Assembly: GCA_963706735.1 (NCBI GenBank)
Contig: CAVPNQ010000161.1
Location: 14,756 to 78,755 of the forward strand
Length of the DNA: 64,000 nt
Source of the DNA: an uncultured Planctomycetia bacterium
Lineage (GTDB): Bacteria; Planctomycetota; MHYJ01; WSZJ01
Reading direction: 5' to 3'
How positions within the stretch are numbered: the first letter of the stretch is position 1; every line of letters begins with the position of its first letter. A model generated the notes under the pieces. That model was not told the DNA's origin. It saw nothing but the letters and a program-made list of their open reading frames with translations, and ran no database searches. Positions 1 to 64,000 of this stretch are shown here, one piece after another. The position numbers were made by a program, and so were the translations under genes.

Positions 1-1167
1 CACCGCACCGACCGCAGCGGCTACAAGGCCGGCGCCCTCGAAAACGGCCTCCGCCACACGAAAAACGAGTTCGTCGCCGTCTTCGACGCCGACTTCCTCC
101 CGCGCGCCGACTTCCTCCAGCAGACCATTCACTTCTTCGCCAACCCGCACATCGGCATGGTCCAGGCCCGCTGGGAACACATCAACCGCGACTGGTCCTG
201 GCTCACCCAGATCCAGGCCATCATGCTCGACGCCCACTTCGTCCTCGAACACACCGCCCGCAACCGCTCCGGCCGCTTCTTCAATTTCAACGGCACCGCC
301 GGCATCTGGCGCAAGCAGGCGATCACCGACGGCGGCGGCTGGCAGCACGACACGCTGACCGAGGACCTCGACCTCTCCTACCGCTCGCAGCTCAAGGGCT
401 GGGAGTTCGTGTACCTCAAGGACCTCGCCTCCCCGTCCGAACTCCCCGGCGACATCAACGCCTTCAAGACCCAGCAGCACCGCTGGGCCAAGGGCGGCGT
501 CCAGACCGCGCTCAAGCTCCTCCCCACCATCTGGTCGTCCAAGGTCCCCTTCAAGATCAAGATGGAAGCCACCCACCACCTCGGGAACTACGTCTCGTTC
601 CTCGGCATGGTCCTCGTCTGCCTCCTCATCCTTCCTTCCATGATCGCCCGCCAGGAAATGGGCTGGCTCAAGGACCTCAAGTGGGCCGACGCCTTCGTCC
701 TCATCGGCGCCTTCTGCTCCGTCCTCGTCTACTACGGCGCTTCCCAGATCGAACTCGGCAAGGGCTGGGCCAAACGCTTCCTGCTCTTCCCCCTCATGCT
801 CGCCGTCGGCGTCGGGCTGTGCCTGAACAACGCAAAGGCCGTGATGGAAGCGCTCCTTGGGCACCAGACGGGCTTCGTGAGGACGCCGAAGCACGGGCTT
901 GCGGCGAAGGGAAGTTCGCTGACGGGGAAGAAGTACCGCTCGAAGTTCAACGTGATGGCGGTGCTGGAGCTGATCTTCGGCGTGTACTTCAGCTGCGTCT
1001 GCGCGTTCGCGTGGCACTTTGAGATGTGGGGCGCGCTTCCGTTCCTCGCCCTCTTCCCGATCGGGTTCTTCTACGTGTCGGGGCTGAGTTTCATGCAGAC
1101 GTTCGGGGCGAAGCCGAAGGTGGCGCCGGCTCCGGCGCCGGTCGCGGAGAGACAGACAGCCGCGTAG
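1..1167 (+). CDS. Glycosyltransferase family 2 (processive, cellulose/mannan-synthase-like), 5' end cut by window edge
   Basis: Frame 1 is open from nt 1. FDADF (DxD) and QQHRWAKGG (QxxRW) motifs are followed by several hydrophobic helices. Stop at 1165-1167. Confidence 0.85.
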   Translation, partial: HRTDRSGYKAGALENGLRHTKNEFVAVFDADFLPRADFLQQTIHFFANPHIGMVQARWEHINRDWSWLTQIQAIMLDAHFVLEHTARNRSGRFFNFNGTAGIWRKQAITDGGGWQHDTLTEDLDLSYRSQLKGWEFVYLKDLASPSELPGDINAFKTQQHRWAKGGVQTALKLLPTIWSSKVPFKIKMEATHHLGNYVSFLGMVLVCLLILPSMIARQEMGWLKDLKWADAFVLIGAFCSVLVYYGASQIELGKGWAKRFLLFPLMLAVGVGLCLNNAKAVMEALLGHQTGFVRTPKHGLAAKGSSLTGKKYRSKFNVMAVLELIFGVYFSCVCAFAWHFEMWGALPFLALFPIGFFYVSGLSFMQTFGAKPKVAPAPAPVAERQTAA

Positions 1168-1249
1168 CTGTTGCCAGCCTCGACGCGGAGTCTCAGCGAG
1201 CTGGAGCCGCCGCCAAACCCGGCGCTCCGTCGATGCCTTGGCCGTCCGT

Positions 1250-1527
1250 CGAACGACTCACCACGGAGGCACAGAGGCGCAGAGAAAGACTGCACAGAGA
1301 AAAAGAAATTGGCGAGTTGTGTATGGAGATGGAGACAGGGAAGTGAGCGACTAGAGCATTGGATGGACCGCGGGGGCACGCAAGGTGATCAGGCCGAAGT
1401 TGTCGGCGACTGACACAAGCAGTCCGTCGAATGGTGGATTGCCTTGCTGCGTCAATTAGCCGCCGATTTCTTCCTTTTTGTCGGCGTTTTTCTCAGTGCC
1501 TCGGTGCCTCCGTGGTGAAGTCGTTCG
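1250..1527. repeat. Palindromic intergenic element D1: ~65-nt inverted arms around a 144-nt centre carrying the shared core motif
   Basis: Arm 1250-1314 (cgaacgactcaccacggaggcacagaggcgcagagaaag...) is the approximate reverse complement of arm 1461-1527 (...tttttctcagtgcctcggtgcctccgtggtgaagtcgttcg). The centre has cacaagcagtccgtcgaatggtggattgcc (1414-1443). Confidence 0.8.
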
Positions 1528-1584
1528 AGGGGCGACCCGTCCATCTTCGCAGCGATCTTGTGCGCGGCGCGCATCGCCGTGACA

Positions 1585-2322
<738 letters not shown>

Positions 2323-2323
2323 C

Positions 2324-3769
2324 ATGCGCGTCTCGGACATGTTCGCCCATTCGCTCGGCAACCTGACGCGGCAGAAGCTGCGTTCGTTCCTGACGGTGTT
2401 CGGCGTCGTCGTGGGGACCGGCGCGATCGTGCTCATGGTGTCGCTGGGGATCGGGCTGCAGTCGCAGACCATCGAGTTCTTCAACCGGGTGGACTTCCTG
2501 ACGAGCGTGCAGGTGTTTCCGCAGAAGCGGAGCACGTCGATGATGAGTTTCGGGAGGCCGGTGTCGGGCGGGGCGACGATGAAGCTCGACGACGCGGTGG
2601 TCGAGGAGTTCAAGAAGATCCCGGGCGTGCTGACGGCGTACCCGGCGATGGATTTCGGCGGCCAGCTCACGGTGGAGCGGATGGTGGACGGCAAGAAGAA
2701 GGCGTCCACGGGGAGGTTCGTGCAGTTCATCGGCATCCCGCAGGCCGCGATCCTGCCGATGTACCGCGACAAGACGCTCGCGGGGTCTTTCTGGCCCGAG
2801 GAAAACCCGGCGGAACGCGTCGCCATCGTCCCTGCGGACGTCCTCTACGACATGGGGATCGGTCCGCCGCTTCCCGGCCACCAGAAGGAAGGCGAGATCC
2901 CGGCGCTGCGCGGCGACCCGCGCTGGAACGAGATCATCGGGATGGAAGTGAAGTTCCAGTTCTCGGTCGCCGTCCAGAAGGGCGACTCGACGCCGAAGGA
3001 CGACGAGAAGAAGGACGTCGAGGACCCGCCAAAGGAGGAGGAGCCTTCCGAGGGTGAGGTCGTGACCAAGCGCATCACGCGACGCTTCCGCATCGTCGGC
3101 ATCTACGATTCCGCGGACATCGGTTTGCCGATGGCGCCGTCGGTGTTCATCCCGCTGGAGCAGGGCAAGGAGATCATGAAGCTGCGGGCCTCGCGGAACC
3201 CGAACAGCGAGTCCACGTACCGGGCGATCACGGTGAAGGTGAAGGACGCTTCGATGACGGACAAGGTGCAGCGGGACATCGACGCGCGCGGCTACGGGAC
3301 GATGACGATCCAGGACGTGGTGCAGGTGATCGGCTACGTCTTCGTCACGCTCAAGGCGGTGCTCGGCGCGGTGGCGTCGATCGGCCTTCTCGTCGCGTTC
3401 TTCGGCATCGCCAACACGATGATCATGGCGATCCTCGAGCGCACGCGCGAGATCGGGGTGATGAAGGCCCTGGGCGCGCGCAACGCCGAAATCCGGCGGC
3501 TCTTCGTGATGGAGGCCGCGGCGATCGGGGGCGTCGGCGCGCTCTTTGGCATCGGCGGCGGCTGGGCGTTCGGGAAGGGGCTGAATCTTCTGGTGGCGTG
3601 GTTCGTGGAGAAGCGCGGGGGGCCGGAGGGGGTGTACCTGTTTGTCGTCTCCCCGTGGCTGGCCGGCGGGACGCTCGCATTTGCGGTCGTAGTCGCGGTG
3701 ATTGCCGGCTTGTATCCCGCGTGGCGCGCTTCGAGGCTCGATCCCGTGGCGGCGCTGAGAAGTCTGTAG
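2324..3769 (+). CDS. ABC transporter permease, MacB-like periplasmic domain plus FtsX-type C-terminal TM bundle
   Basis: N-terminal TM, a large extracytoplasmic region, and a C-terminal GIANTMIMAILERTREIGVMKALGA FtsX motif. The ATG lies 2 nt after the ATPase stop. Confidence 0.9.
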   Translation: MRVSDMFAHSLGNLTRQKLRSFLTVFGVVVGTGAIVLMVSLGIGLQSQTIEFFNRVDFLTSVQVFPQKRSTSMMSFGRPVSGGATMKLDDAVVEEFKKIPGVLTAYPAMDFGGQLTVERMVDGKKKASTGRFVQFIGIPQAAILPMYRDKTLAGSFWPEENPAERVAIVPADVLYDMGIGPPLPGHQKEGEIPALRGDPRWNEIIGMEVKFQFSVAVQKGDSTPKDDEKKDVEDPPKEEEPSEGEVVTKRITRRFRIVGIYDSADIGLPMAPSVFIPLEQGKEIMKLRASRNPNSESTYRAITVKVKDASMTDKVQRDIDARGYGTMTIQDVVQVIGYVFVTLKAVLGAVASIGLLVAFFGIANTMIMAILERTREIGVMKALGARNAEIRRLFVMEAAAIGGVGALFGIGGGWAFGKGLNLLVAWFVEKRGGPEGVYLFVVSPWLAGGTLAFAVVVAVIAGLYPAWRASRLDPVAALRSL

Positions 3770-3798
3770 GCGGGCGGGCAGGCGGCCGCCACGCCACC

Positions 3799-4257
3799 CT
3801 AGGCGTTGCGACGGGGGGCGATCGGGTTTTCCCAGCGCAGGCCCGGGAAGCGTGCAAAGTCGCCGTCGGCCGAGCAAAGTGTCAGCCCGTGTTCGATGGC
3901 GAGCGCCGCCAGGTGGGCGTCGTGGATCAGGCCGCTGCGCGCCGCGGCGTGCGGGATGAGCGTGGCCAGGATCGCGCGGTGTTTCTCGGTCGGGGCGGGC
4001 GCATGAACGCGGGGATGGTCGAGCCACGCCTCGACCTGCTTCCACGCGACGGACGCGGGAATCGGCTGCGTGAAGACGCGGCGGTCGCCGACGATCCGTA
4101 CGAACGCCAGCAGGCTTGGCCAGGGCAAGCCGACCAGCTCCCGGCCATTCAGCTTCCCAGCCAGCCATCTTCCGGCGGCTGCGTGCTGGGGCATGGAAGC
4201 GATCACGGAGAAGATCAGGAGATTTGCATCGACGAGGATCAAGGCTTCGCCCGCCAT
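3799..4257 (-). CDS. vapC: PIN-domain toxin VapC
   Basis: MAGEALILVDANLLIF has the N-terminal PIN acidic residue. Small size; overlaps the upstream antitoxin gene by 19 nt. Confidence 0.85.
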   Translation of the reverse strand: MAGEALILVDANLLIFSVIASMPQHAAAGRWLAGKLNGRELVGLPWPSLLAFVRIVGDRRVFTQPIPASVAWKQVEAWLDHPRVHAPAPTEKHRAILATLIPHAAARSGLIHDAHLAALAIEHGLTLCSADGDFARFPGLRWENPIAPRRNA

Positions 4258-4496
4258 TCCCCGGCGTCCAGCTGGTCGAGGACGTCGCCGATGCACTCGA
4301 GGTTCGGGAGAAGGCATTTGCCTGCATCCCAGGAGGGGCTCTTGTAGGTCTTGCCCGGCTGCGGGCGGGAAGACATGCCCTGAAGCCCCAGGCGAAGTGC
4401 TTCGTTGACCAGCGCCTTCAAGGAAACGTGCTTCGTTTCACGCAGGCGGGCCAGGAGCACCGCGATGTCCTTGTCGATCGTGAGGGTCGTTCTCAT
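4239..4496 (-). CDS. vapB: VapB-type antitoxin (MRTTLTID class)
   Basis: 85 aa starting MRTTLTIDKDIAVLL, immediately upstream of and overlapping vapC. Confidence 0.75.
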   Translation of the reverse strand: MRTTLTIDKDIAVLLARLRETKHVSLKALVNEALRLGLQGMSSRPQPGKTYKSPSWDAGKCLLPNLECIGDVLDQLDAGEWRAKP

Positions 4497-4549
4497 GCAT
4501 CAAAGCATAACACATTTGATGTCTTGATGTCTGCGCGGTCCGGGCCAGG

Positions 4550-4577
4550 AAAAAGGCCCGGCGGTTTCCGCCGGGCC
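4550..4577 (-). terminator. Rho-independent terminator after the zinc-ribbon/HEAT gene
   Basis: Minus strand reads ggcccggcgg-aaa-ccgccgggcc followed by ttttt: a 10-bp GC stem, 3-nt loop and U tract, about 25 nt after the stop at 4600. Confidence 0.7.
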
Positions 4578-4599
4578 CATTGTTTCGCCGTCTCTCCTG

Positions 4600-5898
4600 C
4601 TACATCACGAACGTCGCTTCCGCACCCTTCCACCACTCGTCCCACTTCGTGATGAACGGCGGCCGGTCCCCGGGCTCTCCCGGGACGCGTCCGAAATCCT
4701 GCTTCGTGAACGACTTCAGCAGGTCGTTGGCCGCGTTCGACATCGCGATGTCCTCTTCCTTCAGGGCCGCAATCAGCGCCGGGATGACGATCTTGCCGTA
4801 CTTGCGGATCTCCGCCGTCGCCTGCTCGCGCTGCTCGAACGTGCCGCGCGCGTAGTTCGAAAGGTGCTGCGGCAGGTCGCGCCGCATCGCGCCTTCGCCC
4901 GTGCCGCCGGACGGCTTCTTGATCTCCGTCACGCCCCCCGGGGGAGGCTTGGGCGGATCGGACGGCGGATTCCCGGGGTTCGGCGGAATCTCCGCCGCGC
5001 CACCGCCGCCGAACTCCGCTTCGCTCACCAGCTGCGCCGCCTGCCCCTTGGGCTCGTTCACCCACCAGTGCCGGTACTCCATGATCATCGCCGCCCGGCT
5101 TGCCGAGGATTCGAACAGGCCCTCGGGAAGCGCCGGCCCGCCCTTGACGGCGCGGTCCACGATCTCGCGGGACGCATTGGCGATGTCGGCGTCGCTCGAC
5201 CACTTCTGCACCAGGCACGGGATCAGCGCGCGGCCGTGCCGCAGCAGCTTCGACGCCGTCTTCAGGAACTGTTCGTCCACGGGGCGCGATTTCAGGATCG
5301 CGAGCGTCGCGATGACGTCCGCATCGACCGCGGGGTCGGCGTCCCAGCCCGAGTCCACCGGCGGCTTCGGCTTGTCCGGCGGCTTCTCCGTCGCCGCCGT
5401 CTCCTTCTCCGTCGCCTCGGCCGCGGCCTTCTTTGCGACCGTTGCCTTCTTCTTGTCCTCGGCGCTCGGCTGCTTGGCGATGTAGATGATGAGCCCGATG
5501 ATCGCGATCGCCACGACGCCGATCCCGCCGTACATCACCATCTTGTCGCCGCTGTTGTCCTGGACCTCAGGGGCGGGCTGGGAAGCGCGTCTGATGGCCC
5601 GCATGTCGGTGTTCGGGTCGAGGGCGCCCATGCCGACGGCCTCGTTGACGACCCGCATCTTCGACGTCCCGCCGCGGGCCGCGGGGGGACGCGAAGTGCG
5701 CCCGGTTCCGCCCCGGACGGCCCGGTGCGTGTTTCCGCGCGACGCCGCCTTGGCCGGGGCCGCCGCCGCCGCGGGGGCGCCCCCGGGGATCGTGACGATC
5801 GTGTTGCACTCGGGGCACTGGAAGCGGTCGCCCGGGTCGTAGCCGGAACCGTCGTACTCGGCCTTGCAGCCGGGGCAGTTGACCATGCCTGCACTCAT
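4600..5898 (-). CDS. Hypothetical membrane protein: N-terminal zinc ribbon, one TM, C-terminal HEAT-like repeats
   Basis: Start MSAGMVNCPGCKAEYDG...FQCPECN gives two CxxC pairs. TM is MVMYGGIGVVAIAIIGLIIYIA. The C-terminus has helical repeats. The ORF-track N-terminal extension to 6087 is Arg-rich junk. Confidence 0.6.
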   Translation of the reverse strand: MSAGMVNCPGCKAEYDGSGYDPGDRFQCPECNTIVTIPGGAPAAAAAPAKAASRGNTHRAVRGGTGRTSRPPAARGGTSKMRVVNEAVGMGALDPNTDMRAIRRASQPAPEVQDNSGDKMVMYGGIGVVAIAIIGLIIYIAKQPSAEDKKKATVAKKAAAEATEKETAATEKPPDKPKPPVDSGWDADPAVDADVIATLAILKSRPVDEQFLKTASKLLRHGRALIPCLVQKWSSDADIANASREIVDRAVKGGPALPEGLFESSASRAAMIMEYRHWWVNEPKGQAAQLVSEAEFGGGGAAEIPPNPGNPPSDPPKPPPGGVTEIKKPSGGTGEGAMRRDLPQHLSNYARGTFEQREQATAEIRKYGKIVIPALIAALKEEDIAMSNAANDLLKSFTKQDFGRVPGEPGDRPPFITKWDEWWKGAEATFVM

Positions 5899-6019
5899 GA
5901 GGGGGGCCTCGAACGCGCGCGCCGATCCGGCGGCGGACCCGTGAGTTTGCGACTTGCGGGGGCGCGGGCGCAAGGAGGAATGAGCGTCCGGCCGGGACTT
6001 AACGTTTTTTAAGCAACCG

Positions 6020-6979
6020 CTACTTCTCCGCCCCCGCGAGGCGCCGCGGCATGTCCTTCGACAGCGCCATCTCCTCCCGCGCCGCATCCAGCTCCGCGCG
6101 CAGCGTCCCGTTCTCCCGCTCCAGCCGCGCCAGCCTCTCGCGCAGCTCGTCCACCATGCCGCCTTCCTCTCCCTCGTCCTCGCCCGGTTCCGGCTCCGGT
6201 TTCAACTCCGGCTTCTTCGGGTCCTCCGGCTTCGGCGCAGCCTTCCCATCCTCGCCTTCCTTCCCGCCCGTCAGGCTCCGCGGCATCACACCCTCCGCAA
6301 TCGCCTTCAGCTCCGGGTCCTCCGGCCGCACCTTCAGCCCTCGCTCCGCCGACCGCTTCGCATCCGCATCCCGCCCGACACTCCACGCCGCCAGCGCCTT
6401 CATCTTCAGCACGTGATACCGGTCCGTCCGCGGAAGCGCGTAGTCCGACACCCGCGCCAGCTCCGCCAGCGTCGCTTCCATGTCGTTCCTGTCGAACGCC
6501 TCGTAGGCCCGGATCGAGGCGCCGAGGGTGGTGTCGGTGAAGTGCTTGTCGGACATGACCTCGAAGTCGTAGATCTCGATCCACGGCTGGCCGGCGAAAA
6601 CCGACTTGACCTCGCCCCAGACGGTCAGCCACGAGTAGCGCGGCGTCCCGAGGAAGTCGGCAAGCCATTCGCGGTCGCGGCGGACGAAGAGGTTCGTGAA
6701 GACGTCCTGGCGTTCCTTCGAGATGAAGACTTTCGACTCGGGGCCCCAGGCCGACACCTGCGCGTGCTGCTCCGCCGTGAACGCCGTGTGCACCGGCGCG
6801 TACATGTTCTCCGTCTTGTTCAGCCTGCACTTGAACGTCACCCGCGTGTTCCGGAATCCCTCGGGGTTGTTGCGGACTTCGCGCAGGGAGACGTGGGCAA
6901 AACCGGCTTCGTGCGCGGCCGCGGGAAGGGCGAGTGCGGCGGCGGCGAGTGCGGCCAGGGCGAGGCGGGGAAGCGACAT
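6020..6979 (-). CDS. Secreted hypothetical protein with acidic/coiled-coil C-terminus
   Basis: Signal peptide MSLPRLALAALAAAALALPAAAHEAG. Good codon usage from 6979 downward. The ORF-track extension to 7465 runs through repeat B1. Confidence 0.6.
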   Translation of the reverse strand: MSLPRLALAALAAAALALPAAAHEAGFAHVSLREVRNNPEGFRNTRVTFKCRLNKTENMYAPVHTAFTAEQHAQVSAWGPESKVFISKERQDVFTNLFVRRDREWLADFLGTPRYSWLTVWGEVKSVFAGQPWIEIYDFEVMSDKHFTDTTLGASIRAYEAFDRNDMEATLAELARVSDYALPRTDRYHVLKMKALAAWSVGRDADAKRSAERGLKVRPEDPELKAIAEGVMPRSLTGGKEGEDGKAAPKPEDPKKPELKPEPEPGEDEGEEGGMVDELRERLARLERENGTLRAELDAAREEMALSKDMPRRLAGAEK

Positions 6980-7037
6980 GGCGGGCTCCGGAAGGTGAGA
7001 GCGTTGAAAGGCTTGCGATGACTTTAGTGACGCCGGG

Positions 7038-7177
7038 GGCAAACGACAAGGAACCAACTCCCAACTCCCAAGGAAACGGAAAAACGCCAAAATCCAAAGT
7101 CCAACCGCGTTTGAAGTTGCCGTTTCGCCGTTTGTCGTTTCCTTGGGAGTTGGAATTTGGTTCCTTGTCGTTTCGCC
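7038..7177. repeat. Palindromic intergenic element B1: near-complete hairpin with ~70-nt arms
   Basis: ggcaaacgacaaggaaccaactcccaactcccaaggaaacgg... pairs with ...ccgtttgtcgtttccttgggagttggaatttggttccttgtcgtttcgcc. It starts with the 13-mer GGCAAACGACAAG. Confidence 0.85.
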
Positions 7178-7213
7178 TTCCCTCCGTTCGCCCTCCCCAA
7201 TCGTTAAACCCCC

Positions 7214-8260
7214 ATGCCCCTCCGCACCCGCCGCCGCGACCGCGGCATCGTCCTCCTCCTCGTCATGCTCATCCTCATGGTCCTGAGCGTCGTCGTCCTC
7301 CAGCTCGCCTTCAGCGCCGGCGTCGCCCAGCGCGCCGCTTCCAACCTCTCCCGCGACCTCCAGAACATGAAGGCTCTCACCAGCGGCCTGTCGATCGCCC
7401 GCCTCATGATCAAGGCCGACATCGAGGGGGATCTTGCGGAAGCGCCGACGCCGCCGCTCGACCACCTGGGCGAATCGATGATGCAGGACATCGCGCCGTA
7501 CCGCTTCAATGACGGCGGTACGGACGCGACGTCGCTCTACATCAAGATTGAGGACGAGGAGGGGAAGTACTACCTGCCGGCGCTGATCGACGCGAACGGC
7601 GCGGTGGTGGAGGACGAGAAGGAGAGGCTCGTCCGGATGCTCGAGTACGCGGGAATCGGCGATCCGGACACGCCGGACCGGATCGTGGCGGCGCTCGACA
7701 AGGACGACAAGAACGCGTTCGACAAGGAAGTGCCCAACCGGAAGCTGTACACGCTGAAGGAACTGCTCGGCGTGCCGGGGATCACCGACGAGATGTACTA
7801 CGGGAAGACGGTGGCGGGGGAGAAGCAGTACGGGCTGGCGGACATCATGTCGCTGTACGGTTCCGGCAAGGTGAACATCAACACGGCCCCCAAGCCCGTG
7901 CTCATGTCGCTCTCGACGTCCATCAGCGCTTCCGATGTAGACGGCATCGTCTCCGCCCGGGAGTCTTCCGACGACGAGGGCAACCCGGAGGTGTTCCAGA
8001 GCACTTCGTTCGAGGAACTGAGCCGGAGCGGGATGACAGAAGAGACGTACGCGACGGTTTCGGGGCGGATTGCGGTGCGTTCGAGCTGGTTCCGGTCGCG
8101 GATGCTGGCGCGGACGGGGAGTGTGCAGCGGTGGGGATCGGCGGTGATCCAGCGGGTGCAGGCGTCCACGAAGCTGGTGTTGTGGGAAGACGACCTGCGC
8201 TTCGCTCCCGATCCGGAAGAACTGAAGACGCAGGAAGACGCGATCGCGACGCCGAAGTAG
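7214..8260 (+). CDS. gspK: Type II secretion minor pseudopilin GspK-like protein
   Basis: N-terminal RGIVLLLVMLILMVLSVVVLQ hydrophobic segment, plus GspK-like KVNINTAPKPVLMSL and LKELLGVPGITDEMY helix-hairpin-helix-type motifs. Confidence 0.7.
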   Translation: MPLRTRRRDRGIVLLLVMLILMVLSVVVLQLAFSAGVAQRAASNLSRDLQNMKALTSGLSIARLMIKADIEGDLAEAPTPPLDHLGESMMQDIAPYRFNDGGTDATSLYIKIEDEEGKYYLPALIDANGAVVEDEKERLVRMLEYAGIGDPDTPDRIVAALDKDDKNAFDKEVPNRKLYTLKELLGVPGITDEMYYGKTVAGEKQYGLADIMSLYGSGKVNINTAPKPVLMSLSTSISASDVDGIVSARESSDDEGNPEVFQSTSFEELSRSGMTEETYATVSGRIAVRSSWFRSRMLARTGSVQRWGSAVIQRVQASTKLVLWEDDLRFAPDPEELKTQEDAIATPK

Positions 8261-8264
8261 CTAA

Positions 8265-8601
8265 CTGCAGTTGCCAGCGGCGAGTGGCCAGCGGCCAGCG
8301 GCGAGTGGCCAGTGGCCAGTGGCCAGCGGCCAGCGGCCAGTGGCGAGCGGCAAGTGGCCAGCGGCAAGTGGCCAGCGGCCAGTGGCCAGTGGCCAGTGGC
8401 GAGCGGCAAGTGGCAAGTGGCGAGCGGCAAGTGGCGAGCGGCGAGGAGCAGGAATAGAACGCAGTCTTCGCCGGGCTGCGGCGCACTCACTCGCCGCTGG
8501 CCACTGGCAACTGGCCGCTGGCAACTGGCCACTGGCAACTGGCCACTGGCAACTGGCCACTGGCAACTGGCCGCTGGCAACTGGCAACTGGCCACTGGCA
8601 G
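8265..8601. repeat. Heptamer tandem-repeat hairpin H1: (GCCAGYG)n arm facing its reverse complement
   Basis: 8265-8447 holds about 25 degenerate heptamers (ggccagc/ggccagt/ggcgagt/ggcaagt). 8489-8601 holds about 16 complementary heptamers (actggca/actggcc/gctggca). The central spacer is about 40 nt. Confidence 0.9.
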
Positions 8602-8677
8602 TTCCCCGCGAAAGCGATTGACGGTACAACCTCGCCTCTCCTACACTACTCGGCTCCCTGCATTCCCGGAAACGCCC

Positions 8678-9427
8678 ATGCCGAGACCCCTTTTCGCCGG
8701 AAACTGGAAGCTGAACATGCTCCGGGCCGGCGCGGTGGAGCTGGCGAAGGCGCTTCGCAACGGGCTTGAGGGGGAGAAGAAGGCGGACGTGGTGGTCTGC
8801 CCCCCGTACACGGCGCTGGCGGCGGTGACGGAAGTCCTGAAGGGGACGGCAGTTGGGGTGGGCGGACAGGACCTGTACTGGGCCGACTCGGGGGCGTTCA
8901 CCGGGGAGGTGTCGGGGCCGATGCTGGCGGATCTCGGGTGCCGTTGGGTGATCGTAGGGCACTCCGAGCGGCGGCAGTTTTTCGGCGAGACGGACGAGAC
9001 GGTCGGGAAGAAACTGCGCGCTGCGCAGAAGGCGGGGCTGACGCCGATCGTGTGCGTCGGCGAACGCCTCGACGAGCGCGAACGGAACGTGACGAAAGAC
9101 GTGGTCGGGCGGCAGATCGACGGGGCCCTGGGCGGGTTGTCGAAGGCCGAGATTTCGAAGCTGACGGTCGCCTACGAGCCGGTGTGGGCGATCGGGACGG
9201 GAAAGGTCGCAACGCCCGAGCAGGCCCAGGAGGTGCACGCGTTCATCCGCGAGCGTCTCAAGGGGCTCTCAGACGAAGCGACCGCGCGGGAGGTGCGGGT
9301 GCTCTACGGGGGAAGCGTGACCCCCGAGAACGTCCGCGGCCTCATGGAGAAGCCTGATGTGAATGGCGCGCTCGTCGGCGGAGCGAGCCTGAAGGCGGAA
9401 TCGTTCCTCAAGATCGCGAGGGCCTGA
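8678..9427 (+). CDS. tpiA: Triosephosphate isomerase
   Basis: Motifs FAGNWKLN, VIVGHSERR and AYEPVWAIGTG; 249 aa. Confidence 0.95.
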   Translation: MPRPLFAGNWKLNMLRAGAVELAKALRNGLEGEKKADVVVCPPYTALAAVTEVLKGTAVGVGGQDLYWADSGAFTGEVSGPMLADLGCRWVIVGHSERRQFFGETDETVGKKLRAAQKAGLTPIVCVGERLDERERNVTKDVVGRQIDGALGGLSKAEISKLTVAYEPVWAIGTGKVATPEQAQEVHAFIRERLKGLSDEATAREVRVLYGGSVTPENVRGLMEKPDVNGALVGGASLKAESFLKIARA

Positions 9428-9428
9428 C

Positions 9429-9767
9429 ATGACTGCGCTCGTCGTCATCATGACCGTCGTCTTCGTCCTGGCCTGCCTGGCCGTGACGTTCCTTGTCCTC
9501 ATCCAGCCGCCGCACTCCGACGGCGGCTCGGGCCTCGCGGGCGCCTTCATCGGCTCCGGCGGCGACTCGTTCTTCGGCACCAAGGCGATGACCATGGCGG
9601 GGAAGATCACGATCTTCCTGTCGGTGCTCATCGTCGCGCTCGCCATCACGATCAACAAGATCGGCGTCTCACAGCAGAAGGCCGGCGTCCTCCAGGGCAC
9701 GAAGATCGACGCACCCGCCGGAACGCCCGAGAAGCCTGCCGAAAATCCCGAGAACACCCCGAAGTAG
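9429..9767 (+). CDS. secG: Preprotein translocase subunit SecG
   Basis: Two-TM small protein with a Gly-rich loop (GSGLAGAFIGSGGDSFFG), in the conserved position directly after tpiA. Confidence 0.85.
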   Translation: MTALVVIMTVVFVLACLAVTFLVLIQPPHSDGGSGLAGAFIGSGGDSFFGTKAMTMAGKITIFLSVLIVALAITINKIGVSQQKAGVLQGTKIDAPAGTPEKPAENPENTPK

Positions 9768-9780
9768 GAGCCAGCCGCCC

Positions 9781-10659
9781 GTGCGCAGCATGACCGGCCA
9801 CGGACAGGCCCGCTCTCACGACGCGAAAGACGCCGTCGAGGTCGAAGTCCGCAGCGTCAACCACCGCTTCCTCAAGGTCCACTCCCGTCTCCCCGATGCC
9901 TTCGCCTACCGCGAGGGCGAAATCGAGGAACTCGTCCGCGAAACGCTCAAGCGCGGCGCCGTGGACGTCGATATCCGCGTGACCAGCGCCCCCGACGAAG
10001 CCGCCGAACCGTTCGACGTCGAACTCCTCGGCGTCTATCACAAGAAACTCAAGGCCGCAGGCAAGAAGCTCGGCGTGACAACCAAGGTTCCCCTCGAAGC
10101 CCTTCTCACCCTCCCCGGCGTCATCAAGCGCGAGTCAGGCAAGAGCGGCGCGGAACGCGTTTGGCCGAAGGTCGCCAAGGCCGTGAAGGAAGCGCTGAAG
10201 GACCTGGAAGCGGCGCGGAAGCGCGAGGGCGAGCGGCTGAAGAAGCCGCTGAAGGCGATCCTCGCGGAGATGGCGCGGCTGCTGTCGGAAGTCGGCTCGC
10301 TGGCGCCCGCGGTCGTCGAGCAGTACCGCGACCGGCTGAAGGAGCGGATCGCCCGCCTGCTGTCGGGGAACGACCCGCCGATCCCCGCGCCCGACCTGGG
10401 CCGCGAGGTGGCGCTCTTCGCAGACCGCTGCGACATCAGCGAGGAAATCGCACGTCAGGAGTCGCATCTCAAGGAATTCGACAACCTCATGGCGTCGGGG
10501 GACGACCCCGGCCGCCGTCTGGATTTCATCAGCCAGGAAATGCTGCGCGAAGCGAACACGATGGGCTCGAAGGCGAACGACGCGCGGCTGACGCAGCGGA
10601 TCGTGTCGATGAAGGCGGAGATCGAGAAGCTCAAGGAGCAGATTCTCAATATCGAATGA
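9781..10659 (+). CDS. yicC: YicC-family stress-induced protein
   Basis: N-terminal RSMTGHG, a long helical middle region, and a C-terminal DUF1732-like EMLREANTMGSKAND motif. Confidence 0.9.
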   Translation: MRSMTGHGQARSHDAKDAVEVEVRSVNHRFLKVHSRLPDAFAYREGEIEELVRETLKRGAVDVDIRVTSAPDEAAEPFDVELLGVYHKKLKAAGKKLGVTTKVPLEALLTLPGVIKRESGKSGAERVWPKVAKAVKEALKDLEAARKREGERLKKPLKAILAEMARLLSEVGSLAPAVVEQYRDRLKERIARLLSGNDPPIPAPDLGREVALFADRCDISEEIARQESHLKEFDNLMASGDDPGRRLDFISQEMLREANTMGSKANDARLTQRIVSMKAEIEKLKEQILNIE

Positions 10660-11240
10660 GCGGGAAGGCTCACGAAGGGAGGCTCATCGTCATCTCCGGC
10701 CCTTCCGGGGTCGGCAAGACCACGATCTGCCATGCCCTTCGAGGACGCGGACGGATCGTGCGCTCGGTCAGCTCGACGACCCGCGCGCCACGGCCCGGCG
10801 AGGTGAACGGACGGGACTACTTCTTCCTGACGCGTGAAGAGTTCGTGGCGAAGCGGGAGAAGGGCGGATTCCTGGAGTGGGCCGAGTACGCGGGGAACCT
10901 GTACGGGACCCCGAAGGACTTCATCGAGGAGCAGACGCGGGCCGGCAATTTCCCGCTTCTGGAAATCGAAGTGCAGGGGGTCGAGCAGTTGAGGAAGCAG
11001 GGCTGGCCCGGCGTGTACGTGTTCATCGCGCCGCCGTCGGTGGACGACCTTCGGAAGCGGCTCGAGGGGCGCGGGAACATGCCTGCGGACGTGATCGAGA
11101 GACGGATCAAGGTGGCGGAGGAGGAATTGAAGCGGAAGGACCTCTACGATTTCGCGGTCGTGAACGACACGGTGGACCGCGCGCTCGCCGAAGTCCTGGA
11201 AATTCTGGACACGAAACTCAAAGTGAGGAGCCATCCGTGA
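10656..11240 (+). CDS. gmk: Guanylate kinase
   Basis: P-loop ISGPSGVGKTT, the SSTTRAPRPGEVNGRDYFF motif, and an ATGA overlap with yicC. Confidence 0.95.
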   Translation: MSGKAHEGRLIVISGPSGVGKTTICHALRGRGRIVRSVSSTTRAPRPGEVNGRDYFFLTREEFVAKREKGGFLEWAEYAGNLYGTPKDFIEEQTRAGNFPLLEIEVQGVEQLRKQGWPGVYVFIAPPSVDDLRKRLEGRGNMPADVIERRIKVAEEELKRKDLYDFAVVNDTVDRALAEVLEILDTKLKVRSHP

Positions 11241-11464
11241 TCGCAGCAAAGATGAAGATCGAGGACGCCATCCGCAAGGCGGGCGGGCGTTTCAAGCTGA
11301 CGACGCTGATCCAGAAGCGTCTGCAGGAACTGAACAAGGGAGCGCCGGCGCTCGTCGAGATGCCCGGGAAGCCGATGATCGATGTCGTTCTCGAGGAGAT
11401 CCTGACGGACAAGATCGCGCTGGTGACGGAGCAGGAGCTGAAGGACACGCTGCTTCAGGGCTAA
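11237..11464 (+). CDS. rpoZ: DNA-directed RNA polymerase omega subunit
   Basis: Small protein ...GGRFKLTTLIQKRLQELNKGAPALV..., in the conserved gmk-rpoZ order. GTG at 11237 overlaps the gmk stop and is preceded by gaggag. An alternative ATG lies at 11252. Confidence 0.85.
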   Translation: MIAAKMKIEDAIRKAGGRFKLTTLIQKRLQELNKGAPALVEMPGKPMIDVVLEEILTDKIALVTEQELKDTLLQG

Positions 11465-11493
11465 CGCATTCCGCGGCGCGGAGCGCCGCCCCG

Positions 11494-11580
11494 TTCCCGT
11501 GCGCGTGCCCGTGCCCGTGCCCGGCCGTTCCGTGCAAGCAACGGCCGGGCACGGGCACGGGCACGGGCACGCGCACGGGG
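11494..11580. repeat. Hexamer tandem-repeat hairpin H2: (GTGCCC)3 facing (GGGCAC)4
   Basis: cccgtgcgc-gtgccc x3-ggccgtt / loop ccgtgcaagc / aacggcc-gggcac x4-gcgcacggg. No U tract follows. Confidence 0.85.
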
Positions 11581-11614
11581 CGTCGCTTTGCGGTGCTCGT
11601 GACACGGAGGGCTC

Positions 11615-12190
11615 GTGACGGTCCCGGCCAAGCGCATCGTCATCGGCGTCTGCGGCGGCATCGCCTGCTACAAGGTGTGCGATGTCGTGTCGCTGCTTTA
11701 CCAGAAGGGCTTCGACGTCACCGTCATCATGACCGAGGCGGCGCAGAAGTTCGTGAGGCCCTTCACGTTCCAGACGCTCTCGCACAAGAAGGTCTACACG
11801 GACCTCTTCGACGAAACGCAGCACGACCCGAGCCACATCTACCTCGCCGACAACGCGGACCTGTTCCTCATCGCGCCGGCGACGGCGGACATCATCGCGA
11901 AGCTCGCGGTGGGGATCGCCGACGACCTGCTCTCGACCTGTGCGCTGGCGCTCAAGGCGCCGCTCATGCTCGCGCCGTCGATGAACGACAACATGTGGAG
12001 CCACGCGACGGTGAAGACGAACCTCGCGACGCTGGGATCGCGCGGGGCGCTCGTCGTCGCGCCCGACTCCGGGTACCTCGCGTGCGATCGGGTCGGCACC
12101 GGGCGGCTGCCCGCGCCGGACGTCATCGTCGCCGCGGTCGAGAAACTGCTCGGGCCGGGGCCGGGGCGCGCGTTCACCGCCGGGAAATAG
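11615..12190 (+). CDS. coaC: Phosphopantothenoylcysteine decarboxylase (CoaC domain as a separate ORF)
   Basis: Flavoprotein motifs IVIGVCGGIACYK and LIAPATADIIAKLA. Ends ...TAGK-TAG. Confidence 0.85.
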   Translation: MTVPAKRIVIGVCGGIACYKVCDVVSLLYQKGFDVTVIMTEAAQKFVRPFTFQTLSHKKVYTDLFDETQHDPSHIYLADNADLFLIAPATADIIAKLAVGIADDLLSTCALALKAPLMLAPSMNDNMWSHATVKTNLATLGSRGALVVAPDSGYLACDRVGTGRLPAPDVIVAAVEKLLGPGPGRAFTAGK

Positions 12191-12195
12191 CCGAA

Positions 12196-12816
12196 GTGCG
12201 CCTCCTCATCACCGGCGGCCCCACCCACGAGTACCTCGACCCCGTCCGCTGCCTCACGAACCCTTCCACGGGCCGCATGGGAATGGCGCTGGCGCGGGCG
12301 GCGGCAAAGCGCGGGCATGCGGTGGTGCTGGTGACGGGGCCGACGATGTTCCGCGACCCGAAGGGAGTGCGCGTCGTGCGCGTCGTCTCGGCGCTGGACA
12401 TGGACCGCGCGGTGCGGCGCGAGTTCGGGCGGTGCGACGCGATGATCGGCAGCGCCGCGGTGTCGGACTACCGGCCGGACAAGGCGGCGACGAGCAAGAT
12501 CAAGAAAGGCGCCGCGACGATGACGCTCCGGCTCGTGAAGAACCCCGACGTGCTGGGCGGCTGCGGGGCGCGCAAGGGGAAGCGGCTGCTGGTCGGCTTC
12601 GCGCTGGAGACGGACTGCGGGCTGGAGAACGCGGCGGACAAGATGCGGCGCAAGCGGCTGGACCTTGTGGTGCTGAACGGCCCGGAGTCGTTCGGGGCGA
12701 ACCGCATCGGGCCGACGTTCCTGACGCCGGACGGCAAGAGGCGTGCGTTTTCGCCGATGACGAAGGACCGGCTGTCGGGGCGGATCGTGGCGTTCCTGGA
12801 ACGCGCTCGGTCTTAA
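12196..12816 (+). CDS. coaB: Phosphopantothenate-cysteine ligase (CoaB domain as a separate ORF)
   Basis: GTG start 5 nt after the coaC stop, in a different frame. Motifs LITGGPTHEYLDPVRCLTNPSTGRMG and AAVSDYRP. Confidence 0.85.
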   Translation: MRLLITGGPTHEYLDPVRCLTNPSTGRMGMALARAAAKRGHAVVLVTGPTMFRDPKGVRVVRVVSALDMDRAVRREFGRCDAMIGSAAVSDYRPDKAATSKIKKGAATMTLRLVKNPDVLGGCGARKGKRLLVGFALETDCGLENAADKMRRKRLDLVVLNGPESFGANRIGPTFLTPDGKRRAFSPMTKDRLSGRIVAFLERARS

Positions 12817-13109
12817 CGGTCGAAAACGCCCTGCATGATGTTCATGCCGGCGATGACCGAAGAGAAGACCACCACGAAGTAGGGGCCGATCCGGTCGGCG
12901 ATCTTCACGGGCGTGTGAACCACCGCCAGGGTCCACGCCAGCAGCGCGGACGGCACGCTGATCACCAGGAACTCCGCGTGCATCGTGCGGCACATGTGAG
13001 GGATGAGCGGGACGGCGAGCGACGCGAGGAAGCACAGGACGTAGAGCCGCGGAACGAGCCGGGAGGGCGTCGAAGCGGGGGGCGCGGCGTGGGACCGGAA
13101 AGTGGCCAT
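12813..13109 (-). CDS. Small hypothetical membrane protein (about 98 aa)
   Basis: From MATFRSH..., three hydrophobic segments. The upstream part of the listed 166-aa ORF looks non-coding. Confidence 0.45.
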   Translation of the reverse strand: MATFRSHAAPPASTPSRLVPRLYVLCFLASLAVPLIPHMCRTMHAEFLVISVPSALLAWTLAVVHTPVKIADRIGPYFVVVFSSVIAGMNIMQGVFDR

Positions 13110-13164
13110 CGCCGGGCATTGTATTCCTCCGGCCCACCCCCACTCCAGCGGGCAATCGCGTAGC

Positions 13165-14481
13165 ATGTCGGCGATGAGCCCGCGTCGCTTCTGCACGGTC
13201 TTCCTCGTTCTCTGCCTGGGCGGTTGCGGCGGAAAGAAGCCCGCCGCGGCGCCGGCGCCGCCCGCGCAGACGCCCCAGCCGCTTCCCGAAATCGACGCGG
13301 GCGAGCTGTTCACCGGGGCGCTTCCCCAGGGAATCCAGGCGCGGGTGACGCGGCGCGAGTACGCCGGGTACCAGCAGGGCGGGACGTTCTTCGTGGACGG
13401 GGGGTTTCAGTTCTTCCTCACCGTCACGAACGGCACGGCGGCGCCGGCGCGCGCGCGGTGCCCGAAGCATCTGCTGGGGACGTTCGAGAAATGGACGAAC
13501 CCGTATGCCGGGGAGGCGCGCGCGCCGGAGCACCTGTACCTGATGATCGTGCGCGAAGGGGAGCTCAGGATCCCGGCGGGCGGGGAAGCGCGGGTGGAGA
13601 TCAGGGAGGTGCGCTACCTCGGCAACACGAACCGCCCGCAGCCGGCGGGGGAGGGGACGGAGCCGGAGCTGAAGATCGCCGTGCCGCCGGCGGATTCGCC
13701 GTACGTGCGCGTGGCGGAGGCGCTCGAGCAGGCGCGGCCGCCGCTCAAGCCGTGGTTCCACGGGCTCGCGTACAGCCTCATCGCCGACGCTTCGCCCGAC
13801 GCGATCCAACGCGGCCGCGTGCTCGCGTGGGAGTGGGCCGGCATCGCGGCGCTGCGCGACGTGTTCGACCGCGTCGGCGTGAAGCCGCGGCTTTACGAAG
13901 TGTTCGCGGAAGCCGATGCGAAGCGGAACGGGATCCTCGAGAAGCTGCGCGCGGCGACGGACGCGGGGGCTGCCCTGCAGGCCATCGACGCCCGCTCCTG
14001 CGAGGGCGACAGCGAGGCCGCGGTCGCGTTCGCGGCGTTCCTGAAGCCCGAGGAGCGCCGCGAAGGGACCTCGATGATCCCGCGCGCCCTCGGGAAGCTC
14101 AACGTCCGCGATCCGCGCGTCCTCGAAGCGCTCTTCCGGTTCGCGCTGCGCGATGGCGACGAGTTCAGCCGGATGGAAGCGGCGATCGCGGGCGCGCAGC
14201 TGGGAGACGCGCGGTGTATCCCGCTCCTGGTGCAGTACAGCCGGAACCCGGCGATGGCGGACGGCGACGTCGCGCAACTGGGGATGCGCTGCACCGGCGT
14301 GCTGTTGGACCTGTGGCTCGCGCAGGGGAAGTTCGTGCGCGACGGCGACTGGAAGGCGGCGATCCAGCGTTTCGGCGGGATGGACGCGCCGGACCTCAAG
14401 GGCATTTCCCCAGAAGACCGAGCGGAGCTGAACGCTTTCCTCGAGTCCGGGAAGAACCTCCGGCGGAAAGCGGAGAAGTAA
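13165..14481 (+). CDS. Hypothetical lipoprotein with C-terminal HEAT-like repeats
   Basis: Lipobox FLVLCLGGCGG, a Pro/Ala linker, then helical repeats (RDPRVLEALFRFALRDGD..., NPAMADGDVAQLG...). Confidence 0.6.
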   Translation: MSAMSPRRFCTVFLVLCLGGCGGKKPAAAPAPPAQTPQPLPEIDAGELFTGALPQGIQARVTRREYAGYQQGGTFFVDGGFQFFLTVTNGTAAPARARCPKHLLGTFEKWTNPYAGEARAPEHLYLMIVREGELRIPAGGEARVEIREVRYLGNTNRPQPAGEGTEPELKIAVPPADSPYVRVAEALEQARPPLKPWFHGLAYSLIADASPDAIQRGRVLAWEWAGIAALRDVFDRVGVKPRLYEVFAEADAKRNGILEKLRAATDAGAALQAIDARSCEGDSEAAVAFAAFLKPEERREGTSMIPRALGKLNVRDPRVLEALFRFALRDGDEFSRMEAAIAGAQLGDARCIPLLVQYSRNPAMADGDVAQLGMRCTGVLLDLWLAQGKFVRDGDWKAAIQRFGGMDAPDLKGISPEDRAELNAFLESGKNLRRKAEK

Positions 14482-14482
14482 C

Positions 14483-16204
14483 GTGGAGCGGCTACGGAAA
14501 CTGCTGAATGCCTGCCGCGAACGGCGCTGGGTCCGCGTCTGCGCCGCCGCCGTCTTCCTCCTCGCCGCCGCCGGCGTCGTCCATGTCGTCTCCCAGCCCG
14601 AGGGCCCGCGTTTCGGTACGTCGCTCACCGCCCTGCGCTTCTGGCCTGTGATCGGAAGCGTTGCTCTCCTCTTCGCCGTGTGGGTCGCGCTGTGGGCGGC
14701 GACGCACCGGGCGAAACTTTCAGCGGTGCTGCTGCTCGTGCTCTGGGTGCCGCCGGCGATCGCGAACGCGGCGAAGCTGGCGAGCCTCGACCTGCCGCTG
14801 CTGCCGCTGGACCTGCACCGCACGGGCGACGTCGCCGCGGTCTTTCACGCCGACCTCGTGCGGCCGGGCGGCTGGCTCAAGCTCGCGCTCCTGGTCGCGC
14901 TCGCCGCGCCGCTCGTGATGTCCTTCGCGGTAATGCCGTCGCCGCAGCGTCGCCCGCGCACCCGGATCATCGCCGGCGTCGCCGCCGCCGCATTCCTCGC
15001 GTCGCTCTTCCTCCCCGCGACCAACGTGTTCGCCCGCACTTTTCCGAGACTCAGCTGGGACGCCCGCGCCACCTGCGAGCAGAACGGCTTCGTCGTCTTC
15101 CTCGCCATGAATTGCCCCGTCGTCCGCGCCCAGGAGCCGCCCGGCTACGGCCCGGAAGCGGTCGCGCGGATCGTCGCGGCGCTGCCGCCGTCCACGGCGA
15201 AGACGAGCGACCTCCGCCCCAGCGTCGTCGTCATCCTCAGCGAGTCGTTCGGCGACCCGACGGAAATCCCCGGCCTCGCGTTCGACGCCGACCCCGTCCC
15301 CACCCTTCACGCCCTCCAGCGCGACTTCGGCCGCCTCGACCTCGTCAGCCCCGTCTTCGGCGGCCTCACCTGCAACGCCGAACTCGAAATCCTCACCGGC
15401 CTCAGCATGCGCTTCTTCCCCGAGCCCAACGCCGCCTGGGTCGATTCCGCGACGCGACCGGTCCCGTCGCTGGCTTCGATCCTCCGCGCCCGCGGCTACC
15501 GCGCCCTCGCGCTTCACGCCATCGCCGGCATGCACAACAGCGCGCAGATTCAACCGTTGCTGGGGTTCGAGAAGTGCCTCCCGCCGGAAGAGTGGGCGTT
15601 CCGCGACAAGATCGACGGCTGGCGCGTCTCCGACGACTCCGCGACGCGCGAGATCATCCGCCGCTCGCGCGAGCTGCCGCGGCCGTGGCTCCTCAGCGTG
15701 AACACGATGGAAGGACACTCGCCGTACGACGCCGCGAAGTACGGCGGCGCGTCGTGCGGCATCCGCTTCACGAAACCGTTCTCGCCCGAAGCACAGGAGC
15801 TGCTCACCGCCTACGCCGTCGGCCTCAACCGCGCCGACCGCGCCCTCGCCGCGCTCATCGAGTCGTTCCGCGACACGAAGGAGCCCACCCTCGTCTTCTT
15901 CTACGGCGACCACCGCCCCGAACTCGGCGACAACCTCAAGGCCTGGCGCGAAACCGGCCTCGCAGACCAGGGCAGCGCTTCACTCCCCATGCGCACCGTC
16001 CCCGCCGTCCTCTGGAACAATTTCGGGAAGCGGCTGCCGGAGTTCAGCGGCCCCGTCGGGATGTCGCGCGTGCTGCCGATGCTGCTCGACCTCGCGGAGA
16101 TCGAGAAGCCCGCGCACGTCCGTGTCGTGGAGCAGGCCGACCCCGAGGACTGCCGGCTCATGCAGTACGACCTGCTGTTCGGGGAGCAGTACTTCGCGCG
16201 CTGA
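14483..16204 (+). CDS. LTA-synthase/sulfatase-family (alkaline phosphatase superfamily) membrane protein
   Basis: About 5 N-terminal TM helices, then a sulfatase-type domain (VVVILSESFGDP, NTMEGHSPY, FFYGDHRP). Confidence 0.8.
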   Translation: MERLRKLLNACRERRWVRVCAAAVFLLAAAGVVHVVSQPEGPRFGTSLTALRFWPVIGSVALLFAVWVALWAATHRAKLSAVLLLVLWVPPAIANAAKLASLDLPLLPLDLHRTGDVAAVFHADLVRPGGWLKLALLVALAAPLVMSFAVMPSPQRRPRTRIIAGVAAAAFLASLFLPATNVFARTFPRLSWDARATCEQNGFVVFLAMNCPVVRAQEPPGYGPEAVARIVAALPPSTAKTSDLRPSVVVILSESFGDPTEIPGLAFDADPVPTLHALQRDFGRLDLVSPVFGGLTCNAELEILTGLSMRFFPEPNAAWVDSATRPVPSLASILRARGYRALALHAIAGMHNSAQIQPLLGFEKCLPPEEWAFRDKIDGWRVSDDSATREIIRRSRELPRPWLLSVNTMEGHSPYDAAKYGGASCGIRFTKPFSPEAQELLTAYAVGLNRADRALAALIESFRDTKEPTLVFFYGDHRPELGDNLKAWRETGLADQGSASLPMRTVPAVLWNNFGKRLPEFSGPVGMSRVLPMLLDLAEIEKPAHVRVVEQADPEDCRLMQYDLLFGEQYFAR

Positions 16205-16224
16205 CGTTTCCCGTGGCCGCCCGC

Positions 16225-16448
16225 GGGTTGCGCGTTGGGAGTTCCGGAAGTTGAGTTCGGGGTTCGGAGTTCAGCGTTCAGGGTTCGGTTGGGGTTTCGA
16301 GTGCGTTCGTGGTCCGGAGTTCCGGGACGGCCGGGAAGCCGACCCCCAACTCACCCAACAACCCCCCACCCCCAACTCCAAACCGAACCCCAAACTCCGA
16401 ACTCAGAACCCCGAACTCAACTTCCGGAACCCCAACCCTCAACCCCCT
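16225..16448. repeat. Palindromic intergenic element H3 with GTTCGGR-type repeat arms
   Basis: The left arm ...gagttccggaagttgagttcggggttcggagttcag... pairs with the right arm ...ctcagaaccccgaactcaacttccggaacccc... The centre is about 60 nt. Confidence 0.85.
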
Positions 16449-16522
16449 CCGCTCGTTGCCCACCGCCACTCTTTCTCTTACAGTCCGCCCTCGCCGCCAA
16501 CACCACCAAGGAGACCCCCCTC

Positions 16523-17545
16523 ATGCGCCGCTTCCTCATTCCTTCCCTTCTTCTCCTCGCCCTCGCCGCCGGCTGCGGCAAGTCCGATTCGTCCAGCTCT
16601 TCGTCGTCTACTCCCTCGCAGAAGACTCCCGAGGAGGCCTGGAAGGGAATGCGCGATGCGTTCCTGGCGAAGGACGCGAGGGCGCTTCTGGCCACGCTCT
16701 GCGACAAGTCGCGAAAGGAGCTGGTGGAGACGGTAGGGAAGGAGAACGTGGAGCGGATCAAGAAGTCGTCGGAGGAGGATCTGAAAAAGGCGGCGGAGAG
16801 CCTGGGGACGACGCCGGGCGACCTGAAGTCGGCGGACGCCGAGGGGTTCGTGCTGATCGTGCTCAAGCAGATGATGAACGACGCCGACGAGCGCAAGAAG
16901 CTCGAGGGGACGAAGTGGAAAGAAGCGCGGATCGGGGAGAACAAGGCGATCGCGATCACGATCAATCCGGACGGGACCGAGGACAGGGAAGCGCTGGTGA
17001 AGGAGGGCGGCACCTGGAAGATCGACAAGGCGGAGACGGACCGCCTGAAGGCGGGCGGGACTGAGGAGTTGGACAAGCCCGCGACGCCGCCGCCGTCCAC
17101 CGGGTCGCAGAAGACGCCCGAGGAGGCGTGGAAGGCCATGGTCGAGACGATCCGCTCGAAGGACGCGCGCGGGCTGTGGAAGGCGATCTGCCGGAAGTCG
17201 CAGAAGGCGCTGACCGAAGGCGAAGGCGCGAAGAACATCGAGCAGCTGAAGAGCATGCCGGACGACCAGCTGACGCAGGTGATCGCGGAGTGGATGGTGT
17301 CGGTGCCGGATCTCCGGAAGATGACGAACGAGGAGATCATGATCGCGTCGTTCAACGGCGTGGTGCGCGACGAGAAGTCGCGTGAAGAGGCGCTGGGCTC
17401 GAAGTGGAAAGGCGTGACGGTCAGCGGGGACACGGCGGTGGCGACGACGGTGAAGCCGGACGGCAAGGAGGAGAAGACGGCGCTGGTCAAGGAGGACGGG
17501 ACGTGGAAGGTGGACCTGGAGGAGACGGAGAAGCTGAAGGAGTAG
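16523..17545 (+). CDS. Lipoprotein made of two tandem homologous domains
   Basis: Lipobox LLALAAGCGK. The two halves both begin SQKTPEEAWK(G/A)M...KDAR and end KE(G/D)GTWK(I/V)D..ET(D/E).LK. Confidence 0.7.
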   Translation: MRRFLIPSLLLLALAAGCGKSDSSSSSSSTPSQKTPEEAWKGMRDAFLAKDARALLATLCDKSRKELVETVGKENVERIKKSSEEDLKKAAESLGTTPGDLKSADAEGFVLIVLKQMMNDADERKKLEGTKWKEARIGENKAIAITINPDGTEDREALVKEGGTWKIDKAETDRLKAGGTEELDKPATPPPSTGSQKTPEEAWKAMVETIRSKDARGLWKAICRKSQKALTEGEGAKNIEQLKSMPDDQLTQVIAEWMVSVPDLRKMTNEEIMIASFNGVVRDEKSREEALGSKWKGVTVSGDTAVATTVKPDGKEEKTALVKEDGTWKVDLEETEKLKE

Positions 17546-17585
17546 AGGAAGAAACCCTCCCACTTCATTCCGCCCTCCACCGACG

Positions 17586-18719
17586 TCAGGCGCGGACCCC
17601 TGCCGGCAGGCAAACGGTGACCTCCAGGTCTCCAAATCGTTTCTGGCTCGCCCGCTCGGCGGACGGCGTCACCAGGTAGTTGCGTCCCTTGGGATAGGCG
17701 CCGCGGAAGACCCTGAGCGCCGAGGCATCGAAGGCCTGGGAATTCCACTTGCACTCGACGACGTCCACTTCGTCCCGCGTCCGCGCCAGCACGAAATCCA
17801 CTTCCCGGCCCTGTTTGTCGCGCCAGTAGCGGATGGGCTCATCGGTGAAGCGCGCCTGCAGGCTTTCGAGGACGATGTGTTCCCACAGCGCGCCGCAGTC
17901 GTCGGGGCGGAGCGGCTCCCAGCCGCGGGCCCATGTGACGAAGCCCGTGTCGAAGGCATAGACCTTGGGCTGCCTGATGATTTCGTTCTGGCCGCCGCCG
18001 TGGAATGGCCGGACGAGGGTGACGGCGTGGGTGATCTCCAGCGCGCGCAGGTGGCTTTCGACGGTCGGTCGGGTGATGCCCACGGCGCTGGCGGCGCGGG
18101 TCGGCTCGAACTGGCCACCGCTCTGCCGCAGGCAGTATTCGAAGAAGGCGTTGAAGCGGTTCACGTCCCGGAACCCGAACAGGCGCTGAATATCGCGCGC
18201 GAAGAACGAATCCAGCCACTCGCGGTAAAGCGACGGCTTCTTTGTCTCCGACAGGAGGGCGGGCGGGAGTCCGCCGTGAAGGAGGCGTCGGGAGAGCGAT
18301 TCGACGCCGAAGGCGGGCAGTTCTTCGAGGAGCACGGGCAACAGGTGCACGAGGCGTTTGCGTCCTGCGAGGGTGTCGCGGAACTTCCGGCTCGCCGCCA
18401 GCGTGGATGAACCGATGGCGAGGATCTTCAGCCGGGGGAAGAGGTCCGCGCCGATCTTGAGCAGTCGCGCCGGATCGCGCAGTTGGTGGATTTCATCGAA
18501 GACGACCACGGGTTTCTCGCACGAGCGGAAGAACAACTGCGGATCGCGTACCAGCTCCTCCACGGCAGGAAGGTCGCAATTGACGTAGAGCGCGCGTTCC
18601 GGACCCAGCGACTCGGCCAGCGTCGTCTTGCCGGATCGCCTCACACCGCACAGCCACGCGATGGGCGCTTCGCGCCACGCTTCCTCGATCCGTCGCCGCC
18701 AGAAGGGTCGCTCGACCAT
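17586..18719 (-). CDS. AAA+ ATPase with DUF4143-type C-terminal domain
   Basis: Walker A GVRRSGKTT, Walker B VVVFDEIH, and a C-terminal restriction-endonuclease-like EVDFVL motif typical of the AAA_14/DUF4143 family. Confidence 0.85.
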   Translation of the reverse strand: MVERPFWRRRIEEAWREAPIAWLCGVRRSGKTTLAESLGPERALYVNCDLPAVEELVRDPQLFFRSCEKPVVVFDEIHQLRDPARLLKIGADLFPRLKILAIGSSTLAASRKFRDTLAGRKRLVHLLPVLLEELPAFGVESLSRRLLHGGLPPALLSETKKPSLYREWLDSFFARDIQRLFGFRDVNRFNAFFEYCLRQSGGQFEPTRAASAVGITRPTVESHLRALEITHAVTLVRPFHGGGQNEIIRQPKVYAFDTGFVTWARGWEPLRPDDCGALWEHIVLESLQARFTDEPIRYWRDKQGREVDFVLARTRDEVDVVECKWNSQAFDASALRVFRGAYPKGRNYLVTPSAERASQKRFGDLEVTVCLPAGVRA

Positions 18720-18854
18720 GAGGGCTCAGTATACGTGTAGTCTTACCAAGCGTAAAGTACGATAGCGTATTCTGCAGCCCGGTCCTGAGGCTGTGGGATA
18801 GTTCGCGAGATCAGCCCTTCCCCTGGCGGGCCAGGCGGCGATGGAAGCGCCTCT

Positions 18855-20012
18855 CTACTTCCTCAACACCCTCACGCCCTCGTGCAGGAAACCGACGAGC
18901 GCATCGACCTCAGCCTCGGTGTTGAAACACCCGAAGCTGCAGCGAAGCGTGCCTTCGCCCGGCAGCGTTCCGATCGACTCGTGCGCGAGCGGGGAGCAGT
19001 GGTAGCCGGCGCGCGTGACGACGTCGTGCGTCTCGGCGAGCCAGGCGGCGAGGTCGCGCGGGTTCACGCGGGCGGCGTTGAGCGAGACCACGCTCGTGCG
19101 CGCCTCCAGGTTATTCGTGCCGTAGACCGTCAGGCCGTCGATCTTCTCGAGTCCCTTCAGGAAGCGCGCGCACAGGGCCTGCTCCGTCCGGTGGATCCAC
19201 TCGCGGCCCTTCTCGGAAATCCACTTCACGCCTTCGGCCATCGCCGCGATCGCCGGGACGTTGTGCGTGCCGGCTTCGAAGGCGTGGGGGAAGCCGGGGA
19301 GGTTGTCGTGCTTGCCGGAGTCGCGGCCGGTGCCGCCTTCGAGCCAGGGCTTGAGGTCGGCGGTGGGGGCGATGTAGAGGAGGCCGACGCCGGGGGGGCC
19401 GAAGAGTCCCTTGTGGCCGGCGGCGGCGAAGAGATCGCAGCCGAGGGTGGCGAGGTTGACGTCGAGGACGCCGGCGGACTGGGCGCCGTCGAGGAGGCAG
19501 AGGGCGCCGTGGCGGTGGGCGAGGTCCACGATGGTTTTCGAGGGGAAGATGTCGCCGGTGACGTTGGAGGCCATGGTCATGGCGACGAGGCGGACGCGGC
19601 CGCGCTGGAGCGTGGACTCGAGCCAGTCGAGATCGACGGGGCGGTCGGGCGTGTACGGGGAGACTTCGAGGCGCGCGCCGCGGTCCTTTACGGCCCGGCG
19701 CGCGGGGCGGGACACCGCGTGGTGCTCGAGGCCGCTGATGACGATGACGTCGCCGGACTGCCAGGGGAGGCCGCGGATCGCCTGGTTGAGCGAAGCGGTG
19801 CACCCGGGCGAGAACAGCAGTCGCGACGGGTCGGGCGCGTTGAGGAACTTCGCGACGACGGCGCGGGGGGCGGCGAGGGCGTCGGCGCCGCGCGGGGCGG
19901 CCTTGGTGCTCGACCGGCTCGTCACGCCCGCGTCCCGCAGCGCGCGGTCGGCGGTCTGGTAGACGGGCTCGGGTTTCGGCCAGGTCGTGGCGGCGTTGTT
20001 CGCGTAGATCAT
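18855..20012 (-). CDS. Class V aminotransferase-fold PLP enzyme (cysteine desulfurase family)
   Basis: Motif AAGHKGLFGPPGVG (PLP lysine); 385 aa; C-terminal GYHCSPLAHE region. Confidence 0.9.
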   Translation of the reverse strand: MIYANNAATTWPKPEPVYQTADRALRDAGVTSRSSTKAAPRGADALAAPRAVVAKFLNAPDPSRLLFSPGCTASLNQAIRGLPWQSGDVIVISGLEHHAVSRPARRAVKDRGARLEVSPYTPDRPVDLDWLESTLQRGRVRLVAMTMASNVTGDIFPSKTIVDLAHRHGALCLLDGAQSAGVLDVNLATLGCDLFAAAGHKGLFGPPGVGLLYIAPTADLKPWLEGGTGRDSGKHDNLPGFPHAFEAGTHNVPAIAAMAEGVKWISEKGREWIHRTEQALCARFLKGLEKIDGLTVYGTNNLEARTSVVSLNAARVNPRDLAAWLAETHDVVTRAGYHCSPLAHESIGTLPGEGTLRCSFGCFNTEAEVDALVGFLHEGVRVLRK

Positions 20013-20070
20013 GAGGGGCGGGATTCTAAGCGAAGAGCCCGATTCTCTTCCCTACTTCTGGCCCTATTGC

Positions 20071-20262
20071 GTGGGGGCCGGGAGGGGAAACGGCAAAGGC
20101 AAAACGGAGAACCCTCAAGCAAACGACAAAAGGCAAACGACAAGTCGGGCAGTGCGTCGAGTGGTTGCCGGGTGGCATCATCCGGGAATTGTGTTCTCTG
20201 TTTTGCTTTTGGCGTTTGGTTTGCGTTTCGCAGTTTTGAGTTTGCCTTTTCGCGGCCATGGC
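20071..20262. repeat. Palindromic intergenic element A1 (A family, + orientation)
   Basis: gggaggggaaacggcaaaggcaaaacggagaaccctcaagcaaacgacaaaaggcaaacgacaag / core caagtcgggcagtgcgtcgagtggttgccggg (20141-20172) / gttctctgttttgcttttggcgtttggtttgcgtttcgcagttttgagtttgccttttcgcgg. Confidence 0.9.
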
Positions 20263-20289
20263 TCCGTGCTTGTCCCGGTTTCCCCCGGT

Positions 20290-20859
20290 ATGATCGCTCC
20301 CATGAAATGCACCGAAGAACTGAAACGCGAGCACATCCATATCAAGGCCGCGCTCTGCGTTCTTGAGACCATCGCGGGCCGGCTGGAGACGGGGGCGGCC
20401 GTCGCGGACGCGGACCTCGATGCCCTGATCGAGTTCCTGTCGATCTACGCGGACAAGTGCCACCACGCGAAGGAAGAGGACTGCCTGTTCCCGGCGCTCC
20501 TCGCGAAGGGAATGCCGAAGGAGGGCGGGCCGATCGGGATCATGCTCGAAGAGCACGTCACGGGGCGGGGGTTCATCGGGAAGATGCGCGAGGGGATGGC
20601 CGGGCGGCGCGCGGGTGCGCCGGACGCTTCGAAGAAGTTCGCGATGGCCGCGCGCGGGTACGTCGGACTGCTGCGCGAGCACATCGAGAAGGAAGACGAC
20701 ATGCTCTTCCCGATGGCGGACGACGTGATGGCGCGGGACGAGGACCTGAAAATGTCGCAGCAGTTCGAGGTCTTCGAGATCGAGCGGATCGGCGCGGGGC
20801 GGCACGAACAGCTCGAGGCCGCGGTGGCGCGGTTGGAGAAGGCGTACCCGCCCGCGTAG
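20290..20859 (+). CDS. Hemerythrin-domain protein
   Basis: His/Glu metal-ligand motifs EHIHIK, CHHAKEEDCLFP, LEEHV and REHIEKEDDMLFP. An alternative ATG lies at 20302. Confidence 0.8.
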   Translation: MIAPMKCTEELKREHIHIKAALCVLETIAGRLETGAAVADADLDALIEFLSIYADKCHHAKEEDCLFPALLAKGMPKEGGPIGIMLEEHVTGRGFIGKMREGMAGRRAGAPDASKKFAMAARGYVGLLREHIEKEDDMLFPMADDVMARDEDLKMSQQFEVFEIERIGAGRHEQLEAAVARLEKAYPPA

Positions 20860-20862
20860 CCC

Positions 20863-22677
20863 TTACTTCTCGCCCAGCATCCGCGCCCTCACGAAGCACA
20901 CCCACACCTCCGGACCCTTCGCCCCCGCCCTCGCCGCCGTCGCCGCCACGAACGCCTTCCCGTCCGCAACCTGGATGTCGCACGCCAGCGGCATCTCCGC
21001 GCAGCCGGGCGTCTGGACCGCCCCTCCGGCAACCGCGCCGGTCTCCAGCGCCGCTTCGAGCGAGGCCTGAGCAAATTCCGATCGCAGGCCGACGCGCAGG
21101 AGGCCGTCGGCGGCCGGAAGCACCACCGCGTTGAGCAGCAGCCCGTCGTTCAGGACCTCGACGACCGGGTCCCAGGCCTTCGCCGCCTCGGCGATCTCGA
21201 CGTCGTGGTCCGCCACGAAGGAAGCATGGCGGCCGCGAAGCGCGTAGAACGGGCTGCCCGAACGGCCGAGGGCGGAAGCGGACGCGACGAGGCGCGCGGC
21301 GCCCTTTTCCGGGAGCAGGAGGAGTTCGTCGAAGAGCGCGTCCGGGATTCCCTTCGGGCGTTCGAGGACGTCGCGGCGGGAGAGCCATTCGGATTCGGGG
21401 AACGCGACCAGCCACGATTCGAGCGAGACGTTCGTGCCGATCAAGGGCTCGGTCGTGTCCAGCGCCCGCGCGATCGCTTCCTGTGCTTCCACGGGCGCGC
21501 GGACGACGAGCTGGTCGCCCAGGATCGCGACGTCGCGCCCGGCTTCCTCCCACACGGACTCGGCGACCTGGATTTTCACCCAGTCGATGATGGCGTCGCC
21601 CCAGGGCTGCTCCCCGTCGGTGCAGACGGGGCAGATCGCCGAAGGCAGGTCCGCTTCCATGGGGTCGGCCAGGCCGAGGACGGGGGGATGGACGTCGTCC
21701 CACGGAAGATGGAGGAAGGCGCTGATGTTCCAGGCGCGGAAGATGTCGCCCGGCCCCGCAGAGGCGGCGAGGTTTCCGGCGGCGCCTTCGACGCGGGCGC
21801 GGGCGAGGACGAGAGTGACCCGGCCCGGGGTGCCCGGACGGAAGTCGGTGGCGGACAGGAGGAGAGTCTTCCCCGGCGTGGCGACGAAGCAGGTGCGGAG
21901 TTCGTCGGCGTCGAGGCGGGGGAGTTCGAGGAGGCCGCCGGAGGCCGCGGGGAGGACGAAGGGCGCCATCTCGGCCACGTGCGCGGCCTGGAGAAGGAGT
22001 TCCAGGCTGAGCGAATCCCCGCCGGCGGCAAAGTGCGGGCGGAACTCGAGGATCGAGCCTTCGAGAAGCGTCTCGACGACGGGATCGGCGACGGTCGCGT
22101 GCTGCGCGATTTCGATGTCGAAGTCCGCGACGTACGTCCGGCGCCGCAGGGACGACGCCACGCCGTAGCGGTCCGCCGCCGCGCGGGCGACCAGCCGGTG
22201 CAGGACCCGGCCCTGCGCCTTGTCGCGCGCCGCCGCCCGCAGCGCCTCGGCCGTCTTGTCCTCGAGCGCGCCGGGCGTGAGGCCCGCGGCCGTCGCGGAA
22301 GCGACCTCCAGGATCTCGACCTCCAGCTCGACGGTCCGCGCCGCGCGCGCCTTCAATTCGGCCAGCAGCCCGCCGATGGCCGCGATGTCCTCCGCGCTGG
22401 CCGTCGCGCTCAGCACTCCGCCCCGCAGTTCCAGCCGGTTCAGGTTGTCGTCCCAGCCGTTCACGTTCACGGTGCCGCGGATCCATTCGAGGATCGTTTC
22501 CCCGTCGGTCATCCACCGATCCTCCGTCGCTCCCTCCGCGGGCCTGAACCCGATCCTCACCGCGCGCCCCTCCCGGTCGGGACACTCCAGCCCGCGGATG
22601 TCCCACTCGCGGGATTCCTCGGCGCGGAGGGCGGAAGCGCCGCAGAGGACGGCCAGGCAGACGAGGATCGTGCGCAT
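20863..22677 (-). CDS. Secreted two-module protein with secretin-like modules (paralog A)
   Basis: Signal peptide MRTILVCLAVLCGASALRAEE. Two modules each end in the D-x-D-[IV]-E-I-A...DP...G..L motif. The start overlaps the stop of paralog B by 1 nt (TGATG). Confidence 0.7.
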   Translation of the reverse strand: MRTILVCLAVLCGASALRAEESREWDIRGLECPDREGRAVRIGFRPAEGATEDRWMTDGETILEWIRGTVNVNGWDDNLNRLELRGGVLSATASAEDIAAIGGLLAELKARAARTVELEVEILEVASATAAGLTPGALEDKTAEALRAAARDKAQGRVLHRLVARAAADRYGVASSLRRRTYVADFDIEIAQHATVADPVVETLLEGSILEFRPHFAAGGDSLSLELLLQAAHVAEMAPFVLPAASGGLLELPRLDADELRTCFVATPGKTLLLSATDFRPGTPGRVTLVLARARVEGAAGNLAASAGPGDIFRAWNISAFLHLPWDDVHPPVLGLADPMEADLPSAICPVCTDGEQPWGDAIIDWVKIQVAESVWEEAGRDVAILGDQLVVRAPVEAQEAIARALDTTEPLIGTNVSLESWLVAFPESEWLSRRDVLERPKGIPDALFDELLLLPEKGAARLVASASALGRSGSPFYALRGRHASFVADHDVEIAEAAKAWDPVVEVLNDGLLLNAVVLPAADGLLRVGLRSEFAQASLEAALETGAVAGGAVQTPGCAEMPLACDIQVADGKAFVAATAARAGAKGPEVWVCFVRARMLGEK

Positions 22678-24479
22678 CAGCGGACCTCCGGGAAGCGGAC
22701 CCGAACGAGGAGAACCAGGCATTCCGCGCGTCCGTCGGCGCCCTCGCGGGCGGCCTCGGCCGCGACGGTCCATTCGCCGGCCTTGAGCCCCATCACGCAC
22801 TTCGCCTCCAGCAGCTCGATCGACGTCAGGTCGATGTCGCCGCCCGGCACCGTTCCCGTCCCGGCCTGTTCGATCTTCGCGCGCCACCCGAACTGCGCTT
22901 CCAGTTCCACCCGCGCGCGCCCGGCGTCGTCCGCTTCGCACGGCCGAGCGTTGAGCGCGAGCCCTTCCGTGAACACGTCGCTCACGGGATCGCTCGCGCC
23001 GGCGCCCTCCGCGATCTCGACGTCGCGGTCGCGGACGAAGAGCGACTCGGCGCCGGCGAACGAGGAGGCGCGCTGCCCCGGGAGGCCCAGGGCGCTCGCG
23101 CGCGCGACGACCCGGGCGGTTTCGCCCTTGCGCGCCAGCGCGAGCAGGTCCGCGGCCGGCAGGCTGCCGCGGGTGGCGGCGTCCACGGCGACGACCGCGA
23201 CATCGACCGCGGAACGGCGCAGGCGCGGCTTCGCGAGCGTCTTCAAGTACGTTTCCGTGGCATCGAGAAGCGGCTCCGAAGCGGTCGCGAGCACGCGGCC
23301 CGGCTGCGTCTCGAGGCTGACCCCGTCTGCGCTCCACGCGTCCCCGCCCGTTTCCCGGACGATGAGTTCCTCCAGCGCCTCGGCGTCGATGCCCGCGCAC
23401 TCCGGGTCCTCCAGCATGTTCACCACGACTTCCGTGCCCTCGACCGGACGGAGATCCAGCGTTCGCTTCCACGCGTCCTGAAAGTTCGCGGTAAGAGCTC
23501 CGGCTTCCAGTAGCCGCAGCTTCACGCCCTCGGTCCCCGTGGCGAGGTCGCCCATTGGGTCCTCGACTCGCCGCGCCTGGAGGAGAACGGCGAGCGTCCA
23601 GCCGTCCTCGATCCCCGTCACGCCGCCCGGCACCAGCAGCACCGTCCGGCCCGAAGGACACGGCCACGTCCCGCCGGTCGCGAAGAAGCCGCGCGACGGC
23701 AGCTGGAGCTTTCCCTCCGGCTCCGTCTTCCCGTCGAACTCCCGGACCGTCCCGGGACGCGCGCAGGAGAAGCGGTAGTCCACCAGGATCGTCGCGCCGT
23801 CCGGCGCAAAGCACGGGCGGATCTCGAGCACCGTCCCGTCGAGCACCTGCCGCGAAACCGGGTCGGCGATGACCGAGTCCATCGCGATCTCAATGTCGAA
23901 GTCCGTCAGCAGCCGCCGCTGCCGCACGTCCGCCGCATGCCCCAGCACCCCCGGCAACCCCGCCACGCGCAGCACCCCCACCGTCCGCCCGCGCTTCCCG
24001 CCTGCCGCCGCCTCCCGAAGCGCCCTGTCCTGCGCTTCGGAGAGCACCCCGGCCTCCGCCCCCGCTTCCTCGAGCATCCCGGGGGCGAGGAGCAGCACGT
24101 GGGCATCGACGACGGCGCGCCGCGACCCCGCCCGCGCCAGCACGCTCAGGACGGCGGCGATGCGGGCATGAAGAGCCGCCGTCTGCCGGACTTCGAGCCA
24201 GCCGCCGGCGAGTTCCATCGAGGCGTCGTCCGCGCCCCAGGCGTCCGGGCCCAGGAGGTTTTCGAGAAGCGACGTCAGCGTCTCGCCGTCGAACGCCGGA
24301 AAGAACTCGACGCCCTCGTCGATCCGCCGCGGCCCGCCGCGACCGAGTTCCAGCCGCGGCCCCGGCCGGTCCTGCTCGGCCCGGATGAGCGCGCGCACAT
24401 CGTAGACCCGCGAGACGTAATCCGACTCCTGCGCGAAGGTTACGGCGGCGCAGAGCAGAAGTGCCGCGAGCGGTCGCAT
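22677..24479 (-). CDS. Secreted two-module protein with secretin-like modules (paralog B)
   Basis: Signal peptide MRPLAALLLCAAVTFAQE. Same two-module layout and motifs as paralog A. Confidence 0.7.
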   Translation of the reverse strand: MRPLAALLLCAAVTFAQESDYVSRVYDVRALIRAEQDRPGPRLELGRGGPRRIDEGVEFFPAFDGETLTSLLENLLGPDAWGADDASMELAGGWLEVRQTAALHARIAAVLSVLARAGSRRAVVDAHVLLLAPGMLEEAGAEAGVLSEAQDRALREAAAGGKRGRTVGVLRVAGLPGVLGHAADVRQRRLLTDFDIEIAMDSVIADPVSRQVLDGTVLEIRPCFAPDGATILVDYRFSCARPGTVREFDGKTEPEGKLQLPSRGFFATGGTWPCPSGRTVLLVPGGVTGIEDGWTLAVLLQARRVEDPMGDLATGTEGVKLRLLEAGALTANFQDAWKRTLDLRPVEGTEVVVNMLEDPECAGIDAEALEELIVRETGGDAWSADGVSLETQPGRVLATASEPLLDATETYLKTLAKPRLRRSAVDVAVVAVDAATRGSLPAADLLALARKGETARVVARASALGLPGQRASSFAGAESLFVRDRDVEIAEGAGASDPVSDVFTEGLALNARPCEADDAGRARVELEAQFGWRAKIEQAGTGTVPGGDIDLTSIELLEAKCVMGLKAGEWTVAAEAAREGADGRAECLVLLVRVRFPEVR

Positions 24480-24570
24480 GGCGCGTCCCCCAGGTGTGGT
24501 CGAAGCGTGTCCCCCGGAACATCAGACGGGGGAGAGGGGGCGCGGGTCAAGGGCATTTCGGATTTCGAGG

Positions 24571-27423
24571 CTACGTCGTCCTTGCGGGCCGCACGCAAAC
24601 CCTCACCCCGTAATACCTCGTCGCCGTCTCCGGCACGAACGCCCTCCGGTAGCAGATCCGCGCGTTGTTCGGCCCGATGAACCAGGCCCCTCCGCGGAGT
24701 GCGCGGTAGTGGCGGTACGGCAACTCGGGGCCGTTAAGGAGCCAGTTGGAGGCGGCCCCCGCCATGTCGCGGACGCCGTAGGGGGACTCGTCGGCGGGGA
24801 AGCTGCCGACGGGGCGGAGGCGGGGGCCTTCGGGGAGGGAGCCGGCGACCTGGGCGAAGCTCCAGTCGAACTCGTCGCCGAAGGGGTAGATGCGGCGGTC
24901 CACGCCACGGGCGGTCTTCTCCCACTCGTCCTCGACGGGGAGGGAGTACGCGATGCCGTCGCGGGCGGAGCGCCAGTTGGCGTAGGCGACGGCGTCGGTC
25001 CAGGCGACGCCGATGAGGGGGAAGTCGGCAGACGACAGCGCCGAGGGCTCGCCCGGGGGCGCGAGGTCGAACCGGTCGCTGCCGAATGCCAGGAACCGCT
25101 CCGTCCCCTCGCGGGGCGCCCGCGCGTGCGCTTCCCCGAACTCCCCCCGGGCGCAGAGGTCGTTCAGGAACGCGAGGTACTCGCCCGCGGTGACGGAAAA
25201 CCGCGCGACGAAGATGTCCCGGGTGCGCAGCTCCGCTTCCTCGGTCCCCCCCGCGAACACGCCGCCCCACGAGAACGGCCCTGCGGGGACCTGCACGAAC
25301 CCCGCCGGGATGTCCTCCGGTCGGTAGAGCGCGACGTCCTGGTCCCAGGGTTCGCCGCGGCGGATGAGGACGGGGAAGTGCACCGGCGCGAAGCCCTTGG
25401 CGAGGATCGAGCAGCGCCAGGAGCCGGGGGGGAGCTGGAGGCCGGTGATCGGCGTGCGGCCGACGGACCGTTCAGGGCCCGGCACGAGCCGCATGTCCCT
25501 CGTTTCGTACCGCGCGACGCGGACTTCCGCCCCCGGGATCGGCGTCGTCAGGCAGCCGGGGGAGTGCCCCCAGCGGCGCATTCCGTCCGGGACGCGCTGC
25601 TCCGGCACCATCCGGTCGCCGGGGAGCGGCTCGAGGCCGCGGATGCCGGCGCCGTCGCGCCAGACGAGCGTCAGGTCGTGCGGCGTGTCCGCCCGCCACC
25701 CCGGCGTCCGCACCGGCACCAGGCAGCGGCAGCCGTACGCCACTGCACTCACCGACAGCCGCCCGGGCGCGTCCAGCCGCCCCGCCCGCCCCAGGTGCGC
25801 CACCTGGTTGCGCAGCAGCAGCTCCTCCCCGCGGTCCCGCCGCTTCTCCGCCTCCGCCAGCCGCGCGAGGTAAAGGTCGCACAGCCCGTCCGCCGCCTCC
25901 TCGCACCCCGCGTCCACCGCCCGCGCCTGCCCGAACTCCGCCGCCGCCCCCGCGTAGGCCGCGATCCGCTCCTCCTCCAGCTCCCGAACCTTCCCGCGCG
26001 CCGCCCACAGCGGCCGCTTCGTCTCCGCCTCCCCGTGCCGCGGGATCGCTTCCTCCAGCCGCGCCACCTCCGCGTGCTGGTCGCGGATCGCCAACTCCAG
26101 CGCGTGGTACCGCGCGAGCAACGCCCTTCCCGCCGAGACCCGCGCCGCCGCTTCCTTCGCGCGGCGCTCCTTTTCGCGGACGCCGTCGATGAAGAGCTGG
26201 AGTTCGCGGTGCATCTCGAGGGCGTCCTGGAAGCGATCGCCGCGGTGGTAGGCCATGGCCTTCATGCAGAGGGCGTCGAGCTCGGGGGGGACGGGGTCGG
26301 GGGCGGAGCGGCCCGAGGCGGCGGTGCGGCGGACGCGTTCGGACGGCGTGTCGAGGAGGCCGGTACGGACGATTTCGATCGCTTCCTTGACGGTGGCGGC
26401 GACGACGGGCGCCTGCCAGGTGAGCACGGCGTAGAGGATGCCGCCGAGGGAGTAGATGTCGCTGCGCGTGTCGAGCTCGTCGAGACGCCCCTCGGCCTGC
26501 TCGGGCGGCATGTAGGCCGGCGTGCCGATCACGCTGCCCTCCATCGTCAGGTGCGTGGACTCCACGCCGGCCTTGTCCGGCCCCGCGTCCGGCCGCAGGT
26601 CCTCCGCCTCGCCCATCACCTTCGCCAGCCCCCAGTCCACCACGAGCGTCTCGCCGAACTCGCCGACCATCACGTTCGAGGGCTTCAGGTCGCGGTGAAT
26701 CACGCCCTTCGAATGCGCATACGCAATCCCCAGGCACACGTCCTGCACCACGCCCAGCAGCCGCCCGCGCGTCCACGCCGTCCGCGTCGCCACGTCCCCC
26801 GCTTCCAGCGCCCGCAAGAGCTGCAGCAGGTCGCGCCCACGGATGCGCTTCATGCAGAGGTACAGCTTCCGCCCCCCCGCGCCGTCGCTCATCGCGCCGA
26901 AGTCGTACGTCGGGACGATCACGGGGTGCTCGAGGCGCGCGGCGAGGCGGGCTTCCCTCATGAAGCGTTCCTCGTCGTGCGTCGTGGCGCCTTCCTTGAG
27001 CATCTTGAGCGCGACGTTGCGCGCGAGGTCGCGGTCTTCGGCCTCGAAGACGCGCCCGAGCCCGCCGCTGGCGATCGGCGCGCCGAGCTGGTAGCGCTCG
27101 CCCTGCGGCGCCGCCTGGAACGCCGGGCCGCGAGAACGGCGGGTGGGGAGCGAGGCCAGCCAGCCGCGCGCGCCGGGCGGCAGGTCGAGCGAGAGCATCG
27201 CCGAGCGCAGCCCGGAGTCGATCGACCGCGGGATCCCGCCATCGACGGCTTCCAGCACCGACGACGCGCAGTCGTCGTCCAGCTCCGCGGCGAGCCGAAC
27301 GCGTTTCTCCAGCCCGTCCCCTCCCATCAGGCTCGCTGCCAGCGCTTCCAGCACCTGCTCCGGCGTCGCCAGGCTCATATCGAGGGCGGCGAGGGCGAAG
27401 CGGAGTTGGGGTTCGAGGGACAT
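24571..27423 (-). CDS. Ser/Thr protein kinase fused to a C-terminal FGE-sulfatase (SUMF1) domain
   Basis: Kinase motifs ASGGLGRVF, VALKML, HRDLKPSNVMV, DWGLAK and GTPAYMPPE, then a coiled middle region. The C-terminal FGE-type domain has GFVQVPAGPFSWGG and ALRGGAWF. Confidence 0.9.
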   Translation of the reverse strand: MSLEPQLRFALAALDMSLATPEQVLEALAASLMGGDGLEKRVRLAAELDDDCASSVLEAVDGGIPRSIDSGLRSAMLSLDLPPGARGWLASLPTRRSRGPAFQAAPQGERYQLGAPIASGGLGRVFEAEDRDLARNVALKMLKEGATTHDEERFMREARLAARLEHPVIVPTYDFGAMSDGAGGRKLYLCMKRIRGRDLLQLLRALEAGDVATRTAWTRGRLLGVVQDVCLGIAYAHSKGVIHRDLKPSNVMVGEFGETLVVDWGLAKVMGEAEDLRPDAGPDKAGVESTHLTMEGSVIGTPAYMPPEQAEGRLDELDTRSDIYSLGGILYAVLTWQAPVVAATVKEAIEIVRTGLLDTPSERVRRTAASGRSAPDPVPPELDALCMKAMAYHRGDRFQDALEMHRELQLFIDGVREKERRAKEAAARVSAGRALLARYHALELAIRDQHAEVARLEEAIPRHGEAETKRPLWAARGKVRELEEERIAAYAGAAAEFGQARAVDAGCEEAADGLCDLYLARLAEAEKRRDRGEELLLRNQVAHLGRAGRLDAPGRLSVSAVAYGCRCLVPVRTPGWRADTPHDLTLVWRDGAGIRGLEPLPGDRMVPEQRVPDGMRRWGHSPGCLTTPIPGAEVRVARYETRDMRLVPGPERSVGRTPITGLQLPPGSWRCSILAKGFAPVHFPVLIRRGEPWDQDVALYRPEDIPAGFVQVPAGPFSWGGVFAGGTEEAELRTRDIFVARFSVTAGEYLAFLNDLCARGEFGEAHARAPREGTERFLAFGSDRFDLAPPGEPSALSSADFPLIGVAWTDAVAYANWRSARDGIAYSLPVEDEWEKTARGVDRRIYPFGDEFDWSFAQVAGSLPEGPRLRPVGSFPADESPYGVRDMAGAASNWLLNGPELPYRHYRALRGGAWFIGPNNARICYRRAFVPETATRYYGVRVCVRPARTT

Positions 27424-27469
27424 GGGAGCATGCTAAGAACTGCGGCGGACTTCGCGCACGAACCTTCGG

Positions 27470-27649
27470 GTGCATGGCCGCGAAAAGGCAAACTCAAAAC
27501 TGCGAAACGCAAACCAAACGCCAAAAGCAAAACGGAGAAGACAATTCACGGACGCAAGCCAATCGTCGACCTGCCTGACTTGTCGTTTGCAGTTTGTCGT
27601 TTGCTTGAGGGTTCTCCTTTTTGCGTTTGCCCTTTCCCTCCCGTCCACC
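27470..27649. repeat. Palindromic intergenic element A2 (A family, reverse orientation)
   Basis: Reverse complement aligns end to end with A1 and A3. The outer arms are near-identical, e.g. cgaaaaggcaaactcaaaactgcgaaacgcaaaccaaacgccaaaagcaaaac. The core lies at 27549-27582. Confidence 0.9.
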
Positions 27650-27739
27650 CCGCACTCCCAGCCCGCACCCCCTTGGGCGAACCACCTTGTTCCTCCCCCC
27701 CCGCGCGGCTAGAATCGCCCCTCCAAGGAGAGGATCGCC

Positions 27740-28264
27740 ATGGAAGAGCCACAGCAGCAGGTTGCACCTCCGGCGGCGCCCGCGGCGGCGGACGGGCGGC
27801 TGGACAAGCTGGTGGAGAAGATCGGGATCCTCGAGCAGCTCTTCGTGAAGCGCATCAAGGACGACGGGGTGCATGCGGCGGCGTACAGTTCGCTGCACCA
27901 GGAGATGTCGAAGTACCGGGACGACGCGTTCCGTGGGGCGCAGAAGCCGCTGTTGAAGGGGCTGGTGCTGTTGTACGACACGATGAAGAGGTCGCTGTCG
28001 GGGATGGGGGAAGGGCCGGCGCGGGAGGCGGTGGAGTTGCATGTGGAGGAGTTGCTGGAGCTGATGCACCGGCACGAGGTGGAGAAGATGTCGGAGGTGC
28101 CTGCGAAGTACGACAAGGGGGTGCAGCAGGCGCTGGGGACGGAGCCTGCGGCGACGGCGGGGGAGGACCAGGCGGTGGTGAGGGTGGTGAGGGACGGGTT
28201 TCGGTGGAACGGGAGCGTTTTGAGGCCGCAAGAAGTTGTGATCAAGACTTTCCGCCCGGCGTAG
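27740..28264 (+). CDS. GrpE-like nucleotide-exchange factor (short form)
   Basis: 174 aa. Helical region LLKGLVLLYDTMKRSL, then a C-terminal beta domain ...VVRVVRDGFRWNGSVLRPQEVVIK matching the GrpE C-terminal pattern. RBS aaggagag. Confidence 0.7.
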   Translation: MEEPQQQVAPPAAPAAADGRLDKLVEKIGILEQLFVKRIKDDGVHAAAYSSLHQEMSKYRDDAFRGAQKPLLKGLVLLYDTMKRSLSGMGEGPAREAVELHVEELLELMHRHEVEKMSEVPAKYDKGVQQALGTEPAATAGEDQAVVRVVRDGFRWNGSVLRPQEVVIKTFRPA

Positions 28265-28274
28265 ACGAACGAGA

Positions 28275-28302
28275 GTTGCGGGTTGCGGGTTGCGAGTTGC
28301 GA
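28275..28302. repeat. Four tandem heptamers GTTGCGR
   Basis: gttgcgg gttgcgg gttgcga gttgcga directly after the grpE-like stop. Confidence 0.8.
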
Positions 28303-28340
28303 GGAACGGCTGCACATGGGGCCCGGGTTGTCGCGGGCCT

Positions 28341-28482
28341 TATCTGCCGACGTTTCTGCGAAATCTGTTTTCATCTGTGTCCCCCTCGGCAGCTACTTTC
28401 AGGAATTCGTGGCCAGTCGAGGTGCATGGGCTTGCGACGGGAACACAGACAAGGCCGGATTTCGCAGAAACGTCGGCAGATA
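28341..28482. repeat. 142-bp element bounded by a perfect 25-bp inverted repeat (MITE-like or RNA/DNA hairpin)
   Basis: tatctgccgacgtttctgcgaaatc (28341-28365) is the exact reverse complement of gatttcgcagaaacgtcggcagata (28458-28482). Inner partial pairing catctgtgtcccc / gggaacacagac. The outermost dinucleotide of each arm is TA. Confidence 0.85.
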
Positions 28483-28560
28483 CATCATTTTCCAACCGCA
28501 GGTGTCGTTGAAGTTCGGTTCCTGTCGTTCCGTCGATCCACCCTTGAGAGGAGAACGGCC

Positions 28561-30150
28561 ATGGCTGACGACAAGCCCCCGATGACGTGCGGTATCGACC
28601 TGGGCACGACCAACAGCGCGATCGCCTACATCGACGAGCACGGCAAGGCGCAGGTGATCCAGAATACGGACAACGAGCGGATCACGCCGTCGGTGGCGCT
28701 CTTCGAGGAGACGGAAGTCCTCGTCGGAAAGATCGCGAAGAACTCGGCGGTCGCGGCGCCGGACCGGGTGGTGCAGTTCGTGAAGCGGCACATGGGCGAA
28801 GAGGGATGGGTGAAGACGTTCTTCGGGAAGGAGTACACGCCCGAGACGATCAGCGCGCTGATCCTGAAGCGCATCGTGCAGGACGCCGAGAAGGTGAGCG
28901 GGCGGAAGGTTGGGAGCGTGGTGATCACGGTCCCGGCGTACTTCAACGAGGTCGAGCGCAAGGCGACGCAGGACGCGGGGACGATCGCGGGCCTGAACGT
29001 GGTCTCGATCCTGAACGAGCCGACGGCGGCGGCGCTGGCGTACGGGATGGACAAGCTGGGCGAGAAGCGCCGGGTGCTGGTGTACGACCTGGGCGGCGGG
29101 ACGTTCGACGTGACGATCATCGAGATCGACGGGACGAAGATCGACGTGCTGGCGACGGACGGCGAGCGGCGGCTGGGCGGCATCGACTGGGACGACGAGA
29201 TCATCAACCTGGTGAGCGAGAAGTTCCAGACGGAGCACGGGATCGACCCGCGCAACGACCTCGAGGCGTGCCAGGACCTGCGCAACAAGGCGGAAGACGC
29301 GAAGATCAGCCTGTCGAAGCTCGACAAGGTGCGCATCCTCTGCCAGTGCCAGGGGAAGACGACGAAGGTCGAGCTGACTCGCGAGGAGTTCGAGAAGATC
29401 ACGAAGGGGCTGCTCGACCAGACGGAGACCTATCTCGGCGTCGTGCTGCAGAAGGCGAAGCTGACGTGGAAGGACATCGGGACGACGCTTCTCGTCGGCG
29501 GCATGACGCGCATGCCCGCGGTGCGGTCGATGATCGAGCGCGTGACGGGGACGAAGCCGGAGACGGGCATCAACCCCGACGAGTGCGTCGCGATGGGCGC
29601 CGCGTACTACAACGCCGTCCTCGCGCTGCAGGCCAAGCCCTCCGAGGAGCCCGCCCTGGCGCTTCAGGGAGAATCGCTCAAGGAGTCGATCGACGAGGAA
29701 GTCATGATCCTGCTGCAGGGGGTCGAGGTCACCAACGTGAACTCGCACTCGCTGGGGATCATCGGCATCCGGAAGTCGGACATGAAGCTGGTGGCGCACA
29801 AGATGATTCCGAAGAACACGCCGATCCCGGCGGAGATCACCAAGCCGTTCGGGACGGAGAAGGCGAACCAGGTCAGCGTGCAGATCAAGATTGTCGAGGG
29901 CGACAGCGACAACCCCGAGGATTGCACGGAGATCGGGTGCTGCGAGATCAAGGACCTGCCGGCGGGCCGGCCCGCGGGGTCGCTGATCGACGTGACCTAC
30001 TCGTACAGCGTGGACGGGCGCCTGCAGGTGACCGGCAAGGACCGGACTTCGGGCAAGGAAGCCAGGGTCGAGATCGTCCGGACCAGCGGCATGGATGACG
30101 CCGCGATCAAGGACGCGAAGAAGGATGTCGTCGGGATGGAGGTGGGGTAG
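28561..30150 (+). CDS. Atypical Hsp70-family chaperone lacking the C-terminal helical lid (HscC-like)
   Basis: Motifs GIDLGTTNSAIA, DLGGGTFDV and LVGGMTRMP. The substrate-binding beta domain ends at residue ~529 with no lid or EEVD tail. Only the last 529 codons of the listed 1890-aa ORF are real. Confidence 0.9.
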   Translation: MADDKPPMTCGIDLGTTNSAIAYIDEHGKAQVIQNTDNERITPSVALFEETEVLVGKIAKNSAVAAPDRVVQFVKRHMGEEGWVKTFFGKEYTPETISALILKRIVQDAEKVSGRKVGSVVITVPAYFNEVERKATQDAGTIAGLNVVSILNEPTAAALAYGMDKLGEKRRVLVYDLGGGTFDVTIIEIDGTKIDVLATDGERRLGGIDWDDEIINLVSEKFQTEHGIDPRNDLEACQDLRNKAEDAKISLSKLDKVRILCQCQGKTTKVELTREEFEKITKGLLDQTETYLGVVLQKAKLTWKDIGTTLLVGGMTRMPAVRSMIERVTGTKPETGINPDECVAMGAAYYNAVLALQAKPSEEPALALQGESLKESIDEEVMILLQGVEVTNVNSHSLGIIGIRKSDMKLVAHKMIPKNTPIPAEITKPFGTEKANQVSVQIKIVEGDSDNPEDCTEIGCCEIKDLPAGRPAGSLIDVTYSYSVDGRLQVTGKDRTSGKEARVEIVRTSGMDDAAIKDAKKDVVGMEVG

Positions 30151-30309
30151 GGCGAAGGCAAACGACAAGGAACCAACCTCCAAAGGACAAGGAAACGGCA
30201 AAGGCCAAAGGGAAAATTTCCAAGCCGGCGCGGAATCCGGATTGGCGTTCGGCGTTTTTCCCTTTGGCGTTTACTTGTCGTTTGGAATGTTGGAAGTTGT
30301 CGTTTCCGG
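30151..30309. repeat. Palindromic intergenic element B2
   Basis: ggcgaaggcaaacgacaaggaaccaacctccaaaggacaaggaaacggcaaaggccaaaggg... pairs with ...ccctttggcgtttacttgtcgtttggaatgttggaagttgtcgtttccgg. It shares the first ~25 nt with B1. Confidence 0.85.
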
Positions 30310-30350
30310 TCCGCTCCCCCCGCCAACCTTCTCCCTGATCGAGGCCCCCT

Positions 30351-31607
30351 TTGGCTGAAAACCGCTTCCACGAAGTCCTCGGCCTTCCCGAGGAATGCAC
30401 CGACCCCGACTACTACCAGCTTCTCGGGATCGAGCGGACGCTCACGGACGCGCCGTCGATCGAGGCGAAGTTCAAGGAGCGGATGACGCGGGTGCAGCAC
30501 ATCGAGAACCCGCGGCACAAGGAGTTCATCGAGTTCCTGAAGGGGGAGCTGAAGCGGGCGCGCGGGATCCTGACGGACGGGGGGCGGCGGGCGGAGTACG
30601 ACCGGGAGCTGGCGGAGGAGCGCGGCGAGGAACTGCGCAAGATCCTGGGGCACATGCTGGTGGACGGAGCGCTGTCGTCGATCGCGGAGGTCTCGGTGTT
30701 CCGCGAGGGGCACAACCTGGGGCTCGACCCGGCCTTCACCAAGCGCGTCGTGGACGAGGAGCTGGCGAAGGCGGGAGCGCGCCGCGTGACGGCCGCCGTC
30801 TCCGGCGCCAACGGCCACCAGACCCAGGTCCTCATGAACCAGAAGGCCCAGGAGGTGGCGCGGCAGGCGCAGGAAGCGCGCATGGCGGCGCGGCTGGCCG
30901 AGGCGCGGGCGAAGATGGCCGAGACGGACAAGCGGCGCGCGGAGCAGCAGGTCGTGGCGGTGTCGGAGAAGGCGCGCGAGGCGATGAGCCGGGCGCAGCT
31001 TGCGGAACTGGAGAAGAAGAAGGCGCAGCAGACGGTCCTGGCGGTGTCCGAGAAGGCGCGCGCCGCCGTGAACCGGATGCAGGTCGCCGAGACGGACAAG
31101 AAGCGCGCCGAGCAGACCGTGCAGCGCGTGCAGGAGAAGGCGCGGGCGGCGCAGGAGATGGCGCGCAAGGCGATCAACCGCGAGCAGATGCTCGCGATGC
31201 GCCAGCAGATGTCGGAAGCGGCGCGCCGCAGGCTGGAGGAGCAGTTCACGGAGGCGGAGTCGCGGCTGCAGGCGTACGTCGAGGCTTCCAACGAGGAACT
31301 GGAGTCGGCGAAGCAGGACGGCGTCAAGTGGCAGCGGCTGACCGGGGCGTACGCCGCGATCACGATGGCGCTCGTCGGCGGCGCCGCGATGCCGAAGTAC
31401 GTCCCCGCCGCTTCCGAGGCGATCCACCGGCTGCTCGACCCGCATCTCGCCCGGGCCGGAACCATCCCTCACGCCGCGATCCCCCTCGCGGCCGCCGTGG
31501 TCATGCTGCTCCCGCTTCACTGGCTCGCCGGCAAGCGCTCGACCGGTTTCTACGCGCCGCTGCTCGTCGTGCTCGCGCTTGCGGCGCTGGCCGGGATGCT
31601 GCGGTAG
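30351..31607 (+). CDS. J-domain-like protein without HPD, with a coiled-coil repeat region and C-terminal TM anchors
   Basis: TTG start. N-terminus has DYYQLLGIERTLTDAPSIEAKFKERM...RAEYDREL but no HPD tripeptide. There are three ~28-aa repeats (ETDKRRAEQQVVAVSEKAREAM.. etc.) and two or three hydrophobic C-terminal segments. Confidence 0.65.
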   Translation: MAENRFHEVLGLPEECTDPDYYQLLGIERTLTDAPSIEAKFKERMTRVQHIENPRHKEFIEFLKGELKRARGILTDGGRRAEYDRELAEERGEELRKILGHMLVDGALSSIAEVSVFREGHNLGLDPAFTKRVVDEELAKAGARRVTAAVSGANGHQTQVLMNQKAQEVARQAQEARMAARLAEARAKMAETDKRRAEQQVVAVSEKAREAMSRAQLAELEKKKAQQTVLAVSEKARAAVNRMQVAETDKKRAEQTVQRVQEKARAAQEMARKAINREQMLAMRQQMSEAARRRLEEQFTEAESRLQAYVEASNEELESAKQDGVKWQRLTGAYAAITMALVGGAAMPKYVPAASEAIHRLLDPHLARAGTIPHAAIPLAAAVVMLLPLHWLAGKRSTGFYAPLLVVLALAALAGMLR

Positions 31608-31610
31608 CGG

Positions 31611-33185
31611 CTACTTCCGCACCCCGAACGCCTTCGGGAACCGGTAGTAGACTTCCAGCGTCAGCGTGTTCAGCGCCGTCGCGTAGACGCGGCCAGCGCC
31701 CTTGAACGACGTGCGGTCGACGTCCGTGTCCCACGACCCGTCGAGGCAGCCGTCCTTCTCGCCGCGCTGGTGCGGGACGAGCGCCTTCACCACGGCGTCG
31801 TTCCAGGACTTCCAGTGGCGGCCGTTCGGGACGTCGCCCAGGAACTGCGCCAGCGTGCCGTAGTACCAGTAGTAGTAATCGACGTTCTTGTCCCGCCACT
31901 CGGGGAGGTCGGCCGCGAGCATCGCGACGCCCGCGGGGATCGAGGGATGCGACGGCGCGCCGTCGATGAACGTCCGGCACATCACGCCCACGCCTGTCAT
32001 CGAGCGGTGAATGTTCCACGCCGACGTCTCCGGGAACCTGACCGACCCCGCGTCTCCGCGGCTCATGTACCCGACGTTCCCGTACACCCCGTCCGTCACG
32101 TCGTCGAGATACTTGCGCGCCCCGTTGAACCCGGTCTCGATCCCGACGAGGCCGGCCATCTTTGCCGAGTGAAGCGCCATGACGACGAACCCGAGGTTCG
32201 AAGTGTCGTTGTCGCCGCAGCGCTTCGAATAGCGCCAGCCGTAGTACGGGTTCTGCGAGAGCAGCAGGTAGTCCACGCCGCGCTGGGCCGCCTCCCTGAA
32301 GATCGTGGCCTTCGTCAGGCCGTAGGCTTCCGCAACCGCCGCCGTCGCGATCGAAGAGTTGTACGTCGGGAGCTGCTTTCCCGCGAACCGCCCGTCGGGG
32401 AGCTGGTGCGCGAGAAGCCACTTGAGCCCTTCGCGCACGACCGCGCCGACGCAGATGACGCGGCCGGTCGGCTTGTCGATGTACGTGTCCCGGGAGAGGT
32501 GCGTGTAACCCGCGCCGAGGAAGGCGAGAAGGGCCAGCCCCGTGATGCCGGCGTCGTTGTCCGCGTCGCCGATGCCCGGGCATTCCGGCCCGGCGGCGCA
32601 GCGCTCCCCAAACGCGTCGGCGGCCCAGCGGCCGTCGGGGTGCTGGTGGCGCGCGAGCCACCGGAGGCCGGCGAGCATCGCGGTTTCCGTCTGCGTGGTC
32701 GCGCCGCCGCCGTGGTGACCCGGCCGCCGCCCCGCGAACGGCCCGCCGCGGGCCGCATTGAATGAAGAAGCGGGCCCCATGACTCCCGCGCGGCGGGAAG
32801 GGCCGCCGACGTTCAGGAGTCCGGCGGCGGTTTCGGTCGAGGGGAGGAGCTCCGCGAGATCCGGTTCTCCGGCGCCATCGGGGACGTAATCGCCCAGCTC
32901 GGCTTCCTCGAGCAGGATCTCCGGTTCGCTTCCCGGCCGGTCGGCGGGCGCGGCGTCCTGCCAGGACGGCGAAGGATCGTTCACGGCCGGCGCGGCAGGC
33001 GGCGGCGCCTCGTTCCGGACCTCCAGCGCGGGGCGCGCCAGCCGGATCTGCATCGCCGCCACCGGCCCCGGTGCCTTCACCGCCTCGTACGTGTGCACGA
33101 TCAGCACCGTGAACACGAACGCGTGCAGGCCCCCCGAAAGGACCCACCACGGCACCGCTTCAAAGCGCTTCAGGAACCCCCTCAT
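31611..33185 (-). CDS. Membrane-anchored prenyltransferase/squalene-oxidase-repeat protein
   Basis: N-terminal TM WWVLSGGLHAFVFTVLIV. Repeated alpha-alpha-toroid-type motifs (HQHPDGRW, GITGLALLAFLGAGYTH, HQLPDGRF, QNPYYGWRY). Alternative starts at 33248 and 33278. Confidence 0.75.
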   Translation of the reverse strand: MRGFLKRFEAVPWWVLSGGLHAFVFTVLIVHTYEAVKAPGPVAAMQIRLARPALEVRNEAPPPAAPAVNDPSPSWQDAAPADRPGSEPEILLEEAELGDYVPDGAGEPDLAELLPSTETAAGLLNVGGPSRRAGVMGPASSFNAARGGPFAGRRPGHHGGGATTQTETAMLAGLRWLARHQHPDGRWAADAFGERCAAGPECPGIGDADNDAGITGLALLAFLGAGYTHLSRDTYIDKPTGRVICVGAVVREGLKWLLAHQLPDGRFAGKQLPTYNSSIATAAVAEAYGLTKATIFREAAQRGVDYLLLSQNPYYGWRYSKRCGDNDTSNLGFVVMALHSAKMAGLVGIETGFNGARKYLDDVTDGVYGNVGYMSRGDAGSVRFPETSAWNIHRSMTGVGVMCRTFIDGAPSHPSIPAGVAMLAADLPEWRDKNVDYYYWYYGTLAQFLGDVPNGRHWKSWNDAVVKALVPHQRGEKDGCLDGSWDTDVDRTSFKGAGRVYATALNTLTLEVYYRFPKAFGVRK

Positions 33186-33322
33186 GCGCCTCTGAACGTC
33201 CGCCGCGCGCGCGGGTTCTGGAAATCCGAGTGAGCGAACAACGGCCATTGTCGCTCCAGGCCGGCTCTTCGCGGACACCCCGAGCTGGTAGAATGCCCGC
33301 TCACGAATCTCGAGGATCGCCC

Positions 33323-34621
33323 ATGGCCCGCCTTCTCACCTGTGTCGCGTTGTTCTGGCTCCTCCTGTCCTCCGCTGCGCGAGCCGAGTCCGCTTCGGGC
33401 GTTCCCGAGGGGTACGTGCAGGTTTTCAAAACAGGGAAGATCTCCGTCTTTGCCGCCTCAAGAACGGGTCTCTCTACCGAGCAACAGAACAGGATCCTGA
33501 AAGCCCTCAAGGGGCTGCAGGATCGCTACACGTCACAGTACGGGCTCGACAAGGAGACTTACGCGCCGGGGTCGCTCAAGTCCTTCGAGATTCCGAAGGA
33601 CACCGTGGAACTCGTCATTTTCCCCGACCTGGAGAAGTTCCAGGAGTGGTGCGGAAACAAGGGCGCCGGCGGGCTCACGGCGCACGTCGGCCGGCACGAA
33701 AACGTGGTGGCGGTCCCTCTCGAGAACGGCGACATCTCGGCCGGATTCTGGTGGGTCCTGGCGCACGAGTTGTCCCATGTGTTCTTCGCACACACGCTCC
33801 GCCTCTGCGGGCCCATCTGGCTCAACGAAGGCCTGGCGGAGTACTTCGCTTCCACCAGCAAGCTCTACGTCGCGACGGATCACCCCAACTTCAAGGAGAT
33901 GATCGAGAGGCTTGATGTGGGGCGCAAGAAGCTCGGAACGGCGAACAGAATTTCCGAGATGATCCGGAAGCCGCAGGACGAATTCGGGCGGCAGGAGTAC
34001 GACGAAGCGTGGCTCCTGACGCACCTGCTGGTCACGGAGTGCTCAACGCTTCTCAATGACCTCGTCACGGCCACGCGGGAGGTCGAAACGAACGCGGTGG
34101 CGAACCTGGCCGGGGTGCAATCGGACGTGAGAAAGTACGCGGCGGGGATTCTCGAGCTGGCGTTCGGTGGGCCCGACAAGCTCCAGGCGGCAGTTGACGC
34201 GCACCTGGACGAGCTGCTCAAGAACCCGGTCGAGCCTGCAAAGATCAAGGTCCGCCCCGGGACGATCGTGCGGACCCCGGACGACCCCGAGATCGAGCTG
34301 AGGGTTCACTCGACGGAAGACCTTGTCCAGGATGACGACGGCAAGATCTACAAGGCGCGCGTGTCCACGGGCAGCCTGAAGCACCGTGCTCCCTGGCCCG
34401 CGACCGTCACGATCACCATCGCTGTCGGGGACGAGAAGGGCAAATGGTCGGAGGAGTACCTTGTGAAAAAGCCGGCCTTCATGAAAGTCGGGGACAAGCA
34501 ATCGTGGGAAAAAGAGATCCTGCCCAAATTCAAAGGCAGGCGGGTGGCGCGGATTACGGCCGAATGGACCGTAGAGGGCGGCGGCACTTACCGCGCTTCG
34601 AAGGTGTTTCAGGACAAGTAG
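33323..34621 (+). CDS. Secreted HExxH metallopeptidase-like protein (DUF1570-type)
   Basis: Signal peptide MARLLTCVALFWLLLSSAARAES. Motifs WWVLAHELSHVFF and WLNEGLAEYF. Codon usage is noticeably more AT-rich than in neighbouring genes. Confidence 0.75.
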   Translation: MARLLTCVALFWLLLSSAARAESASGVPEGYVQVFKTGKISVFAASRTGLSTEQQNRILKALKGLQDRYTSQYGLDKETYAPGSLKSFEIPKDTVELVIFPDLEKFQEWCGNKGAGGLTAHVGRHENVVAVPLENGDISAGFWWVLAHELSHVFFAHTLRLCGPIWLNEGLAEYFASTSKLYVATDHPNFKEMIERLDVGRKKLGTANRISEMIRKPQDEFGRQEYDEAWLLTHLLVTECSTLLNDLVTATREVETNAVANLAGVQSDVRKYAAGILELAFGGPDKLQAAVDAHLDELLKNPVEPAKIKVRPGTIVRTPDDPEIELRVHSTEDLVQDDDGKIYKARVSTGSLKHRAPWPATVTITIAVGDEKGKWSEEYLVKKPAFMKVGDKQSWEKEILPKFKGRRVARITAEWTVEGGGTYRASKVFQDK

Positions 34622-34681
34622 TGCGCCGGACGTGGCCTGCTCCGATCCGTGCCCGGGATCGCGCGGATCCCGGGAAAATGC

Positions 34682-35320
34682 TTACGGCACCGTGATCACG
34701 ACCGCCCGGCACGCCGCGCTCCCGACGCGCCGGTACCCGTGCGGCCGCGTCCCGTCGAAGTAGACGGCGTCGCCGGGATCGAGCGTGAGAGGCTCCTCGT
34801 CCTTGATCGACAGCATGAGCCGGCCGCTCACCACGAAGAGAAACTCGATGCCCGGATGGTGGTGCGTCGGCGAGGTGCCCGCCTTCACCGGGTGAAACTC
34901 GGCGAGCCAGGCGGAGAGCTTCTTGTCCACCGCCGCGTGGTCGAGGGCCTCGAAGCTCCAGCCTGCGTCGCGCGCGCCGGGAGGTTCGTGGAGGCGGACG
35001 CGGCCTGCGGCGCGCGAAACCGCGATCGCGCGGCGACGGTCGGAGTCGGAGAAGAAGTGGTCGAGGCCGACGTTGAAGACGAGGGAGATGCGCAGAAGAG
35101 TCGGCAGCGTGGGGAAGACCTGGCCGCGCTCGAGCTTGGAGAGCATCGCGGGCGACAGGCCGGTGTGCGCGGCGAGCTGGACGAGGCCCATGGCCTTGCG
35201 CAGGCGAAGGGAGCGGAGCTTGTCGCCGATCGCGTAGCGGCGGAGGCCTTTGTCGAGCGTGTCCGAGAGCAGGGCGGGGCTCCTTTCCACCAGGGTGAGA
35301 ATTCGCGGGCGCCATTCCAC
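34682..35320 (-). CDS. XRE-family HTH regulator with C-terminal cupin domain
   Basis: HTH LRKAMGLVQLAAHTGLSPAMLSKLERGQ, and a cupin motif THHHPGIEFLFVVSG...GDAVYFDGTRPHGY. Confidence 0.85.
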   Translation of the reverse strand: MEWRPRILTLVERSPALLSDTLDKGLRRYAIGDKLRSLRLRKAMGLVQLAAHTGLSPAMLSKLERGQVFPTLPTLLRISLVFNVGLDHFFSDSDRRRAIAVSRAAGRVRLHEPPGARDAGWSFEALDHAAVDKKLSAWLAEFHPVKAGTSPTHHHPGIEFLFVVSGRLMLSIKDEEPLTLDPGDAVYFDGTRPHGYRRVGSAACRAVVITVP

Positions 35321-35382
35321 TGTCGTGAAAACAACCGGTCGCTTATCGGCGAAGCGGCCTTGTATTCAAAAAGTATTGAAGT

Positions 35383-35982
35383 ATGTTCAAACATGCAAGC
35401 CCCATCCACGAAAGCGAGGCCCCCGTGAGAACCCTGACCTGCGACCCCTGCGGCGCCGTCCTCCAGGCCGCCGCTTCGATTCTCGCCCCCACTCCCGCCG
35501 CCCCGGCCGCCGGGATCCCTTCCGCCTCCCCCACGCTCGTCCTGTTCGTCCGCCACTTCGGCTGATCGCTCTGCCGCGAAGCGCTGGCGGACGTCGCCGC
35601 CCGGCGCCGTGAGATCGCTGCGACGAAGACGGACGTCGTCATCGTGCACATGGACTCCGACGCGAACGCCCGCGCCGCGCTGGATGGGATCGGACTCGGC
35701 GACGTCCGCGCCATCAGCGACCCCGGGCTCTGCCTCTACCGGCGATTCGGGATCGCCCGGCTTGGCCTCCGCGAACTCCTCTCCCCGCGGTTCTGGTGGC
35801 GCGCCCTCTCCGCCGCCCGCCGCCACGGTGCTTCCCTCGAGGCCGGCGACAAGTTCCAGTCGCATGGCGCCGTGCTCCTTCACCGCGGCCTGGTGGTCGC
35901 GCGCTCCTCGGCCCGTTCCGCGGCGGACCGGCAGGACTGGGCCTCCCTGGTGCTGAGCCCCGACACAGGGAGGAAATCATGA
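35383..35982 (+). CDS. Peroxiredoxin-like (AhpC/TSA_2, PRXL2-type) thiol-disulfide oxidoreductase; candidate selenoprotein with in-frame TGA at 35563-35565
   Basis: Listed ORFs 35383..35565 and 35644..35982 are in the same frame, with no other stop between them. Read-through gives ...LVLFVRHFG-U-SLCREALADVAARRREIAATKTDVVIVHMD..., a U-x-x-C motif in thioredoxin-fold context. A hairpin follows. The start is uncertain; GTG at 35425 is possible. Confidence 0.6.
35581..35607 (+). other. SECIS-like stem-loop 16 nt downstream of the in-frame TGA
   Basis: gcgc-u-ggcgg-ACGUCG-ccgcc-cg-gcgc: 5 + 4 bp with a small internal loop. The 6-nt apical loop contains GU and lies 28-33 nt after the U of UGA. Confidence 0.45.
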
Positions 35983-36503
35983 GGAGAGCGCTCGCCCTGC
36001 TCGCGGCCCTGCTTCCCCTGGGCTGCTCTTCGTCACCCCGATTCCGCGGCGTCAGCGACTTCGACGCCGCGCGCTACACCGGGCGATGGTACGAGATCGC
36101 GCGGCTCCCGAATTCATTCGAGGAAGGGCTGACCGACATTTCCGCGGAGTACGTGCTGAAGGAGGACGGAACGCTTTCCGTCACGAACCGCGGCTGGGAC
36201 CCCGAGGACGCCGAGTGGGACGAGGCGCACGGATCGGCCCATTTCAGGGGCGACGCCCGCACCGCGGAACTGCGCGTGACGTTCTTCTGGCCGTTCTACG
36301 GCGGTTACAACGTGGTGGAGCTGGACCGGGAGGGTTACCGCTGGGCGCTCATCGCCGGCGACGATACGGACTACCTCTGGATCCTCGCGCGCGACCCGCA
36401 GCTCGACCCGGCCGTCGAGGCGCGCCTTCTGGCGAAGGCCCGCGAACTCGGATTCGACCTCGCGCCGCTCGTCCGCGTTCCTCACGGCGTCGCGCCGCGC
36501 TGA
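35979..36503 (+). CDS. blc: Bacterial lipocalin (outer-membrane lipoprotein Blc)
   Basis: Lipobox LLPLGCSS and the motif YTGRWYEIARLPNSFE. ATGA overlap with the preceding gene. Confidence 0.9.
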   Translation: MRRALALLAALLPLGCSSSPRFRGVSDFDAARYTGRWYEIARLPNSFEEGLTDISAEYVLKEDGTLSVTNRGWDPEDAEWDEAHGSAHFRGDARTAELRVTFFWPFYGGYNVVELDREGYRWALIAGDDTDYLWILARDPQLDPAVEARLLAKARELGFDLAPLVRVPHGVAPR

Positions 36504-37150
36504 CCCGCCATCGGCGCCTTCTTCCTCGCTCGCGTCCCCTTCGCCTCGTACATCGCGGCGTCGCTTCGCCGCAGAAGCGACCGTGCGCTCTCCCCCGCGC
36601 GGCGCTCCTCGATCCCGATCGAGAGGGTGACACCAAAGCGCGCCAGCAGCCCGCCGTCATGGTCGGCCAGCGCTTCCGAGAGGACCGTCCGGGCGTCCGC
36701 CGCGGCCGCTCCCGGCAGGATGACCGCGAACTCGTCGCCGCCGATGCGATAGGCGCCGTCGCCGCAGCGGAGCGAAGCACGGAGGGCGTGGCCCACCGCG
36801 CGCAGCACCTCGTCGCCGGCTTCGTGCCCGTGCGTGTCGTTGATCTCCTTGAACGCGTCCACGTCCGCGAAGGCGATGGCCAGCGGCGCTTCCCCCGCCC
36901 TGCGGACTTCACGGGCGAGGTCGTCCTCGAAGCGGCGCCGGTTGGGGAGGCCGGTGAGGGGATCGGTTTCCGAGAGGGAGCGGTAGCGGTCGGCGTCGCG
37001 GTAGAGCGCGTGGACGAAGGCCGCCAGGATGAGGCCGACGATCACTTCTGTGACGACTTCGCGCAGGTGGACGGGGAAGTGCCCGGTGTCGATCCAGTCG
37101 GTGGCGACGGGGACGAGGGCGACGAGGTAGCCCCAGCGGATGCGGTTCAC
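36482..37150 (-). CDS. Diguanylate cyclase (GGDEF) with two N-terminal TM segments
   Basis: Motifs DPLTGLPNRRRF and YRIGGDEFAVIL. The GTG start overlaps the TerC stop (GTGA). The remainder of the listed 498-aa ORF is a shadow of the terC gene. Confidence 0.85.
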   Translation of the reverse strand: MNRIRWGYLVALVPVATDWIDTGHFPVHLREVVTEVIVGLILAAFVHALYRDADRYRSLSETDPLTGLPNRRRFEDDLAREVRRAGEAPLAIAFADVDAFKEINDTHGHEAGDEVLRAVGHALRASLRCGDGAYRIGGDEFAVILPGAAAADARTVLSEALADHDGGLLARFGVTLSIGIEERRAGESARSLLRRSDAAMYEAKGTRARKKAPMAGQRGATP

Positions 37151-38094
37151 AGGGCTTCGCCCTCCGCCTTGACGGGAACAGGCGCGTGCGCCCGCGGCCG
37201 CAGGACGCTGAGCAGGATCGCGGCGCCGAGGATCCCGACGATGACGCAGAGCGAAACGAGCGGTGAGATCTTCACGTAGTCCGAGATGACCATCTTGACG
37301 CCCACGAACCCCAGCACCAGGGCGAGGGCGGGCTTGAGGTACGTGAAGAGTCCCAGCACGCCGGACAGCGCGAAGTAGAGGGAGCGCAGGCCGAGGATGG
37401 CGAAGATGTTGGACGTGTAGACGATGAACGGGTCCGGGGTGATGGCGAAGATCGCGGGGATGGAGTCCACCGCGAAGACCAGGTCGGTGAATTCCACGGT
37501 GAGGAGGACGAGGAACAGGGGCGTGGCGACGAGTTTTCCCGCGCGGCGGGTGAAGAAGCGGTCGCCGTCGTAGGTCTCGCTGACGGGCATGAGGCGGCGG
37601 AAGATCCGCACGACCGGGTTGCGGTCCGGGTGGGCGGACTCCTCCTTCTGGAACGCCAGCTTGAGCGCGGTCAGGATGAGGAACCCGCCGAAGACGTAGA
37701 TGACCCAGTGGAAGTTCGCGAGCAGGGCGGCGCCGGCCGCGATCATGACGGCGCGCAGCAGCAGCGCGCCCAGGATCCCCCAGAACAGGACCTTGTGCTG
37801 CCACTCCCTCGGCACCGCGAAGTACGAGAACACGATGAGGAACACGAACAGGTTGTCCACGCTGAGCGATTTCTCGACCAGGTAGCCCGTCAGGAACTGG
37901 ATCCCCGCTTCCGGCCCGCGCCAGATCCATACGCCCGTGTTGAACAGCAGCGCGAGCCCGACCCAGACGCCGCTCCACGTGAGCGCCTCGCGGACGGAGA
38001 CCGCGTGCGACTTCCGGTGGAACAGTCCCAGGTCGATCGCCAGCATCAACGCAACGAAGGCGGTGAAGCCGGCGTAAAGCCAGGTCGAGCCCAT
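37147..38094 (-). CDS. TerC/Alx-family integral membrane protein
   Basis: Motifs YLVEKSLSVDNLFVFLIVF and DSIPAIFAIT; about 8 TM helices. Confidence 0.9.
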   Translation of the reverse strand: MGSTWLYAGFTAFVALMLAIDLGLFHRKSHAVSVREALTWSGVWVGLALLFNTGVWIWRGPEAGIQFLTGYLVEKSLSVDNLFVFLIVFSYFAVPREWQHKVLFWGILGALLLRAVMIAAGAALLANFHWVIYVFGGFLILTALKLAFQKEESAHPDRNPVVRIFRRLMPVSETYDGDRFFTRRAGKLVATPLFLVLLTVEFTDLVFAVDSIPAIFAITPDPFIVYTSNIFAILGLRSLYFALSGVLGLFTYLKPALALVLGFVGVKMVISDYVKISPLVSLCVIVGILGAAILLSVLRPRAHAPVPVKAEGEAL

Positions 38095-38122
38095 GTCTGG
38101 ATCCTCCGTGGGTTCAGTTGTG

Positions 38123-38461
38123 TTACAGCGCGAGGTCTCTGCGCGGGCGGCGCCCTTCGCGGCCCGCGCGCTCCAGCGCCCGGGCGACCGACCTCCCGGC
38201 GCACTCCGCCGCGCGACCCACCGCGGCCTCCATGACGGTGTCCACGTCCTCCGCCAGCACGACGCCCGCGCCGCCGAGGTCCACGCTGATCCGGCAGGCC
38301 TTGTCCACCCCTCCCTTGGGGCCGTTCCGGTCCTCCAGCCGCACCGAAACTCCCGCAATCCGCGGCGCGAACCGGCCCATCGCGAACTCCAGCCGGAACT
38401 CGACGAATTCGCGGAAATCAGCGCCGTCCGGGAGGCCTCGGGTGCTCATGCGGATCTTCAT
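38123..38461 (-). CDS. HPF/RaiA-family ribosome-associated protein
   Basis: 112 aa. FREFVEFRLEFAMGRFAPRIAGVSVRLEDRNGPKGGVDKACRISVDL matches the short HPF/S30AE pattern. Confidence 0.7.
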   Translation of the reverse strand: MKIRMSTRGLPDGADFREFVEFRLEFAMGRFAPRIAGVSVRLEDRNGPKGGVDKACRISVDLGGAGVVLAEDVDTVMEAAVGRAAECAGRSVARALERAGREGRRPRRDLAL

Positions 38462-38588
38462 GGCGGGCTCCTTTCGATGGGAAGCGGGGGTGTCGTCGTT
38501 TGCCGGCTCTCTTGATACGCTCCGCGGGATCATTCGACTATTCGATAAAGAGTGATGAACACTTCGAAAAAACCTAATCTTCATCCCC

Positions 38589-39527
38589 GTGGACTGGCTC
38601 AATTACCACCACCTGCAGTACTTCTGGCTCACCGCGCGCGAGGGAAGCCTCGGCCGCGCCGCACAGGCCCTTCACCGCACCCAGGCCACCCTGAGCGGCC
38701 AGATCCGCGCGCTCGAGCGCGACCTCGGCGTGAAGCTCTTCCAGAAGGCCGGCCGCCAGCTCGCGCTGACCGACCAGGGACGCGTCGCGTTCCGGTACGC
38801 CGACGAAATCTTCGGGACCGGCCGCGAACTGCTCGAGGCCCTTCGCGGCCGCGCACCCGACGCCGCGCTGGAATTCTCGGTCGGCGTCGTGGACTCGATC
38901 CCCAAGCTCGTGGCGTACCGGCTGCTCGCGCCGGTGCTGGCGATGAAGGAACCCGTGCGGCTCGAAGTGTACGAGGACCGCGCGGACCGGTTGCTCGCGC
39001 GCCTCTCCGTGCACGAGCTGGACCTCGTCATCTCGGACTCGCCCGTGCCGCCGACCGTGAGCGTGCGCGCCTACAACCACCTGCTCGGCGAATGCGGCGT
39101 GACGTTCTTCGCGCCCGCGAAGTCCGCGAAGGCGCTGCGGAAGGGCTTTCCGCGCTCGCTCTCCCGGGCGCCCTTCCTCACGCCGCTCGAAAACACGACG
39201 CTCTCACGCGGGCTCGAGCAGTTCTGGCAGCGGGCCGGCGTCCGTCCGCGGATCGTCGCCGCGTTCGAGGACTCCGCGCTTCTCAAGACGTTCGCGGGGG
39301 CGGGAAGAGGCGCGTTCGCGGGGCCGGCGCTGGTCGAGCGGGAGGTGTGCCGCGAGTACGGCGTCGCGGTGATCGGGCACGCCCCGGAGATCGTCGAGCG
39401 GTTCTACGCGATTTCCGTCGAGCGCAAGGTGAGGCACCCGGCGGTGATGGCGGTCACGGAAGCGGCGCGGGGCGGACGCCGCGAGGTGAACGTGGCGTCG
39501 ATCCCGCACCCGGGGACTCGTGCCTGA
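38589..39527 (+). CDS. LysR-family transcriptional regulator (NhaR-like)
   Basis: N-terminal LNYHHLQYFWLTAREGSLGRAAQALHRTQATLSGQIRALE wHTH, plus a LysR substrate-binding domain. GTG start. Confidence 0.9.
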   Translation: MDWLNYHHLQYFWLTAREGSLGRAAQALHRTQATLSGQIRALERDLGVKLFQKAGRQLALTDQGRVAFRYADEIFGTGRELLEALRGRAPDAALEFSVGVVDSIPKLVAYRLLAPVLAMKEPVRLEVYEDRADRLLARLSVHELDLVISDSPVPPTVSVRAYNHLLGECGVTFFAPAKSAKALRKGFPRSLSRAPFLTPLENTTLSRGLEQFWQRAGVRPRIVAAFEDSALLKTFAGAGRGAFAGPALVEREVCREYGVAVIGHAPEIVERFYAISVERKVRHPAVMAVTEAARGGRREVNVASIPHPGTRA

Positions 39528-39545
39528 TCTCGTCGGATTGACCCG

Positions 39546-40826
39546 TCAAACCGCGGCAAAGTCCCGCTCAATCCGTCGTGCTTCGGCCGCCGGCAGGCCT
39601 GCCTTCTTCGCAAACCCCGCCCATCCCGAGAGAGCCTCGCGGACTTCCCCGAGGATTTCCTTCGGGCGCCTGACCTCGAAACGGTCGGCGTCCGCGAGCA
39701 GGTCCGCGCGCGAGATGCCGTCGAACATCCCGTTCACGGACATCAGGTGGTTCCGCGTCCACTCTCCCTTCGGGTTGTGGGCGTGCGTGACGTCGTAGGC
39801 AGGCGCGAGTTCCCAGCCGGCTTCCATCTTCAGCCGGAACGCGACATTCTTGGTGTGGTCGTCGCAGTTCCGGGCCATCACGTTGAAGGACATCCGGCGG
39901 AAGACCTCGCGCATCGCGTCGTCGCCCAGGCGCAGGCGCGAAGCGGCGAGGAAGAGCTGGGCGTACGCGTGCGTGGAGCGCTTTCGGTAGTCCAGGTGCT
40001 CGAGCGCGCAGAGCGACTGGACATGGTGTTTCCGGTTCGCCTCGCGGTCGAAGCGGCGGGTCATGAAGTGTGCGCGGCCGTTTTCCTCCAGGAGCCGGCA
40101 GGGGGCCATGTCGATCCCCGCGGCCGTGGCCATGAGGTGGTAGGCGTATTCGATGCGGCCGAAGTGGGCGCCCGGCCCGAACGCGTGGTCCTTTCCGACG
40201 CCGTCGAACTTGAGGAGCCAGTGTTCGAAGCCCCGGGCGGCCTCGAACTGCCCGCTGCGGATTTCGCCGGACTTCGGATTCCACGCAACGACGGCCTTCG
40301 CGCGCGCCCCTCCCGCCGACACCCCGACGCGGATGATGTTCGCGAGCGCGGCCTGCGCTTCGCGATCGCCGGCAAAATCTCCGCGAAGCGCCCGGCGTGC
40401 GGCCTCGACGAGCGATTTCATCTCGAGGGGTTCCACGCTTTCGCGCGTTGAGCCCAGGACGGGCCTGAACTCGAGCGCTCCCATCGCGCGACGGCCCGCG
40501 TACGCGAGCCGGTCCAGCGCCGTCACTTCGTCGCGCGCAACGCCCCGGGCCGCCATCCACGCGTCGATCAGGGAGTTGCCGAAGTCGTCGGGCAGCGCGT
40601 CCGCGATCAGGCCCGGGAGGCCGCGGAACGAGGGTTTCGGGAGTTCCGGAAACGCGAACGGATCGCGGTAGCCGCGGGTGGGCATCGTGAGGGGCGCGAG
40701 TTCGATTCCGGACCGCACCCAGGCAGGGTCGTAGCCGAACGCATACGCCCCGAGCTGCGGATCGAGGGCGACAGCGCCGACCCGATTGCCCCAGATGCGG
40801 ACTTCGACGACCTCCACATGTTTCAT
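39546..40826 (-). CDS. hipA: HipA-family Ser/Thr kinase toxin
   Basis: HipA N-terminal coupling region (VRIWGNRVGAVALD) and a C-terminal kinase domain (ARNCDDHTKNVAF). 4-nt overlap with the upstream HTH gene. Confidence 0.9.
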   Translation of the reverse strand: MKHVEVVEVRIWGNRVGAVALDPQLGAYAFGYDPAWVRSGIELAPLTMPTRGYRDPFAFPELPKPSFRGLPGLIADALPDDFGNSLIDAWMAARGVARDEVTALDRLAYAGRRAMGALEFRPVLGSTRESVEPLEMKSLVEAARRALRGDFAGDREAQAALANIIRVGVSAGGARAKAVVAWNPKSGEIRSGQFEAARGFEHWLLKFDGVGKDHAFGPGAHFGRIEYAYHLMATAAGIDMAPCRLLEENGRAHFMTRRFDREANRKHHVQSLCALEHLDYRKRSTHAYAQLFLAASRLRLGDDAMREVFRRMSFNVMARNCDDHTKNVAFRLKMEAGWELAPAYDVTHAHNPKGEWTRNHLMSVNGMFDGISRADLLADADRFEVRRPKEILGEVREALSGWAGFAKKAGLPAAEARRIERDFAAV

Positions 40827-41161
40827 TGCGAGGACCCCGGCGAGCCGCCCCCGCGGGCGCGTCGGACTCGCCGCGGTTCCTTGCGACCGCGTTGAAGGAG
40901 CTCCATGGGATCGATCCCGGGGCGCGGAGCCAGGGAGTCGAGGCCCTCGAGAGCATCGAGGGCGCGCAGCGTTCTCAGGAGTGTCTCGACGGTGGAGCCG
41001 CGGCCGGTCTCCAGGTTTCGAAGTGCCCGCTCTGAAACGCCGGCCTTCTCGGCGGTGGTTCGCTGGTCGAGATTCCTGCGAAGCCGCATCCGGCGAAGGC
41101 GTTCGCCGAGGTCCCGCTGAAGATCACGGGTGCCGTTAAATCTATGTTCCATAAACGGCAT
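40823..41161 (-). CDS. hipB: HipB-like XRE-family antitoxin
   Basis: HTH LGERLRRMRLRRNLDQRTTAEKAGVSERALRNLETG, directly upstream of hipA. Confidence 0.8.
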   Translation of the reverse strand: MPFMEHRFNGTRDLQRDLGERLRRMRLRRNLDQRTTAEKAGVSERALRNLETGRGSTVETLLRTLRALDALEGLDSLAPRPGIDPMELLQRGRKEPRRVRRARGGGSPGSSQ

Positions 41162-41210
41162 TATACTACCGATTACGTAAAATATTATAGATAAACGGCA
41201 ATATATTGCT
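41131..41210. promoter_or_regulatory. AT-rich hipBA control region with repeated ATAAACGGCA(A/T)TAT boxes
   Basis: ataaacggcattatac (41151-41166, spanning the hipB start) and ataaacggcaatatat (41191-41206). Inverted tgccgtt/aacggca. 12-bp palindrome gcaatatattgc (41198-41209). Confidence 0.4.
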
Positions 41211-41397
41211 CTTAATCAACTGGCTATGAAACAGCTTAAATCTACCTGTATGCAGGAGCGATCAGAGCGCGAGAAAAATTCGAGCGCCGTCACCGGTCTC
41301 ACCGCGCACGCCCGACGTCGTAACGGCTCGACGTCGGGGCGCGCGGTTCGACCGGCGCCGGCGTTTGACGATCAAACCCCTGCTGCCGAGGCGCCGC

Positions 41398-41700
41398 ATG
41401 AGCGGCAAGAATCTGTTCGGCGAGATGGTGCAGAATGAAGAATCGTCGAAGAGTGCGGTTCCGGCGAAGAAGCGGGTGGGTCCCGCCAAACTGCTGCGGG
41501 CGGAGAGAAACCAGGATCTGCTGACGCCGACAGATCTTGAGGGGCTGTTGCCGGCCGATCACGTCGCCCGCGGCATGTGGGAACTGCTCGGGAAACTGGA
41601 TCTTGCGCGTTTCCTGGCCGCGATCGATTCGCGGGAAGCCGAGGCGGGGCCGCCGGCGATCAGCACCTCCCCAGGCCGGGCGATCCACACCTCCTCGCGC
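41398..41700 (+). pseudogene. Remnant of an IS5/IS1182-type transposase N-terminus (DUF772-like)
   Basis: ...RNQDLLTPTDLEGLLPADHVARGMWELLGKLDLARFLAAI... resembles the conserved N-terminal transposase region. The reading frame then degenerates and no catalytic domain follows. Confidence 0.5.
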
Positions 41701-41804
41701 GCCGGACGGGCCGGTGGCGCGTGCCGTAGGGCGAATGTTTCTCGCGCTCTCAGTGCGGGACGTCACGATCCGGCTGAAGGCCGACGAGCAGGTCGGCGGG
41801 GCTT

Positions 41805-43217
41805 TCAGGGAGGAAGCGCGTCGCGGTCGGCCGCTCCACGCCCCGCGGCGGCGGCACGATCGGCGCAAGCCCATCGGGCAATGTATGCCGCGCTGTCGAA
41901 TTTCCGGCGCGTGCTTTCCAGGCTCATGAACCGCACCGTCCCGAACACGGGCCGCTCGGGGCCCCAGGCGCGGTCGTGCTTGCCGCCGATCGCCCAGGCG
42001 ATGCCGGCGTAGCCGTTCGGGTCGCGGCCGTCGAGTTCCCATCGGTCGTTGAGGCGGACGGCGCGGGCGAAGGCCTCGGCGGGCGAGGGCGACCACTCGA
42101 GGATCTTCTTCGCCCAGTACATGCGGAGGTAGTTGTGCATCCACCCGGATTCCGTCATCTGCCTCTGGGCCGCGTTCCAGAGCGGGTCGTGCGTCGCGGC
42201 GCGCTCCAGCTCCTCCTCCGTGTACAGGCGGCGCGCGTCGGCCGCGTGGCGCGCCAGGGAGCCCTTCGCCCAGCCTTCGCAGCTTTCGAGGGAGTCGTAG
42301 TGCTCATTGAAGCGGACGAAGTTGACGGCGAGTTCGCGGCGGACGACGAGCTGCTCGAGGAAGGCGTCGCGGTCGGCTTTCGGCGCGGAGGCGCCCTGCA
42401 CGGCGAGGGCAACCGTGAGGGGCGAGAGGTGGCCGAAGTGCAGCCACGGGGAGAGGGCGCTGGTGCCGTCGAGTTCGGGGTGGTTGCGGCCGCGGTCGTA
42501 GCGGGGGAGGAGACTTCGCGTGAAGTGCCGGAGGCGGGCGAGCGCGGCGGCGGTGCCGCCTTGCCAGCCGGAAACGGGGGCTGTCGAGCGGTCGCACGGG
42601 AAGCCGCGGAGCCAGTCGGCGCCGGCGGGGACGGTGGAGGCGCGCGTCTTCCACGGGATCGCGGCGCGAACCGGCTTCGAGGGATGCAGGAACTCCGGAA
42701 GAAGCCTGTGGATTCGCGGGCGGATCGTGCGGGCGGCGTACTGTTCCTTGAGGAGGAGGCGGGTCGGGACGATGACGTCCGCGTCCACGGTCCAGAGAGG
42801 GACCTCGAGGCGCGACGCCGCCGCGCGGCGCCAGCGATCGGGCTCGCGAAGCGGGTTCTCGTCGCCGACGACGAGCGCGGGGCGGACTTCGCGGCAGAAC
42901 GCGTCGAGCGAGTGGGCGGGGAACGGCCGGAACACGAACCCCACTCCCTTCTTCGCGAGTCCCGCGGCGATGTCCGGCACGCCCTGCGCCAGGAACGCGA
43001 AGTGGCGGAGGTTCGCACCGGGATAGAACGGAACCGGCGCGAAGAACGCCACGCACGGGACGCGCAGCAGATTCGCCGCGCGGATCGCCACGTCGAGCGC
43101 CGGGTTGTCCACCGCCCGCTGCGCGCGCTGCATCCACAGCACGACGCACCGACCCTCCGCCGCCGGCGGGCCGGCGCGGCGGACGAAGACCCGTGGGTCC
43201 CGGGAGAGCGCTTCCAT
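41805..43217 (-). CDS. phr: Deoxyribodipyrimidine photolyase, class II-like
   Basis: N-terminal VVLWMQRAQRAVDNPAL and C-terminal GWMHNYLRMYWAKKILEW, GKHDRAWGPERPVFGTVRFMS. The start overlaps the ybgA stop by 1 nt. Confidence 0.9.
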   Translation of the reverse strand: MEALSRDPRVFVRRAGPPAAEGRCVVLWMQRAQRAVDNPALDVAIRAANLLRVPCVAFFAPVPFYPGANLRHFAFLAQGVPDIAAGLAKKGVGFVFRPFPAHSLDAFCREVRPALVVGDENPLREPDRWRRAAASRLEVPLWTVDADVIVPTRLLLKEQYAARTIRPRIHRLLPEFLHPSKPVRAAIPWKTRASTVPAGADWLRGFPCDRSTAPVSGWQGGTAAALARLRHFTRSLLPRYDRGRNHPELDGTSALSPWLHFGHLSPLTVALAVQGASAPKADRDAFLEQLVVRRELAVNFVRFNEHYDSLESCEGWAKGSLARHAADARRLYTEEELERAATHDPLWNAAQRQMTESGWMHNYLRMYWAKKILEWSPSPAEAFARAVRLNDRWELDGRDPNGYAGIAWAIGGKHDRAWGPERPVFGTVRFMSLESTRRKFDSAAYIARWACADRAAAAGRGAADRDALPP

Positions 43218-44152
43218 CACACGTGGTTCCGCAGTTTCAGCCCCGCGGGCGCCGGGTCGAAGTAGGTCTGCTGGAGCAGGTACGCCACCTTCAGCCGCCG
43301 CGCGCCCTGCCGGATCAGCCGCACGGGCACTTCCAGCGCCACCTCCCGCGCCCGGTAGTCCGCGATCGCTTCTTCGATTCCGCGACGCTCCTCGGAAGAG
43401 AGCCCCTCCTTGAAGTACCCGGCCATGTGCTGAAGCACGTTCACGTGCCGCCCGCGCGTCGCCTTCTGGGAGAGCCCTTCCATGAAGAGCCGGCCGTATT
43501 CGTCGCGGACCTCCGCCTTTCCCCGGGCGACCAGGGGGCCGAGGCGGCGGTAGTGATCGGGGGAGTGGGCGAGGAGCTGGAGCTTGTGGCGGGCGTGGAA
43601 GTCCACGAGGTCGCGGGCGCGGAAGGGGGAGGCTGCGAGGTCGCGCCAGCGGCGGTGGGCGAAGACGCGCTCGACGAAGTGTTCGCGGAGGGGGGCGTCC
43701 TCGAGGCGGCCTTCTTCCTCGACGGGGAGGAGGGGGAGGCGCTCGAGGAGGACGGCGGCGAAGGCGCCGACGCCGTCCTTGGTGGGCTGGCCGGAGGGGC
43801 GCCAGACCTTGACGCGTTCCATGCCGCAGCTGGGGGAGTTCTTCTTGAGGACGTAGCCGGAGAGGTCCATGGCCTCGAGCTGGCGGACGCGGCGGGTGGA
43901 CCAGGCGTCCATGCGGGCGGTCCAGTCGTCGCCGGAGTCGACGCCGACGAGGCGCGGGTTGGCGGGAGTGCCGGCGAGGTGGACGGCTTCGCGGGGGACG
44001 CCCATGCCGACCTCGAGTTCGGGGCAGACGGGGACCCACTCCAGGTGAGGGCCCAGCGCGTCCTTGAGCCAGACGTCACGCTTGTGGCCGCCGTCCCAAC
44101 GAACGTTCTCGCCCAGGAGGCAGGAGCTGATGCCGACGCGGGGCGGGGTCAT
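43217..44152 (-). CDS. ybgA: YbgA-family protein (DUF523 + DUF1722)
   Basis: N-terminal VGISSCLLGENVRWDGGHK; C-terminal DUF1722-like FHARHKLQLLAHSP. It precedes the photolyase as in E. coli ybgA-phr. Confidence 0.85.
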   Translation of the reverse strand: MTPPRVGISSCLLGENVRWDGGHKRDVWLKDALGPHLEWVPVCPELEVGMGVPREAVHLAGTPANPRLVGVDSGDDWTARMDAWSTRRVRQLEAMDLSGYVLKKNSPSCGMERVKVWRPSGQPTKDGVGAFAAVLLERLPLLPVEEEGRLEDAPLREHFVERVFAHRRWRDLAASPFRARDLVDFHARHKLQLLAHSPDHYRRLGPLVARGKAEVRDEYGRLFMEGLSQKATRGRHVNVLQHMAGYFKEGLSSEERRGIEEAIADYRAREVALEVPVRLIRQGARRLKVAYLLQQTYFDPAPAGLKLRNHV

Positions 44153-45087
44153 CTTGCCTCTCCGGAAACTGCGCGAGCCATCGCTTCGGGGAAATCCATC
44201 GGGCGAACGGCGAAGTCCTCCAGGGCCTTGCGGTCGCGCACGACCGTCGCGTTCCGCAGCCCCTCGACGAGGTGGCGGCCGATCTGCGCCGTGGCCGGGG
44301 TGACGAGACGGAGCCACAGGGACGAGAGCCGCGGCGTGAGCACGGGAACAGGGATCATGAGCCGCCTGAGGCCGCGCTGCCGGGCGTACTCGCGCATCAG
44401 GTCGCCGTACGTCGTCGCCCGCTCGCCGCCGATTTCGTAGATCCCCCCGCCGCCCCAGGCGCGCGTCGCCGCCTGGAAGAGGTACTCCAGCACGTCGTCG
44501 ATCCCGATCGGCTGGCAGGGCGTCGCAACCCAGCGCGGACAGATCATCACGGGAAGGCGTTCGACGAGCGAAGCGAGAATGCGGAAGGGAAGTGACCCGG
44601 CGCCGAGGACGATGGACGCGCGGAACTCGACGACGGGGATGCCGGCCGAGCGAAGCGCTTCCCCGGTCCTGTGGCGGCTGGCGAGGTGCGGGGACAGGTC
44701 GTCGCGGTCGTCCCCGAGAGCCCCGAGGAAGACGATGCGCCGCACGCCGGCCTCGGCGCATGCCGCCGCGAAGTTCCGGGCGCCGCGCGCCTCGAGTTCG
44801 GCGAAATCGCCCTCCTCGGCCATTCCATGGACGAGGTAGACGGCGGAGTCGACGCCGCGAAGAGCCGGGAGCAGGGAAGCAGGATCCTGGACGTCGGCAC
44901 GGAAAGAGGTGACGCCCGGTATGGGGGCGCGCGCGGATCGCGAGAGGGTATGGACGGCCCGGCCACCGGCGATCAGGCGCTCGACGAGCCTCGATCCGAC
45001 GTATCCGGAGGCGCCCGCGATCGCGATGTGGTGGAAGCTCGGCGAGGAATTGAGGTGGTTCTGACGTGTTTCCGCGAGCGTGCTCAT
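44149..45087 (-). CDS. NAD(P)H-binding SDR/NmrA-like oxidoreductase
   Basis: Rossmann motif IAIAGASGYVGSRLVERL. ATGA overlap with ybgA. The listed ORF starts 8 codons earlier. Confidence 0.8.
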   Translation of the reverse strand: MSTLAETRQNHLNSSPSFHHIAIAGASGYVGSRLVERLIAGGRAVHTLSRSARAPIPGVTSFRADVQDPASLLPALRGVDSAVYLVHGMAEEGDFAELEARGARNFAAACAEAGVRRIVFLGALGDDRDDLSPHLASRHRTGEALRSAGIPVVEFRASIVLGAGSLPFRILASLVERLPVMICPRWVATPCQPIGIDDVLEYLFQAATRAWGGGGIYEIGGERATTYGDLMREYARQRGLRRLMIPVPVLTPRLSSLWLRLVTPATAQIGRHLVEGLRNATVVRDRKALEDFAVRPMDFPEAMARAVSGEAR

Positions 45088-45174
45088 GTGAGTCTCCCCT
45101 GAATGATGCATATATATTTACCATATAAACGCCCATATTGTGTCATCCATTTGATAATAAAATGAGGCGATATA

Positions 45175-45203
45175 TTGACAACAAGGCTAGTCCATCCGAT
45201 ACT
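45175..45203 (+). promoter_or_regulatory. Sigma70-like promoter TTGACA-N17-GATACT for the MerR/B12 regulator; probably a leaderless mRNA
   Basis: ttgaca at 45175-45180 and gatact at 45198-45203. The ATG at 45211 is only 7 nt past the -10 box and has no SD. Confidence 0.45.
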
Positions 45204-45210
45204 TCCCTTC

Positions 45211-46086
45211 ATGACCACCCCCGCCGCCGTCCGCCTTCGCATCGGTGCCGTCGCCCGATCTTCCGGCGTCTCCCCTCACACCATCCGCTCCTGGGAGCGC
45301 CGCCACCACGCCCTCGCCCCCGCTCGCTCCGACGCCGGCGGCCGCCTCTATTCCGAAGCCGACGTCCAGCGCCTTCTGCTCCTCCGCCGCGCCGTCGACG
45401 CCGGCCACTCCATCGGCTCCATCGCCCATCTCCCCGACCCCGATCTCGCACGCCTCGGCCGCTCTTCCGCGCCCGACCCTGCCCGCGACCTCTGCAATCG
45501 CTTCCTCGAGGCCGTCAGCCGCTTCGATCCCGAATCCGCCGAGCGCGAACTCAACCGCGCCGCGGCGCTCTTCCCCCAGGACCGCCTCGTCCGCGAAATC
45601 CTCGCCCCGCTTCTCCGCGACATCGGCGAGCGCTGGGCCCATTCCGAAATCGGCGTCGCGCAGGAACACCTCGCCACCAGCCTCATCCGCGCCCTCCTCG
45701 TCACCCTCATCCGCCTGCAGCCTCCACCGGCCGGCGGCCGGCCGATCGTCTTCGCCACCCTCGAGGGCGAACGCCACGAAATGGGCCTTCTCCTCGCCGC
45801 CTTTCTCGCCGCCGCCCGCCGCCGCCGCGTCGTTTACCTCGGCACCGAAGTCCCCGCCGCCGACCTCGCCCACGCCGCACGCACCTGCAACGCCGCCGCC
45901 ATCGCCCTCAGCCTCGTCTCCGCCAACGACGCTACCGATGCCCTCGACCTCCTCGCGGCTCTCGCCCCCGGCGATACCGCGGTCTGGCTGGGCGGAAGCG
46001 CCGCCCAGTCCCACTCCGACGTCGCCGCTTCTCGCGGATGGAAGGTCCTCTCCGGCACCGACGACCTCGACGCGCTTCTCGCTTAG
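45211..46086 (+). CDS. MerR-family regulator with C-terminal cobalamin-binding domain (CarH/LitR type)
   Basis: MerR HTH LRIGAVARSSGVSPHTIRSWERR. The B12-binding Rossmann region has the E-x-H-x-x-G motif (LEGERHEMGLLL). Divergent from the photolyase operon. Confidence 0.85.
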   Translation: MTTPAAVRLRIGAVARSSGVSPHTIRSWERRHHALAPARSDAGGRLYSEADVQRLLLLRRAVDAGHSIGSIAHLPDPDLARLGRSSAPDPARDLCNRFLEAVSRFDPESAERELNRAAALFPQDRLVREILAPLLRDIGERWAHSEIGVAQEHLATSLIRALLVTLIRLQPPPAGGRPIVFATLEGERHEMGLLLAAFLAAARRRRVVYLGTEVPAADLAHAARTCNAAAIALSLVSANDATDALDLLAALAPGDTAVWLGGSAAQSHSDVAASRGWKVLSGTDDLDALLA

Positions 46087-46121
46087 CCCGCCGCGTCGGC
46101 GCGGATAGCATCCTTCCCGCG

Positions 46122-46376
46122 ATGCTCCTCCACGCCTCCGTCCTCGACCTCTTCGGCCGCACCCCCCTCGTGCGCCTCTCCCGCGTCGCCGCGGATGTCC
46201 CGGCGCTTCTGTACGGCAAACTCGAGATGCTCAATCCCGGCGGCAGCGTGAAGGACCGGATCGGGCTGGCGATGGTGGAAGCGGCGGAGCGGGACGGGCG
46301 GTTGAAGGCGGGGGCGACGATCGTGGAAGCAACGGCGGGGAACACGGGGGTGGCCGCGCCGGACCGCGGCGCTTGA
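46122..46376 (+). pseudogene. Truncated cysteine synthase/CBS-family (PLP fold type II) N-terminal fragment
   Basis: LFGRTPLVRLSRV...LEMLNPGGSVKDRIG...TIVEATAGNTGV, then an abrupt stop after 84 codons. A short AT-richer junction follows. Confidence 0.6.
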
Positions 46377-46482
46377 AGCGGTATAGGGATTCCACCCCCC
46401 GAAATTCAAACTTCCTTAACAATCAGCCGCTAGAATCCCCCCCCTTCGCCGGGGAACGCTCCCGGCCAGAGAGGGGAAGGCC

Positions 46483-47415
46483 ATGAGCACGAAGGAAGGC
46501 GACAAGGACAGGGGCACGTTCCGGCGCATCCACAGCGACCTCGTGGACGACTTCGACGAGGAACTCGAGCTCGAAACCGAGGATTACGAACCCGGCGACA
46601 TCCCCGCCAAGGGCATCTCCGAGGCCGAACGCACTCTCCGCCGCCGCTACTTCAAGGAGCTCTTCCGCCTCCAGTCCGAGCTCATCAAGATGCAGGACTG
46701 GATGGTCGCCACCGGACACAAGCTAGTGATCGTGTTCGAGGGCCGCGACGCCGCGGGGAAGGGAGGCGTCATCAAGCGCATCACCCAGCGCCTCAATCCC
46801 CGCGCCCTCCGCGTCGCCGCGCTTCCCGCCCCCACCGACCGCGAAAAGACGCAGTGGTACTTCCAGCGCTACGTCAGCCATCTCCCCGCCGCGGGCGAAA
46901 TGGTGCTGTTCGACCGGAGCTGGTACAACCGCGCCGGGGTGGAGCGGGTGATGGGGTTCTGTTCGGAAGCGGACCTGGAGGAGTTTTACCGGTCGGTGCC
47001 GGAGTTCGAGAAGATGCTGGTGCGTTCGGGGATCCAGCTCATCAAGTACTGGTTTTCGATCAGCGACGAGGAGCAGGAGTTCCGGTTCATGTGCCGGACG
47101 ATGGACCCGATGAAGCAGTGGAAGCTGTCGAAGATGGACCTGGAATCGCGGCGCCGGTGGGAGGGGTACACGAAGGCGAAGGAGCAGATGTTCTCGCGGA
47201 CGCACATCCCGGAGGCGCCGTGGTGGGTGGTGCCCGCGAACGACAAGAAGCGCGCGCGCCTGAACTGCATCCACCACCTGCTCAGCCAGGTGAAGTACAA
47301 GGAGATCCCGCACACGCCGCTGGAGCTTCCTAAGCGCGAGCATCGCGAGGACTACCACCGGAACCCGGTGCCGAAGGAGATGATCATCCCCGACGTGTAC
47401 GCGGAGAAACGATGA
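46483..47415 (+). CDS. ppk2: Polyphosphate kinase 2
   Basis: Motifs VIVFEGRDAAGKGG, WYFQRYVSHLPAAGEMVLFDRSWYNRAGVERVMGF and PWWVVPANDKKRARLN. Confidence 0.9.
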   Translation: MSTKEGDKDRGTFRRIHSDLVDDFDEELELETEDYEPGDIPAKGISEAERTLRRRYFKELFRLQSELIKMQDWMVATGHKLVIVFEGRDAAGKGGVIKRITQRLNPRALRVAALPAPTDREKTQWYFQRYVSHLPAAGEMVLFDRSWYNRAGVERVMGFCSEADLEEFYRSVPEFEKMLVRSGIQLIKYWFSISDEEQEFRFMCRTMDPMKQWKLSKMDLESRRRWEGYTKAKEQMFSRTHIPEAPWWVVPANDKKRARLNCIHHLLSQVKYKEIPHTPLELPKREHREDYHRNPVPKEMIIPDVYAEKR

Positions 47416-48575
47416 AGGTTGCGGCCGTCGCCGTGATCGGCCTTGTTTCGCGGGCGCTGTTCGCGGAGGACTTGACGGTCCGCGACGCGGACGCGTTCCG
47501 CCGGGCCGTGCGGCAGGCCAGGCCGGGCACGACGATCCTCGTCGCGGCGGGTGAATACGCGGGCGGGTTCTGGTTCGAGAACGTGAAAGGCGAGCCCGGG
47601 AAACCGGTGGTCATCGCGGGCGCCGACCCGAAGAACCCGCCGGTGTTCAAGGGCGGCGGCGAGGCGATGCACTTCGCCGTGGCCGCGCACCTCGAAATCC
47701 GCGACATCGCGATCGCGGGCGCGACCGCCAACGGTCTCAGCATCGACGACGGGGGGAAGCGCGACGGGTCCACGCACCACGTCGTCCTCCGCAACCTGCG
47801 CGTGACGGACGTCGGCGCGCGCGGCAACGAGGACGGCGTCAAACTGTCGGGCGTGGACGACTTCCGCGTCGAGGGATGCACGTTCGAGCGCTGGGGCGCG
47901 GGCGGCGGTTCCGCGATCGACATGGTCGGCTGCCACCGCGGCACGGTCGAGGACTGCACCTTCCGGCACAAGGAGGCCGCCAACGCCGTCCAGATGAAGG
48001 GCGGAAGCGCGTCCGTGGCCGTCCGCAGGTGCCGCTTCGAGGACGCCGGCTCGCGCGCCGTGAACATCGGCGGGAGCACGGGGCTCGAGTTTTTCCGCCC
48101 GGCGCTCGAGAAGCCGCCGTTTGCGGAGGCGAGGGACATCACGGTCGAGGGGAACACGTTCACCGGGTCGGACGCGCCGGTGGCGTTCGTCGGCGTGGAC
48201 GGGGCGGTGGTGAGGTTCAACACGATCTACATGCCTCGCCGCTGGGCGATGCGGATCCTGCAGGAGACGACGGCGGAGGGGTTCGTGGCGTGCCGCAACG
48301 GGGAGTTCAGCCGCAACATCGTGGTGTTCCGGAGCGACCGCTGGTCCGAGGGCGGCGTCAACATCGGAGGAGGCACGGCGGCCGAGACGTTCCGCTTCGA
48401 GGGAAATGCGTGGTTCTGCGCGGACGCCCCGGCGAGGTCGAAGCCGAAGCTGCCGGTGGAAGAGAAGGGCGGGACGTACGGGACGGACCCGATGCTGGCG
48501 GACCCGGAGAAGGGGGATTTGCGGGTGAAGAAGGGGAGCGCGGTGGGCGGGGCGGGGGTGGAGGCGCTGAAGTAG
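47412..48575 (+). CDS. Secreted right-handed parallel beta-helix repeat protein
   Basis: Signal peptide MKVAAVAVIGLVSRALFAED. Periodic G/N/V repeats (HVVLRNLRVTD, FRVEGCTFE, GTVEDCTFRH, VAVRRCRFED, ITVEGNTFTG). ATGA overlap with ppk2. Confidence 0.7.
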   Translation: MKVAAVAVIGLVSRALFAEDLTVRDADAFRRAVRQARPGTTILVAAGEYAGGFWFENVKGEPGKPVVIAGADPKNPPVFKGGGEAMHFAVAAHLEIRDIAIAGATANGLSIDDGGKRDGSTHHVVLRNLRVTDVGARGNEDGVKLSGVDDFRVEGCTFERWGAGGGSAIDMVGCHRGTVEDCTFRHKEAANAVQMKGGSASVAVRRCRFEDAGSRAVNIGGSTGLEFFRPALEKPPFAEARDITVEGNTFTGSDAPVAFVGVDGAVVRFNTIYMPRRWAMRILQETTAEGFVACRNGEFSRNIVVFRSDRWSEGGVNIGGGTAAETFRFEGNAWFCADAPARSKPKLPVEEKGGTYGTDPMLADPEKGDLRVKKGSAVGGAGVEALK

Positions 48576-48633
48576 AGATTGGACGAAAGACGGCAGACAC
48601 GGCGGCGGGTACAGGTCTTGTGATTGGCGTTTG

Positions 48634-48691
48634 TTCGGGCCCCGAAAGGGCAAACTCAAAACGGCGAAACACAAAGCGAAACGCCAAAAGC
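48634..48691. repeat. A-family element A4, left half (interrupted copy, reverse orientation)
   Basis: ccccgaaagggcaaactcaaaacggcgaaacacaaagcgaaacgccaaaagc aligns with the first ~55 nt of A2, then similarity stops abruptly. Confidence 0.85.
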
Positions 48692-50394
48692 TAACGCGGC
48701 CTGTGGCCGCAACCAAATGAGCTGGTTCTCAATAGACACGGCGTTTCTTCCCTTGTAGGAATGCGGTTGCGAAGCGTCATTCCTGCGCAATCGGAGAGAA
48801 ACGCCGTGAATCTCTTTATATCAAAGCATGGCCGTGACGTCACCGGAGTGCTGTCAGGTTTCGACCGGATGCTTTTTTTCGCGACGATCCGGGCCATCTC
48901 GTTCGCCGGGGGGATGGCTGCTTTGCTGAAGAGGATGGGCGTGGCCCTGCAGGGCTTTGGAGAGTTCGTCGAGGACTGTACTGAGCGCCTGCTCAGGTCA
49001 ACGTTGGCTCTTCCGATCTCGCGAGGGCGGCCGAGTCTGTTCCTCCGCGGCAACGATGTCCGAAAGAATGAGTATGCCGAGGAGATCGCGCATCGCGACA
49101 AGATCCGCGACGGGCTGATCTGCACCTTCCGCGCTGTGGAGCCCTGCAAGACCTTCCGCGTTCGCAAGCACGGGAAGAATAGCCTGAAGGTGACCTACGA
49201 GCGCACCAAGTGCATCCACGTGTACCACTACTTCATGGACCCCGTGTTCGGGTTCATGCACGCGCGGCTGCAGAGCTGGTTTCCGTTCAGCATCCAGATC
49301 TGCATCAACGGCAGAGAGTGGCTGTCGCGCCAGATGGATGGAGCCGGTTTGACTTACACGAAGCGGGAGAATTGCTTCCTTCAGATCGAAGACTGGAAGC
49401 GCGCACAGGACCTTGCGACTGAGCAACTCCGGACGCCCTGGACGCAACAGTTGTCCCGGATCGTCCGGGTGGTGGCTTCTGCGGTCCCGGGAATCCTCGG
49501 CGTCAGGGGCTGCGACTACTACTACACGCTCCGGCAGAGCGAGTGGGCCACCGATGTTCTCTTCAAAGACACGGCAGTCCTGGATCGATTGATGCCGTCT
49601 CTGACCCGTCACTCGATCCTCTCCCTGGGCTGCGACAACGTGATGCGGTTCCTGGGGACGAGCAAACCGAATGGGAATCTTCGGCGGTCCGTAAAAAGCT
49701 ACCTCAGGAGCGAGCGCCGGGAAGGCCTGCGCGTCAAACACTGGTTCGGGCACAACTCCATCAAGCTCTACCAGAAACACGGGACCGTCCTGCGCGCCGA
49801 GACGACGATCAACCAGGCCGGTGAATTCACCGTGCTGCGCCCCAAGGACGGAGATCCGAAAGGCGAGTGCAGGCGCCGTGTCATGCGCCAGGGGATTGCG
49901 GATCTCTACCGGCGCTCACAGGTTTCTGACCGCGCTAACAAAAACTACCTCGATGCCATCAGCGCCGCCGACACATCGGCCGCCCTGGGAGATGTCTTCC
50001 AGCGCGTCATCACACCTGTCGAGCAGGGCGGAAAGCGATCAAGAGGACTGCGGCCTTGGTCGCCGGACGATCTCAAGCTCTTCAAGTTCATCATGGACGG
50101 GAAGTTCCATCTCAGAGGCTTCAGGAACTTCGACCTTCGGAAGGTGCTCTTCCCGATACCAACTCATGACCCGGTTGAACGCAGAAAACGATCGGCAAAG
50201 GCCAGCAGGCTCCTGCGCCTGCTCAGGGCTCACGGACTGATAAAAAAACTGCCCCTATCCCGCTCGTACAGGGTCACCAAAGGCGGTCGTGAGACTCTCG
50301 CTACGATACTGGTGGCGCAAGGTCTTACGCTCGATGCGATGAAAGCAAGCGCATAACATCGTCGCGAAAAACGAAGATCCTCGGGGTTATAAGT
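48692..50394 (+). mobile_element. ~1.7 kb insertion splitting repeat A4; carries one unrecognised ORF; no terminal inverted repeats and no clear target duplication
   Basis: Joining 48691 to 50395 restores an A-family element colinear with A2. The insert is visibly more AT-rich than its flanks. There is a 6-bp stem hairpin gcggcc-tgt-ggccgc at 48696-48710 near the left end. Confidence 0.6.
48761..50356 (+). CDS. Hypothetical 531-aa protein with C-terminal winged-helix-like segment (candidate transposase/recombinase of unknown family)
   Basis: Long ORF with regular coding appearance and no motif I can assign. The C-terminus RLLRLLRAHGLIKKLPLSRSYRVTKGGRETL looks like a wHTH. The better start may be GTG 48806, preceded by ggagag. 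Confidence 0.75.
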   Translation: MRLRSVIPAQSERNAVNLFISKHGRDVTGVLSGFDRMLFFATIRAISFAGGMAALLKRMGVALQGFGEFVEDCTERLLRSTLALPISRGRPSLFLRGNDVRKNEYAEEIAHRDKIRDGLICTFRAVEPCKTFRVRKHGKNSLKVTYERTKCIHVYHYFMDPVFGFMHARLQSWFPFSIQICINGREWLSRQMDGAGLTYTKRENCFLQIEDWKRAQDLATEQLRTPWTQQLSRIVRVVASAVPGILGVRGCDYYYTLRQSEWATDVLFKDTAVLDRLMPSLTRHSILSLGCDNVMRFLGTSKPNGNLRRSVKSYLRSERREGLRVKHWFGHNSIKLYQKHGTVLRAETTINQAGEFTVLRPKDGDPKGECRRRVMRQGIADLYRRSQVSDRANKNYLDAISAADTSAALGDVFQRVITPVEQGGKRSRGLRPWSPDDLKLFKFIMDGKFHLRGFRNFDLRKVLFPIPTHDPVERRKRSAKASRLLRLLRAHGLIKKLPLSRSYRVTKGGRETLATILVAQGLTLDAMKASA

Positions 50395-50513
50395 CAAAAG
50401 GGAGAAAAACGGGCCCTCGCCGCATCGACGAAGCTGCCTGACTTGTCGTTTGCCTCTTGCCGTTTCATTGAGAGTTCTCCGTTTTGCCTTTGCCGTTTCC
50501 CCTCCCGACCACC
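50395..50513. repeat. A-family element A4, right half
   Basis: caaaagggagaaaaacggg...catcgacgaagctgcctgacttgtcgtttgcctcttgccgtttcattgagagttctccgttttgcctttgccgtttcccctccc aligns with the core and right arm of A2. Confidence 0.85.
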
Positions 50514-50539
50514 CTGCAATACCGACCACGCACCCGGGG

Positions 50540-51286
50540 ATGATGCCGCGGTTGAAAGCGGTCCCGTCGGGGGAGTACCTTTCTCACGTGCGCCGCCCCC
50601 GCGACTTCTTCCGGTCCCTGGGAATCCCTTCCGAGTGGGGTGTCGCTCTCATTCCGGGGCTCGTCGGCGTGGCGATCATGCTGATCTCGGTCCTGGACTC
50701 GCGCGACGACGCGTTCCCGGCCGGCCGGCCCGCCGCGTTCATCGCGGGTGTCGTGTTCTTCCTCGCAGGCCTCGCCATTTTCCTGCCGTCCCTGGTGCAA
50801 ACCGCCCGGCGCAGCCGCTTCCTGGGCGCGATCGGCGTGCTCCTGATGCTCATCCTGATCGTGCCCCCGGTCGGGCTCGGCATCCACCGCGCGTTTTTTT
50901 CGTCGCAGAATGGAGCGGCGCCTGTTTTCGCCCCGGTCGGCCTCTCGCTGGACCGGGACGTCGTGCACGCGGGCGGCGAGGTCGTGGTCCGGTTCGATCG
51001 CCCGGTCACGGTTCCGGAGGGCTACGGGTCCTTCATCGGCATCGCCACGCCGGGCGCCACGGTCGGCCTCAATAGCACCTGGACGTACATCTCCTCCGGC
51101 GCGACCCAGGCCCTCCTGCGCGCCCCGATCACACCCGGGCCGTACGAGGTCCGGTATCACCCCCACCTGAACGCCGTTCTCTCGCGTCTGCCCATCGTCG
51201 TCCTCCCGAATCCGGATCTGACGCCGGAGAAAGAGGAACCGCGGGTCGAGAAGGAAAACCCGGGGCCGGAAGGGCCTGCCAAGTAG
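50540..51286 (+). CDS. Hypothetical membrane protein (3-4 TM) with a C-terminal beta-rich soluble domain
   Basis: Hydrophobic segments WGVALIPGLVGVAIMLISVL, AAFIAGVVFFLAGLAIFL and FLGAIGVLLMLILIVPPVGL. The ATG lies just past repeat A4R. Confidence 0.6.
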   Translation: MMPRLKAVPSGEYLSHVRRPRDFFRSLGIPSEWGVALIPGLVGVAIMLISVLDSRDDAFPAGRPAAFIAGVVFFLAGLAIFLPSLVQTARRSRFLGAIGVLLMLILIVPPVGLGIHRAFFSSQNGAAPVFAPVGLSLDRDVVHAGGEVVVRFDRPVTVPEGYGSFIGIATPGATVGLNSTWTYISSGATQALLRAPITPGPYEVRYHPHLNAVLSRLPIVVLPNPDLTPEKEEPRVEKENPGPEGPAK

Positions 51287-51335
51287 CGGGCGCCCTGCGT
51301 CCAGAGCGCTGCCCGCGTGCTACCATTCGCCCGCG

Positions 51336-52169
51336 ATGCCCACCCTTCGCGTCATGACCTACAACATCCTCGAGGGCGCCAAGGACCGCCTCGACGTGGT
51401 CTCCGCGGTCGTCCGCGCGGCCGATCCCGACGTCCTCGGCGTCACCGAGGCCAACGGGTTCGACGAGCCGAAACGCCTCAAGGAAGTCGAGAGGGCCTTC
51501 GGGATGAAGGCCACGCTCGGCACCGCGCGCAGCGGCTTTCACGTCGCGATCTTCACGAAGCCCGAGTGGACGGTCGAATCGAGCGGGCCCGAGTACTACC
51601 CGTTCTTCCACGCCGCCCTCTGGGCGAAGCTCAAGAAGGACAAGGACCGCTACTTCACCGCCGTCGTCGCCCACCTCAACCCCTTCAGCCCCGACGAACG
51701 CCTCGCCGAAGTCCGCGCGCTCTGCCGCCACGCCGCCCCCGGCGAACGCGCCGTCCTGATGGGCGACTTCAACTGCATGGCCCCCGGCGACACCATCGAC
51801 GCCAGCGTGCTCGAGCTCCCCCGCAACATCCTGGCGCGCTTCATCAAGGAAGCCGGCGACCCCGTCGAGTTCGACCGCCGCGAAATCGCGCTCGCCGAGT
51901 GGGCGGGGTTCGTGGACGTGTACCGCAAGATGCACCCGAAGAAACCCGGCTGGACCCTGATGACGACGCGCTTCGGCGCGGCCCTGCGGGCGCGGATGCG
52001 CATCGATTACCTGTTCGCGACCCAGCGCTTCTCCCAGCGCGCTTCGAAGGCGGAAGTCATCGAGACGGACGAGTCGCGGCGTGCGAGCGATCACTACCCG
52101 CTGATGGCGACCTTCGACATGACGGGGATGGGGGCGGGGAAGTCGGAGAAGTGGATCCCGCTTGAGTGA
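51336..52169 (+). CDS. Endonuclease/exonuclease/phosphatase (EEP) family protein
   Basis: Motifs VMTYNILEG, VLGVTEA, LMGDFNCM and a C-terminal SDHYPL. Confidence 0.85.
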   Translation: MPTLRVMTYNILEGAKDRLDVVSAVVRAADPDVLGVTEANGFDEPKRLKEVERAFGMKATLGTARSGFHVAIFTKPEWTVESSGPEYYPFFHAALWAKLKKDKDRYFTAVVAHLNPFSPDERLAEVRALCRHAAPGERAVLMGDFNCMAPGDTIDASVLELPRNILARFIKEAGDPVEFDRREIALAEWAGFVDVYRKMHPKKPGWTLMTTRFGAALRARMRIDYLFATQRFSQRASKAEVIETDESRRASDHYPLMATFDMTGMGAGKSEKWIPLE

Positions 52170-52195
52170 GGAGAGGCGGTAAGATCTCGACCGGT

Positions 52196-54319
52196 ATGAG
52201 ACACCTCTTCTCCGCAATGGCGCTGGCCGCGCTCCTTGCCGGCTGCGCGCAGGAACCTGAACCCGCTCCCGGGCCCGCCGCGGCCCAGACAGGCGCCCCC
52301 GACATGACGGACGATCCCTGGCTCTGGCTCGAGGACATCTACGGCGACAGGTCCCTCGACTGGGTCCGCGCCCGCAACGCCGTGTGCCGGAAGGAACTCG
52401 AGGCGCTTCCCGATTTCGAGCCCACGCGCGCGCGGCTGCTGGCGATCATGGACTCGAAGGAGCGGATTCCGTACGTGTCGAAGCGCGGGGACGGTTTCTA
52501 CAACTTCTGGCGCGATGCGAAGCACGTGCGGGGGGTGTGGCGGCGGACGACGCTGGCGGAGTACCGGAAGGCGGAGCCGGCGTGGGAGACGGTGATCGAC
52601 CTGGACGCGCTGGCGGCCGCGGAGAAGGAGAACTGGGTCTGGAGCGGCGTGCAGTGGCTGGAGCCGTCGTTCGACCGGTGCCTGGTGTCGCTGTCGCGCG
52701 GCGGGAAGGACGCGACGGTGTGGCGCGAGTTCGACCCCGTGAAGAAGGAGTTCGTGAAGGACGGGTTCGGGCTGCCGGAGGCGAAGTGCTGGCTGGAGTG
52801 GCGCGACCGCGACACGGTGTACGTCGGGACGGATTTCGGCGCCGGCTCGCTGACGACCTCGGGGTACACGCGCATCGCGAAGGAATGGAAGCGCGGGACG
52901 CCGCTGTCGGAGGCGCGCGTCGTGTTCGAGGGGAAGGAGACGGACGTGAGCGCGGGCGTTTCCGTGGACCACAACCACGGCCGCGTGTGGGAAGTCGCGC
53001 ACCGCAGCCCGTCGTTCTTCACGACGGAGCAGTTCCTGCGCGTCGGGGATTCCTTCGTGAAGCTGGACCTGCCGCCCGAGATGGAGCTGAACCATTTCGG
53101 CGATTTCCTGCTCATGCAGCCGCGCGTCGCGTGGAAGCTGGAAGGGAAGACGTGGCCGGCGGGGGCGCTGCTCGTCGCGAACGTGGACGCGTGGCTCAAG
53201 GGCGACCGCGCCGTCACGGCGCTGTTCGAGCCGACGCCGCGGACGTCGCTCGGCCGCGTGAGCGCGACGAAAAGCGGCCTGATCCTCAACGTCCTCGAAA
53301 ACGTCCGCAGCCGCCCGTGCTTCGTGCGGCTTGATGGCGGCCGCTGGACGCGCACGCCGATCGAGGTCCCGGAATTCGGGATCGCGGACATCTGGGGCGT
53401 CGATCCCGACGGGTCCGACGAGTGCTTCCTGCAGTTCGCGGACTTCCTGACGCCGACCACCCTCTCCATCGGCGCCGCAGACAAGCCCGCCCGCGAAACG
53501 CTCAAGACCCTTCCCGCCTACTTCAACGCCGACGGCCTCGAGATCCGGCAGTTCGAAGCGGTCTCGAAGGACGGCACGCGCGTCCCGTACTTCCAGGTCG
53601 GGCGCAAGGGGCTCGCGCTCGACGGCACGAACCCGACGCTTCTGCACGGCTACGGAGGCTTCGAGATCTCGATGCTCCCCGGCTATGCGTCCTGGCTCGG
53701 CGCCGCCTGGCTCGAGCGCGGCGGCGTCTACGCGCTCGCGAACATCCGCGGAGGCGGCGAGTTCGGCCCCGACTGGCACAACTCCGCCCGCAAGGAGAAC
53801 CGCCAGCGCGCCTACGACGACTTCATCGCCATCTCCGAGGACCTCATCGCCCGCAAGGTGACTTCCCCCCGCCACCTCGGCATCTCCGGCCGCTCCAACG
53901 GCGGCCTCCTCATGGGCGTCATGCTCACCCAGCGCCCCGACCTCTTCCGCGCCGTCTCCTGCGGCAACCCGCTTCTCGACATGCGCCGCTACCACACGAT
54001 GCTCGCCGGCGCGAGCTGGATGGACGAGTACGGCGACCCGGACAAGCCCGAAGAGTGGGCGTGGATCGGGAAGTACTCGCCCTACCAGAATCTCGCGAAG
54101 GGCCGCCAGTACCCCCGCGTTCTCTTCACGACCTCCACCCGCGACGACCGCGTCCACCCCGGCCACGCGCGGAAGATGTTCGCGCGGATGGAGGAGCAGG
54201 GGCACGACGCGCTCTACTACGAGAACATCGAGGGCGGCCACGGGTCGGCCGCGAACAATGCGCAGTCGGCGTTCATGGAAGCGCTGGCGTATGTGTTCCT
54301 GTGGAAGGAGCTCAAGTAG
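52196..54319 (+). CDS. Prolyl oligopeptidase-family serine peptidase (lipoprotein)
   Basis: Lipobox ALLAGCAQ, an N-terminal beta-propeller region, the catalytic GRSNGGLLMG (GxSxGG), and downstream D/H motifs (TSTRDDRVHP, IEGGHG). Confidence 0.9.
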   Translation: MRHLFSAMALAALLAGCAQEPEPAPGPAAAQTGAPDMTDDPWLWLEDIYGDRSLDWVRARNAVCRKELEALPDFEPTRARLLAIMDSKERIPYVSKRGDGFYNFWRDAKHVRGVWRRTTLAEYRKAEPAWETVIDLDALAAAEKENWVWSGVQWLEPSFDRCLVSLSRGGKDATVWREFDPVKKEFVKDGFGLPEAKCWLEWRDRDTVYVGTDFGAGSLTTSGYTRIAKEWKRGTPLSEARVVFEGKETDVSAGVSVDHNHGRVWEVAHRSPSFFTTEQFLRVGDSFVKLDLPPEMELNHFGDFLLMQPRVAWKLEGKTWPAGALLVANVDAWLKGDRAVTALFEPTPRTSLGRVSATKSGLILNVLENVRSRPCFVRLDGGRWTRTPIEVPEFGIADIWGVDPDGSDECFLQFADFLTPTTLSIGAADKPARETLKTLPAYFNADGLEIRQFEAVSKDGTRVPYFQVGRKGLALDGTNPTLLHGYGGFEISMLPGYASWLGAAWLERGGVYALANIRGGGEFGPDWHNSARKENRQRAYDDFIAISEDLIARKVTSPRHLGISGRSNGGLLMGVMLTQRPDLFRAVSCGNPLLDMRRYHTMLAGASWMDEYGDPDKPEEWAWIGKYSPYQNLAKGRQYPRVLFTTSTRDDRVHPGHARKMFARMEEQGHDALYYENIEGGHGSAANNAQSAFMEALAYVFLWKELK

Positions 54320-54369
54320 TCCCAGCCTGACCGTATGATTGTCCGGAGCCTGCGTACAGGAGCCTACGC

Positions 54370-54621
54370 GTGCGAAAGACCAAGCTGACCTTGACCGCCG
54401 ACCGAGACCTTGTGAAGGCCGCCAAGGTGTTCGCGGACGAGCATGGAACGACGCTCTCGGCGATGTTCTCCCGTTTCCTCCAGGCCTTGCTTTCCCGGAA
54501 GCGGGCTCGGATTCCGTATGGCTCGGTCACGCGGAAGCTCAGCGGTGTCGCGAGGATGCCGGTCGGAGAGACCGATCGTGAACTGCTGGAGGAAGCCTTG
54601 GCCGCGAAGTTCGGCGCCTAG
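54370..54621 (+). CDS. Ribbon-helix-helix antitoxin-like protein (DUF6364-like), no adjacent toxin
   Basis: KTKLTLTADRDLVKAAKVFADEHGTTLSAMFSRFLQAL is the typical N-terminal RHH pattern. GTG start. Confidence 0.55.
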   Translation: MRKTKLTLTADRDLVKAAKVFADEHGTTLSAMFSRFLQALLSRKRARIPYGSVTRKLSGVARMPVGETDRELLEEALAAKFGA

Positions 54622-54716
54622 CCTCGCGGGAGCGGGCGGAACTCCCGGGCGCAACTGGATTCGTACGGTGATTTGCCGTACAATCTGTACAGTCGCTAAC
54701 CGTACAGGAGCCAAGG

Positions 54717-54986
54717 ATGCCCACACGCACTGAACGTCTCGACATGCGTCTCACCCACGATCAGAAGGATCTGCTGGAGCGCGCTGCCTCGCTTTCAGGT
54801 CAACCGCTGACGGGGTTTGCTCTTTCGAATCTGATGGAGGCTGCACGCGAAGTCGTGGAAAGCCACCACCGAACCGTGCTGTCCCGCCGCGACGCAGACC
54901 GGTTTCTCGAGATCCTCGCCTCCGATCCAGAGCCCGTGCCTGCCCTGAAGGCGGCACTTCGCCGGCGCAATGCACGCCGTGGTTGA
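54717..54986 (+). CDS. tacA: DUF1778-family antitoxin (TacA-like)
   Basis: TERLDMRLTHDQKDLLERAASLSGQPLTGF, the typical DUF1778 RHH. Overlaps the downstream GNAT gene. Confidence 0.85.
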   Translation: MPTRTERLDMRLTHDQKDLLERAASLSGQPLTGFALSNLMEAAREVVESHHRTVLSRRDADRFLEILASDPEPVPALKAALRRRNARRG

Positions 54987-55494
54987 TGCGCGGTGGCGGA
55001 TCGAACGAATCCGCAAGGACCACGACCGCACTGCTTTCGATTGCGGGAACGCGGACCTGAACTCATTTCTCCAGAAGTTCGCCCGCCAGAACGACGAGCT
55101 GGGGCTTGCGCGGACTTTCGTCGCGGTCCGTCCCGGGGAAACCGTGGTCCTCGGGTATCACACCCTCCGGAGCGGGCAGATCGAGGTCGATGCGCTGAAG
55201 CCGGAGGAAACGAAGCGATTTCCGCGATACCCGGTTCCTGTGGTGCACTTCGCACGGCTCGCCGTAGACAGGCGCGCACAGGGGCATCGGCTCGGCGAGA
55301 CCCTCCTTCTTGACGGCCTTGAGCGGGCTCTCGCCGTGTCGAAGTCAGTCGCCGCCTGGGCGGTGGAGGTGCTCGCCACCGACGACGCGGCGCGGGCCTT
55401 CTATGTGAAGTACGGATTCAGCGAGCTGAAGGACGATCATCGGCACCTCTACCTGCCCATGAGCACCGTGACGAAGCTGTTCCGCAGGGAATAA
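54970..55494 (+). CDS. tacT: GNAT-family acetyltransferase toxin (TacT-like)
   Basis: DHDRTAFDCGNADLNSFLQKFARQN...ARLAVDRRAQGHRLGETLL...FYVKYGF, paired with the DUF1778 gene. Confidence 0.85.
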   Translation: MHAVVDARWRIERIRKDHDRTAFDCGNADLNSFLQKFARQNDELGLARTFVAVRPGETVVLGYHTLRSGQIEVDALKPEETKRFPRYPVPVVHFARLAVDRRAQGHRLGETLLLDGLERALAVSKSVAAWAVEVLATDDAARAFYVKYGFSELKDDHRHLYLPMSTVTKLFRRE

Positions 55495-55548
55495 TCCGGA
55501 GGACGCTGGAACCTGAAGTTCACGCTCGAGAAATGACGCGGGGACGAC

Positions 55549-56001
55549 CTACCCGCAGCACTTCTTGTACTTCTTCCCGCTCCCGCACGGGCACGGGTCG
55601 TTCCGGCCGAGCGGGGCGCCGGGTTTCTTGAAGGGCGTCCCTTCCGGTTTCGCGGCTTTCTCGAACGCGGCCGAGAGCACGCCCGCGTAAGCCCCGAGCT
55701 TGCCGCCGCCCGAAAGACGCCCTTCCGTCTCCAGGAACTCGAGGAACGTGCCCACGAGCCGCGGCGCCGCGCCGCGCGCTTCCGGCGACAGCCCGAGCCT
55801 CGCGACTCCCGTCATCAGGCCGAGATGCACCGCGGGCTCGTCCAGGTCGCCCGGCGAAATCTCCGCGCACGCCGCTTCCATGAAGGCCATCAGCACCGGC
55901 CCCGGGTCGAGCCCCGGCCGGTGGCCGAACGCGCGGTACGGCGTGGACTCGACGAAGTCCGCGATCCATCCCTCGACGCTGTCCCGCTCGAACCTCTCCA
56001 T
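55549..56001 (-). CDS. SEC-C motif protein
   Basis: C-terminal [19 protein letters not shown]. The N-terminal domain is unassigned. Confidence 0.75.
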
Positions 56002-56092
56002 GCGCCGATCCTACCCGGTCGCCGCGCAGTTTTCAGGTGTTCGGCGCCGCCGCCCGCGGCATCATGACCCTTCCCTCACCGAAGGAGAACCC

Positions 56093-56812
56093 ATGCGCCA
56101 CCTCGCTTCGCTCGTCCTGGCCGCCCTGCTCGTTCTTCCCGCCGCCGCGGAAGAACAGCGCCCCGACGTCTCCGAAAACGCCTGGCTCGACCTGGACGTC
56201 GCTTCCCTCAAGAACGGCGAATGGGTGAAGCGCAAGCTGGACCGCGACGGGGAGAAGCCGCTGGAGTACCGGCTGGCGTGCGTGGGGGTGGAAGCGGACG
56301 TGGTGTGGATCGAGGAGGACCGGACGACGGTCGAGTTTTTCCCGGGGACGGTGATTTTGTGTTCGATCGACCTGAAGGAGCGGAAGGTGAAGCGGGCGTT
56401 CTGGGGGAAGCCGGGGGAGAAGGGGCGCGAGCTGAACCTGACGCGGGCGAGGGTGCCGGACCCGGGGAACGACGCGGCGACGGGGAAGGCGGAGGTGACG
56501 GCGGGGAAGGCGACGATCAAGGGGAAGGAGCATGTGACGGAGAAGGTGGAGATCAGCACGGAGGTGGAGGGGCTGGGCGCGCCGATCAAGGTGAAGCAGG
56601 TAATCGTGCTGGCGCCGGGCGTGCCGTTCGGGCTGCACGCGGACGCGGCGGGCGTGTGCCGGGCGAGCATCCAGGAGGGGAAGATCGAGTGGAAGGGGAA
56701 GCCGGCGTGGAAGGGCGGGCTGGTGACGCTGCAGCTGGAGGGTCGCGAGAAGTTCACGCTGACCCTGGTGGACTGGGGGACGGACGCGAAGGCGACGCTG
56801 TTCAAGCCATAG
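56093..56812 (+). CDS. Secreted hypothetical protein
   Basis: RBS gaaggaga. Signal peptide MRHLASLVLAALLVLPAAAEE. Beta-rich sequence. Confidence 0.6.
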   Translation: MRHLASLVLAALLVLPAAAEEQRPDVSENAWLDLDVASLKNGEWVKRKLDRDGEKPLEYRLACVGVEADVVWIEEDRTTVEFFPGTVILCSIDLKERKVKRAFWGKPGEKGRELNLTRARVPDPGNDAATGKAEVTAGKATIKGKEHVTEKVEISTEVEGLGAPIKVKQVIVLAPGVPFGLHADAAGVCRASIQEGKIEWKGKPAWKGGLVTLQLEGREKFTLTLVDWGTDAKATLFKP

Positions 56813-56819
56813 GTAGCCG

Positions 56820-57185
56820 ATGGACCAGCTGAAAACCGTACGCCTGCTCCTCCTGGAGCTGCACCGCCTCGTGCTGGCGGTGGAGCGGGAGGAGTACGAG
56901 CGCCAGCACGGCCGGGTCAACGGGGCGGCGTTCCTCCGCGTGCTGACGACGGACCCGGCGTTCCTGTGGCTGAAGCCGATGACGGCGATGATCCTCGCGA
57001 TGGATGACATGCTCGACGCGGGGGACGACCTGCTGCCGGCGGACCGGGTCGACGCGATCGAGCGCGTGCGCGCGCTCATCACCCCCGACGAATCCGGAAG
57101 CGAGTTCCAGCGCCGCTACGCCGACGCGCTGCAGCAGAGCCCGCACGTCCTCCTGGCGCACGGGGCGGTGCTGCGGGCGCTGTAG
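56820..57185 (+). CDS. Hypothetical helical protein (121 aa)
   Basis: ORF with normal codon bias, 8 nt after the preceding gene. No recognisable motif. Confidence 0.45.
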   Translation: MDQLKTVRLLLLELHRLVLAVEREEYERQHGRVNGAAFLRVLTTDPAFLWLKPMTAMILAMDDMLDAGDDLLPADRVDAIERVRALITPDESGSEFQRRYADALQQSPHVLLAHGAVLRAL

Positions 57186-57207
57186 CAGGATGGCCATTTT
57201 TCCTGTT

Positions 57208-57234
57208 TTGTCCTTAATAGGCGTATGGTATGAT
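57208..57234 (+). promoter_or_regulatory. Possible promoter (TTGTCC-N15-TATGAT with TGG extended -10) for the phd/zeta-like pair
   Basis: ttgtcc at 57208-57213, tgg-tatgat at 57226-57234, RBS aggaga at 57243-57248, ATG at 57255. Confidence 0.3.
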
Positions 57235-57254
57235 CCGCCCCAGGAGATGACCCC

Positions 57255-57605
57255 ATGACGACCGTGTCCCTGCCCCAGCCCACCGGCGACGCCGTCCCGA
57301 TGCCCAACGTGCCCGCTTCGGCCCTCAAGAACTCGACGGCCGACGTGCTCGACCAGGTCCTCGAGACCGGCGGTGTCGTGATCACGAGGCACGACAAGGG
57401 GAAGGCCGTGATGCTCTCCATGGAGACCTATCGCCGCCTCGTCGATTCCCGCCAGGACGATCTCGACGTCCTCCGCGCCAAATTCGGCGGGCTCCTTGCG
57501 AAGATGCAGACACCCGCCGCCCGCAGGGGCATCCGCGACGCGTTCGACGCCTCCCCCGCGGAAATGGGCCGGGCTGCGGTGAAAGCGGCGCGCCGCCGTG
57601 GGTGA
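57255..57605 (+). CDS. Phd/YefM-family antitoxin
   Basis: SALKNSTADVLDQVLETGGVVITRHDKGKAVMLSMETYRRL matches the Phd/YefM N-terminal fold pattern. Overlaps the downstream ATPase gene. Confidence 0.75.
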   Translation: MTTVSLPQPTGDAVPMPNVPASALKNSTADVLDQVLETGGVVITRHDKGKAVMLSMETYRRLVDSRQDDLDVLRAKFGGLLAKMQTPAARRGIRDAFDASPAEMGRAAVKAARRRG

Positions 57606-58245
57606 GCGACGGGCCGTCATCACGGTGCTTGCCGGCACGAATGGCGCGGGGAAGAGCAGCATCGCGGGCGCGACGCTGCGCTCGCGGAATGCCGAGTACT
57701 ACAACCCGGACGAGGCCGCACGCGCCTGGCTCGAGGCTCACCCGGAGGGGACGTCGGAGGCGGCGAACGCAGCCGCCTGGGAATTCGGACGGCAGCTGCT
57801 CGAGGAAGCGATCCGGGACAGGAAAGACTTCGCGTTCGAGACAACCCTCGGGGGAAACACGATCGTCGCGCTTCTCGAGCGAGCGGCCGATTCCGGCCTC
57901 GACGTCCGGGTCTGGTTCACGGGGTTGTCCTCGGTGGAACTCCACCTGAAGCGCGTGAGGCAGAGGGTCCGGCTCGGGGGGCACGACATCCCTGAGGAGA
58001 TGATCCGGCGCCGGTACCTCGCCGGACCGCAGAACCTCGTGCGTCTGATGCCGAAACTCGCAGCGCTCCGCGTCTACGACAACAGTGCGGCCGCCGAACC
58101 TGCCTCCGGAGTCCCGCCGAATCCGGTGCTGGTGATCCACATGGAACGCGGGCGGATCAAGTCGCCCAAAGATCTGTCGCGCACCCCCGAGTGGGCGAAA
58201 CCGGTCGTCGCTCGAGCCATGGAGCTTCACCAGCAATCCCGGTAG
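57598..58245 (+). CDS. Zeta-toxin/AAA-like P-loop kinase (putative toxin)
   Basis: P-loop VLAGTNGAGKSS, size ~215 aa. GTG start overlapping the antitoxin stop. Confidence 0.7.
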   Translation: MGERRAVITVLAGTNGAGKSSIAGATLRSRNAEYYNPDEAARAWLEAHPEGTSEAANAAAWEFGRQLLEEAIRDRKDFAFETTLGGNTIVALLERAADSGLDVRVWFTGLSSVELHLKRVRQRVRLGGHDIPEEMIRRRYLAGPQNLVRLMPKLAALRVYDNSAAAEPASGVPPNPVLVIHMERGRIKSPKDLSRTPEWAKPVVARAMELHQQSR

Positions 58246-58305
58246 CCCGCCCGCTCACCCGCTCTTCGTGCTATCCTCCCGCCCCCTCTTTCCGGAACCA
58301 CCCTG

Positions 58306-59841
58306 ATGCGCTTCACCGAACTCCACCTGATCGAACCTCTCCTCCGCGCCGTCCACGACGAGGGCTACGTCGAGCCCACGCCGATCCAGCAGCAGTCCAT
58401 CCCGCACGTCCTGGCGGGGAAGGATCTCCTGGGGTGCGCGCAGACGGGGACGGGGAAGACGGCGGCGTTCGCGCTTCCGATCCTCCAGATGCTGCAGGCG
58501 CAGCCGATCCCGAACCCGCGGCCGGCGCGCGTGCTGGTGCTGGCGCCGACGCGCGAGCTGGCGACGCAGATCGGGGACTCGTTCCGGGTGTACGGGAAGC
58601 ACCTGCAGTTCCGGCACACGACGATCTACGGCGGCGTGGGGCAGCACCAGCAGACGGCGGCGATTCATCGCGGCGTGGACATCATCGTCGCGACGCCGGG
58701 GCGGCTGCTGGACCTGATGCAGCAGGGGTACGTGAAGCTGAACAAGGTGGAGATCCTGGTGCTGGACGAAGCGGACCGGATGCTGGACATGGGGTTCATC
58801 CACGACGTGAGGCGGATCGTGACGGCGGTGCCGAAGAAGCGGCAGACGCTGTTTTTCAGCGCGACGATGCCCGGGGACATCCAGAAGCTGGCGCACGACA
58901 TCCTGACGCACCCGGTGAAGGTCGAAGTGACGCCGACGGCGACGACGGTGGAGAAGATCGCGCAGTCGATCTGTTTCGTGGACAAGGGGAACAAGTTCAC
59001 GCTGCTGGAGAAGCTGCTGAAGGACCCGGCGATCAACCGGGCGCTCGTCTTCACGCGGACGAAGCACGGCGCGAACAAGCTGTCGAAGGCGCTGGAGAAG
59101 GTCGGCGTGCGGTCTGACGCGATCCACGGGAACAAGGCGCAGTCGGCGCGCGAGCGGGCGCTGAAGGATTTCGGAAGGGGCCGGATCCGCGTGCTGGTGG
59201 CGACGGACATCGCGGCGCGCGGGATCGACGTCGAGGGGATCACGCACGTGTTCAACTACGACCTCCCGAACGTCCCCGACAGCTACGTGCACCGGATCGG
59301 GCGCACGGCGCGGGCGGGGGCGAGCGGCGCGGCGATTTCGTTCTGTTCGCCGGAAGAGCGCGGGGAGCTGGCGGACATCGAGCGGCTGATCCGGATGAAG
59401 CTGCCGGCGCGCGAGGGGTATGAAGGGTCGCGCGAGGTCGTGCGGTCGGGCGGGCACGGAGGCGGGCATGCGGGCGGTCGGTCGGGCGGACACGGCGGCG
59501 GACATGCGGGCGGACGGTCGGGCGGGCACGGCGGCGGACACCGCGGCGACAGCGGCGGATGGGCCACCGGACGCGGACGGCCCCACGCGCACGGCGCTTC
59601 CCACTCCACGCCGCGCTCCCACGGCGGTTCCCACGGCCACGCGGCGGCGCCTTCCCACGGCAGTTCCCACGCCCACACCCCTTCTCATGCTCACGGAAGC
59701 ACGCCGGCTCATCCCGGATCGCACGCACCGGCGGCGTCCCACGGACACGGCGGCTCGCACGGCCACGCGGCGTCGCACGCCCAGCCCGCACGGGGCTTCG
59801 GGGGCAAGCTCCGCGGGCGGCACCCCCGGCGCGCCCGGTAG
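58306..59841 (+). CDS. DEAD-box ATP-dependent RNA helicase (RhlE-like) with Gly/His-rich C-terminal tail
   Basis: Q motif, [27 protein letters not shown] (DEAD), SAT and [10 protein letters not shown]. The tail starts at about residue 381. Confidence 0.9.
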
Positions 59842-59848
59842 CGCGGGC

Positions 59849-60712
59849 CTACGCGGGGTTTCGCGGGCGGCCGGCACCGAATCGCAGGCTGACGCGGTGC
59901 ACAACCCCGTCGGCCCCCGCCGCGGGCACTTCCAGGTCCTTCTTCTTGTCCGCCGTGTGCAGGATTCCCAGGACATCCCCCGGGAGGCCGGGTTCGTGGA
60001 AGAGCCCGTCCGCGAGGGAGTAGGCGGGCAGGGCGAGGTGGCAGAGCCAGTTGGCGCGGGCCGGAAGCGGATGGAACGGAAGTTCCCCGGTCCAGACGGC
60101 GTAGTTGAGCGCGGTCTGGTCGCAGCAGATGCGCCCCTCGCAGCGCTCGAGCCCGGCCCGGAACGCCCGTTGCCAGGCTTCCCAGTGTGGCGCGCCGGCG
60201 CGAAGCGCGAAGACCCCGGAATTCAAGTAGGTCTCCGTCAACAGCCGGTCCCAGGTCGTCTCGCCGAAGTACTCGCGCAGGTTTTTCAGACGCCATTTCC
60301 AGCGCCCCATACTCTGCACATACGACACGTGAATCTGCGGCGCGATCGCCAGCTTGCCGTCGGCGGCCGCCTCCGCGAACCAGTCGAGCGCGAATTTCGA
60401 CTGCACCCAAGCGTCCGCGTCGATCCAGAGGTAGAGATCGTGGCCGGGAAAGTGGCGAGGGATGAAGGGCCGGGCGGTGAAGCCCTGGAGGTACGGCTTC
60501 TCGAGCGCGAGCTGGCTGTCGATCGCCAGGTCCCACCCCGGCCGGACGATCGCCGCCGTGTACCCGCGCAGCCAGTCCAGCGTTTCCGCGCCCAGTCCCA
60601 GGTCCATGATCCCCAGCTCGACGCCCTTCTGCGGCCCCCACTGGAACAGCGACGCCACGAGTCCTTTCAGCATCGGCGCGAAGGCCTCGTTGGCGGCGGT
60701 GACGATCAGCAT
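59849..60712 (-). CDS. Nucleotide-diphospho-sugar transferase-like protein (GT-A fold, DxD), paralog 1
   Basis: MLIVTAANEAFAPML..., WIDADAW (DxD), NSGVFAL. About half of residues are identical by eye to the adjacent paralog. Confidence 0.65.
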   Translation of the reverse strand: MLIVTAANEAFAPMLKGLVASLFQWGPQKGVELGIMDLGLGAETLDWLRGYTAAIVRPGWDLAIDSQLALEKPYLQGFTARPFIPRHFPGHDLYLWIDADAWVQSKFALDWFAEAAADGKLAIAPQIHVSYVQSMGRWKWRLKNLREYFGETTWDRLLTETYLNSGVFALRAGAPHWEAWQRAFRAGLERCEGRICCDQTALNYAVWTGELPFHPLPARANWLCHLALPAYSLADGLFHEPGLPGDVLGILHTADKKKDLEVPAAGADGVVHRVSLRFGAGRPRNPA

Positions 60713-60722
60713 CGGCGCGCGC

Positions 60723-61604
60723 TCACCGGCCGGTCGCCGGGGCGGACTTCGCGCGCTTCGGGTCGAAGCGCAGCCCGACCTGGACCATCTGCCCGTTCGC
60801 GTCGCGGACCGGCACGGTCTGGTCCTTCATCCGTGCGGTGAGGTGCACGATGCCGATCGGGTCGCCCGGAATGCCGGGCTCGTGAAACAACCCGTCCGAC
60901 ATCCGGAACTCCGGCAGCGCCAGGTGGCACGTCCAGTTGCAGCGCGCGGGAAGCGGGTAGACCGGCAGGCGCTCCTGCCAGAGCGTGAAGTTCAGCGCCG
61001 TCTGGTCCGTCGCGAACATCCCCTTCGCATTCTCCAGCCCCGTCCGGAACCACTTTCCCCAGAGATCCCAGTGCGGCGCGTCCGCGTTCAGCGCGAAGAC
61101 GCCGGAATTCACGTAGGTTTCGACGAGAAGCGCTTCAATCGGAATCTCGCCGAAATAGTTGCGGAGGCAGTCGATGCGCCACTGGACGGCGCTGGGGGTG
61201 TGCTTATAGAAGCGGTCCACCTGGGGGACGATCGCCATTTTCCCCGTGCCGGCGGCCTGCACGAGCCAGTCGATGGCGAACCACTGCTGGACCCAGGTAT
61301 CGGCGTCCAGCCAGAGGTACATGTCGTAGCCCGGGAAGTGCCTGGGGATGAAGGGGCGGGACGTCATGGCGCGGAGGTGCGGTTTGTCGCGGGCGACGTT
61401 CTTGTCCAGCGGGATATCCCAGCCCGGCTTGACGATCGTCTTCGTGTAGCCGCGGAGCCACTGAAGCGTTTCGGGGGAAAGGTCGAGATCGAGCACGCCG
61501 AGCTCGGCGCGCTTCAGGGGCCCCCACTGGTGCAGGGATTCGACGAGGCTCCGGAGGAGCGGCGCATACCCCTCGTTCGCGGCGGTGACGATCAGGAGGC
61601 GCAT
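60723..61604 (-). CDS. Nucleotide-diphospho-sugar transferase-like protein, paralog 2
   Basis: MRLLIVTAANEGYAPLL..., WLDADTW, NSGVFAL. Lies 10 nt upstream of paralog 1. Confidence 0.65.
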   Translation of the reverse strand: MRLLIVTAANEGYAPLLRSLVESLHQWGPLKRAELGVLDLDLSPETLQWLRGYTKTIVKPGWDIPLDKNVARDKPHLRAMTSRPFIPRHFPGYDMYLWLDADTWVQQWFAIDWLVQAAGTGKMAIVPQVDRFYKHTPSAVQWRIDCLRNYFGEIPIEALLVETYVNSGVFALNADAPHWDLWGKWFRTGLENAKGMFATDQTALNFTLWQERLPVYPLPARCNWTCHLALPEFRMSDGLFHEPGIPGDPIGIVHLTARMKDQTVPVRDANGQMVQVGLRFDPKRAKSAPATGR

Positions 61605-61636
61605 GGCGGTTCCGGAAAGGGGAGGGGCGGCGCGGC

Positions 61637-62926
61637 TTACCGCCGGCCGTTCATGTCCACCCAGGACCGCTCTGCGGCGCCGGTGTAGATCTGCCGGGGC
61701 CGGGCGATCTTGAGGTCCTTGTCCTCCATCTGCTCGTTCCACTGCGCGAGCCAGCCGGACATGCGGGGGATGGAGAACAGGACGGGGAACATCTCCACGG
61801 GGAAGCCCATCGCCTGGTAGATCAGGCCCGAGTAGAAGTCCACGTTCGGGTAGAGCTTGCGCTTCACGAAGTATTCGTCCTGAAGCGCGATGCGTTCGAG
61901 TTCGAGGGCGATGTCGAGCTTGGGGTTGCGGCCGGTGACGTCGAAGACCTCGTCGGCAAGGCGCTTGATGGTGCGGGCGCGGGGGTCGTAGTTCTTGTAG
62001 ACGCGGTGGCCGAAGCCCATCAGCTTGCCGTGGCCCTCCTTGACTTCCTTGATGAAGGCGGGCACGCGGTCCTTGTGGCCGATTTCGGCGAGCATGCGGA
62101 GGACGGCCTCGTTCGCGCCGCCGTGAAGCGGGCCCCAGAGCGCCGCCGCGGCGCCGGCCGCGGAGGAATACGGGTCCGCGTCCGAGCTCGAGATGCTCCG
62201 CATCGAGTTGGTGCTGCAGTTCTGCTCGTGGTCGGCGTGGAGGATGAAGAGCACGTCGAGCGCGCGGACGAGCTTCGGGTTCGCGTCGTAGCGTCCCTCG
62301 GCCATCTTCCAGAGCATCGACATGAAGTTGCCCGCGTAGCCAAGCGAGTTGTCCGGGTAGACGTACGGGCGGCCGACGCTGTGCCGGTACGCGAACGCGG
62401 CGATCGTCGGGACCTTGGCGATGAGGCGGAAGATCTGCTGCTTGCGCGACTCGGGGTCGTGGACGTTGCGGGCGTCGGTGTAGAACGTCGAGAGCGCGCT
62501 CAGCGTGCTGGCGAGCATCCCCATCGGGTGCGCGTCGTAGTGGAAGCCGTCCATCAGCTTCTTCATGTTCTCGTGCAGCATCGTGTGGTGCGTGATCCCC
62601 GCGACCCAGTCGTCGAACTGCGTCTTCGTCGGCAGTTCCCCGTGGACCAGCAGGTACGCCACTTCGAGGTAGTTGCTCTTTTCGGCCAGCTGCTCGATCG
62701 GGTACCCGCGGTAGCGCAGGATGCCCTTGTCGCCGTCGATGAACGTCACCGCGCTCTTGCACGACGCCGTGTTCATGAACGCCGGGTCGTAGGTCATGAG
62801 GCCGAAGTCTTCCTCGCTGACCTTGATCTGGCGGAGATCGACGGCCTTCACGGTGCCGTCGGAAATGGGCAGCTCGTACTGCTTGCCGGTGCGGTTGTCG
62901 GTGACGGTCAGGGTGTTGCGGGCCAC
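61637..62926 (-). CDS. gltA: Citrate synthase (type II, GltA)
   Basis: Motifs LRYRGYPIEQL, ILHADHEQNCSTN, GPLHGGANE and MGFGHRVYKNYDPR. GTG start preceded by aaggag. Confidence 0.95.
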   Translation of the reverse strand: MARNTLTVTDNRTGKQYELPISDGTVKAVDLRQIKVSEEDFGLMTYDPAFMNTASCKSAVTFIDGDKGILRYRGYPIEQLAEKSNYLEVAYLLVHGELPTKTQFDDWVAGITHHTMLHENMKKLMDGFHYDAHPMGMLASTLSALSTFYTDARNVHDPESRKQQIFRLIAKVPTIAAFAYRHSVGRPYVYPDNSLGYAGNFMSMLWKMAEGRYDANPKLVRALDVLFILHADHEQNCSTNSMRSISSSDADPYSSAAGAAAALWGPLHGGANEAVLRMLAEIGHKDRVPAFIKEVKEGHGKLMGFGHRVYKNYDPRARTIKRLADEVFDVTGRNPKLDIALELERIALQDEYFVKRKLYPNVDFYSGLIYQAMGFPVEMFPVLFSIPRMSGWLAQWNEQMEDKDLKIARPRQIYTGAAERSWVDMNGRR

Positions 62927-63036
62927 GGGAAACTCCTTGAGCGCTGCGGGGCGAAGGTGCGAGTGGCGGGACGGACTGAAAGATACTCGGTGAGGCGGGG
63001 AGGACAAGGGTTTCCGGGGGGATGGAGGCCCTGGGA

Positions 63037-63231
63037 GGGTGGCCGGGAGGGGAAACGGCAAACGCAAAAGGGAGAACCCTCAAGCAAACGACAAAGGGCA
63101 AACGACAAGACAGGCAGTTCGTCGAATGGCTTGCCGGGTGGCGTCAGCCGTGAATTTTGTTCTCTGTTTTGCCTTTGGCGTTTGGTTTTGCGTTTCGCGG
63201 TTTTGAGTTTGCCTTTTCGAGCCCACGCACC
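63037..63231. repeat. Palindromic intergenic element A3 (A family, + orientation)
   Basis: Colinear with A1 over its whole length. The core caagacaggcagttcgtcgaatggcttgccggg lies at 63106-63138. Confidence 0.9.
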
Positions 63232-63278
63232 CGGGGACAGAACTTCCCCTCCGGCAGGCCCCGCCCTACGATACTCCC

Positions 63279-64000
63279 ATGCCCACCGCCCCTCCCGCCC
63301 GCCCCGCCCCGATGGTCTCGATGCCGGCCGTCGATTTCGACAAGACGCCCTTCATCGTCATCTGGGAAACCACCCAGGCCTGCGACCTCGCCTGCAAGCA
63401 CTGCCGCGCCAACGCCATCGCCGGCCCCATCCCCGGCGAGCTCACGACGAAGGAAGGCAAGAACCTCATCGACCAGGTCGCCGACATGGGCGCGCCCCTC
63501 ATGGTGCTCTCCGGCGGCGACCCCGCGACGCGCGACGACCTGTTCGAACTGGTGAAGTACGGCAAGAAGCGCGGCCTGCGCATGGCCACCATCCCGGCCG
63601 CCACGCCGCGCCTCACGCGCGACCTCGTCTTCAAGCTCAAGGACGCGGGCCTCGACCAGATCGCCTTCAGCCTCGACTTCCCCAACGCCGAGCTCCACGA
63701 CGCCTTCCGCGGCGTCCCGGGGGCGTTCGCGAAGACGCTTCAGGGGATCGCGTGGGCCAAGGAAGCGGGCATCCCGCCGCAGGTGAACTCGTGCGTCTGG
63801 GGCGGGTCGAGCCTGTACCTGCAGGAGATGGCCGACCTGATCGAGAAGCTGGGCGTGGTGTTCTGGGAAGTGTTCTTCCTGGTGCCGACGGGTCGGGGCA
63901 CGGATATCGCCGGGCTCAACGCGACTCACTGCGAAGAGCTCTTCGAGATCCTCATGAAGGCGCAGGCGAAACAGAAGTACATCCTGAAGGTCACCGAGGC
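63279..64000 (+). CDS. Radical SAM protein, 3' end beyond window
   Basis: CDLACKHC (CX3CX2C) about 35 residues from the ATG; SAM-binding LVLSGGDP-type motif (MVLSGGDPA). The frame is open to nt 64000. Confidence 0.85.
   Translation, partial: MPTAPPARPAPMVSMPAVDFDKTPFIVIWETTQACDLACKHCRANAIAGPIPGELTTKEGKNLIDQVADMGAPLMVLSGGDPATRDDLFELVKYGKKRGLRMATIPAATPRLTRDLVFKLKDAGLDQIAFSLDFPNAELHDAFRGVPGAFAKTLQGIAWAKEAGIPPQVNSCVWGGSSLYLQEMADLIEKLGVVFWEVFFLVPTGRGTDIAGLNATHCEELFEILMKAQAKQKYILKVTE

Follow-up and report, generated by a model that had tools for sequence, protein, structure and literature searches.

A large heptamer-armed hairpin between a T2SSK-like gene and tpiA in a planctomycete, probably a gene-less member of a foldback-type family associated with PF05635 genes

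The spacer between a T2SS protein K-like gene and tpiA in an uncultured Planctomycetia bacterium holds two long arrays of tandem heptamers in inverted orientation, which raises the question of what this structure is and how it came to lie there. The locus is part of a window of 64,000 nucleotides, meaning the whole stretch of DNA that was analysed, from the source genome G000 (5.3 Mb, 67% GC, 203 contigs, 82.6% complete). It comprises the following features:

7214-8260, plus strand: upstream gene, T2SS protein K-like, from the ORF list (Pfam PF03934, E = 1e-06), kept in 7 congeners
8258-8260, plus strand: TAG stop codon of the T2SSK-like gene, from the ORF list
8268-8447, no strand assigned: left arm, a 5-nt lead-in (CAGTT) followed by 24 good and 1 decayed GGC(C/G/A)AG(C/T) heptamers
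8448-8489, no strand assigned: 42-nt centre without repeats, itself containing a small hairpin; it occurs nowhere else in the genome and does not resemble the centre of the G003 orthologue
8490-8601, no strand assigned: right arm, 16 complementary heptamers, chiefly CTGGCCA and CTGGCAA alternating as a 14-mer
8618-8647, plus strand: promoter-like TTGACG-18-TACACT ahead of tpiA (1 found versus 0.0 expected in shuffles)
8678-9427, plus strand: tpiA, triosephosphate isomerase (Pfam PF00121, E = 3e-96)
9429-9767, plus strand: secG (Pfam PF03840)

The original prediction of a non-coding hairpin of about 25 versus 16 heptamers, with a centre of about 40 nt and lying between gspK-like and tpiA genes, was borne out by reading of the sequence, by TRF and by an in-phase parse (24-25 and 16 units, with 42 nt between the arrays), and the predicted flanks agree with the Pfam matches of the T2SSK-like gene and tpiA; its non-coding nature is likewise supported. 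The left-arm heptamers proper span 8273-8447 (24-25 units in the in-phase parse), and TRF reports 24.0 copies of period 7 at 8268-8435 with 81% matches; for the right arm it reports 14.9 copies of period 7 at 8497-8600, or alternatively a period of 14 at 93%. Parsed in phase, the good left-arm units are GCCAGCG (seven), GCCAGTG (six), GCAAGTG (five), GCGAGCG (four) and GCGAGTG (two), and the right-arm units are CTGGCAA (seven), CTGGCCA (five), CTGGCCG (two), CTCGCCG (one) and CTGGCAG (one). The variants GCAAGTG and GCGAGYG are private to the left arm, and CTGGCAA, amplified as part of the 14-mer, is private to the right arm. The arms, with an overall complementarity of 82%, yield 30 inverted pairs, the longest of 122 nt, with complementarities of 75-85%, and can pair in at least 25 registers whose offsets are multiples of 7 nt, as expected from the earlier claim that pairing is possible in many registers. 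The longest exact repeats within the array are 41 nt (direct) and 16 nt (inverted). Folding yields a strong hairpin as RNA (minimum free energy of -260.7 kcal/mol, versus -184.7 +/- 6.1 for shuffles; z = -12.4) and as DNA (z = -9.6 versus shuffles). Comparison of array lengths confirms that no array of this kind in the window is larger; across the genome, only one heptamer array exceeds the left arm in length.

The hairpin occupies the terminator slot between the T2SSK-like gene and tpiA: it lies 7 nt past the upstream stop codon, and 16 nt separate it from the promoter-like site of tpiA and 76 nt from the ATG of that gene. A search for canonical terminators gave 0 terminator-like sites in 8100-8800, and the sequence following the right arm, GTTCCCCGCG, contains no U-tract. 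A comparison of sense and antisense fold stability across 46 co-directional hairpins of the genome gave an even split (23 versus 23, p = 0.8), and because the two folds are equally stable there is no sign of selection at the RNA level. The RNase III gene rnc is present in the genome, and read-through RNA may fold at this site and then be stabilised or cut by RNase III. No Rfam 15 model matched above its gathering score, the sub-threshold matches being to plant miRNA precursor models only, which are generic long hairpins.

Within its own genome, the tpiA-spacer hairpin is ordinary. Tandem arrays detected across the whole genome (TRF score of 40 or more) include 246 of period 7, versus 95 of period 6, 13 of period 8 and a single one of period 5. 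Of the period-7 arrays, 54% fall outside the crude gene calls, which cover 81.5% of the genome. Inverted partners, defined as lying within 450 nt and scoring above the 99th percentile of random controls, accompany 148 of 397 merged period-7 arrays, giving approximately 83 heptamer-armed hairpins, of which the one in the tpiA spacer is the largest. The gene calls were made by a crude GC3-based ORF picker, for which distances to stop codons are reliable and distances to start codons are not. Between co-directional genes, the hairpin lies at a median of 14 nt past the upstream stop codon (76% within 25 nt), with approximately 50 nt from hairpin to the next gene's crude start; between convergent genes, it lies at a median of 9 nt from the nearer stop codon. 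Two more heptamer-armed hairpins are found in the window, at 16252-16435 (GTTCGGG/CCGAAC-type) and 63060-63210 (AAAACGC/GTTTTGC-type).

The hairpins of G000 belong to several unit families, which include AAACGAA/TTTTCGT, GAGTTCG, GAGTTGC, GGCSAGY (the family of the tpiA-spacer hairpin), GGGCTGT, ACGGGAG and others. Polarity is constant within each unit family and, for GGCSAGY, alike in every pair; this was taken from a strict regular-expression census of arms, which under-counts degenerate arms and was used for polarity only. GGCSAGY arrays occur at about 30 loci in G000, with more in four congeners, so that the family is present in 5 of the 8 genus genomes. The AAACGAA/TTTTCGT family numbers approximately 25 copies, whose arms are uniformly 37 nt long and enclose a variable hairpin rich in GC, in the order ggccagg-(AAACGAA)5-GC-rich hairpin-(TTTTCGT)5-cctggcc and with unrelated centres (e.g. 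C38:23402-23493 and C149:20784-20891). With its A-rich arm, GC hairpin and T-rich arm, it looks like a two-way intrinsic terminator. Some arms enclose other cargo. At G000:C72:6918-7391, GGCSAGY arms surround no IVP gene (see below) and instead a 108-aa double zinc-ribbon ORF (L011:291-614), whose Pfam zinc-ribbon matches are weak and below the cut-offs. At G000:C91:60212-60608, GGGCTGT-type arms enclose a tRNA-Met(CAT) with its own flanks (L012:395-467); on C17, this arm family surrounds an IVP gene.

The gene order around the tpiA spacer is kept in 7 congeners, and the orthologous spacer of every congener contains a hairpin of some kind followed by the TTGAC...TACACT promoter-like motif. The spacer of G003, whose flanks are 87-92% identical, also holds a GGCSAGY hairpin, but its arms number only about 7 and 4 units and its centre is unrelated. 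The spacer of G002 holds a GGGGGTA/CCCTACC heptamer hairpin; that of G004 holds a GGGTAGG-type outer hairpin with a second heptamer hairpin nested within; and those of G001, G005 and G006 hold short GC hairpins only. Three distinct arm families thus fill the tpiA spacer across the congeners. As to whether relatives carry the same unit at this site, G003 does, but the others have different heptamers or GC hairpins. The nested palindromes of G004 (L004, G004:C22) consist of an outer GGGTAGG/CCTACCC pair whose loop holds a GTGCCTY/RAGGCAC hairpin.

Comparison of the two GGCSAGY spacers shows that a copy of the family sat in the tpiA spacer before G000 and G003 diverged and that its arm lengths have changed in place, by at least 17 and at least 11 units since the split. 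Because G003 has about 7 and 4 units, and because each arm in G000 has private variants, slippage or unequal exchange appears to have acted independently on each arm, and this independence accounts for the purine-purine mismatches in the stem. The original prediction had read replication slippage from the unequal copy numbers, an idea that explains the size of the arms but does not explain the origin of the element, which belongs to a dispersed family and has arms of a kind that frame PF05635 genes.

Rapid replacement at gene junctions is also evident elsewhere in the window. The spacer at 11465-11629 contains a hexamer-armed hairpin (CCCGTG/CACGGG), and in five other congeners the orthologous site is filled by a tandem-repeat hairpin that differs from species to species (six species with G000), the one in G001 belonging to the AAACGAA family; in G006, the orthologous site is empty, the genes being parted by stop-GC-ATG only. 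The junction at 10657-10683 is empty in G000 and filled in four congeners, by heptamer hairpins in G003 (GGTGGTY) and G002 (GGGTAGG) and by other palindromes in G004 and G001. In G002, the GGGGGTA family occupies all three junctions.

Many such arms frame genes for the 23S-rRNA intervening-sequence protein (IVP, PF05635), a small four-helix bundle with 7 genes in G000 and 56 in the genus. Inverted tandem-repeat arms (score of 18.5 or more) flank 37 of the 50 genus IVP genes examined, and with slightly different margins 28 of 30 are armed; among 300 random small G000 genes used as a control, 2 (0.7%) have such arms. The arms are mostly of period 7, with some of period 6, 8, 10 or 12. A PF05635 gene lies between GGCSAGY arms in G003 (L037), G005 (L024), G006 (L038) and G001 (L050), and each of these loops contains a promoter-like site of its own. 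In a maximum-likelihood tree, the GGCSAGY-armed IVPs form one clade (93/97 support) except for the G006 copy, which stays unresolved, and other arm families likewise track IVP protein clades. One syntenic pair aside, the GGCSAGY-armed copies have non-homologous flanks, suggesting that gene and arms moved together; recurrence of the same IVP-plus-arm unit at non-homologous loci thus points to movement of the family. Several other IVP clades consist of syntenic orthologues, and part of the correlation between arm and protein is therefore due to vertical inheritance. Gene-bearing counterparts exist for the GAGTTCG hairpins (G000 C141), the GGGCTGT hairpins (G000 C17, whose arm is longer than any other heptamer array of the genome), the GGGGGTA hairpins (G002, L032) and the ACGGGAG hairpins (G002, L026). 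No GGCSAGY-armed IVP gene was found in the 82.6% complete G000, whose 7 IVP genes have other arms. The G005 locus (L024, G005:C197:6830-7780) has GGCSAGY arm modules in plural on both sides, two on the left and three on the right, all sharing one short flanking sequence; the arms are multiplied or nested.

The association extends beyond the genus. PF05635 genes are present in 67 of 121 sampled Planctomycetota, and inverted tandem arrays, mostly of heptamers, frame IVP in 24 of 29 Planctomycetota loci, from genomes of 39-73% GC. A tblastn search against plasmids found IVP homologues chiefly in Nostoc, Calothrix and Anabaena. Arrays were counted as framing the IVP gene in 6 of the 8 plasmid loci fetched from other phyla; those named as framed are from Calothrix, Anabaena, Gemmatirosa and Azospirillum, with Riemerella at 18.0, just below the threshold of 18.5. 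The plasmid arms are heptamers, but octamers in Gemmatirosa. The Picosynechococcus and Stanieria plasmid loci have shorter mirrored heptamer runs (scores of 14.5 and 15.0), and in the Nostoc PCC 7120 locus an array is present on a single side of the IVP homologue. Two heptamer-armed four-helix-bundle genes lie within plasmid-borne CRISPR-Cas operons, between cas10 and cmr3 in Picosynechococcus (L102) and between cas6 and cas4 in Anabaena sp. 90 (L104). The best PDB match of the GGCSAGY-armed IVP is 2GSC (E = 2e-21), which is XCC0516 of Xanthomonas campestris. In that genome, bccP and XCC0516 are separated by GGGAATC repeat #15, which overlaps the annotated XCC0516 start (Rehm et al. 2015 supplement, PMC4692102).

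The tpiA-spacer hairpin is probably a gene-less foldback-type palindromic element with GGCSAGY arms, belonging to a family in which the loop of a complete copy contains a promoter and a PF05635 gene; it would itself be a non-autonomous or decayed copy. Sequence comparison establishes that it belongs to the family, that it is older than the G000/G003 split and that arms of this kind are associated with IVP genes. A simple internal-deletion derivative was considered and rejected, since the centre resembles neither the IVP-bearing elements nor any other copy. Such an element would fill a slot that in three congeners is held by a plain GC hairpin, and since the split from G003 replication slippage or unequal exchange would have lengthened each arm independently, giving 24-25 units on the left, 16 on the right and the present imperfect, 82%-complementary palindrome. 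Read-through RNA of the upstream operon would form an interrupted duplex of approximately 110 bp, which might stop 3' exonucleases or, in the manner of rRNA intervening sequences, be a substrate for cleavage by RNase III. Candidate agents of spread are the IVP protein itself and hairpin-driven template switching. More tentatively, and with rather less confidence, inverted heptamer arrays, whether or not they enclose a PF05635 gene, might constitute one widespread bacterial foldback class, in which an Avd-like IVP recognises its own arms and promotes their spread or maintenance; such a class could be the common source of the heptamer SSR excess (Xanthomonas GGGAATC and cyanobacterial STRR), of ORF-bearing rRNA intervening sequences and of hairpins such as this one.

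Other explanations can be weighed against this evidence. The structure could have been selected by the host for its RNA, as a U-tract-less terminator, 3'-end stabiliser or RNase III site parting the pilus/T2SS-like operon from tpiA-secG, the repeat arms being merely an easy way to a long stem. Its position 7 nt past the stop codon and just ahead of a conserved promoter-like site would suit such a role, as would the presence of a hairpin here in every congener, the tendency of hairpins to hug stop codons genome-wide and the resemblance of the AAACGAA family to a two-way intrinsic terminator. We nonetheless regard selection by the host as unlikely, in view of the missing U-tract, the lack of strand asymmetry in fold stability and a length of 345 nt that far exceeds the needs of a terminator; hairpins have also been inserted between genes that abut in the relative G006, and so look tolerated rather than needed. 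A purely local origin, which was the reading first given to the locus, would have a terminator hairpin acquire a short repeat and slippage expand both arms, with no link to a mobile element. The unit variants private to each arm, the large difference in copy number from G003 and the unique centre are all compatible with such a history, but it leaves unexplained why GGCSAGY occurs with constant polarity at about 30 other places in G000 and in four congeners, why three arm families share the tpiA spacer among congeners, and why GGCSAGY arms frame IVP genes at non-homologous sites; these observations make it quite improbable.

It is also conceivable that the arrays are putative binding sites for IVP or a nucleoid protein, with hairpin potential as a by-product. 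That arm families track IVP clades, and that period 7 recurs across phyla despite differing unit sequence and GC content, would be expected of binding arrays, but the tracking is partly vertical inheritance and periods of 6, 8, 9 and 10 occur too, so that we give this explanation little credence. Least credible of all is an assembly artefact, in which repeat reads were collapsed, expanded or mis-joined in a short-read MAG. The genome is indeed a MAG of 203 contigs, but with the longest exact self-repeats at 41 nt (direct) and 16 nt (inverted), longer k-mers or reads are unambiguous; moreover, GGCSAGY is found at the same site in the independently assembled G003, and comparable arrays are found in many other genomes. 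A TpiA-based search for another assembly carrying the locus found none.

If the hairpin is a gene-less element of this family, two sets of observations come together. To our knowledge, neither a function nor an origin has been established in about 30 years for 23S rRNA intervening sequences and the S23p/PF05635 proteins, and the over-representation of heptamers, known since 2007, has been catalogued in Xanthomonas and cyanobacteria without explanation. The hairpin family connects the two, its arrays being either empty or wrapped around a four-helix-bundle gene, and thereby gives bacterial heptamer repeats a candidate origin. No published link between PF05635/S23p and heptamer repeats or STRR was found in the literature searched. 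The turnover of heptamer-armed elements at gene junctions is fast between sister species, and their position at the borders of operons, where they may define the ends of transcripts, matters for genome annotation. Binding of the protein to the repeats, processing by RNase III and mobilisation become experimentally approachable.

Among known systems, REP/REPIN sequences and MITEs resemble the hairpin family as short, dispersed, non-coding extragenic palindromes near gene 3' ends, and terminal inverted repeats, small size, lack of coding capacity and many dispersed copies are MITE traits that all hold for it. The difference is that its arms are tandem arrays of variable length and its centre is not conserved. 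A REPIN model was dropped, as the RAYT Y1 transposase (PF01797) has 0 matches in G000 (82.6% complete). No transposase with matching ends was found, the parent-like copies encoding a four-helix-bundle protein only, which counts against a MITE. No target-site duplication was seen at the tpiA-spacer copy, and the empty sites in relatives are too diverged for junctions to be read; GCAGTT, present at both ends of the hairpin, was rejected as a target duplication, since its letters belong to the palindrome.

A second comparison is with the ORF-bearing 23S rRNA intervening sequences, in which a terminal-inverted-repeat stem is cut by RNase III and the loop contains the S23p ORF (PMC4990558). In Coxiella burnetii, for example, the intervening sequence lies in helix 45 and has an S23p ORF and a 28-bp stem of unique sequence, and a selfish or mobile origin of these sequences has been proposed, but never demonstrated (PMC4990558). 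The spacer hairpin shares with them a long inverted-repeat stem and, in its complete relatives, a PF05635 gene in the loop. It differs in having a 42-nt centre with no ORF, in lying between protein-coding genes and in having arms that are tandem arrays, whereas the Coxiella stem is of unique sequence. It was rejected as a true rRNA intervening sequence, as it does not lie in rRNA, where such sequences interrupt helix 25 or 45 of the 23S gene; the 23S genes of five congeners, compared in the absence of an assembled 23S gene in G000, are approximately 2990 nt long with no large insert.

The heptamer repeats of other bacteria provide a further parallel. Xanthomonas campestris contains 186 GGGAATC heptamer arrays, of which 70 are convergent inverted pairs, and the repeats also occur in X. 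axonopodis; the Xanthomonas arrays have 2-26 units, 70-75 cases are inverted pairs that could fold into stem-loops, and they are mostly intergenic, on average 28 nt past the upstream ORF, and vary in length and sequence among close relatives (Rehm et al. 2015, PMC4692102). The tpiA hairpin fits this description, consisting of tandem heptamers that are convergent, intergenic and nearer the upstream ORF end. By contrast, GGCSAGY has no run of three G, so that no G-quadruplex is expected, and several unrelated unit families coexist in the G000 genome. Rehm et al. made no connection of the GGGAATC repeats to a protein-coding cassette (PMC4692102). For the excess of heptamer SSRs in bacteria, polymerase slippage is the sole suggestion attributed to Mrazek et al. 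2007, as cited in that study. The heptanucleotide STRR repeats of the heterocystous cyanobacteria Calothrix and Nostoc (cited in PMC4692102) are likewise dispersed tandem heptamers, and inverted heptamer arrays frame four-helix-bundle genes on plasmids of Calothrix, Anabaena, Stanieria and Picosynechococcus. STRR are usually described as direct arrays, with few inverted pairs reported for the Nostoc GGGGAYT class.

The last comparison is with the eukaryotic foldback elements, which differ from the GGCSAGY element in their kilobase scale and in having a P-superfamily transposase and target-site duplications, neither of which was found for it. The classic FB elements of Drosophila have long inverted terminal arms with tandem repeats. 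In the foldback-like Galileo element of Drosophila, the inverted arms lengthen via expansion of tandem repeats, and many copies consist of arms only (PMC4168063). Long and often unequal inverted arms built of tandem repeats, together with many copies that have no coding segment, are what these elements and the hairpin family have in common.

Follow-up and report, generated by a model that had tools for sequence, protein, structure and literature searches.

An intergenic repeat family of an uncultured Planctomycetota lineage, very probably a MITE, and an IS-like element found within it

Four copies of a sequence of roughly 190 nt lie in a stretch of DNA from an uncultured Planctomycetota bacterium (hereafter the window, the whole of the 64,000 nt analysed), and the question that they raise is whether such a repeat is a mobile element or a regulatory module of its host. 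The first-pass annotation favoured a dispersed, possibly mobile, non-coding element and offered a conserved cis-regulatory or sRNA module as the alternative. The repeat, referred to here as the A-family, is very probably a miniature inverted-repeat transposable element (MITE), a DNA transposon that has no gene of its own and does not move autonomously, and belongs to an uncultured lineage of Planctomycetota; the evidence for this reading is set out below, together with the properties of a second element that splits one of the four copies and with the unusual conservation of the arms of the repeat.

Extent and architecture of the A-family

All four copies were recovered in the 64-kb window where they had been annotated, by alignment, k-mer counts and an nhmmer profile (Table 1). 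A left-arm 25-mer occurs exactly three times in the window and a right-arm 24-mer twice, with 0 occurrences expected in shuffled sequence for either; E-values with the profile, which was built from the four copies, are 1e-67 to 1e-70 for A1–A3 and 1e-40 and 4e-16 for the halves of A4. A1–A3 can be aligned over ~190 nt with a mean column identity of 82% in an alignment that includes the flanks. The two arms of the repeat, previously judged about two-thirds complementary to each other, pair at 69–78% over ~67 nt, with complementarity scores of 46–53 against a mean of ~14 and a maximum of 34.5 in shuffles. The window as a whole is GC-rich (63–74% in 2-kb windows).

Further copies were sought by scanning one genome per species for an exact right-arm 22-mer, which matched 16 contigs of the Planctomycetota MAG JAIOPR01 (Lake Fargette) and 1 contig of WSZJ01; a scan of JGI metagenome contigs yielded one further copy. 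When these copies were aligned together with their flanks, similarity ran beyond the extents originally assigned, up to a pair of 22-bp terminal inverted repeats (TIRs; GGGTGCATGGCCGGTATTGCAG ... CTGCAATNCCGGCCATGCACCC). The copies are thus present as first reported, and TIR alignment places their true ends outside the coordinates given at that time. The TIRs, with 0–5 mismatches, are found at both ends of six JAIOPR01 copies of 216–265 bp, and a TIR of the same family is also found at the left end of the window copy A4. At its left end, the element has the 22-bp TIR (GGGTGCATGGCCGGTATTGCAG), next to which lies a GC-rich subterminal block (GGTGGCCGGGAGGGG). An A-rich arm of ~57 nt, a variable core of ~50 nt and a T-rich arm of ~60 nt follow, and the motif CGCGGCC, in some copies with a tail of ~30 nt behind it, leads to the right TIR. 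Two right-end forms can be told apart: the long form carries ~30 additional nt ahead of the right TIR, and in the short form (A2, A3 and locus L001) CGCGGCC directly adjoins the final bases of the TIR. The A-family also comprises at least two core subfamilies; that of A4 has a distinct core (…GGCAGCTTCGTCGATGCGGCG…) and a distinct right tail (CGAACAAACGCCAAACA…), and two further genomes and several metagenomes also contain it (including loci L012 and L002). Variants in which the left arm is the reverse complement of the right arm are also seen (L022), and a diverged tail of A1 may extend towards 20300. Copies measure 203–265 bp. The open reading frames that cross them are only mechanical and differ from copy to copy; no conserved one is present.

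Table 1. Positions of A-family copies and of associated and related elements in the window.
Feature	Position	Strand	Description
A1	20051-20264 (about)	+	MITE copy: left TIR decayed (its inner 13 nt at 20060-20072), followed by the A-rich arm, core and T-rich arm, and by CGCGGCCATGGCTC
A2	27468-27670	-	Short-form copy, 203 bp; 11-nt core deletion; right end GGCCATGCACCC at 27468, left TIR remnant GGGTGCGGGCTGG ending at 27670
A3	63016-63232	+	Short-form copy, 217 bp
A4, right-arm half	48607-48690	-	Subfamily-specific tail CGAACAAACGCCAATCACAAGAC
A4, left half	50395-50535	-	Core, A-rich arm and left TIR (GGGTGCGTGGTCGGTATTGCAG, well kept, at 50514-50535)
IS-like insertion in A4	48691-50394	+	1,704 bp; ends CTAACGCGGCC... 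and ...GGGGTTATAAGT
Circle or tandem junction of the insertion in A4			Predicted sequence: GGGGTTATAAGT followed directly by CTAACGCGG
B-like palindromic relative	7035-7185	n/a	GGCAAACGACAAGGAACCAA...TTGGTTCCTTGTCGTTTCGCC; between divergent genes
B-like palindromic relative	30140-30315	n/a	Between the DnaK-like stop codon (30150) and the start of the J-domain gene

The sequence immediately outside the TIRs bears the mark of insertion. The 9 nt on either side match at 4, 7, 6, 8, 1 and 8 of 9 positions in the six JAIOPR01 copies, against 2.2 on average and 5 at most in a control of 30 mismatched left-right pairs; these matches are a 9-bp target-site duplication (TSD). The flanks of the short-form copy L001, read directly from the alignments, match at 7 of 9 positions. 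The copies of the window are less well preserved: the left TIRs of A1, A2 and A3 agree with the consensus at 8/13, 13/22 and 13/22 positions, respectively, and no recognisable TSD was found at A2, A3 or A4 (1, 3 and 2 of 9 matches).

A1–A3 had been placed between divergently transcribed genes and close to start codons, which is confirmed by the revised ends, located 25–89 nt from the start codons of the divergent neighbours. A1 is flanked by a class-V aminotransferase gene (minus strand, start 20012) and a gene for a hemerythrin-domain protein (start 20290 or 20302); A2 by the minus-strand gene (start 27423) of a Ser/Thr kinase that carries an FGE-sulfatase domain and by a GrpE-like gene (27740), behind which lies a DnaK-like gene; and A3 by a citrate synthase gene (minus strand, GTG at 62926 behind AAGGAG) and a gene at 63279 that probably encodes a radical-SAM protein, judging by the CxxxCxxC motif in its translation. 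The neighbours of A4, by contrast, are not divergent: both are plus-strand genes and thus co-oriented. Exact-protein look-ups with the citrate synthase (where a query that did not begin at a start codon is the probable cause) and with the hemerythrin protein (start uncertain) returned no match.

Copy number, mobility and assignment

Copies of the A-family are dispersed over 4 positions in the 64-kb window, 16 loci in one MAG and two other genomes. In eight DNA metagenomes, read depth over the element is 20–80 times that of its flanks (170–500 vs. 8–15, 110–650 vs. 3–8 and 90–670 vs. 5–20, for example) and contigs break at the element; the excess of depth corresponds to tens of copies per genome. 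Within the JAIOPR01 MAG, copies occupy divergent, tandem and convergent intergenic sites in either orientation, so that every type of intergenic context is represented. Repeats confined to the loci of the window and conserved there in synteny had been regarded beforehand as the mark of local regulatory DNA; another genome has at least 16 more copies, all at unrelated loci, and the one orthologous site available holds a different family member in each genome. At that site, in a region (6327–7306) which is syntenic with locus L008 and has 78–79% identity in coding DNA, a B-like element (7035–7185) is found in the window and an A-family copy in the MAG. The A-family copies of the two genomes are 84–92% identical and intermixed in clustering, whereas the coding DNA of the two is 78–80% identical (three alignable stretches); the family has therefore either been active since the lineages split or moved between them. 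The kinase gene beside the copy at L014 was considered as a synteny test for A2 and rejected, being a paralogue at 45% amino-acid identity.

Empty sites in relatives, which the first-pass annotation had proposed to look for, were found at two loci. A contig from run X28 joins position 1278 of L017 to position 1547 and skips 268 nt, the combined length of the element (259 nt) and one copy of the 9-nt duplication (GCCCGGGTT and GCCCGGCTT); 6 letters at the joint are common to both sides. A 663-nt contig from run X26 consists of L015 418–585, 12 unlike letters and L015 820–1302, so that the element at 604–819 is missing and the right junction falls on the first base past the TIR. No clean empty site was found for A1 or A3 in four metagenomes (runs X1–X4). 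Since the copies of the window have poor left TIRs and lack a recognisable TSD, it is for the family, and not for A1–A3 themselves, that mobility has been demonstrated.

The assignment of the A-family to the MITEs is made because the element is small and gene-free, is bounded by TIRs and a duplication of fixed length (9 bp), is present in many dispersed copies and is polymorphic for insertion, with empty sites in relatives. The expectation of a dispersed, mobile, non-coding element is upheld on these grounds. No description of the A-family was found in the literature searched, and in that literature the MITE is not described before. A full-length IS with A-family TIRs was found neither in the window nor in 19 loci nor in IMG/VR: a TIR search of the window and loci gave matches only at MITE ends, TIR and arm patterns gave 0 matches in IMG/VR, and blastn against plasmids likewise gave none. 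At locus L006, a fragment and a full copy surround one gene; a composite or autonomous element was considered there but discarded, because the enclosed gene is a lipoprotein-like host gene. Staggered cuts of 9 bp and TIRs of 22 bp point to a DDE transposase, and an enzyme of this type, encoded by a full-length IS with the same TIRs, would mobilise the A-family in trans. A1–A3 are probably older, immobilised copies with decayed termini, and A4 was probably struck later by a site-specific, IS-like element that is unrelated to the A-family.

Bacterial MITEs with long imperfect palindromes include Correia/NEMIS in Neisseria, ERIC/IRU in Enterobacteriaceae, RUP, Nezha and others (PMC3733652). Like the A-family, bacterial MITEs are short (70–300 bp) and non-coding, with TIRs of 15–30 bp and a target duplication (PMC3733652). 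They share with it many intergenic copies, presence/absence polymorphism, a hairpin formed by the whole element and, often, a position near gene starts. The A-family differs from them in its unrelated sequence, its Planctomycetota host, its 9-bp duplication, the A3–4 tracts spaced ~7 nt apart in its arms, the better preservation of these arms relative to the TIRs, its long and short right-end forms and its two or more core subfamilies. Correia elements duplicate TA. In practical terms, the A-family breaks short-read assemblies of these Planctomycetota, with contigs ending at the element in every metagenome examined, and marks insertion polymorphism at the level of strains.

The 1.7-kb element within A4

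No terminal inverted repeats were found in the 1,704-bp sequence that interrupts A4 and, because the halves of A4 align without a gap at the junction once it is removed, its insertion made no duplication. It contains one open reading frame, from ATG 48761 or GTG 48806 to 50356 (~515–531 aa). In run X1, depth over the element is 70–80 at 100% identity, against 6–8 for its flanks, which indicates about ten copies; there are one or two copies in runs X2 and X3 and none in X4. An identical reading frame is present on seven further contigs from seven runs (loci L020–L026). In the eight independent contigs, the element always has one orientation and is joined to its target as CAAA(A/G)G^element^CAAAA, and every readable flank of the element is an A-family arm. 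No target other than the A-family was observed for this multi-copy element of 1.7 kb.

The protein of ~520 aa encoded by this element has no sequence match in Pfam, NCBIfam or the PDB. Matches by tblastn are limited to hypothetical proteins, at 21–33% identity, on plasmids of the Burkholderia group, Rhodococcus and Mycobacterium; its family comprises 5,589 cluster representatives, most of them of 505–540 aa. A domain scan of 68 relatives gave weak matches of winged-helix type (in at most 12 members) and two matches in single members. An AlphaFold model made with the 68 relatives is confident (pLDDT 91.4, pTM 0.83) but has no fold match in the PDB at E ≤ 0.001; it comes closest to known structures, and then only in part, with a TBP-like sheet and a C-terminal winged helix. 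The alignment contains 15 invariant columns, including D35, R36, E127, Y155, Y157, E261, Y337, R345 and E347. The protein is a candidate transposase or recombinase of a new family. If it is indeed the enzyme of insertion, that family would have sequence specificity built in.

Insertion of this kind, at a fixed site within a repeated palindrome, recalls two known systems. In one, bridge or seek RNAs direct IS110/IS1111 elements to REP sequences (PMC11208160, PMC11187229, PMC12288879). The A4-splitting element, but not the A-family, resembles them in having a single gene and neither TIRs nor target duplication, in its strict specificity of site and orientation for insertion into a repeated palindromic element, and in a non-coding segment of ~70–115 nt with a hairpin at one end (the 5' end, with the hairpin at 48737–48808); it differs in that Pfam and NCBIfam searches find no DEDD transposase (PF01548, PF02371). 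The likeness is one of behaviour. The second system is the REP, BIME and REPIN elements, intergenic palindromes that are highly repeated and are preferred landing sites of specific insertion sequences (PMC3733652). The A-family is likewise an intergenic imperfect palindrome and the target of a site-specific IS-like element, and could on that account be taken for an element of REP, BIME or REPIN type mobilised by a RAYT (HUH tyrosine transposase). However, REPs measure 20–40 bp, have neither TIR nor TSD and bear a GTAG or CGTC tag (PMC3733652), whereas the A-family, at 200–265 bp, is 5–10 times longer and has a DDE-style footprint, with 22-bp TIRs and a 9-bp duplication that HUH transposition does not produce; no RAYT was seen. 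That origin is scarcely credible.

Arm conservation, RNA structure and neighbouring genes

The alternative put forward at the outset, of a multi-copy sRNA gene or a cis-regulatory RNA leader, assumes a discrete, structured transcript of ~190 nt. The plus strand of A1 does fold better than the minus strand (-78 kcal/mol, z = -3.7, vs. -52 kcal/mol, z = -1.65), and the plus strand is the more stable in 11 of 13 copies; but the gap between strands is below 12 kcal/mol in all copies except A1, and an asymmetry inherited from one ancestor counts as a single event. Searches of Rfam returned nothing relevant, either for the whole window at the gathering threshold or for A1 at E = 10. RNAalifold, applied to 13 copies, predicts a long imperfect hairpin with an unfavourable covariation term (+1.08) and compensatory changes in 2 of 55 pairs, and a sigma-70 promoter scan of the A-family gave no match. 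Lacking an Rfam match, covariation or a sigma-70 match, the sRNA or cis-regulatory reading is left without support; and since TIRs, TSD and empty sites are features of DNA transposons, it is judged very improbable.

The arms themselves are A- or T-rich, at 46–48% GC within a genome of 68% GC, and carry an A or T tract every ~7 nt. In the window copies, arms agree at 329/352 positions (93%) as against 34/57 (60%) for the left TIR (p = 2e-10). Pairwise identity among five full copies of the MAG is highest for the arms (91–92%), followed by the TIRs (83–85%), the core (83%) and the tail (72%), and the excess of arms over TIRs is a weak trend (p = 0.03). As all segments of one inserted copy are of equal age, neutral decay does not predict arms that are better conserved than TIRs. 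Arms that outlast the transposon ends hint at use by the host or at gene conversion between copies; selection on the arms, such conversion, and overwriting of the ends near gene starts are all possible causes.

Selection would imply that the A-family, although derived by transposition, has been exapted, so that the AT-rich arms of retained copies now serve the host. Three roles can be proposed: a long RNA hairpin that sets the stability or processing of mRNA; a bidirectional, terminator-like unit made up of A-tract, GC hairpin and T-tract; or AT-rich upstream DNA, or an array of protein-binding sites, near promoters of a 68% GC genome. Besides the conservation and base composition of the arms, several observations are in keeping with such a role: A1–A3 fill most of three divergent promoter regions, A3 is retained at the same site in related strains (metagenome contigs), the core contains a small, terminator-like hairpin followed by a T-rich tract, and A-family contigs are present in two RNA libraries (X23 and X24). 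These contigs are unstranded, however, and the libraries may include DNA; there is neither covariation nor a promoter consensus; the orientation of copies relative to flanking genes is unbiased (~5 same to 3 opposite); copies occupy all types of context; and the additional decay of the ends could stem from uncertainty of alignment or from overwriting beside gene starts. On balance, exaptation of the arms appears unlikely, if considerably less so than an sRNA gene. Also doubtful is a combined reading, in which the arms are under selection and at the same time serve as a dedicated landing pad, CAAARG^CAAAA, for a class of site-specific elements not described before, which encode the ~520-aa protein; were this reading true, that protein would represent a novel type of DNA-insertion enzyme.

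As a MITE, the A-family may nonetheless act on adjoining genes: effects through an RNA hairpin, through the terminator-like core or through AT-rich upstream DNA are possible, and expression of the chaperone operon, the citrate synthase gene and the kinase gene may be changed in this way. Two boundaries within the cluster of GrpE-like, DnaK-like and J-domain genes (27424–31607) are occupied by repeats: A2 precedes the GrpE-like gene, and a B-like hairpin separates the DnaK-like gene from the J-domain gene. Both B-like elements of the window were found by nhmmer as more distant relatives of the A-family; they have GGCAAACGACAAG in common with its interior and possess ends of their own (GGCAAACGACAAGGAACCAA...).

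Other intergenic repeats were observed in the window. A GC-rich repeat of 57 nt (41697–41753) is 86–89% identical to L010 3284–3340 and 3377–3430; in the JAIOPR01 MAG it forms an inverted doublet ~36 nt apart and is REP/REPIN-like. Long intergenic hairpins at 8268–8609, 11477–11592 and 16238–16433, each of which begins ~10–35 nt past a stop codon, have arms composed of complementary runs of ~7-nt tandem repeats (of the types GGCCAGY/GGCGAGY, CCCGTGC and GGAGTTC/GGGTTCG). Hairpins built of heptad repeats look like a genome-wide habit, which the arms of the A-family resemble.

Follow-up and report, generated by a model that had tools for sequence, protein, structure and literature searches.

A putative U-x-x-C selenoprotein of the PRXL2/SelL-related branch encoded across an in-frame UGA in an uncultured Planctomycetia bacterium

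Predictions of peroxiredoxin-like (Prx-like) bacterial selenoproteins with a UxxC motif go back to the mid-2000s, and in SELENOU the Sec residue stands at the motif position where the Cys forms have Cys. The GOS survey recovered hundreds of Prx-like UxxC sequences, sorted as 'Prx-like 1-3' and found to be abundant (PMC2398784). Bacterial Prx-like thiol:disulfide oxidoreductase selenoproteins (pfam00578, UxxC/UxxU) have likewise been predicted by comparative genomics, with WP_010940744.1 as the reference sequence given in the reviews (PMC9312934, PMC13188914), and the three SELENOU proteins, SELENOU1, SELENOU2 and SELENOU3, are PRXL2A, PRXL2C and PRXL2B, respectively, the PRXL2 proteins representing the Cys forms of that family (PMC13134290).

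The locus considered here lies on the forward strand within a 64 kb stretch of DNA from an uncultured Planctomycetia bacterium, the whole of which was analysed and is hereafter called the window. Our best explanation, to which we give a probability of roughly 0.85, is that positions 35425-35982 hold a single gene whose UGA at 35563-35565 would be decoded as selenocysteine, a U-S-L-C motif replacing C-x-x-C. An earlier note on this DNA had proposed a candidate selenoprotein at this place, and the proposal is supported by a conserved TGA, by selection on both of its sides and by Cys at the same column in homologs.

In its general traits the predicted product resembles the bacterial Prx-like UxxC selenoproteins: a thioredoxin fold, Sec as the first residue of a U-x-x-C that replaces CxxC, many Cys homologs, and support that comes from a conserved in-frame UGA together with a downstream hairpin. 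It differs from them, in a comparison made by description, in matching PF00578 weakly (20.9 bits) and standing nearer to AhpC-TSA_2 / PRX_like2, and also in having an N-terminal CDPC motif and fixed XRE-cupin and lipocalin neighbours. With SELENOU/PRXL2A-C it shares an alignable motif (RRFG-C-xx-C-R against RHFG-U-xx-C-R) and the alternation of Sec and Cys forms, but the relationship is distant enough to need a profile, and the bacterial hairpin would lie in the coding region whereas the eukaryotic SECIS lies in the 3′-UTR. SelL (SELENOL) likewise combines a Prx-like thioredoxin fold with Sec in a CxxC-equivalent motif; its motif, however, is U-x-x-U, with two Sec residues that form a diselenide, whereas the window gene has U-S-L-C and a single TGA. 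Given that UxxC Prx-like selenoproteins and the family NF040769 are already known, the window gene would belong to a known group, perhaps as a new subclade.

Reading frame, gene extent and protein family

The window is GC-rich (63-74% GC in 2-kb windows). Two ORFs on the plus strand, 35383-35565 and 35644-35982, share one frame, and translation confirms the earlier statement that the TGA at 35563-35565 is the sole stop between them. Reading through it gives ...PTLVLFVRHFG-*-SLCREALADVAARRREIAATKTDVVIVHMDSD..., the immediate context being LVLFVRHFG-TGA-SLCREALADVAARRREI, or FVRHFG-TGA-SLCRE at the peptide level. A GC3-based screen of the window for other in-frame TGA candidates returned only Arg/Ser/Ala-rich off-frame artefacts.

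The start codon had been placed at ATG 35383, and here we depart from the earlier note: the gene most likely starts at GTG 35425. Three orthologs (L001, L006 and L017) start with an ATG (MRSLTCDPCG...) that aligns with this GTG, an SD-like GAGG stands at 35416-35419, 5 nt before it, and ATG 35383 falls inside a conserved AT-rich block, which is why we place the gene at 35425-35982. So delimited, the full ORF comprises 185 codons including the UGA, plus a TGA stop, in a single frame. The UGA (35563-35565), a conserved TGA aligned with Cys in the Cys forms, is the proposed selenocysteine codon and first position of U-x-x-C; the Cys codon at U+3 (35572-35574), an invariant column of the family alignment that matches the second CxxC Cys in PRXL2B, likely encodes the resolving residue. 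A second Cys pair, the C-D-P-C motif at 35440-35451, appears in the window, in orthologs L001-L008 and L017 and in the Cys-form ortholog P0003, and could be another site for redox chemistry or for a metal. It is specific to this subclade, as sequence comparison did not find it in other clades of the family.

With U written as C, the sole significant NCBIfam match of the protein is NF040769, 'SelL-related redox protein' (99.2 bits, E 2e-28, residues 48-190), a score below the curated cut-off of 120 bits. The scores are 117.5 bits for the Cys ortholog P0003 and 93-97 bits for the Planctomycetota UTFC clade, and all of these, the window protein among them, are therefore sister branches rather than members under NCBI's rule. 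UxxC relatives in Polyangia and Thermomicrobiales do clear that cut-off (L019, 164 bits; L018, 135 bits). The Pfam scores of the window protein are sub-threshold both for AhpC-TSA (PF00578, 20.9 against 26 bits) and for Redoxin (18.8 against 26.6). The Cys ortholog P0003 passes PF13911 (AhpC-TSA_2) with 30.6 against 27 and PF00578 with 28.6 against 26 bits, and at E < 0.01 PF13911 finds 8 of the 11 family members.

Comparison of the family profile with solved structures returned PRXL2B (prostamide/prostaglandin F synthase, PDB 9us9) as the best match (E 2e-8). The profile alignment sets LRRFGCVVCR of PRXL2B over FVRHFG[U]SLCR, that is, CxxC over U-x-x-C, and the TGA therefore stands for the first of the two CxxC Cys residues. 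This agrees with the position proposed in the earlier note, as do the Cys forms. A single-sequence AlphaFold model of P0003 was too poor for use (pLDDT 43).

Typical peroxiredoxins carry the peroxidatic motif P-x-x-x-T-x-x-C. Read against it, R-H-F-G-U-S-L-C has Arg in the Pro position and Sec in the Thr position; with Pro and Thr absent, 'CxxC-type thiol/selenol oxidoreductase' suits the protein better than 'peroxiredoxin' proper. Two earlier assignments thus stand in part. 'Peroxiredoxin-like oxidoreductase' holds as to the thioredoxin-fold superfamily but not as to the Pro and Thr of true peroxiredoxins, and 'PRXL2 / AhpC-TSA_2' holds at the superfamily level but the window protein falls below the NF040769 and Pfam cut-offs. 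At that level, the predicted product of roughly 185 residues is a thioredoxin-fold oxidoreductase that falls, within the AhpC/TSA superfamily, in the PRXL2/SELENOU-like, SelL-related branch.

Sec and Cys forms, the RNA after the UGA and the decoding of the codon

A degenerate DNA pattern for FVRHFG-TGA-(S/T)xC was scanned over the GTDB species representatives, and the matching Cys pattern was run likewise. The TGA pattern was found in 10 species from three phyla (L011-L020), in Planctomycetota, in Thermomicrobiales (two) and in Polyangia (one), and all TGA-form loci that extend to the gene end read through, giving proteins of ~200 aa. The Cys pattern was found in 18 species, chiefly Bacteriovoracaceae, Bacteroidota and Acidobacteriota, so that, of the 28 reference species matching the strict motif, 10 have TGA at the site. 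Contigs with HFG-TGA-(S/T)xC-REA numbered at least 120 in a metagenome scan, and 80 of them were fetched; 71 of these 80 read through for at least 100 aa, and most of the contigs belong to a soil clade with FLRHFG-U-TFCREAVAEL.

Across the 28 reference species the catalytic column holds Cys or Sec only. Cys was to be looked for in homologs at the TGA column according to the earlier note, and it is found there in the Cys ortholog (P0003/L009), in the 18 Cys-form species and in the CxxC of PRXL2B. The coincidence of the TGA with exactly this column bears on what is, after selenocysteine, the best surviving reading of the locus, in which UGA 35563 would be read through, by near-cognate or suppressor decoding, as Trp, Cys, Gly or Arg, giving a full-length product whose site is x-S-L-C. 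A column restricted to Cys or Sec argues against it.

The termination pattern of the window argues in the same direction. TGA ends 14 of its 40 confidently called genes, including this one; UGA is therefore not reassigned, and its decoding at 35563 must be site-specific. In favour of non-Sec read-through stands the survey of the Sec machinery. ARAGORN found no tRNA in the 64 kb window, hence no tRNA-Sec, an Rfam scan of the window returned nothing at gathering thresholds, and tblastn with E. coli SelA, SelB and SelD gave no match in the window or in the fetched loci; nor was a tRNA-Sec found on the fetched contigs carrying the TGA form. Scans of the reference genomes for SelA, by DNA motif and with a Planctomycetota protein, located it in several Planctomycetota MAGs, a point against this alternative, and in one Polyangia MAG; among the SelA matches listed was none of the ten TGA-form MAGs.

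The RNA downstream of the UGA has to be weighed on both sides. As the earlier note had described, a stem-loop GCGC-U-GGCGG-ACGUCG-CCGCC-CG-GCGC occupies 35581-35607, its stem beginning at the 16th nt past the TGA and its apical loop (ACGUCG, 35591-35596), which contains GU, starting 25 nt past the UGA. RNAfold extends this core to a SECIS-compatible hairpin at 35575-35611 (-20.7 kcal/mol). The E. coli fdhF-type SECIS is a coding-region hairpin directly after the UGA with G-U in its apical loop. The loops seen here also contain GU (ACGUCG in the window, AGGUCG in its ortholog L008 and GGUC in the soil clade) and lie 17-25 nt past the UGA, but the loop of the window has 6 nt and its first base is not G.

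The hairpin described in the earlier note is real and lies at a SECIS-compatible distance; its stability, though, is no better than chance, and we do not count that stability as evidence. The fold has a z-score of 0.67 in a shuffle test, Cys forms of matched GC fold equally stably, and when the 17 codons past the UGA were synonymously recoded with the codon usage of the window, 52% of the recodings folded at least as stably as the native sequence. When a GC-rich genome encodes an Ala/Arg-rich peptide, a hairpin nearly always results, so its mere presence is no evidence on its own; moreover, the minimum-energy fold of a wider region pairs differently. All this would suit a read-through that needs no selenocysteine.

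Conservation of the RNA is another matter. Among five lineages of the window clade only 1 of the 37 hairpin nucleotides varies (a loop C to G in L008), and as the stems are invariant there is no covariation within the clade itself. Synonymous variation is found in 3/21 codons from -6 to +16 around the UGA vs 49/102 elsewhere in the gene (Fisher p 0.003; window clade); over the shorter stretch +1 to +16, p is 0.05. The Cys ortholog P0003 is without the specific hairpin. A clade of Thermomicrobiales and Polyangia has a 7-bp helix in the matching columns, 22-39 from the U of UGA, with a loop AGUU that starts 25 nt after the UGA and with three compensatory pairs (GCG/CGC to CUC/GAG) that alter the amino acids too. 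Codons +4 to +9 of the soil clade (CGC GAG GCG GUC GCC GAG) show zero synonymous diversity over 44 unique sequences, as opposed to 0.8-2.1 bits at the flanking codons for conserved residues (-6 to +3 and +10), and the search pattern imposed no constraint at the synonymous positions of these codons; they can form a mini-hairpin, GGC-GGUC-GCC, 17 nt past the UGA.

By conservation and not by stability, then, these comparisons show that the family has a predicted RNA element directly after the UGA, and they are suggestive of such a role for the window's own hairpin. Synonymous constraint past the UGA in three clades fits SelB-dependent recoding and argues against near-cognate or suppressor decoding, which we consider quite unlikely on balance. 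We infer Sec insertion at UGA 35563 and, likewise, a SECIS function for the hairpin at 35575-35611.

Conservation of the TGA within the clade of the window

A homolog search returned five proteins, of which three are C-terminal fragments of 110-112 aa and one (P0003) is full-length. The length of the fragments marks them as split orthologs. The contigs that bear them come from at least 8 independent SRA assemblies with identical architecture and gene order, and in-frame translation of every ortholog contig places a TGA at the equal column (L001-L008). Altogether, five lineages including the window (L001-L008 and the GTDB MAG L017) share the TGA at a nucleotide identity of 83-90%. The one Cys ortholog (P0003/L009), from a Planctomycetota MAG and 54% identical, reads FVRHFGCSLCREAL there (FVRHFG-C-SLCREAL). 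Conserved as it is across many genomes, the TGA holds its position far beyond chance.

Purifying selection acts on both sides of the TGA: dN/dS is 0.27-0.52 upstream (informative pairs) and 0.22-0.38 downstream. These values decide against a pseudogene in which a nonsense mutation had turned the active-site Cys codon (TGC or TGT) into TGA. Such a change takes a single transversion, and gene callers do split the gene; but in a pseudogene the downstream dN/dS would not stay equal to or below that upstream, the TGA would not persist in numerous further species and in five lineages of the clade with 10-17% nucleotide difference, and some copy would have gained a second stop or a frameshift, which none has. 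We regard decay of the gene as very unlikely.

Public gene calls (P0001, P0002, P0004 and P0005) read the locus as two genes, an N-terminal peptide of 46-60 aa that ends at the TGA and a protein of 110-112 aa from GTG 35644 or ATG 35650. Against these calls, the 26 codons from the TGA to the next start are conserved in frame as protein (SLCREALADVAARRREIAATKT...) and hold the second motif Cys and, by the PRXL2B alignment, the start of helix 1; Cys-form relatives encode one whole protein, and a split would destroy the thioredoxin fold. Two separate genes are accordingly a highly improbable arrangement.

The chance that the TGA is a sequencing or assembly error for TGC or TGT is next to nil, as contigs of runs X1 (100% identical over 35383-36065), X2, X3 and X9 and at least 8 independent SRA assemblies of orthologs all have TGA. 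The earlier note had asked what reads show at 35563-35565: Logan contigs from three DNA metagenomes, among them the identical one, leave the codon unchanged, and so does a metatranscriptome contig from a relative (35536-35712) that spans it.

Neighbouring genes, proposed mechanism and significance

Upstream, on the minus strand and divergent, lies a gene for an XRE-family HTH protein with a cupin domain (34682..35320; Pfam HTH_3 and Cupin_2), likely the regulator of the operon; every Sec-form locus of the clade, and that of the Cys ortholog too, has it as the adjacent divergent gene. Downstream on the plus strand, a Blc-like lipocalin gene (35979..36503; Pfam Lipocalin_2, E 2e-42) begins with an ATG at 35979 that overlaps the TGA stop at 35980-35982 (ATGA). 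Coordinates and Pfam uphold what had been said earlier of this overlap and of the divergent XRE-cupin gene. The overlap suggests translational coupling, and to judge by its sequence, MRRALALLAALLPLGCSS, the lipocalin N-terminus resembles the signal peptide of a lipoprotein. The arrangement of selenoprotein and lipocalin genes recurs in L001, L002, L004, L006 and L007, where the gene order of the orthologs is XRE-cupin regulator, small ORF, 112-aa ORF, lipocalin and GGDEF; by crude ORF calls, the other Sec clades lack this order. Beyond the lipocalin, the window has a GGDEF protein and then a TerC-family membrane protein.

The AT-rich block between the divergent genes, CTTGTATTCAAAAAGTATTGAAGTATGTTCAAAC (35359..35392), which contains ATG 35383, is nearly invariant across five loci, including the Cys ortholog at 54% identity. 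A promoter or operator, possibly shared with the XRE-cupin gene, is a likelier role for it than coding. A strict sigma-70 promoter scan of the intergenic region gave no match.

Under the selenocysteine reading, SelB-GTP with Sec-tRNA(Sec) would bind the mRNA hairpin at 35575-35611 when the ribosome meets the UGA, and Sec would be inserted. If the enzyme works as CxxC/UxxC thioredoxin-fold enzymes do, its selenolate would attack an oxidised substrate, a disulfide or a peroxide, and a selenenylsulfide would then be made with the Cys at U+3. A thiol donor, thioredoxin or possibly the N-terminal CDPC pair, would re-reduce it, the pair (35440-35451) serving as an internal electron relay or else as a metal site. 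The selenoprotein and lipocalin genes would form an operon, probably under the divergent XRE-cupin regulator.

Our best guess for the substrate is an oxidised lipid: the gene overlaps that of a Blc-type lipocalin, its XRE-cupin regulator is conserved, and its product is related to prostaglandin F synthase. Substrate and lipocalin link alike are guessed from gene order only, and in other Sec clades that order differs. A more ambitious proposal, that the window clade is a distinct, undescribed subfamily of PRXL2/SELENOU-like selenoenzymes, marked by its CDPC pair and a fixed lipocalin operon under an XRE-cupin sensor and reducing lipid peroxides or endoperoxides, in the manner of prostaglandin F synthase as nearest solved relative, on lipocalin-handled lipids in the Planctomycetota envelope, is speculative and rather unlikely to hold as a whole.

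The window gene opens no new kind of biology, and the finding is foremost an annotation fix, as automatic calling breaks the gene, and with it every Sec-form relative, into two ORFs that make no sense. With the Sec-form genes split in this way, the family would be under-counted in databases. The survey adds data on the frequency of Cys/Sec interchange at a CxxC site, and it indicates that Sec forms of the PRXL2/SelL-related family are common, being found in Planctomycetota, Chloroflexota (Thermomicrobiales), Myxococcota (Polyangia) and a large soil clade.

Proposed selenocysteine-form variants and conserved motifs

Near its N-terminus, the proposed PRXL2/SELENOU-like Sec protein carries a C-D-P-C motif (window 35440-35451). 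Sequence comparison shows that this motif is kept in the window's own clade and in the Cys-form ortholog, and that no other Sec clade of the family has it. Among the environmental sequences, FLRHFG-U-TFCREAVAEL is the signature of a large clade represented by metagenome contigs (L196-L275), in which the six codons 3′ of the motif, CGC GAG GCG GUC GCC GAG, show zero synonymous change across 44 unique sequences. From these codons a GGC-GGUC-GCC mini-hairpin can form 17 nt after the UGA, and with its GGUC loop it resembles a compact SECIS. A contig from an aquaculture metagenome (run X3) matches the window through ...FVRHFG-TGA, up to position 35565, and then continues with ATCTTCTGCCGAGAGCAG (I-F-C-R-E-Q); judged from its sequence, this is a further Sec-form variant with the motif U-I-F-C.

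An AT-rich block in the divergent intergenic region

Between the XRE-cupin regulator gene and the Sec gene, in otherwise GC-rich surroundings, lies the AT-rich block CTTGTATTCAAAAAGTATTGAAGTATGTTCAAAC (window 35359-35392). Locus comparison found it nearly invariant across all orthologous loci, including that of the 54%-identical Cys form. A strict sigma-70 scan returned no match to the block, which we regard as a candidate promoter or operator for the XRE-cupin regulator.

Gene neighborhood and origin of the window

Downstream, the lipocalin gene is followed tail-to-tail by a minus-strand pair (36485-38358) with a 4-nt overlap. The gene nearer the lipocalin (36485-37153) codes for a diguanylate cyclase of the GGDEF type, its partner (37150-38358) for a membrane protein of the TerC family. 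Synteny of the GGDEF gene is kept in three same-clade loci (L001, L004 and L006). Further on, a LysR-type regulator gene (38589-39527, plus strand) adjoins a gene for a HipA-like kinase with both HipA N- and C-terminal domains (39546-40826, minus strand), and the locus (38589-40826) may be a toxin-antitoxin module. The 1890-aa ORF at 24478-30150 (plus strand) is overlapped by long opposite-strand ORFs and by a GrpE-like ORF in another frame (27740-28264), and is probably a high-GC artefact.

On the upstream side, the product of the neighboring gene (33230-34621) is 463 aa long and contains DUF1570, a domain first described in Planctomycetes. Together with the closest loci, which belong to Planctomycetia (L017, a GTDB MAG) and Planctomycetota (L009, the Cys-form ortholog), this neighbor fits a Planctomycetota origin of the window.

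Follow-up and report, generated by a model that had tools for sequence, protein, structure and literature searches.

The window analysed here, a stretch of 64,000 nucleotides from an uncultured Planctomycetia bacterium, contains A-type repeats of about 190 nt, one of which is interrupted by a 1.7-kb segment with a single gene (Table 1). The sequence-only reading of this DNA had described the segment as an AT-richer insertion that splits the repeat precisely, and both points are borne out. The GC fraction is 0.55-0.62 within the insert and 0.65-0.72 in its flanks; when the flanks (48600-48691 and 50395-50530) are joined, they align colinearly across the junction with three intact A copies at 78-80% identity (E = 1e-36 to 1e-39). 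A second copy from another sample, L083, provides independent proof of the boundaries, in that the element is identical (0 differences over 48692-50394, 1,703 bp) whereas the flanks have diverged: the 77 nt next to the element on the left contain 13 differences (83% identity, 17% divergence), and the mismatches nearest the element lie at 48690 on the left and at 50400 on the right. Because a C is present at both junctions, the boundary is defined to within 1 nt; the register 48691-50394 (CTAA-CGCGGCC...GGTTATAAGT) was set by the consensus ends of the family. As had been noted from the letters, there are no terminal inverted repeats (TIRs) at the element ends and no target duplication (TSD) beyond the one ambiguous C.

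Table 1. Features of the element, of the repeat that it splits and of intact A repeats in the window.
Feature	Position	Strand	Remarks
Intact A repeat, paralogous empty site	20065..20257	-	unoccupied units 20196-20211 (-) and 20094-20109 (+)
Intact A repeat, paralogous empty site	27476..27654	+	unoccupied target units 27522-27537 (+) and 27614-27629 (-)
Left part of split A-type repeat (target DNA)	48634..48690	+	ends ...GCCAAAAG; aligns to intact A copies
Insertion sequence	48691..50394	+	1,704 bp, +/-1 nt; 0 differences from copies in other samples, diverged flanks, lower GC
Left-end tip CTAA	48691..48694	+	family consensus ACAG; similar to CAAA, with which the right flank starts
Left-end hairpin GCGGCC-TGT-GGCCGC	48696..48710	+	4-5 nt from the left end; folds as centroid structure
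Left-end motif GCCGCAACCAAA	48706..48717	+	family-wide; only exact copy in the window
TAGACA-17 nt-TAGGAA(T) stretch	48733..48761	+	conserved; possible promoter of the gene
Candidate transposase gene	48806..50356	+	516 aa (531 aa if started at ATG 48761); predicted TBP-like double domain and C-terminal winged helix
Right end	50357..50394	+	imperfect inverted repeat ATCGTCGCG...CGAAGAT, then GGTTATAAGT (family consensus GGTTAGTAGT)
Rest of split A-type repeat (target DNA)	50395..50513	+	starts CAAAAGGGAGAA; aligns to intact A copies
Intact A repeat, paralogous empty site	63036..63219	-	unoccupied units 63162-63177 (-) and 63059-63074 (+)

The ends of the element are asymmetric, the left one reading (C)ACAG-CGCGGC-loop-GCCGCAACCAAA throughout the family and the right one GGTTAGTAGT. 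The tip was assigned from a family table of tips and right flanks together with the reconstruction of a Thermoguttaceae paralogue; the right end was taken from an alignment of family right ends, and the identity with L083 continues up to the flank. The hairpin that had been placed 5 nt from the left end is confirmed with its distance corrected to 4-5 nt; its stem is kept across the family through compensatory changes, and the loops vary. On folding, the right-end hairpin is weak, and an Rfam search of the element gave no match. With up to two mismatches, GCCGCAACCAAA is found on the + strand of 75 of the 81 loci, exactly in most of them and typically 60-130 nt upstream of the ORF; it is the probable binding site of the transposase. 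Many family members also have TTGACAnGGCGTTyC...CGTAGGAT conserved at the corresponding place; since a strict sigma-70 scan called no promoter at the TAGACA/TAGGAA stretch of the window, we regard this stretch only as a possible promoter for the transposase gene. The ORF itself spans 48761-50356. Two starts had been offered for it, and the downstream one is favoured: homologues begin at the residue for which GTG 48806 codes, a codon preceded by GGAG, so that the product is probably of 516 aa.

The segment 48691-50394 is a discrete, autonomous and recently active insertion sequence (IS) of a very large, unnamed bacterial family. The element is identical in L083, L084, L085 and L087, all with diverged flanks; besides the repeat split in the window, five or more diverged A-type repeats from several other samples have it at the same point, and at least six distinct A-type repeat contexts in all carry it at one position of the A unit. 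Samples with exactly this element include SRR22000196, SRR12846151 and SRR23782930. A Thermoguttaceae MAG holds seven copies that are 99.7-100% identical to one another and to the reference copy and lie in unrelated flanks, and the family gene is multicopy in other long-read MAGs too; OZ240210.1 exemplifies closed genomes rich in copies, and one homologue is that of pOLGA1 from the cultivable Paraburkholderia phytofirmans OLGA172. The family comprises 12,092 clusters at 50% identity (E <= 1e-3) from many phyla, and the element, with the gene as its sole cargo, is spread over at least seven phyla; thousands of relatives lie on element-sized contigs, and gene-less miniature derivatives (MITEs) of ~240 bp at Marinacidobacterales loci keep both signature ends. 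The identical copies in at least six repeat contexts, the multicopy genomes and the element-sized contigs support the earlier proposal of a novel mobile element. There is next to no probability that this is a vertically inherited, non-mobile gene lying in the repeat by chance: the single copy in the window would suit it, but identical copies follow different genes and lie in differing repeat contexts, other genomes have several copies of the family, and the GC content lies about 10 points below that of the host. The exact left end of the window element had no match among species-representative genomes. An empty allele of the window locus, sought via the exact proteins of both neighbouring genes, was not recovered, as unitigs break inside the repeat, and no circle junction of the element was recovered either. 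No description of the element was found in the literature on its end sequences, CACAGAG arrays, TBP-fold transposases or new IS families.

Insertion is orientation-specific and falls in the purine-rich arms of palindromic repeats, directly 5' of a tetranucleotide that resembles the first four bases of the element; eight unoccupied target units are present in the window. On the gene strand the flanks of family elements are rich in purines (p ~1e-6), and members in other phyla likewise lie in the arms of palindromic host repeats. These repeats and the shared position within the A unit support the first of two options raised previously, a TSD-less element that targets structured repeats. Reconstruction of the insertion site from paralogues gives C|ACA(A/G) and no TSD; downstream of ...GTAGT, the conserved ACA is followed by A or G among near-identical copies, and in L025 a right end adjoins a left end via a single ACAG. 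How closely the left tip resembles the target depends on the lineage: the likeness is strong in some (ACAG, ACGG, CTAA/CAAA) and loose in others, for instance where CCTAG tips are combined with ACAG flanks. Other assignments of the junction bases were considered. A model that assigns the 5-mer preceding the hairpin (CACAG/CCCAG) to the target, like TTAC for IS608, was rejected because paralogous sites lack the 5-mer; the assignment of the ACA(G) after ...GTAGT to the element is disfavoured by the paralogue reconstruction and by the A/G variation in near-identical copies; a 4-bp TSD does not fit a left tip that stays constant beside a varying right flank and was rejected on that ground.

The second option had been that the element is the full-length form of which the A repeats are internally deleted derivatives, and we reject it as very improbable. 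The A repeats are indeed short, repeated and palindromic, and at their centre a small hairpin followed by GCAA(C/G)CCA faintly recalls GCCGCAACCAAA. However, they have neither the left-end hairpin with GCCGCAACCAAA nor the right-end motif GGTTAGTAGT, whereas the genuine MITEs of the family retain both ends; the element interrupts an A repeat internally and its removal restores colinearity, and window and L083 agree fully in the element but only to 83% in the repeat around it.

The protein had no match in Pfam, NCBIfam, PHROGs, PADLOC or PDB sequences in single-sequence and profile searches, so that the HMM search proposed earlier assigned it to no Pfam or NCBIfam family, and no Pfam or NCBIfam transposase model matched any of 35 family members. 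The C-terminal winged helix suspected from the translation draws weak support from weak matches of homologues to Pfam HTH_45 and HVO_A0261_N and from MarR/PhoB-like Foldseek matches. Two AlphaFold2 models (pLDDT 85 and 89.5, pTM 0.76 and 0.89) predict a beta-alpha-beta4-alpha topology that occurs twice, and the modelled fold is a TBP-like double domain with a winged helix. The best Foldseek matches are TATA-binding proteins (TBPs), with E = 2e-4 and a probability of 0.99 in BFVD and a probability of 0.87 and a TM-score of 0.49 for 1tbp_A, the TM-scores to TBPs being low overall (0.2-0.5). No RNase H-like, RuvC or HUH/RRM fold appears in the models or among the Foldseek matches, and when full-length and core-only models were compared with the PDB the Rep_trans structures 4CIJ, 4CWC and 4CWE were absent from the top 50. 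Among 65 diverse members only 15 residues are invariant, namely D35, R36, E127, Y155, Y157, E261, D265, Y337, R345 and E347 and five structural Gly, Pro or Asn residues; no His is invariant, and the protein is therefore not of the HUH type. The HMM searches and the inspection of invariant residues thus agree with the initial impression that DDE, DEDD, HUH, RT and TnpB signatures are lacking.

We infer that this single protein is the putative transposase of the element. Its likely enzymology, judged from the structural models, is that of a Rep_trans-like tyrosine nuclease with a TBP-like fold, a link that we draw solely from the fold class and the inspection of motifs and that no statistical test supports. 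The Rep_trans fold is TBP-like, and Rep-Arvir proteins show similar search behaviour and architecture (PMC13107129); the Rep_trans motifs consist of an N-terminal D, RxD, YxK on a beta-strand and RxE (PMC5714925). In the element protein K335-L-Y337-D-K339 lies on a beta-strand and, with L-R345-x-E347, E261-W-A-T-D265 and D35, follows by inspection the order of the Rep_trans motifs, the comparison being anchored on 4CIJ, 4CWC and 4CWE; the 15 invariant residues appear to parallel the active-site motifs of Rep_trans and Rep-Arvir. We propose that the protein would act as a metal-dependent tyrosine nuclease with a TBP-like double domain and a C-terminal winged helix, in which the active site may be formed by Y337 of the K-L-Y-D-K strand together with D35, E261/D265 and R345-x-E347. 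One strand would be nicked at N|ACAG-type sites beside the left-end hairpin and where the right end meets the target, the choice of strand and the exact cleavage positions being suggested by junction sequences only; the 5' phosphate would then be joined to the enzyme, and the single strand would be moved into an equivalent site by a rolling-circle or peel-and-paste route. Such nicking and movement of a single strand would explain the absent TIRs and TSDs as well as the likeness between left tip and target. As a whole, an active IS with a strand-moving transposase that is a Rep_trans/Rep-Arvir-like TBP-fold tyrosine nuclease is the reading to which we incline, at somewhat better than an even chance. 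According to a 2017 review (PMC5714925), replication and conjugation are the known roles of Rep_trans enzymes, and transposition is not among them; we would place at a little under even the further claim that this is the first recognised transposon family with a TBP-fold (Rep_trans/Rep-Arvir) tyrosine nuclease as transposase and a non-HUH single-strand route.

The element may instead be a real IS with a real transposase in which the TBP-like scaffold serves some nuclease or recombinase chemistry other than that of Rep_trans; the likeness would then be convergent, or no 5'-phosphotyrosine would be formed, for example in double-strand site-specific recombination via a short core. We consider this rather unlikely. 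No sequence-profile link to Rep_trans or DUF7845 was detected: hhalign gave the family a probability of 0.2-0.4% against a verified Rep_trans alignment and of 0.4%, over the winged helix-turn-helix (wHTH) only, against a PAV1/HHPV3 (DUF7845) alignment, and local motif windows, picked with the motifs in mind, paired with Rep_trans as expected at non-significant E values of 0.012 and 0.25. The solved Rep_trans structures were not retrieved by Foldseek, the invariant Y155/Y157 pair and E127 have no Rep_trans counterpart, and the likeness of ACAG-type left tips to the target also fits core-based site-specific recombination. On the other hand, the cores of the four motifs are invariant residues on beta-strands in an order matching Rep_trans, the domain architecture equals that of Rep-Arvir, insertion is strand-specific, and the asymmetric, hairpin-dependent ends are usual for single-strand nucleases.

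DNA binding is the classic role of TBP and winged-helix domains, one homologue is annotated as an ArsR regulator and no catalytic fold was matched significantly by Foldseek, all of which would suit a protein that merely binds DNA through a TBP-like saddle and a winged helix, the mover being another enzyme, of the host or encoded separately, for instance a replication initiator, a Xer-type recombinase or a transposase acting in trans. This is improbable in our estimate: this gene is the sole cargo of an element found in at least seven phyla, the MITEs depend on the same ends, a pure binder would not need invariant Tyr, Asp and Glu on beta-strands, and the PAV1 homologue of Rep-Arvir was likewise annotated as a transcriptional regulator because of its wHTH. 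Still less credit is due to a known transposase chemistry (DDE/RNase H, DEDD, HUH, serine or tyrosine recombinase) that has diverged past recognition; the anatomy, with its hairpin, repeat targeting and lack of TIR and TSD, is like that of IS200/IS605, IS91 and IS110/IS1111, but the 35 members tested match no transposase model, the confident structural model has neither RNase H-like nor HUH/RRM topology and Foldseek finds none, and the absence of an invariant His speaks against HUH.

To our knowledge only a handful of catalytic classes are known among prokaryotic transposases (DDE, DEDD, HUH Y1/Y2, serine, tyrosine and Cas1). The sole protein of the element fits none of them and resembles most the non-HUH class of rolling-circle initiators, in a family that is abundant, sharply defined and, from its identical copies, MITEs and strict ends, evidently active. 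If the Rep_trans-like reading is right, a new catalytic class of prokaryotic transposase would be added, one that has so far passed for a 'hypothetical protein' in over 12,000 protein clusters from most phyla of soil and sediment, and Rep_trans-type replicons and relaxases would be linked to transposons as HUH Reps are to IS91 and Helitrons. It would also supply a model for annotating tens of thousands of unnamed genes that fragment metagenome assemblies. The strict, orientation-specific and duplication-free insertion at a short sequence makes the element a candidate tool for programmable single-strand DNA insertion, and the element offers a way into why palindromic repeat families attract mobile elements.

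Compared with known systems, the element lacks the attributes of DDE insertion sequences: it has no transposase HMM match, no RNase H-like fold, no TIRs and no TSD. With IS110/IS1111 it shares the absence of TSDs and classic TIRs and the site-specific insertion into repeated palindromes, but it has no DEDD/RuvC-like domain or fold and no corresponding Pfam or NCBIfam match, and its non-coding ends, without an Rfam match, are too short and promoter-like for a bridge RNA. Like IS200/IS605 elements, it has no TIR or TSD, carries a subterminal hairpin, gives rise to MITEs and inserts in a strand- and orientation-specific manner beside a fixed short sequence, with an affinity for repeats that are palindromic (REP-like). 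The differences are that there is no strong hairpin at the right end, that the conserved tetranucleotide is found on the 3' side of the element when read in gene orientation, and that the protein, about 3.5 times larger, has an unrelated fold, its proposed Tyr being on a beta-strand and not on a helix; there is no Y1_Tnp match in Pfam or NCBIfam and no invariant His in the 65 members. IS91/ISCR and Helitrons resemble it in the absence of TIR and TSD, in asymmetric ends with a hairpin at one of them, in single-gene units of ~1.7 kb and in insertion beside a specific tetranucleotide mimicked by the element terminus; they differ in that the element protein is not an HUH Y2 enzyme (no Pfam or NCBIfam IS91 or Y2_Tnp match, no invariant His) and in that its target is ACAG-like in a purine-rich context.

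Rep_trans (PF02486) covers rolling-circle initiators and MOBT relaxases, among them pT181 RepC, pC221 RepD, CTXphi RstA, Tn916 Orf20 and ICEBs1 NicK. The likeness, as predicted from the models and read from the motifs by inspection, would lie in a TBP-like catalytic core, a Tyr on a beta-strand in [RK]-x-Y-x-K followed by R-x-E, a conserved N-terminal Asp, an acidic residue on strand one of the second repeat and, as proposed here for the element, action at a hairpin-associated nick site. In contrast, the element protein has no detectable sequence or profile similarity to Rep_trans (no PF02486 match in the protein and 35 homologues), its core is about 100 aa larger with the additional invariant Y155/Y157/E127, and it resides in a 1.7-kb chromosomal multicopy IS and not in a plasmid, phage or ICE. 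Rep-Arvir (DUF7845, PF25227), from archaeal viruses and plasmids (PMC13107129), differs in that the element family is bacterial and carried by an IS rather than a replicon, with no Pfam DUF7845 match in the protein or its homologues and the hhalign probability of 0.4% given above. Its architecture, an N-terminal TBP-like domain followed by a wHTH in about 530 aa, is nevertheless that of the element protein, and the two share the K-x-Y ... x-E pattern, a proneness to annotation as transcriptional regulators and Foldseek results confined to the wHTH in the PDB and to giant-virus TBPs in BFVD, including the entry A0A2N9QVX7.

The ~1.7-kb insert that splits one of the ~190-nt A repeats is a genuine insertion sequence (IS) with recent activity, and it belongs to a very large unnamed family. 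What had been noticed from the sequence alone is confirmed: the insert holds a single gene, its GC content is 0.55-0.62 against 0.65-0.72 on both sides, it carries a 6-bp hairpin, and the flanks joined after removal of 48692-50394 are colinear across the junction with the three uninterrupted repeat copies (identity 78-80%, E = 1e-36 to 1e-39). The interrupted repeat is intergenic, since it lies among ordinary chromosomal genes, which encode PPK2, a beta-helix protein, a membrane protein with DUF805 and an EEP-family enzyme. At 45138-46400, several long overlapping ORFs on both strands (72-73% GC; GC skew -0.3 to -0.37) are probably one real gene with high-GC shadow ORFs.

Features of the element, the A repeats and the miniature derivatives (window positions unless a locus is named)
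Feature	Position	Strand	Remark
ORF	48761-50356	+	sole gene of insert
Hairpin GCGGCC-TGT-GGCCGC	48696-48710		6-bp stem
Element in family register	48691-50394		tip CTAA, right flank CAAA
Interrupted A repeat	48634-48690 + 50395-50513		
Intact A repeat	20065-20257	-	
Intact A repeat	27476-27654	+	
Intact A repeat	63036-63219	-	
~240-bp MITE	L019 ~1916-2153		
~240-bp MITE	L019 ~2763-3000		
~240-bp MITE	L008 ~4611-4848		
~240-bp MITEs	L014 and L019	-	

Copies elsewhere show the insert to be a discrete unit that moved recently. The 90% cluster of the protein includes members from other assemblies, and L083, a contig from another sequencing run with a different upstream gene, shows 0 differences from the window across 48692-50394 and 13 in the 77 nt directly left of the element, the nearest mismatches falling at 48690 and 50400. 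The element recurs, with 0-1 differences, in seven more unitigs assembled from other runs. Several of these measure 1,693-1,713 bp, nearly exactly its length, as expected of a multicopy sequence that interrupts the assembly graph at its own ends. In at least six different flank contexts (the window, L083, L084, L085, L086 and L087) the junctions read ...CAAA(A/G)(G/T)C|TAACG...TAAGT|CAAAA(G/A/C)GGAG, and therefore one position of a conserved unit was entered in several diverged A-type repeats. The species-representative genome set has no match to the exact element, and no empty allele of this very locus was recovered, as the contigs at hand end within the repeat. The arrangement of repeat arms around the identical element differs from the window in the right flank of L083 and the left flank of L084; L083 has left-arm sequence on the left and inverted-right-arm-like sequence on the right, which suggests that the repeat has structural variants or that element copies have recombined.

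Among the candidates scored, the protein has more than 3,300 relatives; the best 120 listed are 43-49% identical, mostly ~515 aa long, lie in nearly every case on contigs of 1.7-2.5 kb and, where a source name is given, are called "hypothetical protein". In an exhaustive profile search, the clusters (50% identity) number 12,092 with a cutoff of E <= 1e-3 and 1,977 with a cutoff of E <= 1e-30. In one-genome-per-species contigs, 550 loci with a relative span Acidobacteriota, Planctomycetota, Alpha-, Delta- and Gammaproteobacteria, Spirochaetota, Chloroflexota, Elusimicrobiota and Verrucomicrobiota. The copy counts proposed as a check show several copies per genome in long-read MAGs, and in one Thermoguttaceae MAG a 1,710-bp unit occurs seven times, in unrelated flanks and with 99.7-100% identity to the reference copy. 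Distant relatives (21-30% identity), annotated "hypothetical protein" and once "ArsR family transcriptional regulator", reside on plasmids of cultured Paraburkholderia, Burkholderia, Caballeronia, Rhodococcus and Mycobacterium. The homologue with the latter annotation (L091; 30% identity) has a separately annotated cytochrome c gene on each side; it is on plasmid pOLGA1 of the cultured strain Paraburkholderia phytofirmans OLGA172 (NZ_CP014580.1, 252808-254322) and is possible experimental material.

The DNA ends are conserved across the family despite proteins only 40-45% identical. The left end begins with a tip of 4-5 nt (consensus (C)ACAG; also CCAG, ACGG, CTAG and CTAA), followed by CGCGGC-loop-GCCGC and AACCAAA; 75 of 81 loci have the 12-mer GCCGCAACCAAA on the + strand when <=2 mismatches are allowed, at a typical distance of 60-130 nt upstream of the gene. 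Compensatory changes maintain the stem (GCGGCC/GGCCGC, GCGGGC/GCCCGC, CCGGC/GCCGG, GCGGTGGC/GCCACCGC) around variable loops of 3 to 12 nt. Further inward, a conserved stretch, TTGACAnGGCGTTyC...CGTAGGAT, may be the promoter; it fails a strict sigma-70 scan. At the right end, the stop codon is followed by an imperfect ATCTTCGCG...CGAAGAT repeat and then GGTTAGTAGT. Neither end is an inverted repeat of the other, in line with the earlier description. Marinacidobacterales loci contain family MITEs, gene-less units of ~240 bp with exactly both family ends; there are several copies, and both orientations occur. They often stand in tandem with full copies, with ACAGAG(A/G)C alone in between. Inverted right-end remnants and inverted solo left-end hairpins also adjoin full copies (L068 ~2700-2760 and ~4640-4690; L003 ~4620-4690); the L003 stretch is a perfect palindrome of array arm, left-end hairpin and inverted array arm.

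Two explanations of the A repeats had been offered by the sequence-only reading, namely that they are targets of an element that makes no target duplication, or that they are its internally deleted derivatives. The exact left-end motif occurs just once in the window, and the right-end motif nowhere except in the element; this makes the A repeats targets, and their derivation by deletion is rejected. They are offset imperfect palindromes in which the left arm has the unit AAACG(C/G)CAAA(A/G)GCAAAAC(A/G)GAGAAC close to its centre and the right arm has it, inverted, at its outer end, which gives two potential insertion sites per copy; with a solo unit at 30199-30214, the window has eight unoccupied units. 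The whole repeat folds no better than shuffled sequence (z = -0.9). The copies at two Thermoguttaceae loci, L047 and L053, occupy different points of paralogous host repeats, so that each serves as the empty site of the other; the best reconstruction (score 37 versus 23-32 for alternatives), ungapped through both sites, gives the element as CCAG-CGCGG...GGTTAGTAGT, with insertion at C|ACA(A/G) and without any duplication. The view of a duplication-free element aimed at structured repeats proved right, given the same A-unit position in at least six contexts.

The hairpin-adjacent tip is constant among copies within a genome and thus belongs to the element. Near-identical copies differ in the bases that follow ...GTAGT: Thermoguttaceae has ACAA five times and ACAG twice, and CAWINI01 has ACGG three times and ACAG once. 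At 49 non-redundant sites, the right flank usually starts with ACAG(A/G), and in both flanks the gene strand is enriched in purines (0.60 and 0.63 versus 0.50; p = 2e-6 and 6e-7); insertion is therefore orientation-specific. At many loci the element has inserted into one arm of a long palindromic host repeat, each arm being an array of 8-10-nt units (CACAGAGR, CACGGATnAA or CACAAAGAAA), and the A repeat with its CAAAAC-type units is the local equivalent. Such palindromes in other phyla flank the element at L036, L024, L026, L068, L020-L023 and L047/L053; element activity may help to create them. In L025 a single ACAG separates a right end from another left end, and L003, L004, L008 and L058 have the arrangement right end-ACAGAGAC-left end, so left ends already in place are preferred targets themselves. 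Judging from the junctions, one N|ACAG-like sequence would be recognized on the same strand at three places: the left boundary beside the hairpin, the right end/flank junction and the target. Transposition most likely proceeds through a single strand (rolling-circle or peel-and-paste), carried out by a putative TBP-fold tyrosine nuclease. No description of such an IS or transposase was found in the searchable literature, which is not proof of absence.

As the sequence-only reading had it, the protein is unrecognized: searches of Pfam, NCBIfam, PHROGs, PADLOC and PDB sequences, by single sequence or profile, gave no match, except for weak winged-helix matches in the C-termini of some homologues. 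The confident AlphaFold2 model (35-sequence alignment; pLDDT 85, pTM 0.76; core residues 16-411 alone, 89.5 and 0.89) predicts two beta-alpha-beta4-alpha units and then the anticipated winged helix, for which Foldseek gives MarR/PhoB-like matches. Against PDB no match is significant, and the sole recurrent fold is the TATA-box binding protein (TBP; 1tbp_A, prob 0.87, TM 0.49 over the whole TBP; 1ais_A, prob 0.85). Among predicted viral structures (BFVD), giant-virus TBPs rank top (E = 2e-4, prob 0.99), together with TBP-like VETF-L or B263R proteins.

A TBP-like fold is described for the Rep_trans rolling-circle initiators (PMC13107129, 2026), whose listed roles are replication and conjugation only, rolling-circle transposition being described for HUH enzymes only (PMC5714925, 2017 review). 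Profile-profile comparisons of the IS family with Rep_trans and with DUF7845 were negative (probabilities <1%), TM-scores to TBPs are modest and solved Rep_trans structures are absent from the top 50 PDB matches, so membership in Rep_trans or Rep-Arvir is not established. Narrow-window comparisons, with windows chosen by us, paired the expected motifs, not significantly. Invariance across 65 diverse members (26-44% identity) is confined to 15 positions (D35, R36, G118, E127, Y155, Y157, G164, P175, N183, N204, E261, D265, Y337, R345 and E347), none of them His; K335 and K339 are near-invariant. The resulting cores, G-F-D35-R-L, E261-W-A-T-D265, K-L-Y337-D-K and L-R345-x-E347, all on predicted beta-strands, follow on inspection the order of the Rep_trans active-site motifs (N' Asp, RxD, T/SxY/ExG, YxKxxE with its Tyr on a beta-strand, and W/LxRxE; PMC5714925), which we anchored on solved structures with a verified Rep_trans profile. 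Rep-Arvir, an archaeal family of DUF7845 plus wHTH, was recognized by the same search pattern, wHTH only in PDB and TBPs in BFVD (PMC13107129), and BFVD entry A0A2N9QVX7 is common to both match lists. Without claiming family membership, we consider that the modelled protein probably works like the Rep_trans and Rep-Arvir nucleases.
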